DNA of 64,000 nucleotides, taken from contig CAWCKY010000006.1 in NCBI GenBank assembly GCA_963796275.1, forward strand, positions 2,688,001 through 2,752,000, read 5' to 3'. The notes below the pieces were generated by a model. The model did not search any database. It was given only the letters and a program-made list of their open reading frames with translations, and had not been told where the DNA came from. Below are positions 1-64,000 of the stretch, piece after piece. The translations under genes were made by a program, and so were the position numbers. The stretch comes from an uncultured Acidobacteriota bacterium. GTDB taxonomy: Bacteria; Acidobacteriota; Blastocatellia; RBC074. The first letter of the stretch is position 1; each line of letters begins with the position of its first letter.

Positions 1-186
1 CAGGTCGCGGTATTCGATAAAGGTGAAGACCGCCTCCTGCACCCGGTCTGCATTCATCCGGCACGACCAGCAGGCGGTCAAATGTGCCTGTACCAGCGCG
101 GCCTCCTTCGAGGGAAGTTCGCCGTCCAGATAGAGCAACAGCGTCCCTTCCGCCGGATGGCCTTTATTTTCATCCCAGCATCTCAT
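1..186 (-). CDS. zf-HC2 anti-sigma factor, N-terminal part (runs off window edge)
   Basis: Manual translation from ATG 186: MRCWDENKGHPAEGTLLLYLDGELPSKEAALVQAHLTACWSCR... Contains YLDGEL and the HxxxCxxC zinc motif; lies directly downstream of the ECF sigma gene. Confidence 0.85.
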   Translation of the reverse strand, partial: MRCWDENKGHPAEGTLLLYLDGELPSKEAALVQAHLTACWSCRMNADRVQEAVFTFIEYRDL

Positions 187-190
187 TTCA

Positions 191-790
191 TTACTCCGTA
201 TGAATCTTCATCAATTTACGCAAAGCTCGCTGTAAAAATTCGCCTACCGTTGACGTCCCGACGCCGAGTATCTCGCCGATCTCGCGGTAACGCAGCCCCT
301 CAGCGCGCAAGAGCAGACATTGCCGTTCCTGCGGCGATAACCACTGCAACGCCGAATGCAGGCGTTCAAGCCGCTCGCGCTGCAATGCGCGCTGTTCGGG
401 ATTGAGTGACGGGTCAGGCAGTACAGAGCAGATTTCGTCCCACGTCGGCGCATCGAGCCGCGCCAATCGCTGATGCCGCTGCCGCTCGTCAAAGGCCAGA
501 TTATGCGCGACACGGAAGACCCAGACCCGCACATTCTCGACCGGGCGACCTCGATGCAGATGGGAGTACAGACGCAAAAAAACCTCCTGCGTTAGATCGT
601 CAGCGGCGGAAGCGTCACCGAGAAAAGCCATCAGGTAGTAATATACCGGTAACCGTAGCGCCAGAAATATTCGCGTAACTCGCTGCTCAAGCGTCTCGTT
701 CTCCTGCACAAGGGGAATCCCCTCTAGTTCCAGGCACAGTTCACCCTTCACATCCTCACGGGAATTCCGGTTGAAATATCGAAGTGCCAT
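191..790 (-). CDS. ECF (sigma-70 family) RNA polymerase sigma factor
   Basis: Region 2 (ADDLTQEVFLRLY...WVFRVAHNL) and region 4 (LSPQERQCLLLRAEGLRYREIGEILG). Confidence 0.92.
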   Translation of the reverse strand: MALRYFNRNSREDVKGELCLELEGIPLVQENETLEQRVTRIFLALRLPVYYYLMAFLGDASAADDLTQEVFLRLYSHLHRGRPVENVRVWVFRVAHNLAFDERQRHQRLARLDAPTWDEICSVLPDPSLNPEQRALQRERLERLHSALQWLSPQERQCLLLRAEGLRYREIGEILGVGTSTVGEFLQRALRKLMKIHTE

Positions 791-1033
791 CTCTGTGCCT
801 TAAACGATTCAGATTGGAATTAAGACTGCTATATACAAAGACTGCCGGATCGGATTTTTAACGACACCTCTATAAAAAAGAGAGCGATTTTTTTGAAGTG
901 GTTTCGGGGGTGTTATGAATTGTTCTAATTCTGGGATAGTCGGGACAAGGTTTAATACGGTGGCATTCTTTCAAAACTATAGATTCGCCCGGAGCGTTTG
1001 CAGAGCTGTCTATGACAAAAATTCGATTCTTCC

Positions 1034-1340
1034 TTATGTACTTGCAGTTAAGCTCGGGGGCCTGTTGGATTTCAGAAAATGGACTTCGATGGCCGGTGTC
1101 TGCGACATCATCAACATCGGGTATTGATGATAGTTAGATTGCGCCACGCGGCCATCTTTGAAGGATATTTCCTGGAAGGATATTTCCTGCAATGAAATCT
1201 GCCAGAAGCAATGCAGGGGCCGCCATGCGACCGCCTTGTGCCAGCGCCGCCGCCTTTGGATTCAGGCCGAGCATGAACCCGCCACCGGCCAGCGCAGAGA
1301 CGCGAAGAAAATTGCGACGATTAAGATTCGTCTTTGCCAT
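1034..1340 (-). pseudogene. Internally deleted second iorB-type molybdopterin subunit (Tat N-terminus fused to C-terminal remnant)
   Basis: N-terminus MAKTNLNRRNFLRVSALAGGGFMLG matches the start of the 5403 gene. Bases 1034-1189 in another frame give QEISFKDGRVAQSNYHQYPMLMMSQTPAIEVHFLKSNRPP, matching the C-terminus of the 3177 gene. Confidence 0.85.
1160..1189. repeat. 15-bp perfect tandem duplication (GAAGGATATTTCCTG x2) at the iorB deletion junction
   Basis: Read directly at 1160-1174 and 1175-1189. Confidence 0.9.
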
Positions 1341-1349
1341 GAATCCGCC

Positions 1350-2604
1350 TTATCTGCCCTTCACGTCATAGCATGTCAGTTCATTCTGATTGCGGATGTA
1401 AAGCTTGCCGCCGATGATCACCGGATGCGCCCAGCTATCCCAGCCCCGGTCATTGATCGGGAAGCGGCCTTTCTCGACGTAGGCATTCGGATTGGCTTCG
1501 GCCAGCCCCACCAGTTGTTTTTCGCCGAGCAGGTACAACATCCCGTCCGCGTAACCGATCGAGCCTTTACCGACGCTGCGGTCTTTCCACATCACTTTGC
1601 CAGTGTTGAATTCGATGCAGGTCAGAATCGCATTGGAGAAACCGTAGAGATATCCATTCACCAAAACCATTCCGCCGTGATGATTCATCATCTCTTTCGT
1701 GAAGTAGGCTTCTTCCGCTTTGACCTCGCCGTTCTGCGCCGTCAGGTTAAGCAAGGCTCCGCCCGTTCCGTACGCCGACGAGAAAAAGACTTTGTTGTCG
1801 GCGAAGATCGGCGTCGTGCAATTGGCGACGCGATTGGCGACGTTGGCGTAGCGCCACATCAGCTTGCCATCGCTGGCGCGCACGCCGACTGCCGCGGTTG
1901 AAGTGAAGTTGACGTAGCTGCGCACGCCGCCCACTTCCGCGATGATGCAGGAGGCATAGCCCGCCGGATCGCTCAACTCTTTTGTGCGCCAGATTTCCGC
2001 GCCGGTCATTTTGTCCAGCGCCACAATGCCTGCGTTGCTGCCGCCGGGCGAAACAATCAAACGATTGCCGTCTACCAGCGGCGATTCGCTGATCAGCCAT
2101 TTTGGGTTGCTGGCCGCCATACTCTTTCAGAATGTTTTTGCTCCACACGCGCGAGCCGTCGCGCTCGCGCAAGCAAGCCAGATCGCCGTTTTCGGTCAGC
2201 ACATAAAGTCTGTCTCCATCCAGCGTCGGGGTGGCGCGTGGGCCGTTTCCCTTGTCCTGATCTACCTTCGCCCCGAACGCGACTGACCAGATCGTCTTGC
2301 CATCGGCGCGGTTCAAACAGAAGACAGCGCTCTTGGCCTCGCCCGCCGCCTCGCTCGTTCCCTGCACATAAATGCGATCCCCTCTGAGGGACGGGGAGCC
2401 GTAGCCTTCGCCGAGATTCGCGATTGACCAGGTCACAGCAGGCCCTTTCTCAGGCCATTGCTTGAGCAGCCCAGTCTCACTCGATAATCCATTGCGCAGC
2501 GGGCCACGCCACTGCGGCCAATCGGCTGCGGGCGCGGTACTGCCTAGCTTGATAGTCAGCAAAGCGAAACCGCAGATCAGCATAAACGAAAATAAAACCT
2601 TCAT
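1350..2604 (-). CDS. PQQ-binding-like beta-propeller protein (BamB-like), one frameshift near 2113
   Basis: Signal peptide, DWPQWRGP, GYGSP, GPRATP and WAHPVI motifs. ORFs 1747..2604 and 1350..2120 join (KEYGG-SNPKWLISESP) if one extra C is removed. Confidence 0.8.
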
Positions 2605-2615
2605 AGACTCTCTCC

Positions 2616-3154
2616 TTATTTGTTGCCGCCTTTGCGGGGTAACAGGTTTGCTCCTGCGTCTGAAGCCTTCGTGCCTGTTTTGGCCGGTTGAGCCGCCTTT
2701 GAAGCCGTGAGTTCAGCGGCTTTGTGAATGGCTTCGCGTATGCGCAAATAGGTGCCGCAACGGCACAGGTTACCATTCATCGCAGTGTCAATATCTGCAT
2801 CAGTCGGCTTGGGTGTTTTCGCAAGCAATGCGCACGCCGACATAATTTGTCCGGCCTGGCAGTAACCGCATTGCGGCACGTCGAGGGCTTTCCAGGCGAC
2901 TTGCACGGTTTGCGTGCCTTTGCCGAAAGTCCTTCAATCGTCGTTACGGACATATACGCTGCAGCCGACACCGGCGTCAAGCACGCGCGCACAGGGCTGT
3001 CATTCAGATGGATGGTACACGCGCCGGAAAAGCCCATGCCGCAGCCGAACTTCGTGCCTTTGAGATCGTGTTCGTCCCGCAAAACCCAGAGCAGCGGCAT
3101 TTCGAGATCGCCGTCAAATTGCTGGTTCTTATCGTTTAGTTTTAGTTTTATCAT
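2616..3154 (-). pseudogene. (2Fe-2S) small subunit IorA/CoxS-type, copy 2, frameshifted
   Basis: Paralog of the 5413 gene split over two ORFs near 2910. First cluster motif is CGMGFSGAC (Cys to Ser); QCGYC and NLCRC are retained. Confidence 0.8.
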
Positions 3155-3176
3155 TAGTTTTCTCTGCAAAAAGCGG

Positions 3177-5403
<2,227 letters not shown>

Positions 5404-5412
5404 GGGTTCTCC

Positions 5413-5940
5413 TTACTTCTTGTTGGGTAACAAGGGTGCGCTTGCACGCGTTGCTTGGTTTACCGGTTTGTTCGCCGTTTTCTCAGGTCTCATCTCCGCC
5501 GCTTTGTGAACTGCCGCGCGAATGCGCAAATACGTCCCACAGCGACACAGGTTGCCGTTCATCGCTTCATCAATCTCCGCATCTGTCGGCTTTGGCGTTT
5601 TCGCCAGCAACGCACACGCCGACATGATTTGTCCCGCCTGGCAGTAACCGCATTGCGGTACATCTAGGTCTTGCCAAGCGACTTGGACGGGATGTGAACC
5701 ATCAGGCGAAATACCTTCAATCGTCGTGACGGACTTATTCGCCACCGCCGACACCGGCGTAAAGCAGGCGCGCGTCGGCTGTCCATTCACATGCACGGTA
5801 CAGGCGCCACACAATCCCATGCCGCAACCGAACTTCGTGCCTTTGAGATCCAGTTCATCCCGCAACACCCAGAGCAGCGGCATTTCTGGGTCGCCGTCAA
5901 ATTGACGGTTCTTTCCGTTTACTTTCAGTTTAATCATAAT
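5413..5940 (-). CDS. iorA: (2Fe-2S)-binding small subunit (IorA/CoxS family)
   Basis: [22 protein letters not shown] and GNLCRC motifs; AAGGAG RBS upstream. Exact start codon approximate. Confidence 0.88.
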
Positions 5941-5969
5941 TTTCTCCTTAAACCCCAGTGCAGTCACTG

Positions 5970-7064
<1,095 letters not shown>

Positions 7065-7113
7065 CAAATCCCCCAACCAATAAATGGCGATATGCTTGAT
7101 TTCTGCGTTTGCT

Positions 7114-8052
<939 letters not shown>

Positions 8053-8192
8053 AAGTTCCTCCACTTCTTTGTATTCTTTATTTGGCATAACAGCCCTTAC
8101 CTCTGAAAGACTTCTTCGGCTACCCCAATCGCGGTAACCGCATCAGGCCAGCCCGCAAGTAAATAGGATGGCTACGATCAGCCTCGACTAGG

Positions 8193-9839
8193 CTAGCGAG
8201 GCTTCGCCGCCTTGGCGGCCTCCTCGGTTACATCCAGACGCGCTTTCCTGGGATCGGGGGCGGCGACCGGCGAACCGTCGGGCCGGACCTCAAGGATCTC
8301 GTTCTTGCTGGGATCGTGACGCGGCCATCTCGGCAGGCCTGGACCATTAGGGTCGCCCGTCTTGGCGAAGTTGGCCCAATAGGTGTTGACCGTCCGGGCG
8401 ACTGCCTGGTCCTGGGGCGTCAAGGTGGCCCCGCGGCGGGCGCCCAGCGTGTCGAAGGCGTAAGGGATTTCTGCGCCATGCGGCACGCCGTTCCGCCACC
8501 GCTCCTTCATCGAGGCTGGGATGTAGGAGAAGCGATACACGTAGGCGGGCGCGCCGTTGGCGACGAAGGCGCTCGCGGTGAAGCGGGCCGGCTCGGTCTG
8601 GACCCGATCGGTACCGGCCATCACGAGCAGAGTCCTGAGTTCGGTGGTTCCGTCGGGGTCATATGCCGCGATCGCCTCGGCTTTTCGCTCCCCGAACTGG
8701 GCGAACAGCGCTTCCTTCGTGTCCGCGCTGATGAAGCCGACGAAATCGGCGCTGTTGGCTCCGATTATCAGCGGAACTCGCAACTGGCGCCCTGCCTCGT
8801 ATGCGATCTGGGCCGTCTCCATACTCAGCCGGCCATCGAGGATCGGACCCGAGTAGGTGACCGGTCCGCCCGGGCCCGCGCTTTCCTGACCTCCGTCTAC
8901 GATCTCGGCGGCGCTGAGCGCGCGCAGCTTGGCCAGTGCGGCCGCATCCACCCCATCGATCCCATACCTGCGCGCGAAGTTCACGCCGATCGTCTCCGCC
9001 GACACTGGATACAGCGGATCGACACCGTCCGCGTGCATCGGTCGCCCGGTGAGCACGCCGTCCCGACCGCCGCCGGACTGAATGATCGCCTTCTGGAACA
9101 GGCCACGCGAAAGCGGCGAGGTCAGGTGCGTATGCACCGAGACGCCGCCCGCGGACTCGCCGAAGATGGTGACATTCTTCGGATCGCCTCCGAATGCGGC
9201 GATGTTCCGCTGCACCCACTTGAGGGCGGTAATCTGGTCCATGTAGGCGTAGTTGCCTTTGAGCTCCTTAGGATGCTCGCGGCTCAGCGCGGGGAACGCG
9301 AAGAACCCGAGGCGCCCGAGACGGTAGTTGAAGGTGACCAGGACGACGCCTTGCTTGGCGAACTGTCCCCCCGAGAAGTCCGGCTGTGAGCCGCTGCCGA
9401 ACACGAAGGCGCCGCCGTGAATCCACATCATAACCGGCAGCTTTGCCCCCGGCGCGGCCGCGGCCGGTCGCCATACATTCATAAACAGGCAATCTTCCGA
9501 CGAGTTCGGCGAGAGCGGCGCAGAGCCGCGTGGAAAGCCTGCCTGCGGACAGTCCGCCCCGAACTTGCTCGCATCACGCTCACCTCGCCACGCCGGCACG
9601 GGTTGAGACGGGCGCCAGCGATTGGCGCCGACCGGCGCAGCGGCATAGGGAATCCCCTTGAAGCTGGAGACATCCCCTTCGGTAACACCGCCCACGATGC
9701 CGGAGGCGGTGCGAACCGTCGGCGTCGCGGGCGTGGGCTCTGGCTTGCTCTTATCGGTTTCCTGTCCGCTTGCTGAAGTAAAAAGGATGGCTGCAATCAG
9801 CCAGAGCGCGATGAATAATTTTTGATGCCTCGTATTCAT
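8193..9839 (-). CDS. Type-B carboxylesterase (pNB esterase-like), secreted
   Basis: FKGIPYA, SEDCL, WIHGGAF, FGESAGG, HGAEI and NFAKTGDPN motifs; N-terminal signal peptide. Confidence 0.92.
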
Positions 9840-9959
9840 AGAATCCTTCCGTATGATCCCTGCAATAGACCGCCCCGAAACGCAATGCCGCACATCAATG
9901 CGACAATGAATCGCAATCTCACCGGCGGGTGATTCCGTCGCCGGGCCGACTGTCGCCTG

Positions 9960-11063
9960 TCACTTCAAGGCTTTGTCGAAGAACTCTTTCAGCTTCGCGA
10001 CCGCAGGTGTCACATACTGCGGCCTGTCATACAGATCGATGTGCGTGGCGCCCTCGACGATGAAGAGTTCCTTCGGCTGCCGCGCCTTCTCCATGACTTC
10101 CTTGCTCCATAAGAGCGTATCGGCCTGCGAGCCGGCGATGAGCAAAAGTGGACGCGGGGAAATCGTCTCGAGCTGATTGAAGGGGAAGAAGGCCATCTGC
10201 AGCGGAAGGCTGGAGATGGCGTACTTGTTCGGCGAGTTCGGATGCTGAGCGCGCGCCGTGCGGTAATAGTCGTAGCCCTCGCGGTAGAGCTGCGGCGTGC
10301 TCTCTGTGAAGCTGGCCGGGCTGTCCGGCACCACCGACACCATTTGCACGGGCTCGCCACGGGCTTCGCGAGACCGCGCCTCGCTGGCGGTATTCAGGCG
10401 CTTCATTCGCTCCTCGTAGGAGATCGTACCCATGCCCTCGCGGCGTGCTTCGCCGAGGTTGAACGTGCTCACGGCCGCGACTGCTTTCACCCGCAGTTCG
10501 GTCTGCGCGTTGCACAGCGCATAGCTGCCGCCGGCGCAGATGCCGAGCGAAGCGATACGGTTCGGGTCGACTTGCGGTTGTTGAACCAGGAAGTCAATGG
10601 CGCAACTGATGTCGTCCAGTCGCTGGGCCGGAACCTCCATCAGGCGCGGCTCACCACCACTCTCGCCCTGGTATGAAGCGTCATACGCGAGGGTGATGAA
10701 GCCCTGCTCGGCCAGGCGCTGGGCATAAAGACCTGCCGTCTGTTCCTTCACGCCGCCGAAAGGATGGGTTACGACAATCGCCGCGTACTTCTTGCTTCTA
10801 TCGAACCCGGCCGGTTTGAATAAATTGGCGACGATCATCGTTCCCATGTTCCTGGCCGGATAGGTGACACGCTCGATCTGGAGCCCGGTCTTATTGGGAT
10901 ACCCGATCACTGCTGGCTGCTTCACCGGACCGGCGCTCCTGGTATGGGCCGGCGCCTCCCCTGAAGCCGGCAATCCAGCGTTTACAAAGGCAGCGGCGGG
11001 AACCCCAACTAATGACGCGCCGATGAATCTGCGGCGTCCCTGATTAAGAACTTCATTACTCAT
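9960..11063 (-). CDS. Alpha/beta hydrolase (YcjY/dienelactone hydrolase-like, Cys nucleophile) with twin-Arg signal
   Basis: GRRRFIG; HPFGGVKEQTAG, GESGGEPR, GICAGG and GATHIDLYD motifs. Confidence 0.88.
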   Translation of the reverse strand: MSNEVLNQGRRRFIGASLVGVPAAAFVNAGLPASGEAPAHTRSAGPVKQPAVIGYPNKTGLQIERVTYPARNMGTMIVANLFKPAGFDRSKKYAAIVVTHPFGGVKEQTAGLYAQRLAEQGFITLAYDASYQGESGGEPRLMEVPAQRLDDISCAIDFLVQQPQVDPNRIASLGICAGGSYALCNAQTELRVKAVAAVSTFNLGEARREGMGTISYEERMKRLNTASEARSREARGEPVQMVSVVPDSPASFTESTPQLYREGYDYYRTARAQHPNSPNKYAISSLPLQMAFFPFNQLETISPRPLLLIAGSQADTLLWSKEVMEKARQPKELFIVEGATHIDLYDRPQYVTPAVAKLKEFFDKALK

Positions 11064-11152
11064 GGCTTACTCCTAAATGACTTGTAAATTAAGCGGGACA
11101 TACTCGGGCCTACGCTCGCGCGCGACGGCTCCCGCGATACGTCGTCTGTCCC

Positions 11153-12037
11153 TCATTTCTTCTCGAATACTTCCTTGGCCACTGCAATTGCGGACACCGC
11201 GTTAGGCCAACCAGCGTAAAACGCCATATGGGTAATGGTCTCGACTACTTCCTCTTGTGTCACGCCATTGGTGCGCGCTCGCGCAATGTGAGATCGAAGT
11301 TGTTCGGGACGGTTCATGGCAATCAGCGCCGCCACTGTTACCAGGCTGCGGTCACGCTTTGATAGCTGCGGACGTTCCCAGACATCGCCGTAGAGCACAT
11401 TGTCGGTAATCTCAGCCAATTTGGGAGAGAAGTCGCCAATTGCTCTTTGCGACGGTCTACTTTCACCAGCGGCAGGCGCAGAGGGTGCGGCCACTTGAGC
11501 GCGGACTGGCGCGCTGTATTGCGCATCGCTGACCTTTTCCATCCATTCGACTCGTTTGCCGTCGAGCTGTTGTTCGGTCAGGGCGATGTGCGTCATTGCG
11601 GCGTTGGCGGAGGCTCCGTGCCAGTGTTTCGTGTTGGGCGGAATCTGGACAACATCCCCGGTTCTGATTTCCTGCGTCGGGCCGCCCCAGTGCTGCACCC
11701 AGCCTACGCCCGCCGTCACGATGAGCGTCTGCCCTAACGGATGGGTATGCCACGCCGTCCGTGCTCCCGGCGCAAAGGTGACGCGCGCGCCAGCCAGCCG
11801 CGACGGTTCAATCATCGGCGCTAACGGCTGGATGCCGACCGATCCCGTAAAGTTTTCGACTGTTCTCATCTCAGGCGGCTGGGAACTGTTGCGCGTGACG
11901 CGAATAGCCTGCGCGCTTTGAGCGGCGGCGGCGGTTTCTGAAGTAGTAGCTGACCCATTTGTCTGGGCGGACGCCACAGAGAGAAGGGAGAGCGTGATGG
12001 CAGCTGCGGCGAACAGATTCATTTTCGTGCTTTTCAT
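11153..12037 (-). CDS. Cupin + carboxymuconolactone decarboxylase (CMD) fusion with signal peptide
   Basis: Cupin motifs [14 protein letters not shown] and HWHGA; CMD motif [14 protein letters not shown]...FYAGWP. Confidence 0.88.
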
Positions 12038-12059
12038 TTTCGTCCTTTCATTTCAGTCA

Positions 12060-12386
<327 letters not shown>

Positions 12387-12513
12387 TTATGAGTGCAATT
12401 CTAAAGCTTCAGGGAGAGAGTGCGATAAGACGATACTGGCTAATAATTGTACGATCCTGCAAAATCTCGGTGAGTAGCGTGCGGATACAAACCAAAGAGG
12501 GTAAGATAAATTT

Positions 12514-13440
12514 ATGAAGCAACAAGAAGCGAAACGTGAAGCGCAAAGGACGCAAAGCAACAGAGAAGAACTGGCTGAGCGAATCGCACAAGCCCTTCCC
12601 GAAGACGGAACATTGGATGTCTCCCCCAGCTTTCGCCTCGCTCGTTCATCCAGACCGACCGAGCCGATTCATTCCATGTACCAGCCGGCCTTTTGCGTTG
12701 TCGCCCAGGGCCGCAAACAAGCGCTTTTAGGCGAGGAAGTATTCCGATACGATCCGGGACATTACTTGATCTACACAATTGATTTGCCCCTCACCTTCCA
12801 AGTGGAAGAAGCGTCAAAGGAACGACCCTATCTCGGTTTCCGGCTAAACCTGGATTCTTCTCTTGTCGCCTCAGTCATGATGGAATCCGGCATCGAACCG
12901 AAAAAGGGCCACTTGAGCATGAAGGCGATGGACGTCAGCCCGATGGACGCCAATCTATTGGACGCGGTTGTCAGATTGGTCCGGCTGCTCGACACGCCGG
13001 ATGAGGGCAAGGTTCTCGCGCCGCTCATCATCCGGGAGATCGTTTTCCGGCTTTTGTCGGCGGGGCAGGGCGCGCGGCTCAGCCACCTGCTGGCTTTAGG
13101 AGCAGACACGCATCGCATTTCCAAAGCGATCGGCTTCTTGCGCGAAAACTTTGACCAGCCGCTCAGAATAGATGACATCGCGCGCGAACTCGGAATGAGC
13201 GTTTCCGGCTTCCATCACCACTTCAAGTCCGTAACGGCGATGAGCCCTTTGCAGTTTCAGAAGCAGATACGGCTGCAGGAGGCGCGCCGCCTGATGCTCG
13301 GCGAAGACCTGGATGCGGCGAGCGCCGGGGTCCGCGTGGGCTATGAGGATCCCTCGTACTTTAGCCGCGAGTACAAAAAGCTTTTCGGCGCTCCGCCGCT
13401 TCGTGACATCGCCAAGTTGCGCAGCAACCTTGAACTTTAA
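12514..13440 (+). CDS. AraC family transcriptional regulator (YqhC-like, AraC_N domain)
   Basis: VVAQGRK and EASKERPYL; double HTH MSVSGFHHHFKSVTAMSPLQFQK...VGYEDPSYFSREYKKLFG. Divergent from the hydrolase/AKR run. Confidence 0.92.
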   Translation: MKQQEAKREAQRTQSNREELAERIAQALPEDGTLDVSPSFRLARSSRPTEPIHSMYQPAFCVVAQGRKQALLGEEVFRYDPGHYLIYTIDLPLTFQVEEASKERPYLGFRLNLDSSLVASVMMESGIEPKKGHLSMKAMDVSPMDANLLDAVVRLVRLLDTPDEGKVLAPLIIREIVFRLLSAGQGARLSHLLALGADTHRISKAIGFLRENFDQPLRIDDIARELGMSVSGFHHHFKSVTAMSPLQFQKQIRLQEARRLMLGEDLDAASAGVRVGYEDPSYFSREYKKLFGAPPLRDIAKLRSNLEL

Positions 13441-13749
13441 ACCTTTCAACGCTCGGCCATTTCATTATTGTGTGCTGCGCTTCTCGCCCGCTACCGGACT
13501 CCGAAACCGGCGAGCCCTGTGACGCGCCCCCGAATTTCTGGGTGTTATAAGCTCGGCTCGATCATCAATTTGATGGATTATGAATTTGATCGGCATTACC
13601 TGCTATTGCTGATTTGGCGTAATCCGAATGCCGGAACTGATAAGACCCGACAGCCGTTTGTAGCCAAGCCGACTTGCCTATAGTGACCTTTATCTCACTA
13701 TTCGATAAATAAAAGTTGGATGAGCGGCTCGTTATCGGCTCGTCATATC

Positions 13750-13802
13750 TTTATCAAATTTTTATAGATCGTTTATCACTTTTATACGGCCCGTGCTAGC
13801 CT
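13750..13802 (+). promoter_or_regulatory. Putative KdpE box A plus -10 element
   Basis: TTTAT at 13750, 13761, 13772 and 13781, then 11 nt, then TAGCCT (13797-13802). Same architecture as boxes B-D. Confidence 0.7.
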
Positions 13803-13850
13803 GAAAAGGTGACTCCCGCTTATAGTCATCAGAGCGCGGTTCCGTTTGAA

Positions 13851-14129
13851 ATGACTGGACGCGGCACAAAAGTGGCGGCGGCCCTTGTCAGGCTTTCTTC
13901 CACCTCCTTGTTGAGGGCGCTGACGGTCGACCTTAATGATCTCACTTCGACAGCTTACGAGATCGGCAGCATCACCGAGCAGGTGAGCGGCGACTGCATT
14001 GAATCGGTTCTTGGTAGAGAGAAACTTCCCGGCTGGTTCTTGGTGTTCGGCAGGTCAATTGTCCGGTCTGTCCTGGCCATCGGCTGCGTCATCTCGATGA
14101 GTTTTTCTCGAAACAAAATAACAAAATAG
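13851..14129 (+). pseudogene. Diverged N-terminal fragment of an acidobacterial-type APC permease
   Basis: TKVAAALVRLSSTSLLRALTVDLNDLTSTAYEIGSITEQVSG resembles the recalled TM1 region of kdp-linked APC permeases (LSFISFWRAAAIVLNDLASSAYYAGGIAEQAIG). Memory-based comparison. Confidence 0.45.
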
Positions 14130-14135
14130 ACAGTT

Positions 14136-16103
14136 ATGGTCGAATCAACAATTTCGGAAAAGAGGTCTTTCAGCTCATTCAAGCAATGGTTATTAAAAGG
14201 TCAAGTTGAAGAGGTGGAAGGTCCGTACAAACGGGAGAGGAGTTCCCACAAGCACACCTGGTGGCAAGTCATGTGTTTAACCGGGGTCGATTATTTCTCG
14301 ACCCTCGGATATCAGCCGGGCATCGCCTTTCTGGCTGCCGGCGCCCTTTCTCCTATCGCGACTCTGATTCTCGTGCTCTTGACGCTCTTCGGAGCATTGC
14401 CGATTTACCGGCGTGTGGCGCAGGAGAGCCCGCACGGCGAGGGGTCGATCTCGATGCTCGAAGACCTGCTTCCCCGCTGGCGTGGCAAACTATTCGTGCT
14501 GGTTTTGCTGGGATTCGTCGCGACAGATTTCGTCATCACGATCACGCTTTCGGCGGCGGACGCGACCGCGCACGTGATCGAAAACCCGCTCGTCCCACAT
14601 TTTCTGCACAATCATCGGGTGGCGGTAACGCTCCTGCTGGTTGCCATCCTGGGCGGTATCTTTCTGAAGGGATTTAAGGAAGCGATTGGACTGGCGGTCT
14701 TACTGGTCGCCATCTATCTCCTGCTCAACTTAGTGGTGGTTGGCGTTGGACTTTATCAAATTCTGACTCATCCTCAAGTGCTCTCTGCCTGGAAGGAGGC
14801 GGTGTTTCAAATGCCCAAGGTCCATGGCAATCCGTTCCTGGCAGTGGCCGTCTCGTTATTGTTATTTCCCAAACTGGCCCTCGGTCTTTCCGGATTCGAG
14901 ACCGGGGTCGCTGTCATGCCTTTGGTCAAAGGCGATGTCCATGATGATCCCAAAAAACCTGCCGGCCGCATCCGCAATACTCATCGATTATTGCTGACCG
15001 CGGCTCTGATTATGAGCTTGATGCTGATCGCCAGCAGTCTGGTGACGACCATGCTGATCCCACCCGAGTTGTTTCAACCGGCGATTGGTGGTCGCCCGGC
15101 GGGAGATGCCAACGGGCGCGCGTTGGCCTATTTGGCTCATCTATATCTGGGGGAAGCCTTCGGCACGATCTATGATTTGAGCACGATTGCGATCTTATGG
15201 TTTGCCGGCGCTTCGGCTATGGCCGGCCTGCTCAATATCGTGCCGCGTTATCTGCCGCGCTATGGGATGGCCCCGGATTGGGCGCGAGCGACCAGACCTT
15301 TGGTCTTCGTCTTCACAGCCATTGCTTTTGCGGTGACCGTCATTTTTAAGGCCGATGTCGATGCGCAGGGAGGGGCATACGCGACCGGCGTGTTGGTGTT
15401 GATGACCTCTGCCGCCATCGCGGTGACGCTCTCCGTCTGGCGAGAGGGTGCGATCAGATGGGTCTTCTTATCGATCACTATTGTCTTCGGCTATACGACG
15501 ATTGCAAATATTATCGAGCGGCCGGAAGGCATCAAAGTGGCGGCCTTCTTTATCGGAGCTATTATCATTACTTCATTCGGTTCGCGAGCTCTGCGCTCAA
15601 CCGAGTTGCGCGTCGAGAGAGTCGAATTGAACCCCTCCGCCAAAGAATATATCGATGAAGCCAAGAAAGGCACCATCAGGATCATCGCCAACCGTCCTGA
15701 TCGCGGCGACCTAGATGAGTACCGCTTGAAAGAGAAGCAGGAGCGCTGGAACAACCACATCCCGGCCGACGACCCGGTGCTGTTCTTCGAGGTTAGGCCG
15801 GGGGATGCTTCGGATTTCTCCGATGTGCTCAGAGTGCGGGGGGTACAGATCGGGCCATACCGCATCTTACGCACAAAAAGCCCGGCCGTGCCGAACGCCA
15901 TCGCCGCCTTCCTGCTGCATGTTCGCGATGGGACGGAACAAATTCCACACGTCTATTTTGGTTGGACGGAAGGCAATCCATTCTGGTACGTGCTGAAATT
16001 CATCTTTTTCGGCGAAGGCGATACGGCTCCAGTCACACACGAAATTCTGCGACAGGGGGAGCCTGAGCCATCCCGGCGTCCGGCAGTCCATGTCGGCGGA
16101 TGA
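14136..16103 (+). CDS. APC-superfamily transporter, KimA/KUP-like probable K+ transporter
   Basis: About 12 TM segments; TM1 DYFSTLGY (D-x6-Y), TM3 TDFVIT, TM6 SGFE, TM10 AYATGV; soluble C-terminal domain. Confidence 0.8.
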
Positions 16104-16486
16104 GCAGCAGGTTCCGGTTCTATAACAGATTCGCAGGCGCGGGATCCAATTTCGGGACGATTGTTGACGCTGAGCTGATAGAGTTGTTTATTGCTCCAAT
16201 ATCGGCGCCGGGAGAGTGTGTGAGCCGAGGCGACCTCGGAGAAGGGAAGAAATAGCTATATGGACTCCTATTCAAACATCCAGGCTGCACATCGCGATAG
16301 GGAGAGAGGGAGATACAAGCTTCCGGCGCTGAGGGCAGCGCTCAGGGGAAGATTGTTCAATGGACTCATTACGGATGAGATGGCTGCGAAAGAACTTCTC
16401 AATTCCGACTGAAGTTCTTATGTGCAAAGTTTGACGCACATAACTCAACCCGGCGTCTGCTGCGGAAGATCGACAAGAAACGCCCG

Positions 16487-19087
16487 CTATGAGCTCTTTT
16501 GCTGTACTTTCTCTAATTGTGCAATGGCTTCAATTCGCTCCTGACCTGCCAGGTCCTGGGCCAGGCGCTGCAAGGCTACTGAGATGACCTCATTGTGGTG
16601 CAGGCTTTCGTTCTCGGGCGCGAGCTCCAGCCACAGTTTGTGGGTGAGTTCGATATCTTCGGGCGTGATCGTTGGCCGGTGGGCGCCGAGTTCGTAGATG
16701 CGCTCGGTTCCATCCGGAAAGACCAGTTTGAGAATGCGGAACTTCCGCTTTCGCTCGTCCTGGATATGCTCCCAGACATCGCCGACGCGCCTGGCCTGCT
16801 GGTTGGCTGACATCTTGGTCGACACTCCGGCGACTATTGTCAGGCACTCAAGCCGCACGGCCGTCATGACCGTCGCCCGAAAAGCATCGCTCGAAGGGAC
16901 CACCAGCGGCGTAATCTTCTTGCCGAGCTTTTCCGCGATGTCCATGGCTCTTGTGAAGAGAAGTTGCTCCTCATCGGTGAATCGTTCGCCGTCAGGCAGG
17001 CGCTCTTGCCCTGAGCCCTGCTTTTTCGGCACACGGACTGTCATGACGATGACATCCTGCACATTGGTATTCACCTCCGCCAGTACCTTTTTGAGATAGT
17101 GCAGGCCAGCGTAGTTATGGGCCGTGACCAGTATGCCGCCCGGGCGCACGGTGATCAGCGCGCGTGACACTTTATCTTCAGAAACGAGGTTGAATTTATC
17201 GAGTTCTGTGGCGGTCAAGCGGCGCCGCGTCGCCGACGGTGCGGCGTCTTCTATCGCCAACAGGGTGAAGGTGAATGCCGTGCCGCGATCGATCTGTGAC
17301 TGGACGCTGATCTGCCCGCCGTGCCCCTCGATCAGCCGCTTGGAGATGGCTAGCCCCAGGCCGCTGCCCGGAGATGCGCTGCCGGGAACGCGCACGAAGC
17401 GATGGAAGATACGGGGCAGATACTCAGGCGGAATGCCGCGGCCGGTGTCAACCACTGAAATTGCTATGTGATCATCCCTCGCTTCCGCCGAAACCTTGAT
17501 CTCACCGCCGCGCGGAGTGCTACGTTGCGCGTTGTCGATGAGTTCGGCGAGCACTCGCTTGATCTGTTCGCGATCGGCCAGAACTGCCGGTAGAGAAGGC
17601 GGCAGCTCGAGTTTTAATTCGAGATCCCTCGTTTCTACCTGTGGCCGGAGCGACTCGATCGTGGCCCCCAACAATTCGGCGATCTTGACCGGGGCCAGTT
17701 GCGGCGACCGTTCGCCCGATTCGATACGCGAAAGCTCGAGCAAATCCCGTCTCAGCCGCTCCCATCGCTCGACCTGTTCGCGGCTGTTGAGGAGGAGATC
17801 GCGTTGTTGATCGTTGAGCTCGCCAGCTGCACCTTCGATCAGGCAATGAAGGCTCATCTGTACCTCCCTGACCGGTTCCTCCAATTGCTCTGAAGCGATT
17901 GCAATGAATTCTGACTTGAGACGATCGACCTCTTTCAAATGAGTGATGTTCTCGAGCATGACCACTGTGCCCAGCAATCGTTTCTGATCATCACGCATCG
18001 GAGTAGTGCGTAAGCGATAAGCCTGTTCCGACCCGTTCAATGCGATGGGAATCGCGGTCGCAATACTCTCCCCGACGACGGGGCGTTGCCAGCTCAGGGC
18101 TTCAGAGACGGCCATTGCAATTCGATTGTTACCCGTGATCTCGGCCACGGGTTTGCCTATGTTTGCATCTTCCGGACCAAATATCCTTTCGGCGGCGGGG
18201 TTGAGCTTGGTAATTCGCCCTTGATTATCGGTTACCAGCACCGGATCGTAGAGCGAGTCGATGGTGGCTTCGGTCATGCGCTGTGCGATGATCAGCTTGC
18301 CCAGATCGGAGCGCCGTAACTGCTGGAGATGCTCTGCCATGCTGTTGAATTCGGTCGCCAGCGTGCCGATCTCATCGCGCGAAAGTATCTTCGCGCGCGC
18401 CTCCAGATCATCCTGCGCAATACTCGCCGCCGCTTTGGTCAACTCGCGCACGGGGCGGACGATGGCGTTGGCCATGAGCAGGGCGAGCGCGATTCCGGCC
18501 GCCACCAGGCCGCCCGCCATTAGCAGCGTGGCCATAAGAGAGCGCCGTGCGGCCCCAGCCGCCCGTCCCGATTTGGCCAGCATAGCTTCTCGATTGAGCC
18601 GCAGCAGATCATCACAATCGGAGCGCAACTGATTGTAGAGCGGATCGAGTTGGGAGAAATATCTTCCCTCTATCTGCCCCCGGGATGCGGCGGAAGCTGA
18701 CTTGATGTCGGCCAAAAAACTATCGGCGTATTGATAATAGGTGTCGCGGTCGCGGCGGATCGCTTCAATCACCTCAGGTTCTCGCGGCTCGGTGATGTTA
18801 TTGGCAGCTCGATTGAAGGCCGCATCGAATCGCTCCCGATATTGGCGTAGCTGCCTATACGCGCGCTCATCCCGGCCGGTCAATGCCAGGACTACAGCCG
18901 AATCCTGCCGCTCCAGGGCATCCTTCATATCTTCCGCGGCCACTACCGAATCGTAATTCTCAGTGACGATGAGCTGTGTCAGGTTACTCAACTCGCGAAA
19001 ATGCCAGACGCTCCACACGCCCAGCGCCACCAGAGCGGCGACAAATACCAGATATCCGATCAACAATTTAGCGCGTAGACTCATCAT
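16487..19087 (-). CDS. KinB-like membrane sensor (TM-4HB-TM-HAMP-PAS-DHp-HATPase) lacking the phospho-His, with ~240-aa Usp-like C-terminal extension
   Basis: H-box reads EFIAIASEQLEEP; G1 DTGRGI, F-box and G2 GSGLGLAI are intact. Start overlaps the stop of the upstream kdpD N-terminal gene. Confidence 0.85.
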   Translation of the reverse strand: MMSLRAKLLIGYLVFVAALVALGVWSVWHFRELSNLTQLIVTENYDSVVAAEDMKDALERQDSAVVLALTGRDERAYRQLRQYRERFDAAFNRAANNITEPREPEVIEAIRRDRDTYYQYADSFLADIKSASAASRGQIEGRYFSQLDPLYNQLRSDCDDLLRLNREAMLAKSGRAAGAARRSLMATLLMAGGLVAAGIALALLMANAIVRPVRELTKAAASIAQDDLEARAKILSRDEIGTLATEFNSMAEHLQQLRRSDLGKLIIAQRMTEATIDSLYDPVLVTDNQGRITKLNPAAERIFGPEDANIGKPVAEITGNNRIAMAVSEALSWQRPVVGESIATAIPIALNGSEQAYRLRTTPMRDDQKRLLGTVVMLENITHLKEVDRLKSEFIAIASEQLEEPVREVQMSLHCLIEGAAGELNDQQRDLLLNSREQVERWERLRRDLLELSRIESGERSPQLAPVKIAELLGATIESLRPQVETRDLELKLELPPSLPAVLADREQIKRVLAELIDNAQRSTPRGGEIKVSAEARDDHIAISVVDTGRGIPPEYLPRIFHRFVRVPGSASPGSGLGLAISKRLIEGHGGQISVQSQIDRGTAFTFTLLAIEDAAPSATRRRLTATELDKFNLVSEDKVSRALITVRPGGILVTAHNYAGLHYLKKVLAEVNTNVQDVIVMTVRVPKKQGSGQERLPDGERFTDEEQLLFTRAMDIAEKLGKKITPLVVPSSDAFRATVMTAVRLECLTIVAGVSTKMSANQQARRVGDVWEHIQDERKRKFRILKLVFPDGTERIYELGAHRPTITPEDIELTHKLWLELAPENESLHHNEVISVALQRLAQDLAGQERIEAIAQLEKVQQKSS

Positions 19088-20271
19088 CTCATCTCCGCCG
19101 ATCCCGTCTTCGTGGGTTCCTCTCCACCGGCTGCATCTTCGAGCGGCACCACCTGCACTGTTGCATTACGCACTTCGGATAAGAACCGATTGACGATCGA
19201 GCCGCGAAAAAGCATCTCCCAGCGTGAACGAGCCGTTTGGCCGAAGATGACATGCGTCACTCCTTCGCGCCGCGCATAGTCGATCAGCGCGTCGGCTACG
19301 CGGCTCCCTTTTAGCCTCACTACTTTGGCTCCCAGATCTTTAGCCAGTCGAATGTTTTCCTGCAGCGCGGCGTAATCTTGAGGGTCGATGCGGCCCGGCT
19401 CTTCGCTTGGCGTCTCGACGTAAACTGCATACCAATCCGAGGCGAGTTTGCCGGCGATGCGCGAGCCGATCCGCAGCAGACGTTTGGCGCTGCCGCGCGA
19501 AGCCATGCAGACCATAACCTTTTCGGGGATGACGGCGCATTCCAGCCCCTCGCGTTCGCGATAATCCTGGGCTTTCTCAGCCTGATCCTCTGCCAATTGC
19601 CGGAGCGCAAGCTCCCGCAGCGCTGAGAGATTGCCCTTACGAAAGAAGTTGCTGAGCGCCTGCTCGATCTTCTCGACGCCATAGATTTTACCTTGTCGCA
19701 GGCGCGTTCGCAGTGTGTCCACAGAAACATCCACATTGACGACTTCATCGGCCCGGCGCAGAAAACTGTCGGGAATCGTCTCGCGTACGCGCACCCCGGT
19801 CGTGCGTAGGATCGCATCATTGAGTGATTCGATGTGCTGAATATTGACCGCGGTGATCACCGAGATGCCGGCATCTAGCAGTTCGAGCACGTCCTCGTAG
19901 CGTTTATGGTTGTTCGAGCCGGGAACATTGGTGTGCGCCAGCTCATCGACAATCGCGATCTCCGGACGGCGAGCGATGACAGCATCCACGTCCATCTCTT
20001 CGAGCGTGACTCCACGGTACTCGATGCGCCGCAACGGAACTTGCTCAAGATCGCCGATCAGGGCAGCGGTCTCGGTGCGCCCGTGCGGTTCGACAAAAGC
20101 GATGAGGATATCGACGCCCTGTCGTTTAAGCAGATGCGCATCCTCCAACATCTGAAAGGTCTTTCCCACTCCCGCGGCCGCCCCGATGTAGACGCGCAGC
20201 CGCGCCTGCTCGCTCTCTTTGAGCTTGGAGAGCAGGGTTTCCGCCGATGGTCTGTCGCGATCGCTAATCAT
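19084..20271 (-). CDS. kdpD: KdpD N-terminal module (KdpD domain + Usp domain), no TM or kinase part
   Basis: LRVYIGAAAGVGKTFQML, VDELAHTN, KRYEDV, NIQHIESLND and FFRKGNLSALRELAL motifs, then a Usp domain. Start at MISDRDRP. Confidence 0.92.
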   Translation of the reverse strand: MISDRDRPSAETLLSKLKESEQARLRVYIGAAAGVGKTFQMLEDAHLLKRQGVDILIAFVEPHGRTETAALIGDLEQVPLRRIEYRGVTLEEMDVDAVIARRPEIAIVDELAHTNVPGSNNHKRYEDVLELLDAGISVITAVNIQHIESLNDAILRTTGVRVRETIPDSFLRRADEVVNVDVSVDTLRTRLRQGKIYGVEKIEQALSNFFRKGNLSALRELALRQLAEDQAEKAQDYREREGLECAVIPEKVMVCMASRGSAKRLLRIGSRIAGKLASDWYAVYVETPSEEPGRIDPQDYAALQENIRLAKDLGAKVVRLKGSRVADALIDYARREGVTHVIFGQTARSRWEMLFRGSIVNRFLSEVRNATVQVVPLEDAAGGEEPTKTGSAEMR

Positions 20272-20290
20272 TTTTGCTTCGCATCCGTTT

Positions 20291-20830
20291 TTAATAGAAT
20301 GACCCGGTTTCATCTCCATGTGCAAGTAGCAAATCCTCGACCCAATCGCGCAAAATGTCGAGCGACCGAATGACGCCGAGCAGTTGTTTATCCTCATTGA
20401 TGACAGGCAACTCGTCAATCCCCGCCCGGTACAGGGCCCGCATCGCATCAGTGATGGTCTGCCGGGCCTGCAGCGGATGGTGGTTTGTTTCAATAAGCGA
20501 GCTGGCGGGAGATTTCGCCACGTCTTTACCCAGGTGTAACAACTTGGTCGTCGTATGCGCGTGCTGATCTACATACAGGCCAGGGTCGAGGTGCGCAAAA
20601 ACCTCTTGCGCCAGCCGGCCCTCGGTAATGGCGCCGAGGTAGCAACCCTCGTCGTCTACGACATAGACTATTCGCGGGATGGTTGAGCCGACTGCCAATT
20701 TTGCCACGTGTAAAACATCATCGCCCGCGCGAGCCACCGGAGGAATAGGCGCGGGCGATCGCGTGGCGAGATAGCGGGCTAAGGGCCATCCGCCACGGCT
20801 GAGTCGTAATTTGGGGCGCTTTCCAGACAT
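20291..20830 (-). CDS. Stand-alone CBS-pair protein
   Basis: IVYVVDDEGCYLGAIT and LPVINEDKQLLGVIRSLDIL CBS motifs; located between kdpC and kdpD. Confidence 0.8.
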   Translation of the reverse strand: MSGKRPKLRLSRGGWPLARYLATRSPAPIPPVARAGDDVLHVAKLAVGSTIPRIVYVVDDEGCYLGAITEGRLAQEVFAHLDPGLYVDQHAHTTTKLLHLGKDVAKSPASSLIETNHHPLQARQTITDAMRALYRAGIDELPVINEDKQLLGVIRSLDILRDWVEDLLLAHGDETGSFY

Positions 20831-20844
20831 AAACCACGAACAGA

Positions 20845-21420
20845 TTATTTAGAGCGCGGGAACTTACTATCCAGGTCTAGGTTCAACTCCAGCACGTTGA
20901 CCACGGGTTCACCCAGAAATCCGAACTGCCGGCCCTGGGTGTGCGCGGCCACAACCTGGCGGACCTCGCCCTCGTTCACCCCGCGCTCGCGCGCCACCCG
21001 GGGCACCTGAAACTCAGCCGCCGCAGGCGAGATGTGTGGGTCGAGCCCGGAACCGGAAGTGGTAACCAGATCGACTGGAATTGGTTTGCCGGGGTTCTCG
21101 GCCTGCAGCTTCTCGACATCGGCCTTGACCCGGTCAATCAATTTCTTGCTGGTCGGGCCGAGATTCGAGCCGGAAGATGAGCCCGCATCATATCCGACTG
21201 CGCCCGCCGCCGATGGCCGCGAGCGAAAGTATCCCGGCGACGAAAACGGCTGCCCGATGATCCGCGAGCCGATAACCTGACCGTTGCTCTCGATCAATTG
21301 TCCGTTCGCCTTGTCGGGAAAGATCACCTGAGCCAGCCCGGTGACGACCAGCGGGTAGATCAACCCTAGAATAATAGTCGTCACGATTGTCATCAAAATT
21401 GCTGTTACGAAGTTTTTCAT
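20845..21420 (-). CDS. kdpC: K+-transporting ATPase subunit C
   Basis: [40 protein letters not shown] and [11 protein letters not shown] motifs. Confidence 0.96.
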
Positions 21421-21444
21421 ATGCAAATCTCTTTTCACCACTGT

Positions 21445-22929
21445 TTACTGTTCTCTGGTAGTGAAGAAATAGCTCACACCCACGAGGAATGTGTTCTGAT
21501 TCTGCCTCGATAATCCATTAAAGTTAGTGAAGAACGGCTGATTCGAGAAGTCGCGCCGGAATTCAAATCGCGTGAGGAGGTTGTTCAACAGCTTCAATTC
21601 CTGCGTCAGCGTGATGTCCTTGATCGTCTGCGCTCGGCCGGTCCTCAAACCACCTCTGTCGTTGAAGACCTCAAAACGGGGTGAGAACGCTAACCGATTG
21701 TTGAATGCGCATTTGAGATATCCCGCAAAACCAGTCCAATAATTGCGATTCCCGAAATTATCTCCGTCATTGCCGTAAACGAAGTTCCCCAGCAACGTCA
21801 CCTTGTCGGTCGCATAATAGGTAACCACCGAGTCGAAGATATTCCGCCAGTTGTCTCTCAATGAGACATCTGGCACGTTCGCCAGCGGCGCCTCCTGTCC
21901 GCCCAGATAGGTCCCCGTGATCGCAAACTTCTTCGACGGCGTCAGACCCAGCTGAAAACCTATCGTCTTGCCCGCCGATCTCCGATCGAAATTGTTCTCG
22001 AACAGGTTATCCCAGCCGTTCACCAGGAAGCCGGTCAATGCCACCTTGTCGCTGACCGCATACTTCGTCCGCAAACCCGCGTGATAAAACGGCCCATAGA
22101 GGAAGAGCAGCCCGCGCGAATAGTTGAAGTTGTCTTTAGTCTCGACCACTTCCGCCCCGACCGGCGTGTAGAACTTGCCGAAATCCAGCGTCAACCCGCT
22201 CCCCAGCGGCGCCACGTAACTGGCATAGGCTTGCAGGACGTGTTTGGTCGCGTCGTTGCGGCTCGAGTCGCTGACCGAGACGAAGCGATCGACCGTCTCG
22301 CCCAGACCGAGGTCGGCCCGGAAACCGAGCGGGCTCTCCTTGGAGTTCTTGCGCTCCAGCGTCAGCTTGGCCAGTTGCAGGCTGAAGGCGTTATGGCGCA
22401 CGTCGAAGACGCGGCCCTGCGTGAACATATCGACCTGGTTATTGTTGTAGCCGTAGTAGCCATCGACGACGCCGCTGACTTCGACGCTGCGGAAGAAGTT
22501 GATGAAGGATTCGTTCTTCTTGGATTCGTCCTTCATATCCTGGACCTCTTTTTTGATCTCATCGATCGCGTCGGCTTTAACTTCACTACTCTTAATTTCA
22601 TTTTCCGTCTTCGCAGTGACCGATGGTGTCTCTCCGCTGAGCCTGGCGAGTTTCTCCTCGAGCATCCTGATGCGCTCTTCGAGCGCTTCAATCATCTTGG
22701 CATTCTCCGCCGTGTCGGTTTTTGCGTCCGCTTTGCTCTCCGTTATTCCTTTCTTTTCTTTTGACTTCGACTCCTTTTCAGATTTAGCACTGGTTTCGTC
22801 ATTTAACTGCTTTGCAAATGCCACATCGTTCATAGCGGCAGTCAGCATCAGCACGGAGGCTGAGAATAAGACCAGCGCCATTAAGGATTGCCGGAACAAA
22901 GCGTTGTTAATTGAGATTTGTAAAAGCAT
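21445..22929 (-). CDS. Outer-membrane beta-barrel putative porin (BBP2/DUF1597-like), copy 1
   Basis: Signal peptide and coiled coil, then VDGYYGYN, QAYASY, GKFYTPVGAE, NFNYSRG, NGWD and RFEFRRD motifs. Confidence 0.8.
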   Translation of the reverse strand: MLLQISINNALFRQSLMALVLFSASVLMLTAAMNDVAFAKQLNDETSAKSEKESKSKEKKGITESKADAKTDTAENAKMIEALEERIRMLEEKLARLSGETPSVTAKTENEIKSSEVKADAIDEIKKEVQDMKDESKKNESFINFFRSVEVSGVVDGYYGYNNNQVDMFTQGRVFDVRHNAFSLQLAKLTLERKNSKESPLGFRADLGLGETVDRFVSVSDSSRNDATKHVLQAYASYVAPLGSGLTLDFGKFYTPVGAEVVETKDNFNYSRGLLFLYGPFYHAGLRTKYAVSDKVALTGFLVNGWDNLFENNFDRRSAGKTIGFQLGLTPSKKFAITGTYLGGQEAPLANVPDVSLRDNWRNIFDSVVTYYATDKVTLLGNFVYGNDGDNFGNRNYWTGFAGYLKCAFNNRLAFSPRFEVFNDRGGLRTGRAQTIKDITLTQELKLLNNLLTRFEFRRDFSNQPFFTNFNGLSRQNQNTFLVGVSYFFTTREQ

Positions 22930-22955
22930 AACTCCCTTCCTCCCCCGAAAATTGC

Positions 22956-23042
22956 TGGGAGTGCGCGCGACCCCGCGCCCTGTTTGTGTTAATAGACCCT
23001 CGGCCGGAAACCCGGCGCGCGTGCCCCCGCGCGTCCCCCAGG
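22956..23042. repeat. Degenerate GC-rich inverted repeat (REP-like) between kdpB and porin
   Basis: CTGGGAGTGCGCGCG...CGCGCGTCCCCCAG imperfect palindrome. Confidence 0.35.
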
Positions 23043-23065
23043 GTGCTATTACCCTTTCAAATCAC

Positions 23066-25124
23066 TCATGCCAGACCGAGCGCGACGATAATCACGTCAA
23101 TGATCTTGATGCCGATGAACGGCACGATGATTCCGCCTAACCCGTAGATCAACAGATTGCGACGCAACAACGCCGCTGCGCTCATCGGGCGATATTTCAC
23201 GCCTCTGCAGCGCGAGCGGAATAAGCGCGATGATGATCAGCGCGTTGAAGATCACGGCTGAGAGAATCGCCGACTGCGGCGTCGCGAGCCCATAATGTTC
23301 AGCGCATTCATGACCGGAAAGGCGGCCGAGAACATCGCCGGGATGATCGCGAAGTATTTCGCCACGTCGTTAGCAATCGAGAAGGTCGTCAAGGCGCCGC
23401 GCGTCATCAGCAACTGCTTGCCGATCTCTACGATCTCGATCAGCTTGGTCGGATTGGAGTCGAGATCGACCATGTTGCCGGCTTCTTTCGCGGCCTGCGT
23501 GCCGGTGTTCATCGCCACGCCAACATCGGCCTGCGCCAGCGCCGGCGCATCGTTTGTTCCGTCGCCGGTCATCGCTACCAGCTTGCCGCCGGCCTGCTCG
23601 TGCTTGATCAGCGCCATCTTGTCTTCCGGCGTTGCTTCGGCCAGAAAATCGTCAACTCCAGCTTCGCGCGCGATCGTGGCCGCCGTGAGCGGATTGTCGC
23701 CGGTGATCATGACGGTCTTAATGCCCATCTGCCGCATCTGATTGAAGCGCTCGCTCATTCCGCCCTTGACGATGTCTTTCAGATGAATGACGCCGAGCGG
23801 GTGCCCGTCTGTCGGCGACCACCAGCGGGGTGCCGCCCGCCTTGGAGATCCGCTCGACGATCTCGCGCATCTCCTTAGGCGCATGCCCGCCATTGAAGCC
23901 AAGGTATTTCTCAATCGCGTCGGCTGCGCCTTTGCGAATCCTCGCGCCCGTCGAAGTCAACGCCTGACATCCGCGTCTGCGCGGTGAAGGGAATGAAGTG
24001 CGCTTCGTGCGGTTGAAGCTCTCGCCCGCGCAGTCCATACTTCTCTTTCGCCAGCACGACGATCGAACGGCCCTCCGGAGTTTCGTCGGCGAGCGACGAG
24101 AGTTGCGCAGCATCGGCCAGTTCGTTTTCGGTCACGCCGTGTAGCGGTATGAATTCGGTCGCCTGCCGATTGCCGAGCGTGATCGTGCCGGTCTTGTCCA
24201 GCAGCAGCGTGTTGACGTCGCCCGCCGCTTCGACCGCGCGGCCCGACATCGCCAGCACGTTGTGCTGAATCAGCCGGTCCATGCCCGCGATGCCGATGGC
24301 AGAGAGCAGGCCGCCGATGGTCGTCGGAATCAAACAGACGAGCAGCGAGACGAGCACAAAGATTGTCTGCGGCGCGCTTGAATAGATCGCGAACGGCTGC
24401 AGGGTGACGACGGCGAGCAGGAAGATGATCGTCAGGCCCGCGAGCAGGATATTGAGCGCGATCTCGTTCGGCGTCTTTTGTCGTTCCGCGCCTTCGACCA
24501 GCGCGATCATGCGGTCGATGAAGGTTTCGCCCGGATTCGAAGTGATCCGAACTTTGATCTGATCAGACAATACGCGCGTTCCGCCGGTGACGGCTGAGCG
24601 GTCGCCTCCCGCTTCACGAATCACCGGGGCCGACTCGCCCGTGATCGCCGATTCATCAACCGAGGCGACGCCCTCGATGATCTCGCCGTCGCCGGGAATG
24701 AACTCGCCTGCCGAAACAACTACGATATCGTCTTTTCGCAGCTTGCGGCGCAGGTACCGTTTCGTGTCTGCCCATCAGGCAGCAGCTTGTGCGCTGTGGT
24801 CTCGGTCTTGGCCTTGCGCAGGTTGTCGGCTTGCGCTTTGCCGCGCCCTTCGGCCATCGCCTCGGCGAAGTTGGCAAACAGCACCGTGAACCAGAGCCAG
24901 AGCGTGATCTGCAACTCGAACCCGATGCTCGGCGCTCCGGATCGGCGCAATGATCCGCGAATGAGCAGGAGGGTCGTGAAAACGCTGCCGACCTCGACGA
25001 CGAACATGACCGGGTTCTTCATCATCGTGCGCGGGTTCAGCTTGCGGAAACGACATCGACCGATTGCTCGGGTCAGATGATCTTTCGGTATCCCAAATCG
25101 AAATTGTCCTTTTCGTTTAGCCAT
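23066..25124 (-). CDS. kdpB: K+-transporting P-type ATPase subunit B (multiple indels: sequencing error or pseudogene)
   Basis: [59 protein letters not shown] and [11 protein letters not shown] spread over several ORF fragments. Confidence 0.93.
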
Positions 25125-25157
25125 AGTTTTCTCAAATTTCAACAGTCAGACACAAGT

Positions 25158-26989
<1,832 letters not shown>

Positions 26990-26996
26990 AGTTTTT

Positions 26997-27079
26997 AGTT
27001 GATAGGTGACAGTTGATAGTTAGGAGTTGAGAACGAACGGTAACCCACTCTATCGACTGTCAACTGACACCTATCAACT
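26997..27079. repeat. 83-nt hairpin (24-bp arms, 2 mismatches, heptamer-like units) between kdpF and kdpA
   Basis: AGTTGATAGGTGACAGTTGATAGT (26997-27020) versus ACTGTCAACTGACACCTATCAACT (27056-27079). Confidence 0.85.
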
Positions 27080-27084
27080 TCTCC

Positions 27085-27174
27085 TCAGAATTTTTCAGGG
27101 CGCAAAAGCGCGAATACGAGATAGATGAGCAACAGCGCGGAGACCGCGAGGCCCATAAAAGCTTCGAGATTCAT
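27085..27174 (-). CDS. kdpF: K+-transporting ATPase subunit F
   Basis: Manual translation MNLEAFMGLAVSALLLIYLVFALLRPEKF*; canonical YL..ALLRPEKF motif; AGGAG RBS. Confidence 0.95.
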   Translation of the reverse strand: MNLEAFMGLAVSALLLIYLVFALLRPEKF

Positions 27175-27184
27175 CTGCACACTC

Positions 27185-27274
27185 CTATTGCAATTTTTCA
27201 CACCCTCGCACATAGGCGAGTGAGAGCAGGAAGAAAATGATTGTCAACGCGATATAGAGCAGGTCATCGAGCAT
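27185..27274 (-). CDS. 29-aa hydrophobic peptide upstream of kdpF
   Basis: MLDDLLYIALTIIFFLLSLAYVRGCEKLQ*, with GGAGAG RBS. Resembles small kdp-associated peptides ending Y-x-x-x-C-E-[KR]-L. Confidence 0.8.
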   Translation of the reverse strand: MLDDLLYIALTIIFFLLSLAYVRGCEKLQ

Positions 27275-27293
27275 AAGTTCTCTCCGTGATTAA

Positions 27294-27451
27294 TCAGAAA
27301 TCTCTACTATCGGAGCGTAGGCGTCGAAGCTCGGCAAGGGTTGATTCTCCTGGTGGCTTCTCACGCGATATCGAGAAACGACGGCCCTCTCGCCGAAAGA
27401 GCAGATAAGTAAGAATCAAAAACATCAAAGCGATATAATTTCAACAGACAT
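27294..27451 (-). CDS. Possible third small membrane peptide (indel near start)
   Basis: ATG 27451 MSVEII, then shifted frame IALMFLILTYLLFRREGRRF...RDF*. In-frame ATG 27425 gives 43 aa. Confidence 0.35.
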
Positions 27452-27505
27452 CTTTATTACCTGATCACGCGCAGCGTAGAGATGACCACGCGCCGCGCGC
27501 CGAAT

Positions 27506-27856
27506 TCATTGGTCGTCGTCCTCTTCAATTTCTTGCAGTGCGATCTTTGAACCAATTCCCGGTATATCCTTTTCCATCCAATCGAGACAGCAGGCGCCTA
27601 AGACAATGAGTGGAATGGTCATGAAAAGCAGAACCGAACCGGTCACCGACAGCAAATGCCGAGTGCCTTCATTGGCTACCAACCAACTGGCGCCTGTCAG
27701 AATCGAGCCAAACAGCGATACTGCCGCGCCTCCGAATAAACCTATGATTGCTCCGCCGGAATATATCTTCGTCAGCATGCGCGGTCTCACTGCCTGCGCT
27801 GAACCGGCCTGCGCGTCTGATTGCACGTCGATTTGTTTAAGTGTCGGCGAGTGCAT
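27506..27856 (-). CDS. Hypothetical two-TM membrane protein, first gene after box B
   Basis: 116-aa ORF with two hydrophobic helices, an acidic tail and an AAGGA RBS. Confidence 0.65.
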   Translation of the reverse strand: MHSPTLKQIDVQSDAQAGSAQAVRPRMLTKIYSGGAIIGLFGGAAVSLFGSILTGASWLVANEGTRHLLSVTGSVLLFMTIPLIVLGACCLDWMEKDIPGIGSKIALQEIEEDDDQ

Positions 27857-27971
27857 ATCTTTTCCTTCTCATTCCAGCGTATATCTGGGATTTGCTCTCC
27901 ATGATCCACGAACGTTCAAGGAATTCTTGGCTCTAGGTCCATGTTGATGTTTCGCCCATAACAACAGATCG

Positions 27972-28026
27972 ATGCTAAGACAGAAGCCGTAAAAATGGCG
28001 TAAAGGACCCATAAAAAATTCATAAA
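27972..28026 (-). promoter_or_regulatory. Putative KdpE box B plus -10 (kdp operon promoter)
   Basis: + strand (G/A)TAAA at 27989, 28000, 28011 and 28022 (exact 11-bp period). On the minus strand, TAGCAT lies 11 nt downstream. Confidence 0.8.
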
Positions 28027-28140
28027 TGTCATCGGACAATGCGTACCTGATGTGACCACGATACCTCTCAACCGAAACCCTCACCGTCAGTCCACCTGGG
28101 GAATGTTGGTCCGGACTGCTGCCGTCTTAGTTCAATTCAC

Positions 28141-28419
28141 TCATTCGTATGACGGCCCTTTCGCCATGCGACGCTGAGCCATCAATCGTCTTCGCCTACC
28201 GGCCTCGTACTTGAGAGATTCTTCACGCACGCGGCGTCTATCTATTGAGAGCCGAGTGAGTGATCGCGCCATGACCAGTTGCAAGAAAAAGTGCAGATCT
28301 TTAACTGTGAATACACACGCCCGCTTGAGCAAAGGCTTCAATTCACCGCGCTTTGCCAACTGGCGGAGCCAGGGCAGAACGATCCATAGCTGGTGAAGAA
28401 GCCGATCACTAATTTCCAA
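28141..28419 (-). CDS. Hypothetical basic protein downstream of box C
   Basis: 92-aa ORF with TTG start and no recognised domain; supported mainly by position. Confidence 0.3.
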   Translation of the reverse strand: MEISDRLLHQLWIVLPWLRQLAKRGELKPLLKRACVFTVKDLHFFLQLVMARSLTRLSIDRRRVREESLKYEAGRRRRLMAQRRMAKGPSYE

Positions 28420-28528
28420 CCTTTGAAGTGCGCAAGTTTTGACTCGTTTCCGGCACGCTTTAGACTTGCATTCTGAGAGGATGGAGAAGAAGCCGGTGAC
28501 AATTAGGCCATTCCATCGTTAAGGCCCC

Positions 28529-28583
28529 AAGCTAACACCGGACTCATAAAAATTGTGTAAAAAGTCCATAAAAAAGTCGTAAA
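28529..28583 (-). promoter_or_regulatory. Putative KdpE box C plus -10
   Basis: (A/G)TAAA at 28546, 28557, 28568 and 28579; TAGCTT 11 nt downstream on the minus strand. Confidence 0.75.
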
Positions 28584-28823
28584 GATGAACTGCGAGTGAT
28601 CTTCAGTGGACTGTTAAGAAAACAACGTTCACTGCCCGGACGCAGATATCTCATAGGTAGCATGTTTACTGAGGTTTCAGTTTGAAATAGGAGGAAACAC
28701 AGAGGCCTTCTGACCAGGCTTGTGGAGCGCAGGCCACCGGATGGAGAACCGGCCTCTCCCCAGGATGCCTGGGAAAGCCGCGGAATAATTCCGGCATCTG
28801 GTCCCGCGTCTGCCGATCCATTG

Positions 28824-30422
28824 TTACCACGCGCCTTTTTTGCGACCGAACCACCAGACCAATCCGAGCGTCGCGGTATTCTGCTCCTTCTTCAACACGC
28901 CGGGTGTGTCAGTCAAGAAGAACGGCCTGTTGGACCAATCGCGCCGGTACTCGCCACGCATCAGGAATACTTCGTTGAACTTATATTCCGCTGTCAATGT
29001 GATCTCTTTTAAGTCCTGGTCCACGCCAGTGAACAATGATCCCCCATCATCCGACGGGTTATCTCCAACGTATTCGAATCGCCCGGCCAATGCGAAGCCT
29101 TGTGGGAGCTGATAGCGCGCGTAAGCCACACCGCCATTGATGCGCGATGGCGACGAGTTGCTGAAGGCACGGTTGATCACGTAATCGCCTTCGAATGCGA
29201 ACGTCAGTTTGTCGGTCATATTGAATGTGGCATAGGCATCGAGGATGTGGATGCGGCCGTTTTGCTCGGGCTGGACCTCATTGGGCGAAAGCCCTGGCTG
29301 CGTCGGCAGGACCGGGAAGGTCGGGTTGAGTATCGAAGTTCGCACTCGCCCTTCCTTGCCGGCGTAATAATTCGCCTGCGCTGTGATGCGGCTCGTGGGC
29401 TTATATGTCAGCAATACTGCCTGTGACTTCCAGGCGTTGAAATCCTCGCTCTGGTTAATGCCGTTAACCAGCCAGTAGGTCGATGTGAGCTTGTCACCTA
29501 TGGGATAAGCCGATCGGAAGCCGAAATGATAAAATGGCAAAATGGCGAACCAATAAGATCGACTGTAATTGAAGTTGTCCTTGGTGTAATTCGTCTCGTA
29601 ACCGAGCGCGCTTGCGAATTTCCCGAAATCAGTCGTCAATCCGTTTCCGAGCGGGGCGACATATGTTCCGTATGCCTGCCACACGTGGCGGAAGACCTGC
29701 GGGCGCAGCTCATTGACCGCGCTGCCCTGCAGGGTCTCGGTCGCCTGGCCGAAGATCAGATCGAGTCGCGCTCCGAACCTGCGTCCCTCTTCAACTTTAG
29801 GCGCGTGCTCTAAGATCACACCTGCCTGGTTCAGGCTGAACGTGTTGCTCTCCACATCGTAAGCGCGCAATAGATTGATGCCGCCGAGCGGGCGGTTGAA
29901 GTTGTATCCGTAATAACCGTCGACCGTCATGTTGACCGTAGTGTCGCGCCAGAAATCCAGCACCTCGCGATCATCTGTAGATAGAGCAGGCTTTTGTGCC
30001 TGAGACGGCGCCGCCTCACCGGACGCTGACGCCAGCCCTGCCGCGGGCGCGATCTTCTCCGCTTCGAGCTGGCTGATACGCGCTTCCAGCCGTTCGATCG
30101 ATTGCCGCATCTGGCGCATCTCTTCGAGCAGTTCCGCGTTATCCATACCATCCTTAGCCATCTCATTGGCTGCTATACCTCTCTTTTCATCTGCCGTACC
30201 AGTCTTGGAAACATTGCTGGCGACACCCCATTGGGTTTGTGCGCGCGTCGGTGCCTGTGCGATCGCGACCGGTCCCGACGGCAGAACCAATGCCAACCCC
30301 AGCGCGATGCCCCGGAGGAAGGATATGTACACGTCGCTCCCGCTGGACAACGACATGGTTTTCTTACTCAATTTATCGCTCTTCCAATAAAACAGGCCCT
30401 CAACTCGCAGTTGTCTGTCCAT
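28824..30422 (-). CDS. Outer-membrane beta-barrel putative porin (BBP2-like), copy 2
   Basis: VDGYYGYNFN, WQAYGTY, GKFASALGYE, NFNYSRS, PFYHFG and RGEYRRDWS motifs; coiled coil; C-terminal Trp. Alternative start 30356. Confidence 0.8.
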   Translation of the reverse strand: MDRQLRVEGLFYWKSDKLSKKTMSLSSGSDVYISFLRGIALGLALVLPSGPVAIAQAPTRAQTQWGVASNVSKTGTADEKRGIAANEMAKDGMDNAELLEEMRQMRQSIERLEARISQLEAEKIAPAAGLASASGEAAPSQAQKPALSTDDREVLDFWRDTTVNMTVDGYYGYNFNRPLGGINLLRAYDVESNTFSLNQAGVILEHAPKVEEGRRFGARLDLIFGQATETLQGSAVNELRPQVFRHVWQAYGTYVAPLGNGLTTDFGKFASALGYETNYTKDNFNYSRSYWFAILPFYHFGFRSAYPIGDKLTSTYWLVNGINQSEDFNAWKSQAVLLTYKPTSRITAQANYYAGKEGRVRTSILNPTFPVLPTQPGLSPNEVQPEQNGRIHILDAYATFNMTDKLTFAFEGDYVINRAFSNSSPSRINGGVAYARYQLPQGFALAGRFEYVGDNPSDDGGSLFTGVDQDLKEITLTAEYKFNEVFLMRGEYRRDWSNRPFFLTDTPGVLKKEQNTATLGLVWWFGRKKGAW

Positions 30423-30782
30423 CTTAGTTGATTACTCCTCAGTGATTGTATAGATCGCCTCGCCCTTCACTTCCGTCGCGGCCAAAAGGTTGATCCGAGC
30501 CGGCACTACGATGAGATAGAACAGAGGTAGATACATGATCGGTGTGTGGAGGAGACGTTTAAATGCACGTTTCGATGAGGAGGAAAAACTCGATAAAGGA
30601 GGTAGTAAAGGAGAGGCAAAAATTATTGCCAGGATGAAATTAGTATTGCCAGTCGGTCCAGCAAATGTCAACCATACGTTATCGTGTCGATATTAGAGTG
30701 TGTTTTAAAAGGTCACGGCGCACAGCAACATATCTGCGGGTGGATGTCCGAGAGATGGAAGATCGACATGCCCAACCTTCAG

Positions 30783-30950
30783 TTATTTGAACACCATGCC
30801 GAATTGGGTCACTTGCCCGCCAGCAATGATGAGGGCCAAGCCAACCCAGGTCGAAGTCGGCACGTTCCCACCGAAGACTGAGCAGCCACACAGTACGCGC
30901 TAACCGTCGCGAAGGCGACCTACATTCGCAGCAATCTGGAAAAAGTTTCA
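30783..30950 (-). pseudogene. Remnant of a small multidrug-resistance-like (YnfA/SMR-3) membrane protein
   Basis: Broken frames give FSRLLRM*VAFATVS/VLCGCSVFGGNVPTSTWVGLALIIAGGQVTQFG*, resembling the family C-terminus (recalled). Confidence 0.5.
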
Positions 30951-31102
30951 CTGAAGCAATTGGGATATTTTCTCTTCCATTATTGATGGCGTGTGACTAC
31001 AGCCTGCGTCGACCGTCTGCGAGACCGCAGCCTTGCTGAGGCTATCATTATCCGGCCTCTCTAGGTGCTTAACCTTCAGTGAACGGCTGAATTTGTGGGA
31101 TT

Positions 31103-32215
31103 CTATAGGGCTTTCTTTGAAACTTCTTTCCTGTCTTGCCGCCTATTTTGTTGCTGGTCTCGCTTCTGGTGAGCATCAGGTCTTTTTATCGCGTAATAAC
31201 CTTCACGGGTTCGGACGATCAGACGCGCCGACTTCTGAGGGGCCGTCACTGTGACTTTGATCCGGCGCCATTTACCATCCGCTACAAAGTTCGATGGCAG
31301 ATAGCCGATCGAATATAGGCGGCGCAATTCAAGGGCGATAAGCTCGAAGACTTCGATCATCTCATCTGCGTTCTTCGGGTAGAATGCCTTCCCACCGGAG
31401 ACCGAGGCCAGTCTTTCCAGAGGGATCGCGCCGGGGATTCCGCCGCCCAGGTTGCCCTTCTGTGGCAGACGGTTCATCCCGATTCCGATGGAATAGATGA
31501 TCACGTCTGATTCTTGAAGCTTGCGGCGCAGGTCGTCGAGGCTGTATCGAGAGTGGTTGTCCTCCCCATCGCTGATGAGAATGATCGCTTGTCTAGGGTA
31601 TATCCCGCGTGAGACTTTCTCGATGCCGAGATAGACTGCGTCATAGAGCGCCGTATTGCCTTTCGGATAGACGTTGCTGAACTGATTCAACAGCGCTCGG
31701 CCATCGCGCACACCATCTAACGAGAGTTGAGGATTCGAACCGAAGCTGATCAGAAAATATTCGTCCCGTTCATGGCTCGTCTCGATGAACCGCGCGAGGG
31801 CATCTTTGGCCTGCCTGATCTTATCGCCCTTCATCGAGCCCGAGGTGTCGAAGACGATTCCGACGGAGACCGGCGCATCTTCATCAGAGAAGAAGCTGCT
31901 CGGCTGCTCGACTTTGTCATCATAGATCCTGAAATTCTCCTTCTTCAACCCCTCAACTATACGACCATTGCGATCGGTTACCGCCACATTCAGGGAGACC
32001 AACTGCGTACCCAGCTTAATAGATGAGTCGCCCTGCGGCGCTACGCGCTCTCTCTCCTGCTGGCGCTTTTTTGCGATAAGATCGGGAATGAATGATCTGG
32101 TTGTCGTGAAATCCAGCGCTGCCACGGTCGTTACTGCGATGCTCAGGAGAGCGGTTATTTGCAGCGATCGGAGAGACCGCTTGATCTTATCGGTCTTGAT
32201 TCTATTTCGTTCCAT
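31103..32215 (-). CDS. Acidobacterial VWA-domain protein
   Basis: LVSLNVAVTD, MIDAS DTSGSM, TALYDAV, ISDGEDN, SGG and YSIGY motifs. Confidence 0.88.
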   Translation of the reverse strand: MERNRIKTDKIKRSLRSLQITALLSIAVTTVAALDFTTTRSFIPDLIAKKRQQERERVAPQGDSSIKLGTQLVSLNVAVTDRNGRIVEGLKKENFRIYDDKVEQPSSFFSDEDAPVSVGIVFDTSGSMKGDKIRQAKDALARFIETSHERDEYFLISFGSNPQLSLDGVRDGRALLNQFSNVYPKGNTALYDAVYLGIEKVSRGIYPRQAIILISDGEDNHSRYSLDDLRRKLQESDVIIYSIGIGMNRLPQKGNLGGGIPGAIPLERLASVSGGKAFYPKNADEMIEVFELIALELRRLYSIGYLPSNFVADGKWRRIKVTVTAPQKSARLIVRTREGYYAIKRPDAHQKRDQQQNRRQDRKEVSKKAL

Positions 32216-32551
32216 TTTGTCCCATGGTCCCGGCACTTTTCCGCCGAGACGATATTATTGTAGCCCCCACAAGACTCAACCGGTAGCGATTCGAATCTGT
32301 GATGTTGTGTAGGCAATAGGGCATCTGCTGACCCCCTTGCTCGCAGGACCACGTGCTACCTCCCGCTACCGGTCAGGATTCAAGCCGGAGCGTCTTTGGT
32401 CGGTGCGGTTGCCGGCGTTCTCAGAACAATTTCGAAATGGATTCACTCAATGCAATACATGTGATTCCGCGCTGATTATGTATGAAGATAGTCAGATGGA
32501 GTCGCGAATCGTTTCAGATTGACATATGACGGAAGTCGGCCGAAACAATTT

Positions 32552-33247
32552 TTATGCCCCCGGATCGAAGCGGTAACCAGTCCAGGGTTCGGTGAGAACA
32601 TAGCGAGGATGGGCAGGATCAGGTTCGATCTTCTTGCGTAAGTGGCCGACAAAGACGCGCAGATATTCGTTCTGCTCGACATAGTCGCCTCCCCAGATAG
32701 CGCCGAGCAGTACCCTATGACTCAGCACTTTATTTGGGTGGCGAATAAGATAGAGCAACAATTCGTATTCTTTGGGTGTCAGGTGGACCTCTTGCCCCTG
32801 CACGGTCACGTTACGGGTCTGGATATCTACGCGAAAGTCTCCCACTTCAATCGACCGCTCTTCGGGGCCGGCCAACTGAGGTCGCCGAAGGACCACCCGC
32901 ACACGCGCCAGCAGTTCATCCATGCCGAAAGGTTTGGTCACATAGTCGTCAGCCCCGGCGTCCAGGGCCTCAACCTTGATTCGTTCTTCGCCCTTAGCCG
33001 AGAGTACGATAATCGGGACTGAAGAGATGGCTCTCAATCGCCGGCAGAGTTCAAGCCCGCTCATATTCTGCATAACGAGGTCGGTCACGACGACATCGGG
33101 TTTCCAGACGTCGAAAGCAGAAAGCGCTTCTTCGCCCTCAAATGCCACCTGCACGTCATAACCGTGGCTCGATAGGCCGCGCCGCAGTACGCGTGTGATC
33201 TGAGGCTCGTCATCGACCACGAGAATCCGTCGCCCTTCATTCGTCAT
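32552..33247 (-). CDS. kdpE: OmpR-family response regulator KdpE
   Basis: [31 protein letters not shown] and [27 protein letters not shown] motifs; overlaps the upstream kinase gene. Confidence 0.92.
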
Positions 33248-34523
33248 GTTCCCTCCAGGTATTGAATCCATAAGTGATATCTTCTGCTTGCGAATCGATC
33301 CCGCCTACCGCATTCTCCACTGTAGCGGGGTGCTCTTCGTCTCCGATCGGCAAGGTGAAGACCACGCGTACGCCATACCCTCGTGAGCCATCTTCTATCC
33401 AAATGTTTCCGCCGTGGGCATCAACGATGCCACGGGCGATGGCCAGCCCCATTCCGATTCCAGATGGGCGGTTTAGCGCAGCTGCATAATCGGGCGTGGC
33501 GCGGAAGAACTTATCGAAGACGCGCTTCCGCAGATGCTGCGGGATCCCCCACCCCTCGTCTTCGACGGCGATCTGAACCATCTCGTCAGACGCCCGGCTC
33601 GCGTTGATTCTGATGCGTGTACCGGGAGGCGCATATTTGGTCGCATTGTCGATCAGCAGGTAGACGACTTCGGTCACCGCGCGCGCATCGATCTGCACCA
33701 GCGGCAAATCGTTTTCTACCTCAACCACTACTCGATGCTGCTGTACGAGCGGTTCAGCGCGGTCGAGGGCCATTGAGATGATCTCATCGACGGCCCCCCA
33801 CCTTCGTCGCAAATGAAGGTCTCCGGCTTCGATCCGCGCCAGCTCAACCATGCCTTCGATGAAGCGGTTGAGCCGATCAGCTTCTTCGTCTATCACTTCT
33901 AACATCTCCTGCCGCCCTTCTTCGTCGAGTTTGACGGGAGGTTCTCCGTCCCACTTTGCGCGCCGCTCTTTGAGAAGAGTCGTGACCGATGCCTTGATCG
34001 AAGTGAGCGGCGTGCGCAGGTCGTGTGTGACTGCGTCGAGCAGCGCCGACTTCAACTGTTCGCTTCGCCGCAACGCCTCGGCATGACTCGCTCGCTCGAA
34101 TGCCGCTTGCAGTTCGTGATAGAGCCGTTCGATCTGCTGGCGCCCGCCCTCGGCCTCCTCTGCGCGGCGTTTAGCCCGCGCTGAAAGTTGCCCGACGGTG
34201 ACCGCAGTTACGAGGAATGCGAAGAGCGCAACCCAGTTCTGCGAATCGGCGATCGTTAAGGTATAGAGAGGGGGGAGGAAAAAGTAGTTGAAGCACAGCA
34301 TCCCAAGCAACGAGGCGAGATAGGCTGGCCGACTGCCCCAGCCGGTCGCGATGAAGAGCACTGCCAGTAGTAATGAGAAGGCCACCGTCGTCGAGTTGAT
34401 TTGCTCTTGAAACGGCGCAAAACAGGCCGTGACGCCTGCAACACTCAACGCAGCGAAAAAGTATCCGGCTGCTCTATTCTGAAAGATAATGGTTGACATG
34501 CTCTCTTCAAGCCATCTGACCAT
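33237..34523 (-). CDS. kdpD: KdpD C-terminal module: DUF4118 4-TM + HisKA + HATPase
   Basis: [26 protein letters not shown]; intact H-box [18 protein letters not shown]; DNATKY and GIGMGLAI. No KdpD, Usp or GAF domain. Confidence 0.88.
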
Positions 34524-34640
34524 CTACCGCTATCATGCTTCTGAATGACCCTTCAATTCGGAGCACTGTCATCGTGGCAGTTATCCTCTGCAGACCCATG
34601 ACAGTGAGCAACCGTCGATAATGAATTCAGCGACTGTTTT

Positions 34641-34695
34641 AGACTAACCACAAAGCCATAAAAATAGCGTAAAAGATCTATAAATAATTCGTAAG
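34641..34695 (-). promoter_or_regulatory. Putative KdpE box D plus -10 (autoregulation of kdpD'E)
   Basis: (A/G)TAA(A/G) at 34658, 34669, 34680 and 34691; TAGTCT 11 nt downstream on the minus strand. Confidence 0.78.
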
Positions 34696-34911
34696 GGCGG
34701 AGTACGTGATGTTGAAGCGATATTTCTTTGAGATCGAGTAGGTTCCTCCCTACTTCGAAGCGCGGGGGAACGACGCCTAGCACTATCGTGGTAGGCTCGT
34801 GCATATGGCGATGCCCGTGAGGTCCATGGCGCCGCAGCATCACCTGTTTCCAGCCAAATTGACCGGCCTTTTCGACATGAGCCTCTGTTCTAGAGCCGGT
34901 TGGAGCGAATG

Positions 34912-34950
34912 GAAATAACCCGAGCGATGCCGATAAGCTATCGCTCGGGT
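34912..34950 (-). terminator. Possible intrinsic terminator
   Basis: Perfect 11-bp inverted repeat ACCCGAGCGAT/ATCGCTCGGGT, followed by TATTT on the minus strand. Confidence 0.4.
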
Positions 34951-35297
34951 CCCCTTATCGGAGTTTTGTAGCTGATTATCGCAACATATACGATTTGACG
35001 AAAACTTTCATTATCCTACGACGAATTGACAGCGCAGATATACGATTCAATACGGTTTCTATGTAAATTTCTCGGGAACGTGGCTCCGATTTGTGAGCAG
35101 GACTGCTCTATACTGAGAGTGCTATCAGTTTCGGTTAAACATCACGCCTTGCCGACCTCGGTTACAGTAAGGGCGGCGCGCGTCGCGATGCAGCGTGCGA
35201 TCCGCCATGGAAAAAAGTGCTTAAGGTTGTCAGCATTTCGGCCGTGTTCCGCCACGACGGCTGGGTCAAGGAAGCGCTCGATATGTTCCCGACTCAG

Positions 35298-36719
35298 TTA
35301 GTCGGAGGGGAGGATCGTGACCAAGCCGCCCTCGATCAATCTCGAGCGGGTCTGCCAATAGAAGAACGCGTTGTGGTTGTTGTTCGGGTCGTGGATCTGG
35401 GTCCATTGGTACGCGCCACCGCAGCCGGCGCCGACGAAGACGTTCCACCCCTGCTGGATGGCGTGGTCGTCACCGTCGAAGTACCCGGGGTGCTTGCAGA
35501 CGCCGACGACCTGGATCTGCGGGTTGACCGCTGTTTCTCCGTCCGGGCACGCAGCGTTGATGCTGTATAGCGGAGTCGAGCCCCGATAGGGGACAGGTGA
35601 CGCGGTTGCTTGCGTACCCTGCATGTCGACGCGATATGCGTTTGCAAAGAGCATCTCGATCAGCCTGGCTTTCGCGTTGGTGATCGCCGCCGCGTGGTTC
35701 GGGTCGCTCGCGCTGGTGATCGCTCCGTGGCAGTAGGAACCGTAGTTTCTACCGTAGGCAACGGTGTAAGTTTGCCCCCGCGTAGGCGTCATATTCAGGC
35801 CTTGAATAAGGGGGCTCGCCTGGGCGGCGTATGGTAGGGCGCCGTCGCTTTCGCCAGTCCAGAGCGCGGGTGAGCAGCTGCTATAGGAGATGAGCCCGAG
35901 GGCACGTTTGTACTGCGCAACCCAGTCGGCTGCAGCCACGCCGCTGATATTTCCAGCGTACTCGCACCAACCGTTGCCTGGCGCGGAGGCGTTGCCGAAG
36001 AAGGCGATCGCGTCGCCGTTCTTACACGTGGTGACGAAATCGGACGAACCTACGACGTTGTACTTACTCGGCTGGAGCCCGTCGATCATGCCCTGGATCG
36101 AGACAACTGCGGCTATCTTGTTCTGTACGCCCCAGTCATATGTCCCGACGCCAGCCGGCCCCGTGTTGGAGGCGACCTCGAAGGCCACCCGTGCGCCGGT
36201 GCTGTGGCCGATCAGGATGATGTTCTTGGCGGTGGATGGGAAGAGCCGGTTGATCTCTTGGGCCAGGCGATAGCGCCACTCGTATGCGGTAGTACAGGGA
36301 TCACCCTGCTTGGTTGTGGCGCAGCCGGGGTCGCCGACCTCCCAGTCGTCCATGTGCGTTGGGCCGAGCGAGTCTGTCGGGTGGTAGGGCGAGGCCGGCG
36401 TCGTATAGAGATTGGCCGTAGCGCTCGCGACGTTGATCGTGACGCCCGGATGCGCCGCCTGGTAGTTCGAAATCCAGGTCGGGATGTCGGCTTCGATTGA
36501 GTTCTTCAAATCTGCCAGGGAGTTGGCCGCAATGATGCGGGACGCGCCGTCATTCTTTACGCCGTGAACGTACAAGAAGTTGAGCTGGATGACGCCGGTC
36601 GTTACCGAATTCGAGGACGCGCCGATCGACGGCTGTCCCTCTTTGTTGGCCGCCACGCTCATAGTACTCGCCAGCAATGCGACTGTCCCCAAGAGAGCAA
36701 ACGCTCTACTTCTACGCAT
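35298..36719 (-). CDS. Secreted Cys-rich alpha/beta hydrolase (lipase-like)
   Basis: Signal peptide; FLYVHG oxyanion motif, LIGHSTG nucleophile, SDG acid, YCHG His candidate; extra C-terminal domain. Confidence 0.7.
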   Translation of the reverse strand: MRRSRAFALLGTVALLASTMSVAANKEGQPSIGASSNSVTTGVIQLNFLYVHGVKNDGASRIIAANSLADLKNSIEADIPTWISNYQAAHPGVTINVASATANLYTTPASPYHPTDSLGPTHMDDWEVGDPGCATTKQGDPCTTAYEWRYRLAQEINRLFPSTAKNIILIGHSTGARVAFEVASNTGPAGVGTYDWGVQNKIAAVVSIQGMIDGLQPSKYNVVGSSDFVTTCKNGDAIAFFGNASAPGNGWCEYAGNISGVAAADWVAQYKRALGLISYSSCSPALWTGESDGALPYAAQASPLIQGLNMTPTRGQTYTVAYGRNYGSYCHGAITSASDPNHAAAITNAKARLIEMLFANAYRVDMQGTQATASPVPYRGSTPLYSINAACPDGETAVNPQIQVVGVCKHPGYFDGDDHAIQQGWNVFVGAGCGGAYQWTQIHDPNNNHNAFFYWQTRSRLIEGGLVTILPSD

Positions 36720-36994
36720 ATCTCTCCTCCGTTCTTTCCCCAAGATATCCATCAATATTCTTTGCTGTCTTTATAATGCGAACCAAGGATAAGGCTGCAA
36801 TCCTAACAGACGTTGTAGAGTCGGGTGATGAAACTACAAAAGAACTTCATATAGAAGAAGATTCACTGCTATGTCCAGGAGCATTGGGGGGCGTGTTTTC
36901 CACAACTGCCGAGCTATCAAACCGTGAACATGCTCGGTTTTAAGGTCACGTTTCGGCTCTTTTAGTCATTTACTGAATTCACCGCGGTCAAATA

Positions 36995-38359
36995 TCAAGG
37001 CAGCCTATCCGATCCCCCGATGCAGTAGAGATGTTTATCACCCCGAATAAATATCCTGCCCCTGGAGATCGCGGGCGACGCGAGAATTACCTCGTCTAGA
37101 GAGTTAGTTCGGATCACTTCGTGAGTCGGCCCGGCTTTGATGACGAAAGTATCGCCGTCTTCACTGGTCAGAAGAAGCTTTCCGTCGAAGGCTACGGCGG
37201 ATGCGGTAAAACTGGCCGGCACGGGAACTCTTCCGCCTTCATATTTGATCTGGCCGGTCCTGGCTTCGATACAGGTCAGAATGCCCTTGTCGCTAACCAA
37301 GTAAGCGAAATCGCCGTACAGAATCGGCGACGTGACGTAAGCCGTGCCCTTGTCATAACTCCAAACCACGTTTGAAGTGCCTGTCAGATTGCCGGAACCA
37401 CCAAGCTTGATTCCAATTACGCGTTTGCTCGGATAGCCTGCCGAAACGAAGACCATGTCGTGTCCGGCCACGGCGCTCGGTATCGCATGTCCTTTGACTC
37501 CATCGCAACGCCATAATTCTTTGCCGGTGGCGGGATCGTATGAAACGACCGTCTCAGCCCCGCTGGCGATCAACTCATACCGGTCGCGGGCGCGGACGAT
37601 GAGTGGAGTCGCATGCGTCTTCCGATGATCGCGCTTCACCCGCCAAACCTCCTTGCCCGTCCGCTTATCCACGGCGGAGATGAAGGAAAGGTCCGGTCCG
37701 CCGTCTTCCAGGTCACATTGCAAAAAAAGCAGATTTTCGTGAAGCGCCGGCGACGTGCCTGGCCCCATTCCCATCTTGGCGATTTTGCCTACGCTGGTCT
37801 TCCAGATCAGCTTGCCGTCGAAGTCGTAACAATAAAGCCCTTCGGCCTCGAAGAAGGCGTAAACGAATTTGCCGTCGGTGATAGGCGTGCTCGAAGCATA
37901 ACTGTTCTTGCGGTGGCGGTCGTCGAGAACCGTCCCTTCGAAGGCGACGCGCTCCCATAATATTTTCCCCGAATCGCGATCTAGACAAAGCACCTTGAGC
38001 GTATGTTTCCTGTCGCCCGCAACGCTGTCCGGGTGCACCCACGTCTCGCCTTTTCTGACGTGATGGACCGCTTTTGCACCGGGAACGATTTCGCCTTCGG
38101 TGGACGTGGTCAGGAATATCCTGTTGTTCCAAACGATCGGCGACGAATGACCGCGACCGGGAATCGCAGTCTTCCATATAATGTTCTTGTCGGGGCCCCA
38201 CTCGGCGGGCATGTTCTTTTCTTCGGAGACGCCGCTACTTTGCTGGCCGCGCCATTGTGGCCAGTTCGAGCCGCCATCACGTGACTGAGCCAGAGCGTTG
38301 TCAGCCCCGGCAATAATGATTGCCAATAGCGCTGCGAAGGTGAAATGTGGTCTCATCAT
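36995..38359 (-). CDS. PQQ-binding-like beta-propeller protein
   Basis: NWPQWRG, GHSSPIVW, YASSTP, YDFDGKLIW and ASPAIS motifs. Confidence 0.88.
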   Translation of the reverse strand: MMRPHFTFAALLAIIIAGADNALAQSRDGGSNWPQWRGQQSSGVSEEKNMPAEWGPDKNIIWKTAIPGRGHSSPIVWNNRIFLTTSTEGEIVPGAKAVHHVRKGETWVHPDSVAGDRKHTLKVLCLDRDSGKILWERVAFEGTVLDDRHRKNSYASSTPITDGKFVYAFFEAEGLYCYDFDGKLIWKTSVGKIAKMGMGPGTSPALHENLLFLQCDLEDGGPDLSFISAVDKRTGKEVWRVKRDHRKTHATPLIVRARDRYELIASGAETVVSYDPATGKELWRCDGVKGHAIPSAVAGHDMVFVSAGYPSKRVIGIKLGGSGNLTGTSNVVWSYDKGTAYVTSPILYGDFAYLVSDKGILTCIEARTGQIKYEGGRVPVPASFTASAVAFDGKLLLTSEDGDTFVIKAGPTHEVIRTNSLDEVILASPAISRGRIFIRGDKHLYCIGGSDRLP

Positions 38360-39172
38360 ATTCTTCACGTTTGTTTTAGGGCCCAAGAAAGTGAATTGTG
38401 ATCTACAGTATCTCAGACGCCCGAACAACATTGGCGGTTTCGCTTAAAGTTTAAATCCGACCAAACCGCCCCACGAGGCGACAACGGGACGATCACCATA
38501 CACGCGGCGCTGGCTTCATTGCCAACAACGCCCGAGGAGTATTATGGACGCATGGCATGCCGATGGACGGATTGACCGATGAAGAGAAGATGTGGCTGAT
38601 GCCGAAGATTCGATGGCTCGCAAAGGATAGTTTTCACCCTTCAATAGTATTTACAACCTTGCCTCCAACTCCTTTACGGAGAATCAAGAATTTCTGCTAA
38701 GCCTGATTCCCACGGAAACGTCGGCTGGAGTCATGTTTCAACTCCTCGACCTTACTGAACTAAACGAATCGGCCAAAAATCCAAACGATCGCGACAGCCC
38801 AAAAACTCGTTCGCCGCAGGGCGGTGCAAATATTTTGAACCGGATTATTAAGCCAGGGACACTTCGTAAAGTGTTCAGGTTGCAACGCGACAGTGCATTT
38901 GCTTTCCCAGACTTATTTACCTTTTGAAAGTAGGACTGTTTTCTTAAGACATTTCAATTAAGTCATTGTACTTTTAGCAATATCGACACCGCCTTCCCTG
39001 AGAACATTTGCCACGTGGTCACCGTATTATGGCGGGGGGCGTATCCCTTTATCTAAATTCCGTATCGTTGCAGTACCAGGACACCCGGCTATCTCAGCCG
39101 GCCGGCGGGCGGCCTGACGGCACCTGCAATCAATAATTCGTTGGACATCAGTCTTTCATGGAGGAAATACGT

Positions 39173-42391
<3,219 letters not shown>

Positions 42392-43203
42392 CGAGTGTTG
42401 GGATCGTCGTGCGAGCCGGCGCTTTAACAATGCCGCTCGCATGACGACCGCGCGGCCCTGATGCCTCCGGCCGCGTCAAGGTCGATGCGCCTTCGTCGAT
42501 GCACGCGGTTCCGGACTCTTTGAAATGAGACCAACGATCTCCAACCCACCAAAAAGCTCGTTCTCTGATCTTTCCGAGGACCTGTCCAATTGCGCGAGCG
42601 TCGAAATCTGCAGTCAAAAGTTCGGGCAGGTTCTGGATATAATCACGCAATTTCTTGATCTAACCTGATCGACGGCAATACCAACTGCTATCCTGCCCAG
42701 AAACAGGGCAAAGACTGCTGCACCTCCCGCTTCAGCCAACACTCTGGCACCTACTATGGCCGACCGAGAATCGTCAAACCTGTGCTCAGCAACTCCTCGT
42801 TATCCGCTATCCGGCTCCTCCCAATTCCACAATCACTAATACGCCTGCGTGGCTCTTCACCGAATCTGAGTTCGCCACGGTTTAAACCCAATAACAGTGA
42901 AAGATATGACGATGTTCAGCAAACGATGCGGCGATTTACACATAATTACGATATGTGCATACTAAACTATCCGTTTCGCAATCCTATTCGTTCGCGCTTT
43001 TTGCTGATAACAACGATGACTACGATTGCTTACGTGCAAGGAGAAACAATTATGGGAATCCGAATCGACTGTGCGATCTGGGAGGCTGAGAGCGAAAGTC
43101 TCGAATTGATCGATCTGACTATTGGCATCTCACCAGGGGACAGCGGATTGTGCAATGCGCATGACAGACTCTCTATCGCTGCACATCCGTGTGGGGAGAC
43201 GAA

Positions 43204-43449
43204 TCATTGCTGCAGAATTTTCTCCATCGTTTTTCCTTTTGCGAGCTCATCAATCAGCTTGTCTAAATAGCGAATTTATTGCATCAGCGGATCTTCGATT
43301 TCTTCTACGCGCACACCGCACACTACGCCCTTGATAAGCGCACTTTCGTATGAATTCCTGGTGCTTGAGCAAAAAAGGTTTCAATATCGTTTTCCTGTTC
43401 GATCTGCTGCTGTAATCCCGTTTGGTCGTAGCCAGCAAATGATTTGATC
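43204..43449 (-). pseudogene. DUF2200 family remnant
   Basis: [74 protein letters not shown]. Indels plus an in-frame stop; N-terminus missing. Confidence 0.75.
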
Positions 43450-43671
43450 ATGAATTCTACCGCGTTGTGAGTATCTAGTATTGGACACCGATGTTTGTTT
43501 TTACCGTCATGCTGCCGGTCGTCACTACAGATTATACAGAATGCATTCTATTCCGAGATATAAGCACAACCTCCGTTCGGCTGTGGGTCGTCCCCATAAG
43601 TGGATAAGGGCGTGATCCCCTTTCTCGCAATTAATCCTTTCACGATACGGGCGCACGTCAGTATACGAGAC

Positions 43672-44859
43672 TTAATCGTTGTCTATTAACCCATTGTCGA
43701 TGCAGGCAGCCTTGTATTCCTGCCAATCGTCAGATCGCTGCAACCGGTAGCGCGCGCCCGCATACTGAGCTGAGCGGTGCGCAGCCTCGGCAAAGACCTG
43801 CGCATCTAATATCTCGTTTTGCGTCACAGCGAAGGGGGCGCCGCTTTCGATGTCCTCACGGAACTGTTGGTGGGCGCGACGATAAGCAATATCAAACCGA
43901 GGAAGAAACTCCGGGTATTTCCCCTTCAGATATGTCATCTCAAAGGTTTTGGACTCGGGGTGCAATTTGCCATCAGGTTGCCAAACCTCAACGTGGATGG
44001 GGCCTGGATACCCGGCAAAACGACCCGTATGGATAGTGCCTTTGGTGCCAATAATGTAGGTTTCATTGTTATAGCCAGAGGAATGTGTCCGACTGAGGTC
44101 AAGACGCCCTAACACACCCGACTGTGTCGTGAAAGTAACGAATGCCGTGTCGCCACCTTCGTCAATCGGGCTGGTGTATGACCGAGTGTGATGCACGCTC
44201 GCCCAAACCACGTTAGGGAATTCGTTCATGAGGAAGATTGCTTCGTCAGCGACATGAATCCCCATGTCAATAATCAATCCTCTGCTGCTGTAGGTTGGCG
44301 GTGGAGGAAATTGGTCGCGGATTATGCAGCGGATTTCACGCAGTTCGCCAACCATACCAGATTGGATTAGTTTCCGGGTGTAGAGCAATGCCGGGTCATA
44401 TCGTCGCTGCAAACCAATTTGAATTTGATGTGGATCGCGTCCAATTGCCGCTACAAACTCGAAGGCCTCCTGCAACCCATCCGTCAAGGGCTTTTCCAGA
44501 TATATCGGTATCTTCGCTTCGACAAACGGCAGGGCGTCTTTGGCGTGATTCTTTGTGTTTGATGCAATGATGATGGCATCTATGGCGCCGTTCATCTCAT
44601 GAGCCATATGGGCTGGATCATGAAACGTTTTCACTACACCAACATTAAGTTCATCCTGAGCGGCTACCACCGCAGCTTGTACATCGTCGCCGATTGCTAC
44701 AATTTGATGTCCTTGGTCCTGAACGATGAACGCATGCGACTTGCCAATGCGCCCGATGCCATACACACCGTATCTGAATGTCTTGCCCACAATAACTCTC
44801 CTGCTGCTTGCTATTTTGGAGGCCCCGTGTTGTTTTTGAGGATGAATGTTTCGGGTCAT
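43672..44859 (-). CDS. Gfo/Idh/MocA oxidoreductase (inositol 2-dehydrogenase-like)
   Basis: GIGRIG, EKP, GLQRRYDP and DMGIH motifs. Confidence 0.88.
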   Translation of the reverse strand: MTRNIHPQKQHGASKIASSRRVIVGKTFRYGVYGIGRIGKSHAFIVQDQGHQIVAIGDDVQAAVVAAQDELNVGVVKTFHDPAHMAHEMNGAIDAIIIASNTKNHAKDALPFVEAKIPIYLEKPLTDGLQEAFEFVAAIGRDPHQIQIGLQRRYDPALLYTRKLIQSGMVGELREIRCIIRDQFPPPPTYSSRGLIIDMGIHVADEAIFLMNEFPNVVWASVHHTRSYTSPIDEGGDTAFVTFTTQSGVLGRLDLSRTHSSGYNNETYIIGTKGTIHTGRFAGYPGPIHVEVWQPDGKLHPESKTFEMTYLKGKYPEFLPRFDIAYRRAHQQFREDIESGAPFAVTQNEILDAQVFAEAAHRSAQYAGARYRLQRSDDWQEYKAACIDNGLIDND

Positions 44860-45203
44860 CGTTAACGCCGAATCCGGCGCGACCCGGATTTAGTATTCAC
44901 GATCACCGTAATTTGCAATTTGATAAGAGCGAGGTCACGCCAGGTCCGGTTGCTGCAAGCACACAGAGTCTTTGCTGCTAGCAACGTCGGGGCCAGGCGT
45001 TTCTTCAAGTCAGCCGCTCCCTTCTCATTTGGAATTTCGGAGACGAACATAGAGCGTGGAGCAATAGTAATCAAACCCGAGATCGCGCGCGAGCAATCGG
45101 GGACGGGATGTCGTCGCGTCAAACAAGCTCACCAAAGGCTTACTGACACGCTGACAAAGTTAGCCGCCACTTTATTCGGCTGCTGGTTCTTAACAAAACA
45201 GCT

Positions 45204-45911
45204 TCAATCCTTCTTTCGGGCGCGAACGCAGAGAAACCACGGATTTCTGGTGAGGCGCTCGTATCCCTCTGAATCCACCCGCCGAAATTCCTCGGTAGGC
45301 TGGGGTTCCAATAACCGTTCGATGAAGAAGCCCGCTGAGTCCAGGTCTTGACTGATGGCTGCCAGTGGGCGGCGATAGAAACTCACCTTCCCGATCTCCC
45401 ATTCATCCTCCAATAACTCCAGGGCGAAGTAATCCTCCTTGTTGAAAAGCTTCCAATCCATGAAGGGATGGTGAGTGGAGAAGACCAGCGTTCCGCGCGG
45501 TTTCAAAATGCGGTGGAATTCACGCAATACCGGCTGCCAATCTCTGAGGTAATGCAATACAAGTGCGCTGAGCGCTACGTCGAACTCCGCATCCCCTGCA
45601 AAGTCCAACGGATACGCCAGGTCGGCTTGCAGCACGCGCGCTTTCTCGCCCACGCGCGACCGGGTAAGGGCCACAAATTCCGAATTGAGGTCGAAGGAGG
45701 TGACCGTCGCCCCCCGATTGAGCAGGTATTCGGCATACCAGCCAGAGCCACAGCCAGCATCCAAAACTTTGACGTTTGTCAAATGTGGGAGCAGAGATAT
45801 GACGGCTGGGCGTTCGTAGTAGGCGTTCCACGGTTTGGTGTCGACTGTTTCGGCATACTTGCTGGCTATGCCGTCGTAGCTTGCTCCTGTGTGTTGGGTC
45901 ATAGGTTCCAT
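45204..45911 (-). CDS. Class I SAM-dependent methyltransferase
   Basis: NAYYERPA, VLDAGCGSG, LVLHY and RILKPRGTLVFSTHHP motifs. Confidence 0.92.
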   Translation of the reverse strand: MEPMTQHTGASYDGIASKYAETVDTKPWNAYYERPAVISLLPHLTNVKVLDAGCGSGWYAEYLLNRGATVTSFDLNSEFVALTRSRVGEKARVLQADLAYPLDFAGDAEFDVALSALVLHYLRDWQPVLREFHRILKPRGTLVFSTHHPFMDWKLFNKEDYFALELLEDEWEIGKVSFYRRPLAAISQDLDSAGFFIERLLEPQPTEEFRRVDSEGYERLTRNPWFLCVRARKKD

Positions 45912-46000
45912 CTCGATTCCTTGTCATCTCTCAGAGCGGAGAGCAGCGACGTTCCCTTGCTGCTGCTCCACGAATGCAGACTTCTTTCTCAATCCTCTCA

Positions 46001-46124
46001 TCAGAACCCTTCGCTTCACGGCCCGCGCTACTGCGGAGAATATCATATTATTTTGGGGTTATTTGCTGACTGGGCAGCGGCTCAGACCGCCACCAGCCGC
46101 TGTCGGCTGCAATCCTTGCTAGAA
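46001..46124 (-). mobile_element. Degenerate, split attC-like site
   Basis: Minus strand left half TTCTAGCAAGGATTGCAGCCGACAGCGGCT...AGCCGCTG and right half GTGAAGCGAAGGGTTCTGA. The right half has the same TGAA-N7-GTT geometry as the intact attC. Confidence 0.45.
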
Positions 46125-46147
46125 CCGGGCTCGTTGGAAAGAGACGT

Positions 46148-47683
46148 TCACCGAACTTTGCAGACGAAGTTTGCCGCGTCGTTCGTGCTGCCGACTCCGG
46201 TGTACTGCGCGACTTGCGGATAGGGACAGACCGGCCGTGTCATGTTTACGCGGTTGTTGCTGACTCGTGACGCGATCAACCGATCGGGTGCGATTCCGGA
46301 TTCGCGCCAACGCTCCATCGCAGCCATCCAGTTCACCTGGTTCGGGCCCGGCCCACCCCCGCAATGCGCCATACCAGGCACCATGAAGAGTTGCAGCCAA
46401 TCCTCTTGCTTCGGCCCCATCCGTGCCAACACGCTCGAGTAATAGTTGACGCTGTTCTGCGGCGAGATCGCCCCACCCGAGCCGCCATCATTCCAACCGT
46501 GGTAGATGAGAAGTTTTCCACCGCGAGCTCGAAAGCCCGAAATATCCGCATTCACGGCGTCAATGAAGCCCGCTTTCTTGTCGATCAGGGAGGTGTCGCG
46601 ATCCAGGTCGAACGTGCGCCAGTCCCACGCCGGGTCTTCGTGGGCCACGTGCCTGAACATGCCCACGTCGATCCCTCCAGGTTCCGTGCTGGCGGCTGTC
46701 AGCATGGCCCACTCCATCTCGCCTCCTGGCACTAACCCGGGGTATATCAACTCCCCCGTCTTTCGCCTGGCGGGGGCGTAGCCCATCTTCACGGCTTCTA
46801 CCTGTGGCGCCGTCAGGCAATCGTCCCTGTCGACCCCGCGGCACAGGAGTGATGCGGGATCAAAACGGCATTGGTATGGATCCGTCAGGAGCCCGTCCGT
46901 CACTCCGTCGAGTGCGTCGCACGCGGCGAGCACAGCCCTATTGACGAGGGCGAGTTTTTCGCGCGGGACAACACTCGCCGGTGCCTGGAGGATCTTCGCC
47001 TCCACCGCGATCCGCCAGGCGCACAACTGCGTCTGATTGTTTGCAGGAGCGCCGGCGACAATCCCATCGAAGTCATCCGGATAGCGCTGAGCCGCCATCA
47101 AGCCCTGTCGCCCGCCTGTGGAGCAACCCGTCCAGTACGAGAATCGTGGCGCGCGACCATAGAAGGCCGCGATAACGGCCTTCGATTTCACCGCCATCTC
47201 GTGGACGGCACGATACGCGAAATCAATGACCTTTTCCGGATGTCCGATCGCGAACGACGCAGTACCACCGACGTGTCCAGTGTCCGTCGATGCCGTCGCG
47301 TAGCCTTCCTGCAGCGCGGAGGCTAGCGCGCCATAGCTGATCGTTCCCGCCCAGCCGCCGTTGCCGACCGCCTGGAACTTGCCGTTCCACGACGCGGCCG
47401 GCAGCCAGACTTCAATCTTGATGTCAGAGTCCGAAGAAGGCGTAAGCGTGGCCGCCACACGGCAAAATGCCGGCAGTTGGCTGAATTGCTGCACCGCCGC
47501 CGGGCCGGTGCCAGGCAGACTGAATCCTCCGGCGGGCACCATCTGCGCCAAGGTAATCGAAGTGTTCGGGAGCGCCATGGACGACAAGCTCTCGCACGAC
47601 GCCGCGTCGTTGAACGCGTTTCCGTCCACCATGAGTATCAGCGCGAGGAGAACCGCGCACGATCCGCCAGTTACTCTTTTCAT
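46148..47683 (-). CDS. Tannase/feruloyl esterase family hydrolase, secreted
   Basis: WNGKFQAVGNGG, TDTGH, GCSTGG, YHGWND, PGMAHCGGG (CS-D-HC) and RPVCPYP motifs. Confidence 0.93.
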   Translation of the reverse strand: MKRVTGGSCAVLLALILMVDGNAFNDAASCESLSSMALPNTSITLAQMVPAGGFSLPGTGPAAVQQFSQLPAFCRVAATLTPSSDSDIKIEVWLPAASWNGKFQAVGNGGWAGTISYGALASALQEGYATASTDTGHVGGTASFAIGHPEKVIDFAYRAVHEMAVKSKAVIAAFYGRAPRFSYWTGCSTGGRQGLMAAQRYPDDFDGIVAGAPANNQTQLCAWRIAVEAKILQAPASVVPREKLALVNRAVLAACDALDGVTDGLLTDPYQCRFDPASLLCRGVDRDDCLTAPQVEAVKMGYAPARRKTGELIYPGLVPGGEMEWAMLTAASTEPGGIDVGMFRHVAHEDPAWDWRTFDLDRDTSLIDKKAGFIDAVNADISGFRARGGKLLIYHGWNDGGSGGAISPQNSVNYYSSVLARMGPKQEDWLQLFMVPGMAHCGGGPGPNQVNWMAAMERWRESGIAPDRLIASRVSNNRVNMTRPVCPYPQVAQYTGVGSTNDAANFVCKVR

Positions 47684-47757
47684 CGCACGTCCTCCGAAGT
47701 TCTTACGCGAAGGCAACCGTAACGATTCCGTCGCGCGCGAGTTTCTGTTCTGTTGCC

Positions 47758-47817
47758 GTCTAACGCTCCGGTTCAGCGGCGGTGCAGAGCGTCGTCCGCT
47801 GCAACCGGTTGTTAGAT
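47758..47817 (-). mobile_element. Integron attC site (60 bp)
   Basis: Minus strand ATCTAAC AACCGGTTGCAGCGGACGACGCTCTGCACCGCCGCTGAACCGGAGC GTTAGAC. RYYYAAC...GTTRRRY ends, imperfect palindrome with extrahelical bases, 22 nt after the stop of the 47840 gene. Confidence 0.85.
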
Positions 47818-47839
47818 GACTTGGTTGGGGATGGAGTAC

Positions 47840-48397
47840 TCACGCCATCTTGTCGGTCTGATAACGAAGAATGATGCAGCCGGTCGATAATGGACGCGCT
47901 TCAAGCAACTGCAGTCTTTGTAATTTCACTTCGTCACTGAACAGAGGCCTGCCTCTGCCATGTATGACCGGTGCAATTCCCAGACGATACTCATCAAAGA
48001 GGTTCTCATTCATCAGGGTCTTCGAGAGGTTGGCGCTGCCGAAAACGAACATGCTGCCGTCGCCCTGTTGTTTCAGTCTCCCCATTTCCTCTGCCACGTT
48101 GTCCTTCACTAGGGTCGTCTTGTTCCAGCTTGCCGTCTGCAGAGTGCGCGAACACACCACCTTCGGCAGGCTGTTCATATAATCGGCCACTGCGCCCTCG
48201 GCGGTCTGCCAATATGCAGCCATGCCCTCATAAGTCACGCGCCCGAACACAAGCAAGTCGCTCGACCGCAACTGCTCGAGGGAGAATTGCCTGAGTTCCT
48301 CGCCCCAAACCGTTTCGTGCCAGGGCAAATCCCAGTTCTTCTCGCCCTCGAAGTAACCATCGAGGGTGATGAGATTCCACATGATCAGCTTTCGCAT
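47840..48397 (-). CDS. Dihydrofolate reductase/RibD C-terminal family protein (gene-cassette-like)
   Basis: MRKLI...TLDGY, FGRVTY, SRTL, FGSANL and DEYRL..APVI.GRG.PLF motifs. Confidence 0.9.
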   Translation of the reverse strand: MRKLIMWNLITLDGYFEGEKNWDLPWHETVWGEELRQFSLEQLRSSDLLVFGRVTYEGMAAYWQTAEGAVADYMNSLPKVVCSRTLQTASWNKTTLVKDNVAEEMGRLKQQGDGSMFVFGSANLSKTLMNENLFDEYRLGIAPVIHGRGRPLFSDEVKLQRLQLLEARPLSTGCIILRYQTDKMA

Positions 48398-48560
48398 AGT
48401 ACGATCTCCTTTGTGTTTCGCTCGTCGTTGAGTTCATCTCACCTCCTCGATCAGTGCTATGGTTTCCAGCTCTGCTCAATGGATTCTGGATACTCTTCTC
48501 GTCACATCTCGGAAACACGGACTTTCCGTACGAACAGTTGCCGACATGCAATCTCTCCCT

Positions 48561-50990
48561 TCAATGATCTGACTCAACGATCTTTATTACTCGATCAACG
48601 GACACTTCGCTTATCCGTTGGATACTACCTCCCGGCCAGCGGATTTCGAGCAATTTGATGGAAGACTCCCGGCCCAGACCAAAATGTACGCGGTTATCGC
48701 TGGATGAAGAATACCCTACACTGGTCGTGACATGATTGAATTGCGTTCGGCCCTCAGCCGAGACCAGTCTGATCATCGCTCCGATGCTGTCACGATTTCC
48801 GCGCTTGCCGACCAACTGCAGCGACAACCAGTGGTGAGTTGCGGCGGTCCCCGGTGCGAGCGCCGATTCGTTGAGCAATAACTCAGCTGGTTCATTGAGA
48901 GAAGTCGTTACGACATCGATCAGGCCATCGTGATTGAAATCGGAGAACGCGCAACCGCGACGCGCTTGCCTGTACTGGAAACTTGCGCCCGCTAGGGCTG
49001 AGAGGTCGGTGAACATTCCCTTACCAATGTTGGCGAAGACGCCTAGCGGCTGGCGATAAGCTTGGCCGTTCAGTTTTTCTATCTGGTCGTTGACGTGGGC
49101 GTTGACGGTCAACAGGTCTTTGAAACCGTCATTGTTGAAATCGAAGAGCCCCAGCCCCCAGCCGCTGCGTTTGATCGTGGCCGAACCCAGTCCGCTCGCC
49201 CACGTTTCATCGAGAAAGAATCCCTTGCTAGCGTTGCGGAAGAGCGGAAAGGTTTCGCCTTCCAGTGCCGAGACGATCAGGTCGGGCTGCCCGTCATTAT
49301 CGTAATCGCGGAAATCCACACCCATGCCAGACACGGGGCGCCCTCTATCGTTGAAGGCCACGCCGGCCCGCAGCGCAACTTCCTCGAAACCGCCACGCCC
49401 GTTATTGTGAAAGAGAAAATTGGGCAGCGTGTCGTTCGCCACGAAGATATCGATGAATCCGTCGTTGTCGTAATCGGCGATCGCAACGCCCATGCCTTTC
49501 CCGATTTGCGCGGCGATGCCACTCGGCTCTGAAACATCCGTGAACGTGCCGTCGCCGTTGTTGCGAAACAGTTGGTTGGGGAGGCCGTCGTAGCGGTCGG
49601 GGTGGCAGTACGTACGCAGATCCTTGCCCGGATCGCCGCAAACGGGGTCGATTCCGTGCCGCCAATTTACGTAATTAACTACGAATAGATCGAGCTGGCC
49701 GTCGTTGTCGTAATCGAGCCAGGCCGCGGCCACCGACCAGCGGCGTTCTCCACCCGCCAGGCGCGCCCGTGCGGTGACATCACTGAAGCGGCCGTCGCCT
49801 TCGTTGCGAAATAAAATGTTTTGATTGACGCCGGTAACGAACATGTCCTGATCGCCATCGTTGTCGTAATCGGCAGCGGCCACGCCCATAGCATAGCCTT
49901 CACCAGCGACTTTCGCCTCAGTCGTCACATCGGTGAATGTCCCGTCGCCATTGTTGCGAAAGAGCCGGTTCCAATATTCGGGGGATGTTTTTCGCAGCGC
50001 GGGTAGAGCCGCGCCATTGACGAAGTAAATATCAGTGTGGCCGTCGTTGTTGTAATCGAAGGCGGCCACGCCACCGGTCATCGTCTCGACCAGATATTTC
50101 TGGGGCGAGGCAGCGTTGCGCAGCGTAAAGTTGATACCGGCCCTGGCGGCGACGTTGCGAAACCGAATCGGCGAGACTGTTTTCGCCGGCTGTCCTGACC
50201 GGGCGCGTGTATTGCCGGCACCCGCTCCAGATATCAGCCGTTCGAGATGAGTGCGCGCCAGCGGATTGCCGTCCAGCACGAGGGCATGCCGGTACTCTTC
50301 CTCGGCTTCAGCTGATCTCCCGAGTTGTTCCAGCGTTCGTCCGCGCGCAACCCGCAATTCGCTTGCACGCGGTTCGATCTTCTCCGCTCGGGTCAGCAAT
50401 TCAAGCGCTTCCGCGAACTTTCCCAACCGTCCGAGCAGATTACCTGCCTGCTGCAGCGGAAACGCTTTTTCACGGCCCTCCCGCCGGTTCAATGCGATCG
50501 CGCGCTGATAACTTGCCAGCGCGCCAGCATTATCCCCCGCCGCTTCAATAATCAGGCCCAAATGAGCGTGCGCGTCGGCGTAATCCGGCCTCCATTTCAG
50601 CGCTTGTCGCACCGATTGCTCTGCTGCTTTCAAGGAGTTGCGCTGGTATTGGGCGCGCGCCAGGTAAAACCACAGAACTGGTTCTTCGGGAAACTGTCGC
50701 AGCGCCAGAGAGAATTCGGCTTCGGCGTCGGAAGTTCGTCCGGCAAGCTGAAATGCCATCCCGGCCAGTTTCCAGGCGAGTAATATTTGTGGATCGATCT
50801 CTCTGGCTCGGCGCGCCGCGGCGGCGGCTTCATCATATCTGCCTTGTTCGAATAGCTCCGCAGCCTGGCGAAAAACTTGGGAGGCGTCTTTCTGGACCGC
50901 GCGCGTCTGCGAAAGCCCATGCTCGATCTGGCAGACCACCAGGAGGCAGCCCGCCAACGTGATGGTGATGGCGGCGGATGTGCGGATCAC
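48561..50990 (-). CDS. TPR + FG-GAP + ASPIC/UnbV (CRTAC1-like) protein
   Basis: TPR repeats, repeated DYDNDG, FRNNGDGTFTDV, and C-terminal RVHFGLG...EIRWP. Confidence 0.9.
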   Translation of the reverse strand: MIRTSAAITITLAGCLLVVCQIEHGLSQTRAVQKDASQVFRQAAELFEQGRYDEAAAAARRAREIDPQILLAWKLAGMAFQLAGRTSDAEAEFSLALRQFPEEPVLWFYLARAQYQRNSLKAAEQSVRQALKWRPDYADAHAHLGLIIEAAGDNAGALASYQRAIALNRREGREKAFPLQQAGNLLGRLGKFAEALELLTRAEKIEPRASELRVARGRTLEQLGRSAEAEEEYRHALVLDGNPLARTHLERLISGAGAGNTRARSGQPAKTVSPIRFRNVAARAGINFTLRNAASPQKYLVETMTGGVAAFDYNNDGHTDIYFVNGAALPALRKTSPEYWNRLFRNNGDGTFTDVTTEAKVAGEGYAMGVAAADYDNDGDQDMFVTGVNQNILFRNEGDGRFSDVTARARLAGGERRWSVAAAWLDYDNDGQLDLFVVNYVNWRHGIDPVCGDPGKDLRTYCHPDRYDGLPNQLFRNNGDGTFTDVSEPSGIAAQIGKGMGVAIADYDNDGFIDIFVANDTLPNFLFHNNGRGGFEEVALRAGVAFNDRGRPVSGMGVDFRDYDNDGQPDLIVSALEGETFPLFRNASKGFFLDETWASGLGSATIKRSGWGLGLFDFNNDGFKDLLTVNAHVNDQIEKLNGQAYRQPLGVFANIGKGMFTDLSALAGASFQYRQARRGCAFSDFNHDGLIDVVTTSLNEPAELLLNESALAPGTAATHHWLSLQLVGKRGNRDSIGAMIRLVSAEGRTQFNHVTTSVGYSSSSDNRVHFGLGRESSIKLLEIRWPGGSIQRISEVSVDRVIKIVESDH

Positions 50991-51609
50991 TTGAGTTAAT
51001 GAACATGCGACTGGAATTACAGCCGCAGTCTACTTGCCGGTTTATCCGGTCCGATTTTCCTTTACGCTCGTGACCCGCGCGAAATGCGGGTTGAGCACGT
51101 CTGGTTCAATCCCACCAAAAGATGGCCATTGAAGGCATTGAAGAATTTTACCCGGAACTCTGCCTTCATGCCATCACTCACCTACAAAGCTTTGCCATTG
51201 ATTTTAGCCTTTTTTAGCAAGATCACGGTTTTACTTTCTCCCGCCACCAACCGTCAATGCACGGCAGCACGCCGCGCCGCTCTTAGTTTCCTGTTCAATG
51301 GTCGCCATCGCTTCATTGACGGCTTTGCCGAGATTGCCACCTTCGGGCAGATTGAGCAGGGGGAAGGGAATCGTGCAATGTCCGGCAGGTAGATCACACC
51401 TTGCGCTTAATAGGCTGTTTTGCGGACGGTGCGTCGGCTGCAGACACCTTTATTGGTTGTTTTGCTGTGCGTCCACATATCGCTTTTCCGCAAAACGGAG
51501 AAGATCAAAACCGAGCTCAGGCGCGGCGTATGCGGAAGGAACCGGTAGTGGCAGGAGAGATTATTGGCAACTAGCTAAACTAACTGAGTAACTGAATGTT
51601 GCATCAAGC

Positions 51610-51704
51610 AAAAATCTAAACGAAACGGGTATCTCCCTGTTGACTCACCTAAAAATCTATCTGAAATAAGTATCTCTTGCACTTCTTACAAATCTGTGTA
51701 CACT
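51610..51704 (+). promoter_or_regulatory. Direct-repeat operator pair (41-bp period) and sigma70-like promoter upstream of the TonB receptor
   Basis: AAAAATCTA-N3-GAAA-N3-GTATCTC at 51610 and 51651; TTGCAC-N16-TACACT at 51677-51704. Confidence 0.5.
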
Positions 51705-51882
51705 GCTCGAAACTAACCAATCAAACCTAAATAGCACCAGCAGAGAAGGAAGGGTTGTTTCGCCGTGACTCGCAAACGCTGAAGGAAAGCGGCGAAAGCA
51801 CATTGGGCCGTGGTTCGCGCTGAATAGCGATGTAGGGGGGCTTCATCTATGACATGTACTGACATGTTTCCGCAGTGGTGTA

Positions 51883-54800
51883 GTGTTCCTGTTTGCGTTG
51901 GCCATCGCGATCCCCGTCTGGCCGCAGGCTTCGAACAGTACGGTTCGGGGCTCAGTTGCCGATATCCAGGGGGCGGTCATTCCCAACGCGAGGGTGATGT
52001 TAACGAACACCGCAACCGGTGTCGTTCGCGATTCAATCACAAACAACGCGGGAATATACGTATTTCCGGGTGTAACTCCCGGTCCTTACCGGGTTCGTAT
52101 TGAGCAGTCAGGATTCCAGACTTTTGAAGGTGTGCTGACTGTTCAGGTCCAGCAGGACGCCTCCGTCGATGTGGTGATGCAGGTCGCCGGCACCGTGACC
52201 TCGGTGGACATTTTGGATGTGACGCCGATGGTGAACCAGAGTTCGCCTTCTCTGGGTTCCTCGCTGGAGCGCCAGCGCATCGAACAACTGCCAGTGAACG
52301 GCCGCGGATACCAGAATCTGCTGGTCACTGTTCCCGGCGTACAGTGGTCCTCCCATGGCCACGGTATAGGCGGCATGATACGCGGGAATGGGCTGCGGAG
52401 CGGATCGAACACTCTGGTTGTCGATGGTGCGGCGCAAAACGAGGTTTGGGAGGGCTGGGACGTGGCCCGGCAGCCCAGCTTGGATGCGGTGGAAGAGCTT
52501 CGTGTGGAAGTGAACAACGCGTCGGCGAAGTTCGCGCGGCCGACTTCCGTAGTCATGTCAACCCGCTCAGGTACCAACCAGTTTCACGGCGTCATCTTCT
52601 ATACAAATCGCAACAGCGCCTACGGCGTAGCTCGCCGGCGCGAGGATTCATTCACCAAGCCGCCGTATGTGAACCGCAATGAATATGGCGTTTCCCTTGG
52701 TGGGCCGGTGATTATTCCCAAGCTCTACAACGGCCACAACCGCACCTTCTTCTTTTGGAACTGGGAGCAAACCCGCTACCTAGCCAATACGACGACGCGA
52801 ATGTCGGTTCCCACGGCGGAGATGCGTAACGGCGACTTCCGCGGGCTGGTTGACGCGCAGGGCCGCCGTTACACGTTGTACGATCCTTTCACTACTACGC
52901 AAGGCACCTGGTCGCGCCAGCCGCTTGCGTATAACGGGGCACAGAATGTAATCGATCCTGCCAGGATCAGTCCGGTGGCGAAGTTTCTCTTTGACCACAC
53001 CGCCCTGCCGACGCATCCCGACATCAATCCGCTCGTCGATGCCAACTGGATCGGGACGTTCCGTCGTCCGCTCGTGCAGGATACGCGCAACATACGTGTC
53101 GACCACCGCATCTCCGACAACGACCTCGTGTTCTTCCGTTTCGCCTACAATCAGCACTACGAGCAGTATGGCGTCAACAGCGCGCCGTATCTGCCAGTAG
53201 ACGGCTTCCGTACCATCGAACAGACAACGCGCTGGTGGCCCAATCACACACTCTCGGGAACCTGGAATCACACCTTTTCTCCGACTCTTTCGAACGAGGT
53301 GATGATCAGCGGTTTGCGCGACTGGCATAACCGCGGAGCGGGCGACAACCGTACGAATTACGCCAGGTTACTCGGTCTGCCGAATCCGTTTAGCGCTGTC
53401 AACTGGCCGGTGGTCGACGGCATGAACTTCGGCATAACCGGTTCAACTTACAGCCTCGGCGGTGAACAACCATTCTATCTCGTCAGCAACATGATCACGG
53501 CGCAGGACAACGCCGTGAAGGTCCAGGGAGCGCACGAGCTGAATTTCGGATTGCAGTTCAAATTCGAGGACGTGCCGAAATCGATCGTGTCGGCAGCCGG
53601 GAATTTCAACGTCGACACGGGAACCACAGCACTCTACGATCCGTCGTCGACACCTCAGAATCCGATCTCGACTCCCTTCACCGGGCATCCGATCGCCAAT
53701 TTGTTCCTCGGCCAGATGAACTATGCAACCACGTTCCGGCGTCCATGGGCATTTCTGCGCCGGCAGGAGTATGCGCCCTATTTTCAGGACAACTGGAAGG
53801 TCAACCAGCGCCTGACCCTGAACCTCGGGTTGCGCTATGAGTTTCGTACGCCGCTGCATGACAAGAACGGCTTGCTGACCAGCTTTTCACCCGAGCACAG
53901 GGCATATGTCATTGGCTCGAGCGTCGAAAACTTCCTGGCCAAGCAGGCGACCCTGCCGGCCAATCTGAACTCGTTGACCGCATTCGGAGGCAAAATCATC
54001 AGCTATAAAGAAGCTGGCCTGCCGGAACATCTGGTTTACAACAATTGGAAGCAGTTCGGGCCGCGGCTGGGTTTCGCCTTCCGGGCGCTCTCAGGAGCAA
54101 AGGAGTTGGTCATCCGCGGCGGTTATCGAGTCTCTTATTACACGCAGCCGATCGCGGACTGGTTCGGCAGCCAACAGAACCAGCAGATTGTTTCGGCCAG
54201 TTTCCAAAACAGCATAACGAACACGGCGCTTTCGCCGGACAGACTGCCGAACTACGGATTGCGGTCGGTACCCCGGTATATCGCCGGTGTCAATACGGCA
54301 GATGACTCCATCATCAACATCAACGACACGCGCACCATCGCTCGCGGGTTTACCGCAATTCAGATCGATCCGTATCTGACCGATCCCAGAGTGCAGGAAT
54401 GGAACTTTACCTTCGAGAAAGAGATCGCCAGTAACATGGTCGCGCGACTGGCGTATGTCGGAAATCGTACGACCAATATCCTGCAGATCATCAATCTTAA
54501 TGAAAGCGTTCCCGAATACATCTGGTACAGCACTCGCGGGACGCCTCTGCAGATCGGGGAATTTTCGGGCGTGGAGCGGCGGCCCTACGATCAGCAGGTC
54601 TACGGCTCCGTCAACCGGCTGGCCAGCACGGGCTACGCCAACTGGAACGGGTTCCAGGCTGAGTTGGAGAGACGTTTCAGCAAAGGCCTGGGTTTTCAGA
54701 TCTTCTACATCACCGGCAAAGCGCTGGCTGCGACCGGGACGATCCAGCAGATTGACAACTTCCTTCCGGGCGCCGTCCCAACGGACTTTGACGAGCGCAA

Positions 54801-55572
54801 TCGCTTTCTGAACTATCAACTTGATACAACTACTCCGCGGCATCAAGTGCGCTGGAACTGGATCGCGGACATTCCAGTAGGGAAGGGAAAGCGTCTTGGC
54901 CACAGCATTCCGGGCTTCCTGGACAAGATTATCGGAGGCTGGCAGATCGCCGGGACGGGCAACTGGAGAACGAATCAAGTCAGTTTGCCGACCAACTACT
55001 ATTCCACTGGCACGCCTCTCGAAGTATACGGAGAGAAGTACAAGATCGAGGACTGCCGTAGCGGCGTGTGCTTCCCCGGATTTCTATACTACAACGGCTA
55101 CATTCCCGCGAACCGGATCAACAGCGTCGACGCGCAGGGCCGTCCAAATGGCGTGATGGGGATACCGGAGAACTACAAGCCCGCCGTTGCCCCTCTGATC
55201 CCATGGGGCTCCACAACTCTGCCCGCGAATGCGCCGGCGAACACCGATCTGAGCCAGTTCTGGGATTCCAACAGCGTTTGGGTTCCGCTCAATAACAACA
55301 CGGTTCAGCGGGTCAGCTACAACGACAACCTGGTGCCGTGGCGCAATCAGTACATACGCGCACCCAATCAGTGGTTTATGGATGCATCCCTTTTCAAATT
55401 CACCAAAATCACCGAAAAGGTCTCGCTCCGGCTGAATATCGACATCTTCAACGTTTTCAACAACCCGAACAACCCGACTGTCATCTCCAACACGAACGAT
55501 GGCATTCTCACTACGCGTAATTCGGGGAGTCCGGCTCGCGTGATGCAGATGAGCGTTCGCCTGATTTTCTAA
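51883..55572 (+). CDS. TonB-dependent receptor, Oar-like, with carboxypeptidase-regulatory-like N-domain
   Basis: QLPVNGR, TRSGTNQFHG, NEYGVSLGGP, YFQDNWKV..LTLNLGLRYE, FGPRLGFAF motifs and C-terminal Phe. True start may be ATG 51849 with an indel. Confidence 0.92.
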   Translation: MFLFALAIAIPVWPQASNSTVRGSVADIQGAVIPNARVMLTNTATGVVRDSITNNAGIYVFPGVTPGPYRVRIEQSGFQTFEGVLTVQVQQDASVDVVMQVAGTVTSVDILDVTPMVNQSSPSLGSSLERQRIEQLPVNGRGYQNLLVTVPGVQWSSHGHGIGGMIRGNGLRSGSNTLVVDGAAQNEVWEGWDVARQPSLDAVEELRVEVNNASAKFARPTSVVMSTRSGTNQFHGVIFYTNRNSAYGVARRREDSFTKPPYVNRNEYGVSLGGPVIIPKLYNGHNRTFFFWNWEQTRYLANTTTRMSVPTAEMRNGDFRGLVDAQGRRYTLYDPFTTTQGTWSRQPLAYNGAQNVIDPARISPVAKFLFDHTALPTHPDINPLVDANWIGTFRRPLVQDTRNIRVDHRISDNDLVFFRFAYNQHYEQYGVNSAPYLPVDGFRTIEQTTRWWPNHTLSGTWNHTFSPTLSNEVMISGLRDWHNRGAGDNRTNYARLLGLPNPFSAVNWPVVDGMNFGITGSTYSLGGEQPFYLVSNMITAQDNAVKVQGAHELNFGLQFKFEDVPKSIVSAAGNFNVDTGTTALYDPSSTPQNPISTPFTGHPIANLFLGQMNYATTFRRPWAFLRRQEYAPYFQDNWKVNQRLTLNLGLRYEFRTPLHDKNGLLTSFSPEHRAYVIGSSVENFLAKQATLPANLNSLTAFGGKIISYKEAGLPEHLVYNNWKQFGPRLGFAFRALSGAKELVIRGGYRVSYYTQPIADWFGSQQNQQIVSASFQNSITNTALSPDRLPNYGLRSVPRYIAGVNTADDSIININDTRTIARGFTAIQIDPYLTDPRVQEWNFTFEKEIASNMVARLAYVGNRTTNILQIINLNESVPEYIWYSTRGTPLQIGEFSGVERRPYDQQVYGSVNRLASTGYANWNGFQAELERRFSKGLGFQIFYITGKALAATGTIQQIDNFLPGAVPTDFDERNRFLNYQLDTTTPRHQVRWNWIADIPVGKGKRLGHSIPGFLDKIIGGWQIAGTGNWRTNQVSLPTNYYSTGTPLEVYGEKYKIEDCRSGVCFPGFLYYNGYIPANRINSVDAQGRPNGVMGIPENYKPAVAPLIPWGSTTLPANAPANTDLSQFWDSNSVWVPLNNNTVQRVSYNDNLVPWRNQYIRAPNQWFMDASLFKFTKITEKVSLRLNIDIFNVFNNPNNPTVISNTNDGILTTRNSGSPARVMQMSVRLIF

Positions 55573-55909
55573 AATAGGTATACAGGCTAGGTAGCGGGGG
55601 GCCTGAACCCCTCGTTTCTCTCTGAACAGAGAAGACAAATTGGGGACATACTGAATGTCTAGCAGAATCCGACGCAAACCAGGCCGGGTTAAAGCCCTGC
55701 TTCGGACTCGCCCTCTTCTTCGTCTGGGCGCAGGAGGGCTTCTCTCCAGCGCAGGAAGATTCTTTTGCGAAAACACTCTATCCGGTATTGGAGAGGGCAG
55801 CCTACCAGTCATGCCATAATCCCGACGGCGTGGCTTCGGTTACGCGCCTTCAGTTTCCCGAACCGGATGCCGGTCCCGACCATATTGAAGCCTTCGGCAG
55901 ATCGCTCGT

Positions 55910-56710
55910 CTCCCTCGTCGACCGCGACAGAGAAGAAATTCAGCGGATTGCTCACGTTTTACGCCGGCCACTCTCGATAGGTGTTGTCGCCGGTAGTAGT
56001 GTTGCGCCGGCTGGTCATCCATTCGCGCAGCGTGGTCAGACTGAAGTGGTCTGGCAGCGCGTTGACATTCTTGACGTCGTCCGGCCCCCCGGCACCGGTG
56101 TCTTGGTGTCGACGCCCTCTTTTAAGGGCAAGATGTGTAATCCTTGCCCCACACCGAAAGCGGCACCAATTTGTACTGGTCCTGCAGCGCATGGACAGCG
56201 GTGTAGTTTTCAGGGCCGCCTATGTACGTGCGTCCGCCGACCAGCACGAGGTTCGTCGGCACTCGGAGTTCCGTCACGCCGGCTGGATGCGTTCCTTTCC
56301 ACTTGAAGCCAACGATTGCAAAGTTGCCGCCTTTGCTTCCGACCGTTCGCGAGCCGGGTGCATGCGGAACGTTGTTCCATGCATCTATAAGCTGCATGAT
56401 CCAAAAACGATCGCCCATCTCGGGAATCGAGATGACCATTGGCTCTTACGAAAGATCCAGGTTCGCCAGAGAGTAAAGTGTGTCGACATTGAAACCGACA
56501 ACCGTTCTATTCGTGGCATCGGGGAATTCTCTATCGTGCACGAATTGGTTGATGGGCGCCTTGCCTTTCTTGACGCGGGAGACATGACTGGCGGTGTCGA
56601 GCTGTAATTCGATATAGACGAGAGGCATGCCAAACACCCAGGCGTCCTGGGCGATGGCCCTTGCCTCATCGGCAGATATTTTCCGTATTTCTTTGTTCTT
56701 TTGTTTTCAT
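55910..56710 (-). pseudogene. DUF1254 family remnants (third copy fused to a fragment of a fourth)
   Basis: DAWVFGMPLV, NVDTLYSLANLDLS and DAWNNV motifs. After KTPVP (~56090) a second copy of an earlier segment appears (DDVKNVNALPDHFSL versus ENYTAVHALQDQYKL). Confidence 0.65.
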
Positions 56711-56744
56711 AATCTGTCACTTCTTCCAGTTATTTGTTATTTCA

Positions 56745-58076
56745 CTAAACACGCTTCACCGCCGGCAGCCGATAGGAGCCGTCGAGCACGGAAGTTTTAG
56801 GCTCGTAGAAGCGCATCGTCACGTTGAACAAGTCGGCCGGCGCAGGAAGCCAGTTGGACGTATCTTCCGGCTTCTTATTCTGGATATAGATAGTCAGCGA
56901 ACCGCCCGGATTCTCCTTCAGCCCGTCGGTCGTAATGCCGATGCTGTAGCGACCGAAATCGTTTTCGACGAAAAGCATATCGGCGGCATACATCGCCAGA
57001 TTCCATAAGACGGAAACAGGAGGCTGTTTGCCCTTTTCGAAATGAATGATGTACTTGTTCGCCCCGTCGAGCGGTTCGTTTTTGTCATCGACGGCGCAGT
57101 TGGGATAGATCACCTGGTCGCTGAGCTGCGCTCCAAGAACGTATTTCGCCAATGCCGCTCGCAACGCGAGATCATGACCGGCGCGGCCTCCGGCAAGCGT
57201 GTAGCGCCAGCCGTTGGTCGTTTCACCTGTTGAGGCCCACGCCGCATCGACGATCTGCTCGCCGGCATTCACCGCCCGCGCCAGGTCGGCTCGTCGAGAG
57301 TCGCGAATTCGAAACCTTTCCCGACGCTGAGACCGATCTTGTGGAAAGAGGCGACGAGTGTGTCCGTCGAATCGACCGAGGCTGGAAGTGCGGTTCGCAT
57401 CGTACATCCAAGCGCTTCAAAAAATCCTAGTTCCGCCGGCGCCTTATGTGTCTGAGATTCAATCATGCCCTTTTCGGGAGATTTATAGTTAAGGCCCTGG
57501 CTAAGATAAGCAGATAAAAGGCATCATCTGGAATCCTTTTTGCTCCTCTACGGCGGCAGGAAGATCGGCTTCACCCTTGACGAAAATACGAACGGCGGCT
57601 ACGCCTATTTTTGTACGCGAGCACAACTGCACCATTTCACCGGGTATAGGGCCGTTGAAATCCGGGCCGGTAATCACATAGACACCGGGCTGCTGGCCCT
57701 TTGTCCCGCCGATGTTGTGAAATATCTCGTCGAAAAGGTCACCGAGCTGCACGATATACCAACGATCCTCGACCAGCTTCGGAACGAAGATGACAGCTGG
57801 CTCGCTGGTTACATCGAACGTCGCGTAGGCATCTACCGTCACGTTGTTTGGGGTAACCACGAACCGGTCCTTCGCGGTCTTGAGCGCTGGAAACTTACGA
57901 AAAGCATTTAGTTTGACTCCTCCGACTTTTAAGGATTCGGGTAAGGTCCGTCCATATTCGTACAGCGGAAAGCCCCATAGATATGCCTGCACACCCAATG
58001 TGTATGCCGCTTCTTCACGGGCATGCTCCGCGGACATAGCTCCAGCGGATCTCTCAGTTTTTGCTTTGTTAGCCAT
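56745..58076 (-). pseudogene. DUF1254/DUF1214 protein, frameshifted
   Basis: QAYLWGFPLY, VVTPNN, LDGANKY, PPVSVLWNLAMY and NWLPAP...TMRFY over three ORFs. Confidence 0.75.
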
Positions 58077-58117
58077 AACATTTTCTCCTGGTAAAGTGTT
58101 CTGTTCCTTATCTGAAT

Positions 58118-59429
58118 TCAGCCGATTTTCTCGATGTCGGGCAGCACCCAGGTCTTCTCGAAAAGCGGCTTCTCCGGCCCGTAGAAGCGAAAGAGCGCTT
58201 CGAATCTGCCCTTGGCGTCAGTTGGGACCCAATTCGACTCTTTTCCTTTGGGAGCTTTGGGTGCGAAATACACGTCCACCGAGCCGTCGGCATTGGTCAC
58301 GAGACCTGGCGACTGTGACGAACGGCTGGCGTGCGGCATATTGCGGATAAGCGCGTGTGTAGCAAAGTCGTAGAGCACGGTCGACCAATACTGGTTCACG
58401 GGAGGATTTGCGGGTACATGCAGACGATAGGTTGAGGCACCGTCAAGCGGGTTGCCGTCCCTGTCGCGACTGACGAACAGGTAGAACTGCCCGGTGCCGA
58501 GGTGCTTAATCGTACTGTAGGCGAAATAGAAGATCGGCCCACGGGCGTCGACCGGGTAGGAGTCAGGCGTTTTGAAGCCCGACTGAAGGGACTCCACGAA
58601 CTCGTGGTCAGCCGGGATGAACCAGCGCGTGCCTTTGTTGTAGGGCTCGTAGCCTGTCTCGTAGTGCAGATCGAACAGGGCGAGGGCTTCCTGAGCGGCC
58701 GTTTTTAAGGTGTCCGCGGTCTTGTCGTCCGGCTTGAAGGGCTTACCTTTTTCAATGCCGAGCGATTTGAGCGGGTCGATCATTGCCCGGTCACGCTCCA
58801 GCCATGGCTCGTATTGCACTATTCGGTCGAGCGACTGAAAGAAGCGCACATCATAAGGAATGACACCATCGACCACGACGTTGATCGCGTCGACGAAGGT
58901 CGTCTCGGGCGGTTTGGCTGCCTGCGAGAGCGGATAGAGCTTGATCCTTTTGCCGTACTCGACCGCCTTGGCAATATCGGCATCGCCCCGGCTCTTGAGG
59001 ATGGAGCGAAGCAGCGCGTAACCTTGATAAGTAAAGGATGGCAGGTGGATATAGCCCTGGGGAACCTTGTCCTTGTAATCGGGCGGGGTGATCAGGTATT
59101 TGCCGCCCTTGCCCTTATCCGCACCGGCGGGCCCTACATCTTCGAGAGCCATCTGCCAGCAGTCCATGATGGTTCCGGTGATCGAGCCGTCGTCCGCCAG
59201 CGGGATCTCGATCACGATCGGGCCGACGTCCTTCGTGCTGAAGAACGGCATGAAGTAGATGGTGTCGGGGTTTGGCGTCAGATACTGGTTTTTCCAATCC
59301 GACAAGCCGGACCAGAAGAGTATCTGGTTCACGGTGCCTCTGGCCTTGACCATTTCGCGCACAGAAGAAAGGCCGACTAATAGAAACGTGCCCAGTAGTT
59401 CCAACCGGGAGTGAGAGGCTTGTGAACAT
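58118..59429 (-). CDS. DUF1254/DUF1214 protein with damaged, shortened N-terminus
   Basis: WKNQYLTPNPDTIY, GADKGKGGKY, PPVNQYWS and SNWVPT...FRFYGP motifs. ATG 59429 with RBS is out of frame, and the usual first helix (WGMP) is missing. Confidence 0.75.
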
Positions 59430-59860
59430 TTCGTTTAATGACGACTCCTTTATTGAGTTGGAGGAGCGAACCACGGACCATACTAGGAGCCACGAAGGAT
59501 TGAATTTCTTTTGTTGGGGGTCTAAATCATACATGTCCTCAAGACATGCGTAGGCGGCTGATAAGTCGATTCAGGTAAGCTGGGAATCCCGACAATCGGC
59601 CCATTCTGCTCCAAATCATCCTAAAAAGGAGGAGGGGCTAATTCTCTATCAATTATAGTGTAATACCTCGATTATAACAGAAAGAACGCAAAGTCAGCTT
59701 TCAAGCACCACCAGAGCCAGGCAAAGGGAGACAATTAGGCCAGAACTTCCTCGAAGAATATCTTCATTGCGATCCAGGATCATCGGTCGGCTGTGGCATT
59801 TTCTGGCATCGTGCATCTAACATCTATTTCTCAATTGCTCTTCCGCGGAGATAAGTCGCA

Positions 59861-62800
59861 TTATGAATTTTGACCCATGCCGAAGTGCTGCGTCAGGCTT
59901 CTGATAAGCGCCATCAACTCCCCCAGATCAATCGGTTTTGTGACAAACATCTGATAGCCTGCCGCGATCGCACGGGCAGCATCCTTTGTACTGGCGAATC
60001 CAGTCACTGCCACTGCCGGGATATTACCTCCACGTTCATCAGGCAGCGACCGCACTTGTCTAATGAGGTCGTAGCCATCCTCGCCGGGCATCCCGATGTC
60101 GCTCACCAGTACGTCTGGTTGCCATTGCTCCAGTATTTCGAGCGCTTCACGGACTGTAGCGCCGGCTCTCACTTCGGCGCCGTGCTTATTGAGTGCCATG
60201 CTCAACAACATACGAGTATCCAGGTTGTCATCTACCAAGAGCGCCCGCAAACCGGTAAGCAAAGCGGATTGCTCGGCCGCGTCTTTATCCTTCTCCTTGG
60301 GACCCGTATCTGCCGATGTCGTCAGGGGCAATACTACCTTGAAGGTGGCGCCTTGACCTGCTCCCTCAGTCGATGCACTGACTTGCCCGCCGTGCGCCTC
60401 GACCAGATGGCGCACGATAGTTAATCCTATGCCCAGTCCGCCGTGGCGCCTGGTCATAGAGGCATCCGCCTGACGGAACGGGGCGAAGACGTGGGGCAGA
60501 AATTCCGGACTAATTCCCTCGCCGGTGTCACGCACGATGATCGCTGCCGACGCCCCGTCTCTTTCCAGCCGAGTCTCGACGTACTCGCCTTGAGGCGTAT
60601 ATTTGATGGCATTGGAGAGCAGGTTCCAGACGATCTGCTGCAAGCGGGTGGCGTCTCCCAACACGAGTCCGGCCGTGGGATCGAGCTCCAGCCGCAGTTC
60701 CACCCCCTTTGCCTCCGCTGACGGTCGCACGGCCTCCAGGGCAGCCTCGATCACCGGAATAAGTTCAACCGGGCTCTGCTCAAATTGCAGCTTGCCCATA
60801 CTGATCCGCGAAGTATCGAGCAGATCGTCGACGAGTCGGTTTTGCGCCTTGGCGTTGCGCTCGATCGCTTCCAAAGCCGGTGCGACTTCGGCCTCCTCCA
60901 GGTTGCCCCAGCGCAACATCTGAAGCCAACCCAACATCGCATTGAGCGGCGTGCGCAGCTCGTGCGAGACGGTGGCGAGAAACTCATCTTTGATGCGATT
61001 GGTCTTTTCGGCCTCGCCGCGGGCCTCGGATTCTCTGCGTAGCAATTCTTCTCTTTCGATCTCGATGCGCTTGCGTTCGCTGATGTCGCGGGCGATTTTC
61101 GACGCGCCGATGACTTTTCCGCTTTTATCTCGAATGGGCGAGACCGTCAGCGAAATGTCAATCTCGCCGCCGTCTTTGCCTCGGCGCACTGTTTCGTAAT
61201 GGTCGACGCTCTCGCCGCGCCTGATGAGTTCGAGTATGTACGATTCTTCATCTTCCCGTTCCGATGGAATGAGAATCGTCACCGGCTTCCCAATGATTTC
61301 CGCAGCGGTGTATCCTAGCAGTTTTTCCGCCCCCTCGTTCCAACTCGTAATAATTGCATTCGAATCCGTGCCGATGATGGAGTCGTCGGACGATTCGACG
61401 ATGGCCGCCATTTGAGCTATCACTGCTTCAGCGAGCTTACGATCGTGAATGTCAAAAGCGCTGCCGACATAGCCCTTGAACTCGCCGCCCTCGAAGCGCG
61501 GCATACCGACCGAATGCATCCATCTGTACTCGCCGTCGCGCCGTCGGAAACGGAACTCGGCTTCAAAGCGGACGCGGCCGGAAACGGCTTCGCGGTAGGC
61601 GTTAACGTAAGCTTCGCGGTCTTGGGGATGAACGAATTCCGCCCACTTATCGCCGAGAACCTCCGCCTCGCCGACGCCGAGAAACTCCAGATATTTGCGA
61701 TTGGCGAACTCACAGCCGGTCGGGCTGTTGAGCCAGATCAGCACGGGCGCGTCATCAGCGAGTGTTCGGAAACGCTGCTCGCTCTCACGCAACAATTCAT
61801 CGGCCTGCTTACGCTCAAGCAGATCGGCGGCCTGCCGCGCCAGCACGTCCAGCAGGCGGAGGTCGCGCTCCGAGGGCTGATGAGGCCGGCGCCAGTAGGT
61901 AGAGATCATGCCCAAAAGGCGCCCGGAGCGTGAGATCAGGGGTGTGGATTGCACCGCCCGAATGCCCGCCTTGCGATAGGCCTCCAGCGACGGCGTGCCG
62001 ACGATGAAATCACAGGTCCCCACGTCAGCCACGATCACGCGATGGCCGACCCGCCTGGCGGCGTTGCAAGTGGTCTTTCTGTCCCGGCGGTTCAACTCAA
62101 ATACCCTGCCAAATTCCGGCCCGAATCCACGAAAGGCCAGCATGCGGAGCGCGTCCTCACCTTCATCGACAACCTGCATGCTCGCCATGTCTGATTGCAT
62201 GACGGCCATGGCGGCATCGAGGACTTGCTCATACAGAGACCCGATATCGCCCTCGTAAATCATTCGGGTGCTGATTTCCTGGAGCGCCTGAGTGGCGGCC
62301 AATTCCGCGGCCAGTCGCCGTTCGGCCTCGCGCCGAAGGCGCGACATTTTGACGTGCGTCTCGACCCGGGCGACCAGTTCACGGGCGCTGAACGGCTTGA
62401 TAAGGTAGTCGTCCGCGCCAGCCTCCATGCCCTCGACCCTGCTCTCCTCGCCGGCGCGCGCGGAGAGCAGGACAATCGGGATCTCGCGGAGTTTCGGATC
62501 GGCGCGCATCTCGCGCAGCAGGCCGAAGCCGTCTAGCCTGGGCATCATAACATCGCTGAGCACCAGGTCAGGCGGGTTGGCGCGTGCCGCCTCCAGTGCG
62601 GCTTGCCCGTCGGAGATCGCCTGCACATCGCAGCGCCCGCCCAGCAAGCGACTGACGTACTCGTGCATGTCAGTGTTGTCGTCCGCCCAGAGAATGCGGG
62701 CGCGCCGGCCTTCGGGCTGAATATCCGGAAGATCGCGATCAGAACCCGCCAAAGCGGGCGCGAAGGTCGGCTCCCCCGAGTGCCTGCTGTCATCCTCCGG

Positions 62801-64000
62801 AAGCCACCGCAAGGCTTCCTCCTCAAAGGCCGATGAGGTGATTTCAGTCGATGCCAACTCCGAAGCTTTACCGACGCACTCCGGGTCCAGGTGCGCCTTG
62901 CCGAAGGGAATCGTGACCGTGAACACGCTCCCCTCTCCGAACACGCTGTCTACGCGCGCCGCGCCGCCGTGGAGTCTGACGAGTTCATGAACCAGCGCCA
63001 GTCCGATTCCCGTGCCTTCGTGCGTCCGGCCGCGGCTTTGCTCGATGCGGTGGAATCGCTCGAACATGCGCGGCAATTCTTCGGACGGAATGCCCACCCC
63101 GGTGTCTCGCACCGTCAACTGCGCCTGGCCATCGATCGCCTGCAAGCGCACTTCGATTTCGCCCTTCATTGTGAACTTGAAAGCGTTGCTCACCAGGTTC
63201 AGGACGATCTTCTCCCACATGTCGCGATCGACATATACCGGCTCCCCTCCGCTGAACGGCGGGCAATCAACGACCAACTGCAGGCCGGCCTTTTCGCAGG
63301 CCGAACGGAAGTTGCTGGCGAGTTCCACCGTCAGCGCGGACAGGTCAGTGAGATGGTACGAAGCCCGTATGCGCCCGGCCTCGATGCGGGAGAAATCGAG
63401 AAGCGTGTTTACGAGCTTGAGCAACCTGAGGGCGTTTCGGTGTGACAAGGCCAAGTCCTCGGCCGCGCCGGGCGGGAGTACACCGTGCGCGTTCGCAAGA
63501 GCCTCTTCGAGCGGGCCGAGCATCAAGGTGAGCGGCGTGCGGAACTCATGCGAGACGTTCGAGAAGAACGCAGTCTTGGCGCGGTCGAGTGCGGCCAGCG
63601 CCTCGGCCCGTTTGCGCTCCTCATCGTAAGCGCGGGCGTTGGCGATGGCCATTGCAAGTTGCCCTGCGGCGAGTTCGAGGAAGCTGCGATAGTCGTCGGC
63701 AAAAGCCAGGCGTGGGCTGAGGCCGGCAACCAGAAACCCGGCGGGCAGATCTTGCACGCCAGCCTTGGCGAGCGGCAGTACCAGCGCGCGCTTTGTCCAA
63801 TCGTCCGCCCACGGGCCGGCAGGCAAACGTCCGAACCGCACTTCCAGATTTTCGACAATCTGACTCTGCTTTGTTTCCAGGACGCGGCGGAAATTCCAAA
63901 CGTCTTCGTCGCTGTCAATGGCGACTGCCTCGGGATTCGCTATTGCTCCGGCGGCAAGATTGACTGCCTCGCACAGGCGCGCCTGCTGGCTATCTTCGTC
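59861..64000 (-). CDS. Large hybrid sensor kinase GAF-HisKA-HATPase-REC-GAF-PAS-PAS-HisKA-HATPase-REC (N-terminus beyond window)
   Basis: Two H-boxes (SHEFRTP, SHELRTP) and two receivers (SDVMMP, SDIGMP); frame stays open to 64000. Confidence 0.93.
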   Translation of the reverse strand, partial: DEDSQQARLCEAVNLAAGAIANPEAVAIDSDEDVWNFRRVLETKQSQIVENLEVRFGRLPAGPWADDWTKRALVLPLAKAGVQDLPAGFLVAGLSPRLAFADDYRSFLELAAGQLAMAIANARAYDEERKRAEALAALDRAKTAFFSNVSHEFRTPLTLMLGPLEEALANAHGVLPPGAAEDLALSHRNALRLLKLVNTLLDFSRIEAGRIRASYHLTDLSALTVELASNFRSACEKAGLQLVVDCPPFSGGEPVYVDRDMWEKIVLNLVSNAFKFTMKGEIEVRLQAIDGQAQLTVRDTGVGIPSEELPRMFERFHRIEQSRGRTHEGTGIGLALVHELVRLHGGAARVDSVFGEGSVFTVTIPFGKAHLDPECVGKASELASTEITSSAFEEEALRWLPEDDSRHSGEPTFAPALAGSDRDLPDIQPEGRRARILWADDNTDMHEYVSRLLGGRCDVQAISDGQAALEAARANPPDLVLSDVMMPRLDGFGLLREMRADPKLREIPIVLLSARAGEESRVEGMEAGADDYLIKPFSARELVARVETHVKMSRLRREAERRLAAELAATQALQEISTRMIYEGDIGSLYEQVLDAAMAVMQSDMASMQVVDEGEDALRMLAFRGFGPEFGRVFELNRRDRKTTCNAARRVGHRVIVADVGTCDFIVGTPSLEAYRKAGIRAVQSTPLISRSGRLLGMISTYWRRPHQPSERDLRLLDVLARQAADLLERKQADELLRESEQRFRTLADDAPVLIWLNSPTGCEFANRKYLEFLGVGEAEVLGDKWAEFVHPQDREAYVNAYREAVSGRVRFEAEFRFRRRDGEYRWMHSVGMPRFEGGEFKGYVGSAFDIHDRKLAEAVIAQMAAIVESSDDSIIGTDSNAIITSWNEGAEKLLGYTAAEIIGKPVTILIPSEREDEESYILELIRRGESVDHYETVRRGKDGGEIDISLTVSPIRDKSGKVIGASKIARDISERKRIEIEREELLRRESEARGEAEKTNRIKDEFLATVSHELRTPLNAMLGWLQMLRWGNLEEAEVAPALEAIERNAKAQNRLVDDLLDTSRISMGKLQFEQSPVELIPVIEAALEAVRPSAEAKGVELRLELDPTAGLVLGDATRLQQIVWNLLSNAIKYTPQGEYVETRLERDGASAAIIVRDTGEGISPEFLPHVFAPFRQADASMTRRHGGLGIGLTIVRHLVEAHGGQVSASTEGAGQGATFKVVLPLTTSADTGPKEKDKDAAEQSALLTGLRALLVDDNLDTRMLLSMALNKHGAEVRAGATVREALEILEQWQPDVLVSDIGMPGEDGYDLIRQVRSLPDERGGNIPAVAVTGFASTKDAARAIAAGYQMFVTKPIDLGELMALIRSLTQHFGMGQNS

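Follow-up and report, generated by a model that had tools for sequence, protein, structure and literature searches.

A histidine-kinase-like protein without its phospho-acceptor histidine, and with a permease-like Usp-fold tail, in an acidobacterial kdp operon

Introduction

The locus described here, in a window of 64,000 nucleotides from an uncultured soil acidobacterium (the window being the whole stretch of DNA that was analysed), raises the question of what a protein with the layout of a histidine kinase does in a kdp operon once the phospho-acceptor histidine is missing. To our knowledge, pseudo-histidine kinases have been described in a handful of individual cases, and the open-access literature searched yielded neither an account of a His-less HAMP-PAS kinase in kdp operons nor one of the fusion reported below. 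The question bears on a point left open by the 2024 KdpD work, at least in the portion of that paper drawn on here, namely how short KdpD/Usp serine kinases that lack a membrane sensor learn of potassium or turgor (PMC11018627).

Gene layout and kdp operon context

The gene product, P0001, is encoded by a frame that runs unbroken on the minus strand from 19087 down to 16487 (Table 1), and its start codon ATG (19087-19085) overlaps the stop codon TGA of kdpD-N (19086-19084) as ATGA. An initial annotation, made from the letters of this DNA and giving no strand, had described both the unbroken 866-aa frame and the overlap, as well as intact ATP-binding G boxes, and all of this is borne out: the boxes read LIDNA (N), DTGRG (G1), HRFVRVP (F) and GSGLG (G2). 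The second transmembrane segment, read from hydrophobic stretches in the sequence, lies at about residues 183-209, and the HisKA match is above threshold (PF00512, 30.5 bits vs a cut-off of 26.9). Some 255 residues follow the HATPase_c domain, close to the 240 or so first estimated. P0001 has no KdpD N-terminal domain, DUF4118 domain or GAF domain in Pfam searches, and the KdpD equivalog model NF007793 aligns with its kinase core only (100 bits vs a cut-off of 1123).

Table 1. Positions of P0001, its domains and the neighbouring kdp genes in the window.
Feature	Position	Strand	Evidence
ORF of His-less histidine-kinase-like protein (P0001), 866 aa + stop	16487..19087	-	ORF list, translation, Pfam
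N-terminal sensor: TM1 + periplasmic four-helix bundle (4HB_MCP_1), residues 2-167	18587..19084	-	E 2.6e-7
HAMP domain, residues 204-256	18320..18478	-	E 1.3e-15
PAS domain, residues 271-385	17933..18277	-	PAS_4, E 5.9e-12
HisKA/DHp domain, residues 391-458, degenerate H-box ASEQLEEP	17714..17917	-	Pfam, alignment
GAG codon, Glu400 at phospho-acceptor His position	17888..17890	-	sequence, alignments
HATPase_c (CA) domain, residues 505-609; N, G1, F, G2 boxes intact	17261..17575	-	PF02518, E 1.1e-28
Usp-fold domain of tail, residues 646-794	16706..17152	-	AF2 model, structure comparison, Foldseek
Small helical subdomain at C-terminal end of tail, residues 801-866	16490..16687	-	AF2 model; Z 7.5 to 5ytp, weak match
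kdpD-N: stand-alone KdpD domain + Usp, no kinase core, Walker A-like GAAAGVGKT	19084..20271	-	NF038185, E 3e-129
CBS-domain ORF between kdpC and kdpD-N	20291..20830	-	Pfam
kdpC	20845..21441	-	Pfam
kdpB, several frames in this assembly	23069..25133	-	Pfam
kdpA, several frames in this assembly	25161..26989	-	Pfam
KdpE-type OmpR-family response regulator	32552..33271	-	Pfam, NCBIfam
DUF4118-HisKA-HATPase kinase, KdpD C-terminal type, canonical H-box THDLRTP	33237..34523	-	Pfam, NCBIfam

Position 20271 carries the probable ATG start of the neighbouring kdpD-N, whose mechanical ORF extends to 20493. In E. coli and Deinococcus the KdpD-N domain acts as an atypical serine kinase and turns KdpB off. 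Serine kinase activity of the KdpD N-domain on KdpB, and short KdpD/Usp forms without a membrane sensor, are likewise described in the portion of the 2024 work used here (PMC11018627). The pairing of the two genes is kept among orthologues: the P0001-type gene, with or without the His codon, adjoins kdpD-N in 65 of 67 loci, the remaining two stopping at a contig edge, and all 63 loci with both genes called have them on the same strand, with a gap of at most 4 nt in 16 and at most 30 nt in 18 more. Every one of 62 KdpD-N orthologues carries the Walker A-like G-x5-GK[ST], and D109/E110 are invariant. A KdpD domain occurs in 197 of the 401 genomes of the class and a match to the P0001 kinase core in only about 70, so that KdpD-N works without a P0001-type protein in most genomes. 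A promoter and terminator scan of positions 16000-21600 returned fewer sites than shuffled sequence.

Loss of the phospho-acceptor histidine

Glu400 aligns with the histidine of canonical ASHELRTP orthologues, and the H-box and its Glu codon are as the initial annotation had read them. Checking this residue matters because the assembly has frameshift errors elsewhere. Twelve other long homologues, from other sources, have the identical ASEQLEEP, so that Glu400 is not a sequencing slip; the view that no indel artefact is involved further agrees with the absence of His from the long homologues as a group and with the low dN/dS values given below. As the canonical His is absent, P0001 is unable to use it. 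The E/DxxT/N phosphatase motif, which the portion of PMC12963549 consulted places immediately C-terminal to the His, is also absent after position 400, where the sequence is QLEEP.

Among the 120 best homologues, none of the 23 long (tailed) forms has the His (E in 17, A in four, S in one, T in one), and 86 of the 97 short forms do (65 with ASHEL..., 21 with AAH[HYF]L...), 11 being without it. In a second set, of 68 kdp-linked orthologues from species-representative genomes of this acidobacterial class, the position is occupied by H (25), S (12), A (10), E (5), R (5), G (4), Q (3), N (2), T (1) or F (1), which leaves 43 of the 68 without the His. Judged from these alignments, the loss is far broader than the initial annotation supposed. 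It had proposed to check whether homologues keep both the H-to-E change and the fusion: the His is missing from every tailed form, Glu stands in its place in 17 of 23, and of the 43 His-less orthologues 36 are tail-less. For this last reason we reject a coupling of His loss to tail gain. The N, G1 and F boxes are kept in every complete row of the 68-orthologue alignment and G2 is changed in two rows only (L044 and L080); one further row (L083) is aberrant or truncated over G1-G2, and another (L107) ends at G2, which is the contig end.

The association with response regulators differs among families of the orthologous group. In family f3, a REC-domain gene lies directly 3' in 14 of the 18 His-bearing rows, and the sole row without His (L077) is also without the regulator. 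No REC gene lies directly 3' in any row of families f1, f6 or f9, with or without His; the KdpE-like gene of one f6 row (L088) comes after an intervening kdpD-N. For P0001 itself, no REC gene flanks the kinase gene within the window, and the REC-X regulator of the His-bearing orthologues, used as query, had no match in P0001's own genome (94.7% complete).

Repeated loss under purifying selection

On a core tree from which the H-box columns were left out, at least six changes between His and non-His are needed, the tree being a quick maximum-likelihood one with no outgroup and with 18 of 65 inner branches unsupported. This topology indicates that the His has been lost repeatedly among the kdp-linked orthologues. 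Whole-core dN/dS is 0.05-0.15 in 11 His-less pairs vs 0.07-0.13 in four His-bearing pairs. Six of the His-less pairs have a core dS < 1, and in these the DHp domain gives 0.04-0.24 and the CA domain 0.03-0.15. Tail values are 0.07-0.19 in three pairs, at dS >= 1. Between P0001 and its nearest genome, core and tail give 0.15 and 0.19, respectively. These ratios, a check that the initial annotation had proposed, indicate that P0001 is under purifying selection and not decaying. By its sequence, P0001 thus shows the pattern of a pseudo-histidine kinase, with the architecture kept, the His replaced and this state under selection.

A Usp-fold tail copied from a permease

The tail consists of a Usp-fold domain and a small helical domain. 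The AF2 model has a pLDDT of 91.6, and model residues 22-170 superimpose on the Usp protein 3qtb with a VIA Z of 12.3 (rmsd 3.2, 121 residues aligned). Fifteen of the top 16 fold matches are Usp proteins, the remaining one being QueC; further matches include the Usp domain of KdpD (7ji4, Z 10.6) and 6vw9 (Z 7.7), and the best Foldseek match is the C-terminal domain of KCC1 (7aip). The Usp-like character first suggested for the tail is therefore supported by both Foldseek and the superposition, and Pfam, including Usp PF00582, returned no family for the tail at E up to 10. The predicted complex of KdpD-N with the tail scored 0.00, which gives no answer and is neutral on contact.

A resemblance of the tail to the C-termini of kdp-linked APC permeases had also been proposed, and it extends over the whole domain at 57-65% identity: 57-63% across 21 permease rows (E 1e-93 to 1e-104; frames of 745-839 aa, with three shorter ones at contig ends) and 65% in a separate alignment. 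One tail-bearing permease has AA_permease_2 at residues 33-505 in Pfam, and 682 representatives match the domain at E up to 0.001. Seventeen kinase tails form a single clade (SH-aLRT 99) within the permease tails of family f1, a placement which indicates that the tail was gained once, in one clade, as a copy from a kdp-linked APC permease. NCBIfam held no family for the donor-type permease, orf655 or orf485, and phmmer with the donor-type permease found nothing, KimA included, at E up to 0.001.

The tail lacks the ligand motifs of known Usp domains. The Usp ATP motif is G-X2-G-X9-G(S/T), and c-di-AMP binding by S. aureus KdpD needs SXS-X20-FTAXY (PMC4686210). In place of the first, the tail has AGVSTKMSANQQARRVGD, that is, G-x-S-x12-G; the second does not occur either, the beta1-alpha1 loop region reading VTAHNYAG and the beta2 region VIVMTVRV. 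With the tail as query, phmmer on PDB sequences returned unrelated chains only, at E about 1, and did not detect KimA, which is also not among the fold matches listed, a listing that does not exclude it. The genome encodes one diadenylate cyclase, and no c-di-AMP riboswitch is seen in the window, since Rfam had no matches in its 64 kb.

Proposed function and alternatives

We favour, at a probability of roughly 0.55, the reading that P0001 is an ATP-binding pseudokinase passing membrane signals to Kdp regulators by protein contacts. P0001 would no longer hand phosphate to a response regulator and would act through such contacts, relaying a periplasmic or membrane signal through its 4HB, HAMP and PAS domains, and in the tailed clade the Usp-like tail may read an additional signal for the Kdp regulators. 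The most likely target would be the adjoining, translationally coupled KdpD-N, adjacency and coupling being circumstantial signs of a partnership; a second possible target would be the DUF4118 kinase/KdpE pair and, with it, transcription control. The intact ATP site is unexplained by a pure scaffold and could mean that a catalytic role is kept.

A more specific version, which we put forward as speculation, makes P0001 the membrane sensor for the stand-alone KdpD-N: an ancestral kinase with REC-X would repeatedly have been made His-independent and would now gate serine phosphorylation of KdpB, and one clade would have captured the Usp domain of a co-regulated permease. If the sensor gates KdpB serine phosphorylation, control of the pump would move from a phosphorelay to direct protein-protein control; pump and permease in the tailed clade would then answer to the same cytoplasmic signal. 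Independently of this version, the tail is a case of a transporter's regulatory domain put to use in a signalling protein. A membrane partner dedicated to KdpD-N and encoded beside it would offer a testable answer to the question of potassium or turgor sensing.

It seems unlikely, on balance, that P0001 is still catalytic, with its CA domain phosphorylating either the DUF4118 kinase on its His, within a mixed dimer, or a partner on Ser/Thr. GHKL-type protein kinases do phosphorylate Ser/Thr on partners, the N, G1, F and G2 boxes are retained in nearly all 43 His-less orthologues, CA-domain dN/dS matches the low level of His-bearing pairs, and a canonical His kinase (THDLRTP) is encoded about 14 kb off; the DUF4118 kinase, however, has a complete CA domain of its own and so needs no donor.

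The model of the initial annotation, in which Glu400 mimics phospho-His in a DivL-like scaffold whose tail binds c-di-AMP and which modulates the DUF4118 kinase, now looks improbable. Within the tailed clade Glu occurs more often than any other residue, a diadenylate cyclase is present, and the tail shares its fold with the c-di-AMP-binding Usp domain of KdpD (7ji4). Against this, A, T or S replaces Glu in six of the 23 tailed forms, and the tail-less His-less orthologues have S, A, G, R, Q, N or F, variation on account of which Glu is not a conserved phosphomimic; moreover, the c-di-AMP-binding motif is absent from the tail and no similarity to KimA was found in the phmmer searches.

That P0001 still autophosphorylates elsewhere on the DHp helix is very doubtful: the best candidate, a His 13 residues downstream (His413, in MSLHC), is present in most orthologues, but it occurs in canonical His-bearing forms as well and is Tyr or Phe in nine of 68 rows, including four of the seven rows of the tailed clade, and we reject it as a substitute acceptor.

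In this assembly, frames are broken in kdpA, kdpB, rpoB and rpoC; for rpoB as for rpoC, the search gave no single match but a set of separate ones, and in-frame stops occur in some of them. The breaks in kdpA and kdpB are not at homopolymers, and related contigs, mostly of 90-95% identity, lack one base at each of two kdpA break sites (26446 and 26950). Because the conserved rpoB and rpoC are broken too, assembly indel errors fit better than pseudogenes, and we rejected as the likelier reading that kdpA and kdpB are true pseudogenes and P0001 a relic. Despite these frame breaks, a functionless relic or chimeric artefact is scarcely credible for P0001, given its unbroken ORF, 22 other full-length tailed homologues from other sources (56-88% identity), the same fusion at the same operon position in five other species genomes, and the dN/dS values of core and tail against the nearest genome. 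A survey of sequencing runs listed no RNA run and returned small shares only, in soil and plant metagenome contigs.

Comparison with known systems

Taking P0001 to be a pseudokinase, its closest functional counterparts are DivL of Caulobacter crescentus and PsmA of Streptomyces venezuelae, which share with it the full histidine-kinase layout with PAS and a replaced His (reportedly a Tyr in DivL), a gene conserved across relatives, and signalling that is thought to use contacts and not phosphotransfer. Unlike both, P0001 is encoded in a transporter operon and has a transporter-derived Usp tail; also unlike both, its orthologous group shows many separate losses of the His, with sister lineages that keep the canonical kinase. 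The likeness meant here is one of functional class. RetS, which is said to regulate another kinase by heterodimerization while keeping its conserved residues, resembles our reading of P0001 as a kinase-like protein acting on a second sensor kinase with no need for a His of its own; P0001, in contrast, has lost the His, and a heterodimer is in its case hypothetical. PsmA, like P0001, is also without the D/ExxT/N phosphatase motif, according to the portion of the source used here (PMC12963549).

This one orthologous group, at a fixed operon position, holds canonical kinases with an adjacent regulator alongside His-less descendants that arose independently many times and retain the ATP site, and may serve as a natural series on the role of a histidine kinase once phosphotransfer is lost. 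The operon further recalls the split KdpD systems of Silberberg et al. (2024; PMC11018627), in which, in the portion of the paper relied on here, a KdpD/Usp serine kinase chain is accompanied by a separate TM/GAF/DHpCA kinase: the window likewise has a stand-alone KdpD-N/Usp gene downstream of kdpC and a separate DUF4118-HisKA-HATPase kinase with KdpE. Relative to those systems as described there, P0001, with no KdpD, DUF4118 or GAF domain, would be a third component.

The tail shares its alpha/beta fold with Usp domains (KdpD, 7ji4) and with SLC12 C-terminal domains (KCC1, 7aip; KCC-1 CTD, 6vw9), and differs from Usp domains in having no Pfam Usp match, no ATP or c-di-AMP motif and an extra helical subdomain of 65 residues. 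The donor permeases, for their part, resemble the SLC12 cation-chloride cotransporters in combining an APC fold with a Usp-like cytoplasmic C-terminus.

A conserved kinase-like protein without the acceptor histidine

The pseudokinase ORF is unbroken and its start codon shares ATGA with the stop of the upstream gene kdpD-N. Residue 400 is glutamate (GAG, 17888-17890) in ASEQLEEP, where canonical relatives read ASHELRTP, such that the canonical acceptor histidine is missing, as is the E/DxxT/N phosphatase motif (as defined in PMC12963549), and the motifs of the ATP site are intact. Beyond the recognized domains, the last ~255 residues are without a Pfam match, even with the E cut-off relaxed to 10. 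The initial annotation had listed the unbroken ORF, the Glu codon, the kdpD-N overlap and the extension after HATPase_c, each of which is present; it left the strand, which is minus, unstated.

Features of the kdp neighbourhood and domains of the pseudokinase (window positions unless stated)
Feature	Location	Strand	Remark
Pseudokinase	19087 to 16487	-	866 residues
4HB_MCP_1	residues 2-167		Pfam
HAMP	residues 204-256		Pfam
PAS	residues 271-385		Pfam
HisKA	residues 391-458		Pfam
HATPase_c	residues 505-609		Pfam
BBP2 (OmpL-like) porin gene	28824-30422		upstream of kdpA, same as in relatives
Second BBP2 (OmpL-like) porin gene	21445-22929		between kdpB and kdpC
CBS-domain ORF	20291-20830	-	179 aa as called; between kdpC and kdpD-N
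655-aa ORF	14136-16103	+	convergent with pseudokinase; no Pfam or NCBIfam match
485-aa ORF	35298-36755	-	upstream of DUF4118 kinase; no Pfam or NCBIfam match
REC + output-domain regulator	L054:9845-10588	+	equivalents in 14-16 f3 loci

A homologue search returned 2291 proteins at E <= 0.001 among 8000 scored candidates, and the best 120 that we examined comprise 23 long forms bearing the tail (810-874 aa, 56-100% identical, the window protein counted in) and 97 short forms (596-667 aa). Histidine is absent from the aligned position in all 23 long forms (E in 17, A in four, S and T in one each), so that the loss of histidine is conserved among them but glutamate as its replacement is not; the short forms carry ASHEL... 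(65), AAH[HYF]L... (21) or no histidine (11). Because 12 long forms have an identical ASEQLEEP, Glu400 is no sequencing slip, and the earlier view that it is not an indel artefact is corroborated by these independent homologues and by the unbroken frame.

Purifying selection acts on all domains of this gene, as judged by the dN/dS check that the initial annotation had suggested (pairwise Nei-Gojobori). Values for the kinase core are 0.05-0.15 in His-less pairs (n = 11) and 0.07-0.13 in His-bearing pairs (n = 4); six His-less pairs with core dS < 1 give 0.04-0.24 for the HisKA dimerisation domain and 0.03-0.15 for the HATPase_c (CA) domain, while three pairs give 0.07-0.19 for the tail, rough values as dS is near or above 1. 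No close paralogue is encoded elsewhere in its genome (9.46 Mb, 7 contigs, 94.7% complete), the next best protein being 29-36% identical.

Association with kdpD-N and repeated loss of the histidine

Genes on one strand of the window run BBP2 porin, kdpA, kdpB, second BBP2 porin, kdpC, CBS-domain ORF, kdpD-N and pseudokinase, with kdpD-N consisting of a KdpD domain and Usp without a kinase part (top NCBIfam match ‘KdpD-like non-kinase potassium sensor’), and a DUF4118-HisKA-HATPase kinase with canonical histidine lies with a KdpE-type regulator ~14 kb from the pseudokinase. From a class-wide search of 401 species-representative genomes with the pseudokinase (including the unpublished G004 and G296) we fetched 67 loci, giving 68 orthologues with the window. 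The orthologue adjoins kdpD-N in 65 of the 67, the other two stopping at a contig edge, and in 63/63 loci where both genes were called they are same-strand neighbours, 16 of these pairs being separated by <=4 nt and a further 18 by <=30 nt. The order is kdpC, kdpD-N, kinase-like gene in families f1 and f3, and kdpC, kinase-like gene, kdpD-N in f6 and f9, often followed by an APC permease bearing the tail domain. A KdpD domain occurs in 197 of the 401 genomes (a tally including the unpublished G004, G296 and G357) and a match to the kinase core (E <= 1e-90) in only ~70; the pseudokinase is therefore an accessory of KdpD-N rather than its obligate partner.

The histidine position varies among the 68 orthologues (H25, S12, A10, E5, R5, G4, Q3, N2, T1, F1), with the canonical SHELRTP essentially confined to f3 plus one row from the window's own genus. 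A maximum-likelihood core tree built without the H-box columns requires at least six changes between His and non-His states, this being a quick search in which 18 of 65 inner branches are unsupported. CA motifs are retained in all complete rows bar an altered G2 in L044 and L080; over G1-G2, L083 is either aberrant or truncated, and L107 ends at G2 with its contig. In one orthologue (L069:2473-4365, + strand) the H-box reads ATSELRTPL, His to Ser being the sole change in an otherwise canonical box, and its loss of histidine looks recent.

An adjacent response regulator is missing wherever the canonical H-box is gone. Of the 18 f3 rows that have the histidine, 14 (16 when scored by locus order) carry a gene encoding REC and a ~130-aa output domain directly 3′ of the kinase gene, and L077, the only f3 row without histidine, lacks it too; no f1, f6 or f9 row has a REC gene directly after the kinase-like gene, and in L088 (f6) a KdpE-like gene follows an intervening kdpD-N. 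Because the rows are related to one another, this association is suggestive rather than statistical. The output domain has no Pfam match and is not a KdpE-type DNA binder; with the query used, it was not found in the window's own genome.

Fold and origin of the tail

An AlphaFold2 model of the tail, a 242-residue segment numbered from protein residue 625 and modelled from 31 aligned sequences (mean pLDDT 91.6, pTM 0.84), has a Usp fold over residues 22-170, with a VIA Z of 12.3 to 3qtb, 10.6 to 7ji4 (the KdpD Usp domain with c-di-AMP bound) and 7.7 to the C-terminal domain of KCC-1; the best Foldseek match is KCC1 (E 2.3e-4). A small helical unit spans residues 177-242 and gives a weak match (Z 7.5). 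The tail was earlier called Usp-like, which stands for the fold it shares with Usp domains but not at the sequence level, where it failed the Usp tests. Neither the Usp ATP motif G-X2-G-X9-G(S/T) nor the SXS-X20-FTAXY needed by Staphylococcus aureus KdpD to bind c-di-AMP (both as given in PMC4686210) is present in the tail; the genome has one diadenylate cyclase gene. Near-invariant G130, S132, G145 and W148 point out a conserved loop, which could be a site for some ligand.

The suggestion that the tail resembles the C-terminus of kdp-linked APC permeases is supported, as it is 57-63% identical to the C-termini of ~750-aa AA_permease_2 proteins in relatives (permease residues 33-505, then tail), found in five rows among 41 genomes and 21 among 401; one such permease adjoins a DUF4118 kinase and kdpE on a contig that also encodes a tailed pseudokinase. 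An exhaustive profile-free search with the tail yielded 682 cluster representatives at E <= 0.001, and among the best 150 of these only one is a kinase fusion. In a domain scan of 15 representatives, nine match an amino-acid-permease profile (two of these also MgtE_N), five have MgtE-type domains only (fragments or the 1174-aa P0159) and one has no family match.

The tail tree unites 17/17 kinase tails (SH-aLRT 99) inside a starred clade with f1 permease tails and apart from f6 permease tails, and the core tree groups the tailed proteins as a single seven-row clade that includes the tail-less L052. Together, the two trees point to a single fusion whose donor was of the f1 permease type, with the tail probably lost once afterwards. 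L052 (G228:C277) is 608 aa long with A at the His position, and ~1.4 kb downstream of it there is a DUF4118-type kinase together with an OmpR-type regulator. The fusion occurs in 6/401 genomes from three genera; the other five have a separate tail-bearing permease, and the window's genome has neither this nor any second tail copy.

In P0159 the tail domain (residues 489-719) precedes MgtE_N, CBS and the MgtE channel domain, an arrangement seen also in P0154, P0167 and P0185, and the fragment P0167 has a permease part N-terminal to the tail. To judge by their domain order, such proteins look like an APC permease joined to a magnesium channel via the tail domain.

Possible roles of the pseudokinase

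PMC11018627 describes the KdpD N-terminal domain as inactivating KdpB through an atypical serine kinase activity, and short KdpD/Usp chains as lacking membrane K+-sensing domains and drivable by c-di-AMP. KdpD-N has kept its Walker A-like motif across 62/62 orthologues, with D109 and E110 invariant. It is plausible that the pseudokinase senses at the membrane and in the periplasm on behalf of KdpD-N, and/or that it acts by contact on the DUF4118 kinase and KdpE, with the tail contributing transporter-type cytoplasmic input or permease contact. Alternatively, as its ATP site is intact, the CA domain might still phosphorylate a partner. In function, the pseudokinase, which is not a KdpD, would resemble pseudo-histidine kinases such as DivL/PsmA. 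In the open-access texts covered by a full-text search, we found no mention of this kinase-like family linked to kdp, its recurrent loss of His or the fusion to a permease tail.

Sequence quality and neighbouring genes

kdpA and kdpB (23069-26989) read in several frames by tblastn, with ~9 frame changes in ~4 kb, of which none coincides with a long homopolymer. We disfavour pseudogenes, and the breaks are most likely assembly indel errors in conserved genes, because rpoB and rpoC (G000:C6:1266086-1274588), which are essential, likewise came out of this assembly only in several separate pieces each, and some of these matches contain in-frame stops; any further broken genes of the genome thus need careful reading. 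At two of the sites where kdpA is broken, contigs of close relatives have one base fewer.

Among the neighbouring genes, the second BBP2 porin was not seen in the fetched relatives, which have only the upstream one. CBS pairs often bind adenine nucleotides, and the CBS-domain ORF has a homologue in the equivalent place in L058. The 655-aa ORF may belong to the neighbourhood of the tail-bearing permease, since its homologues (638 and 679 aa) follow that permease in L099 and L100.
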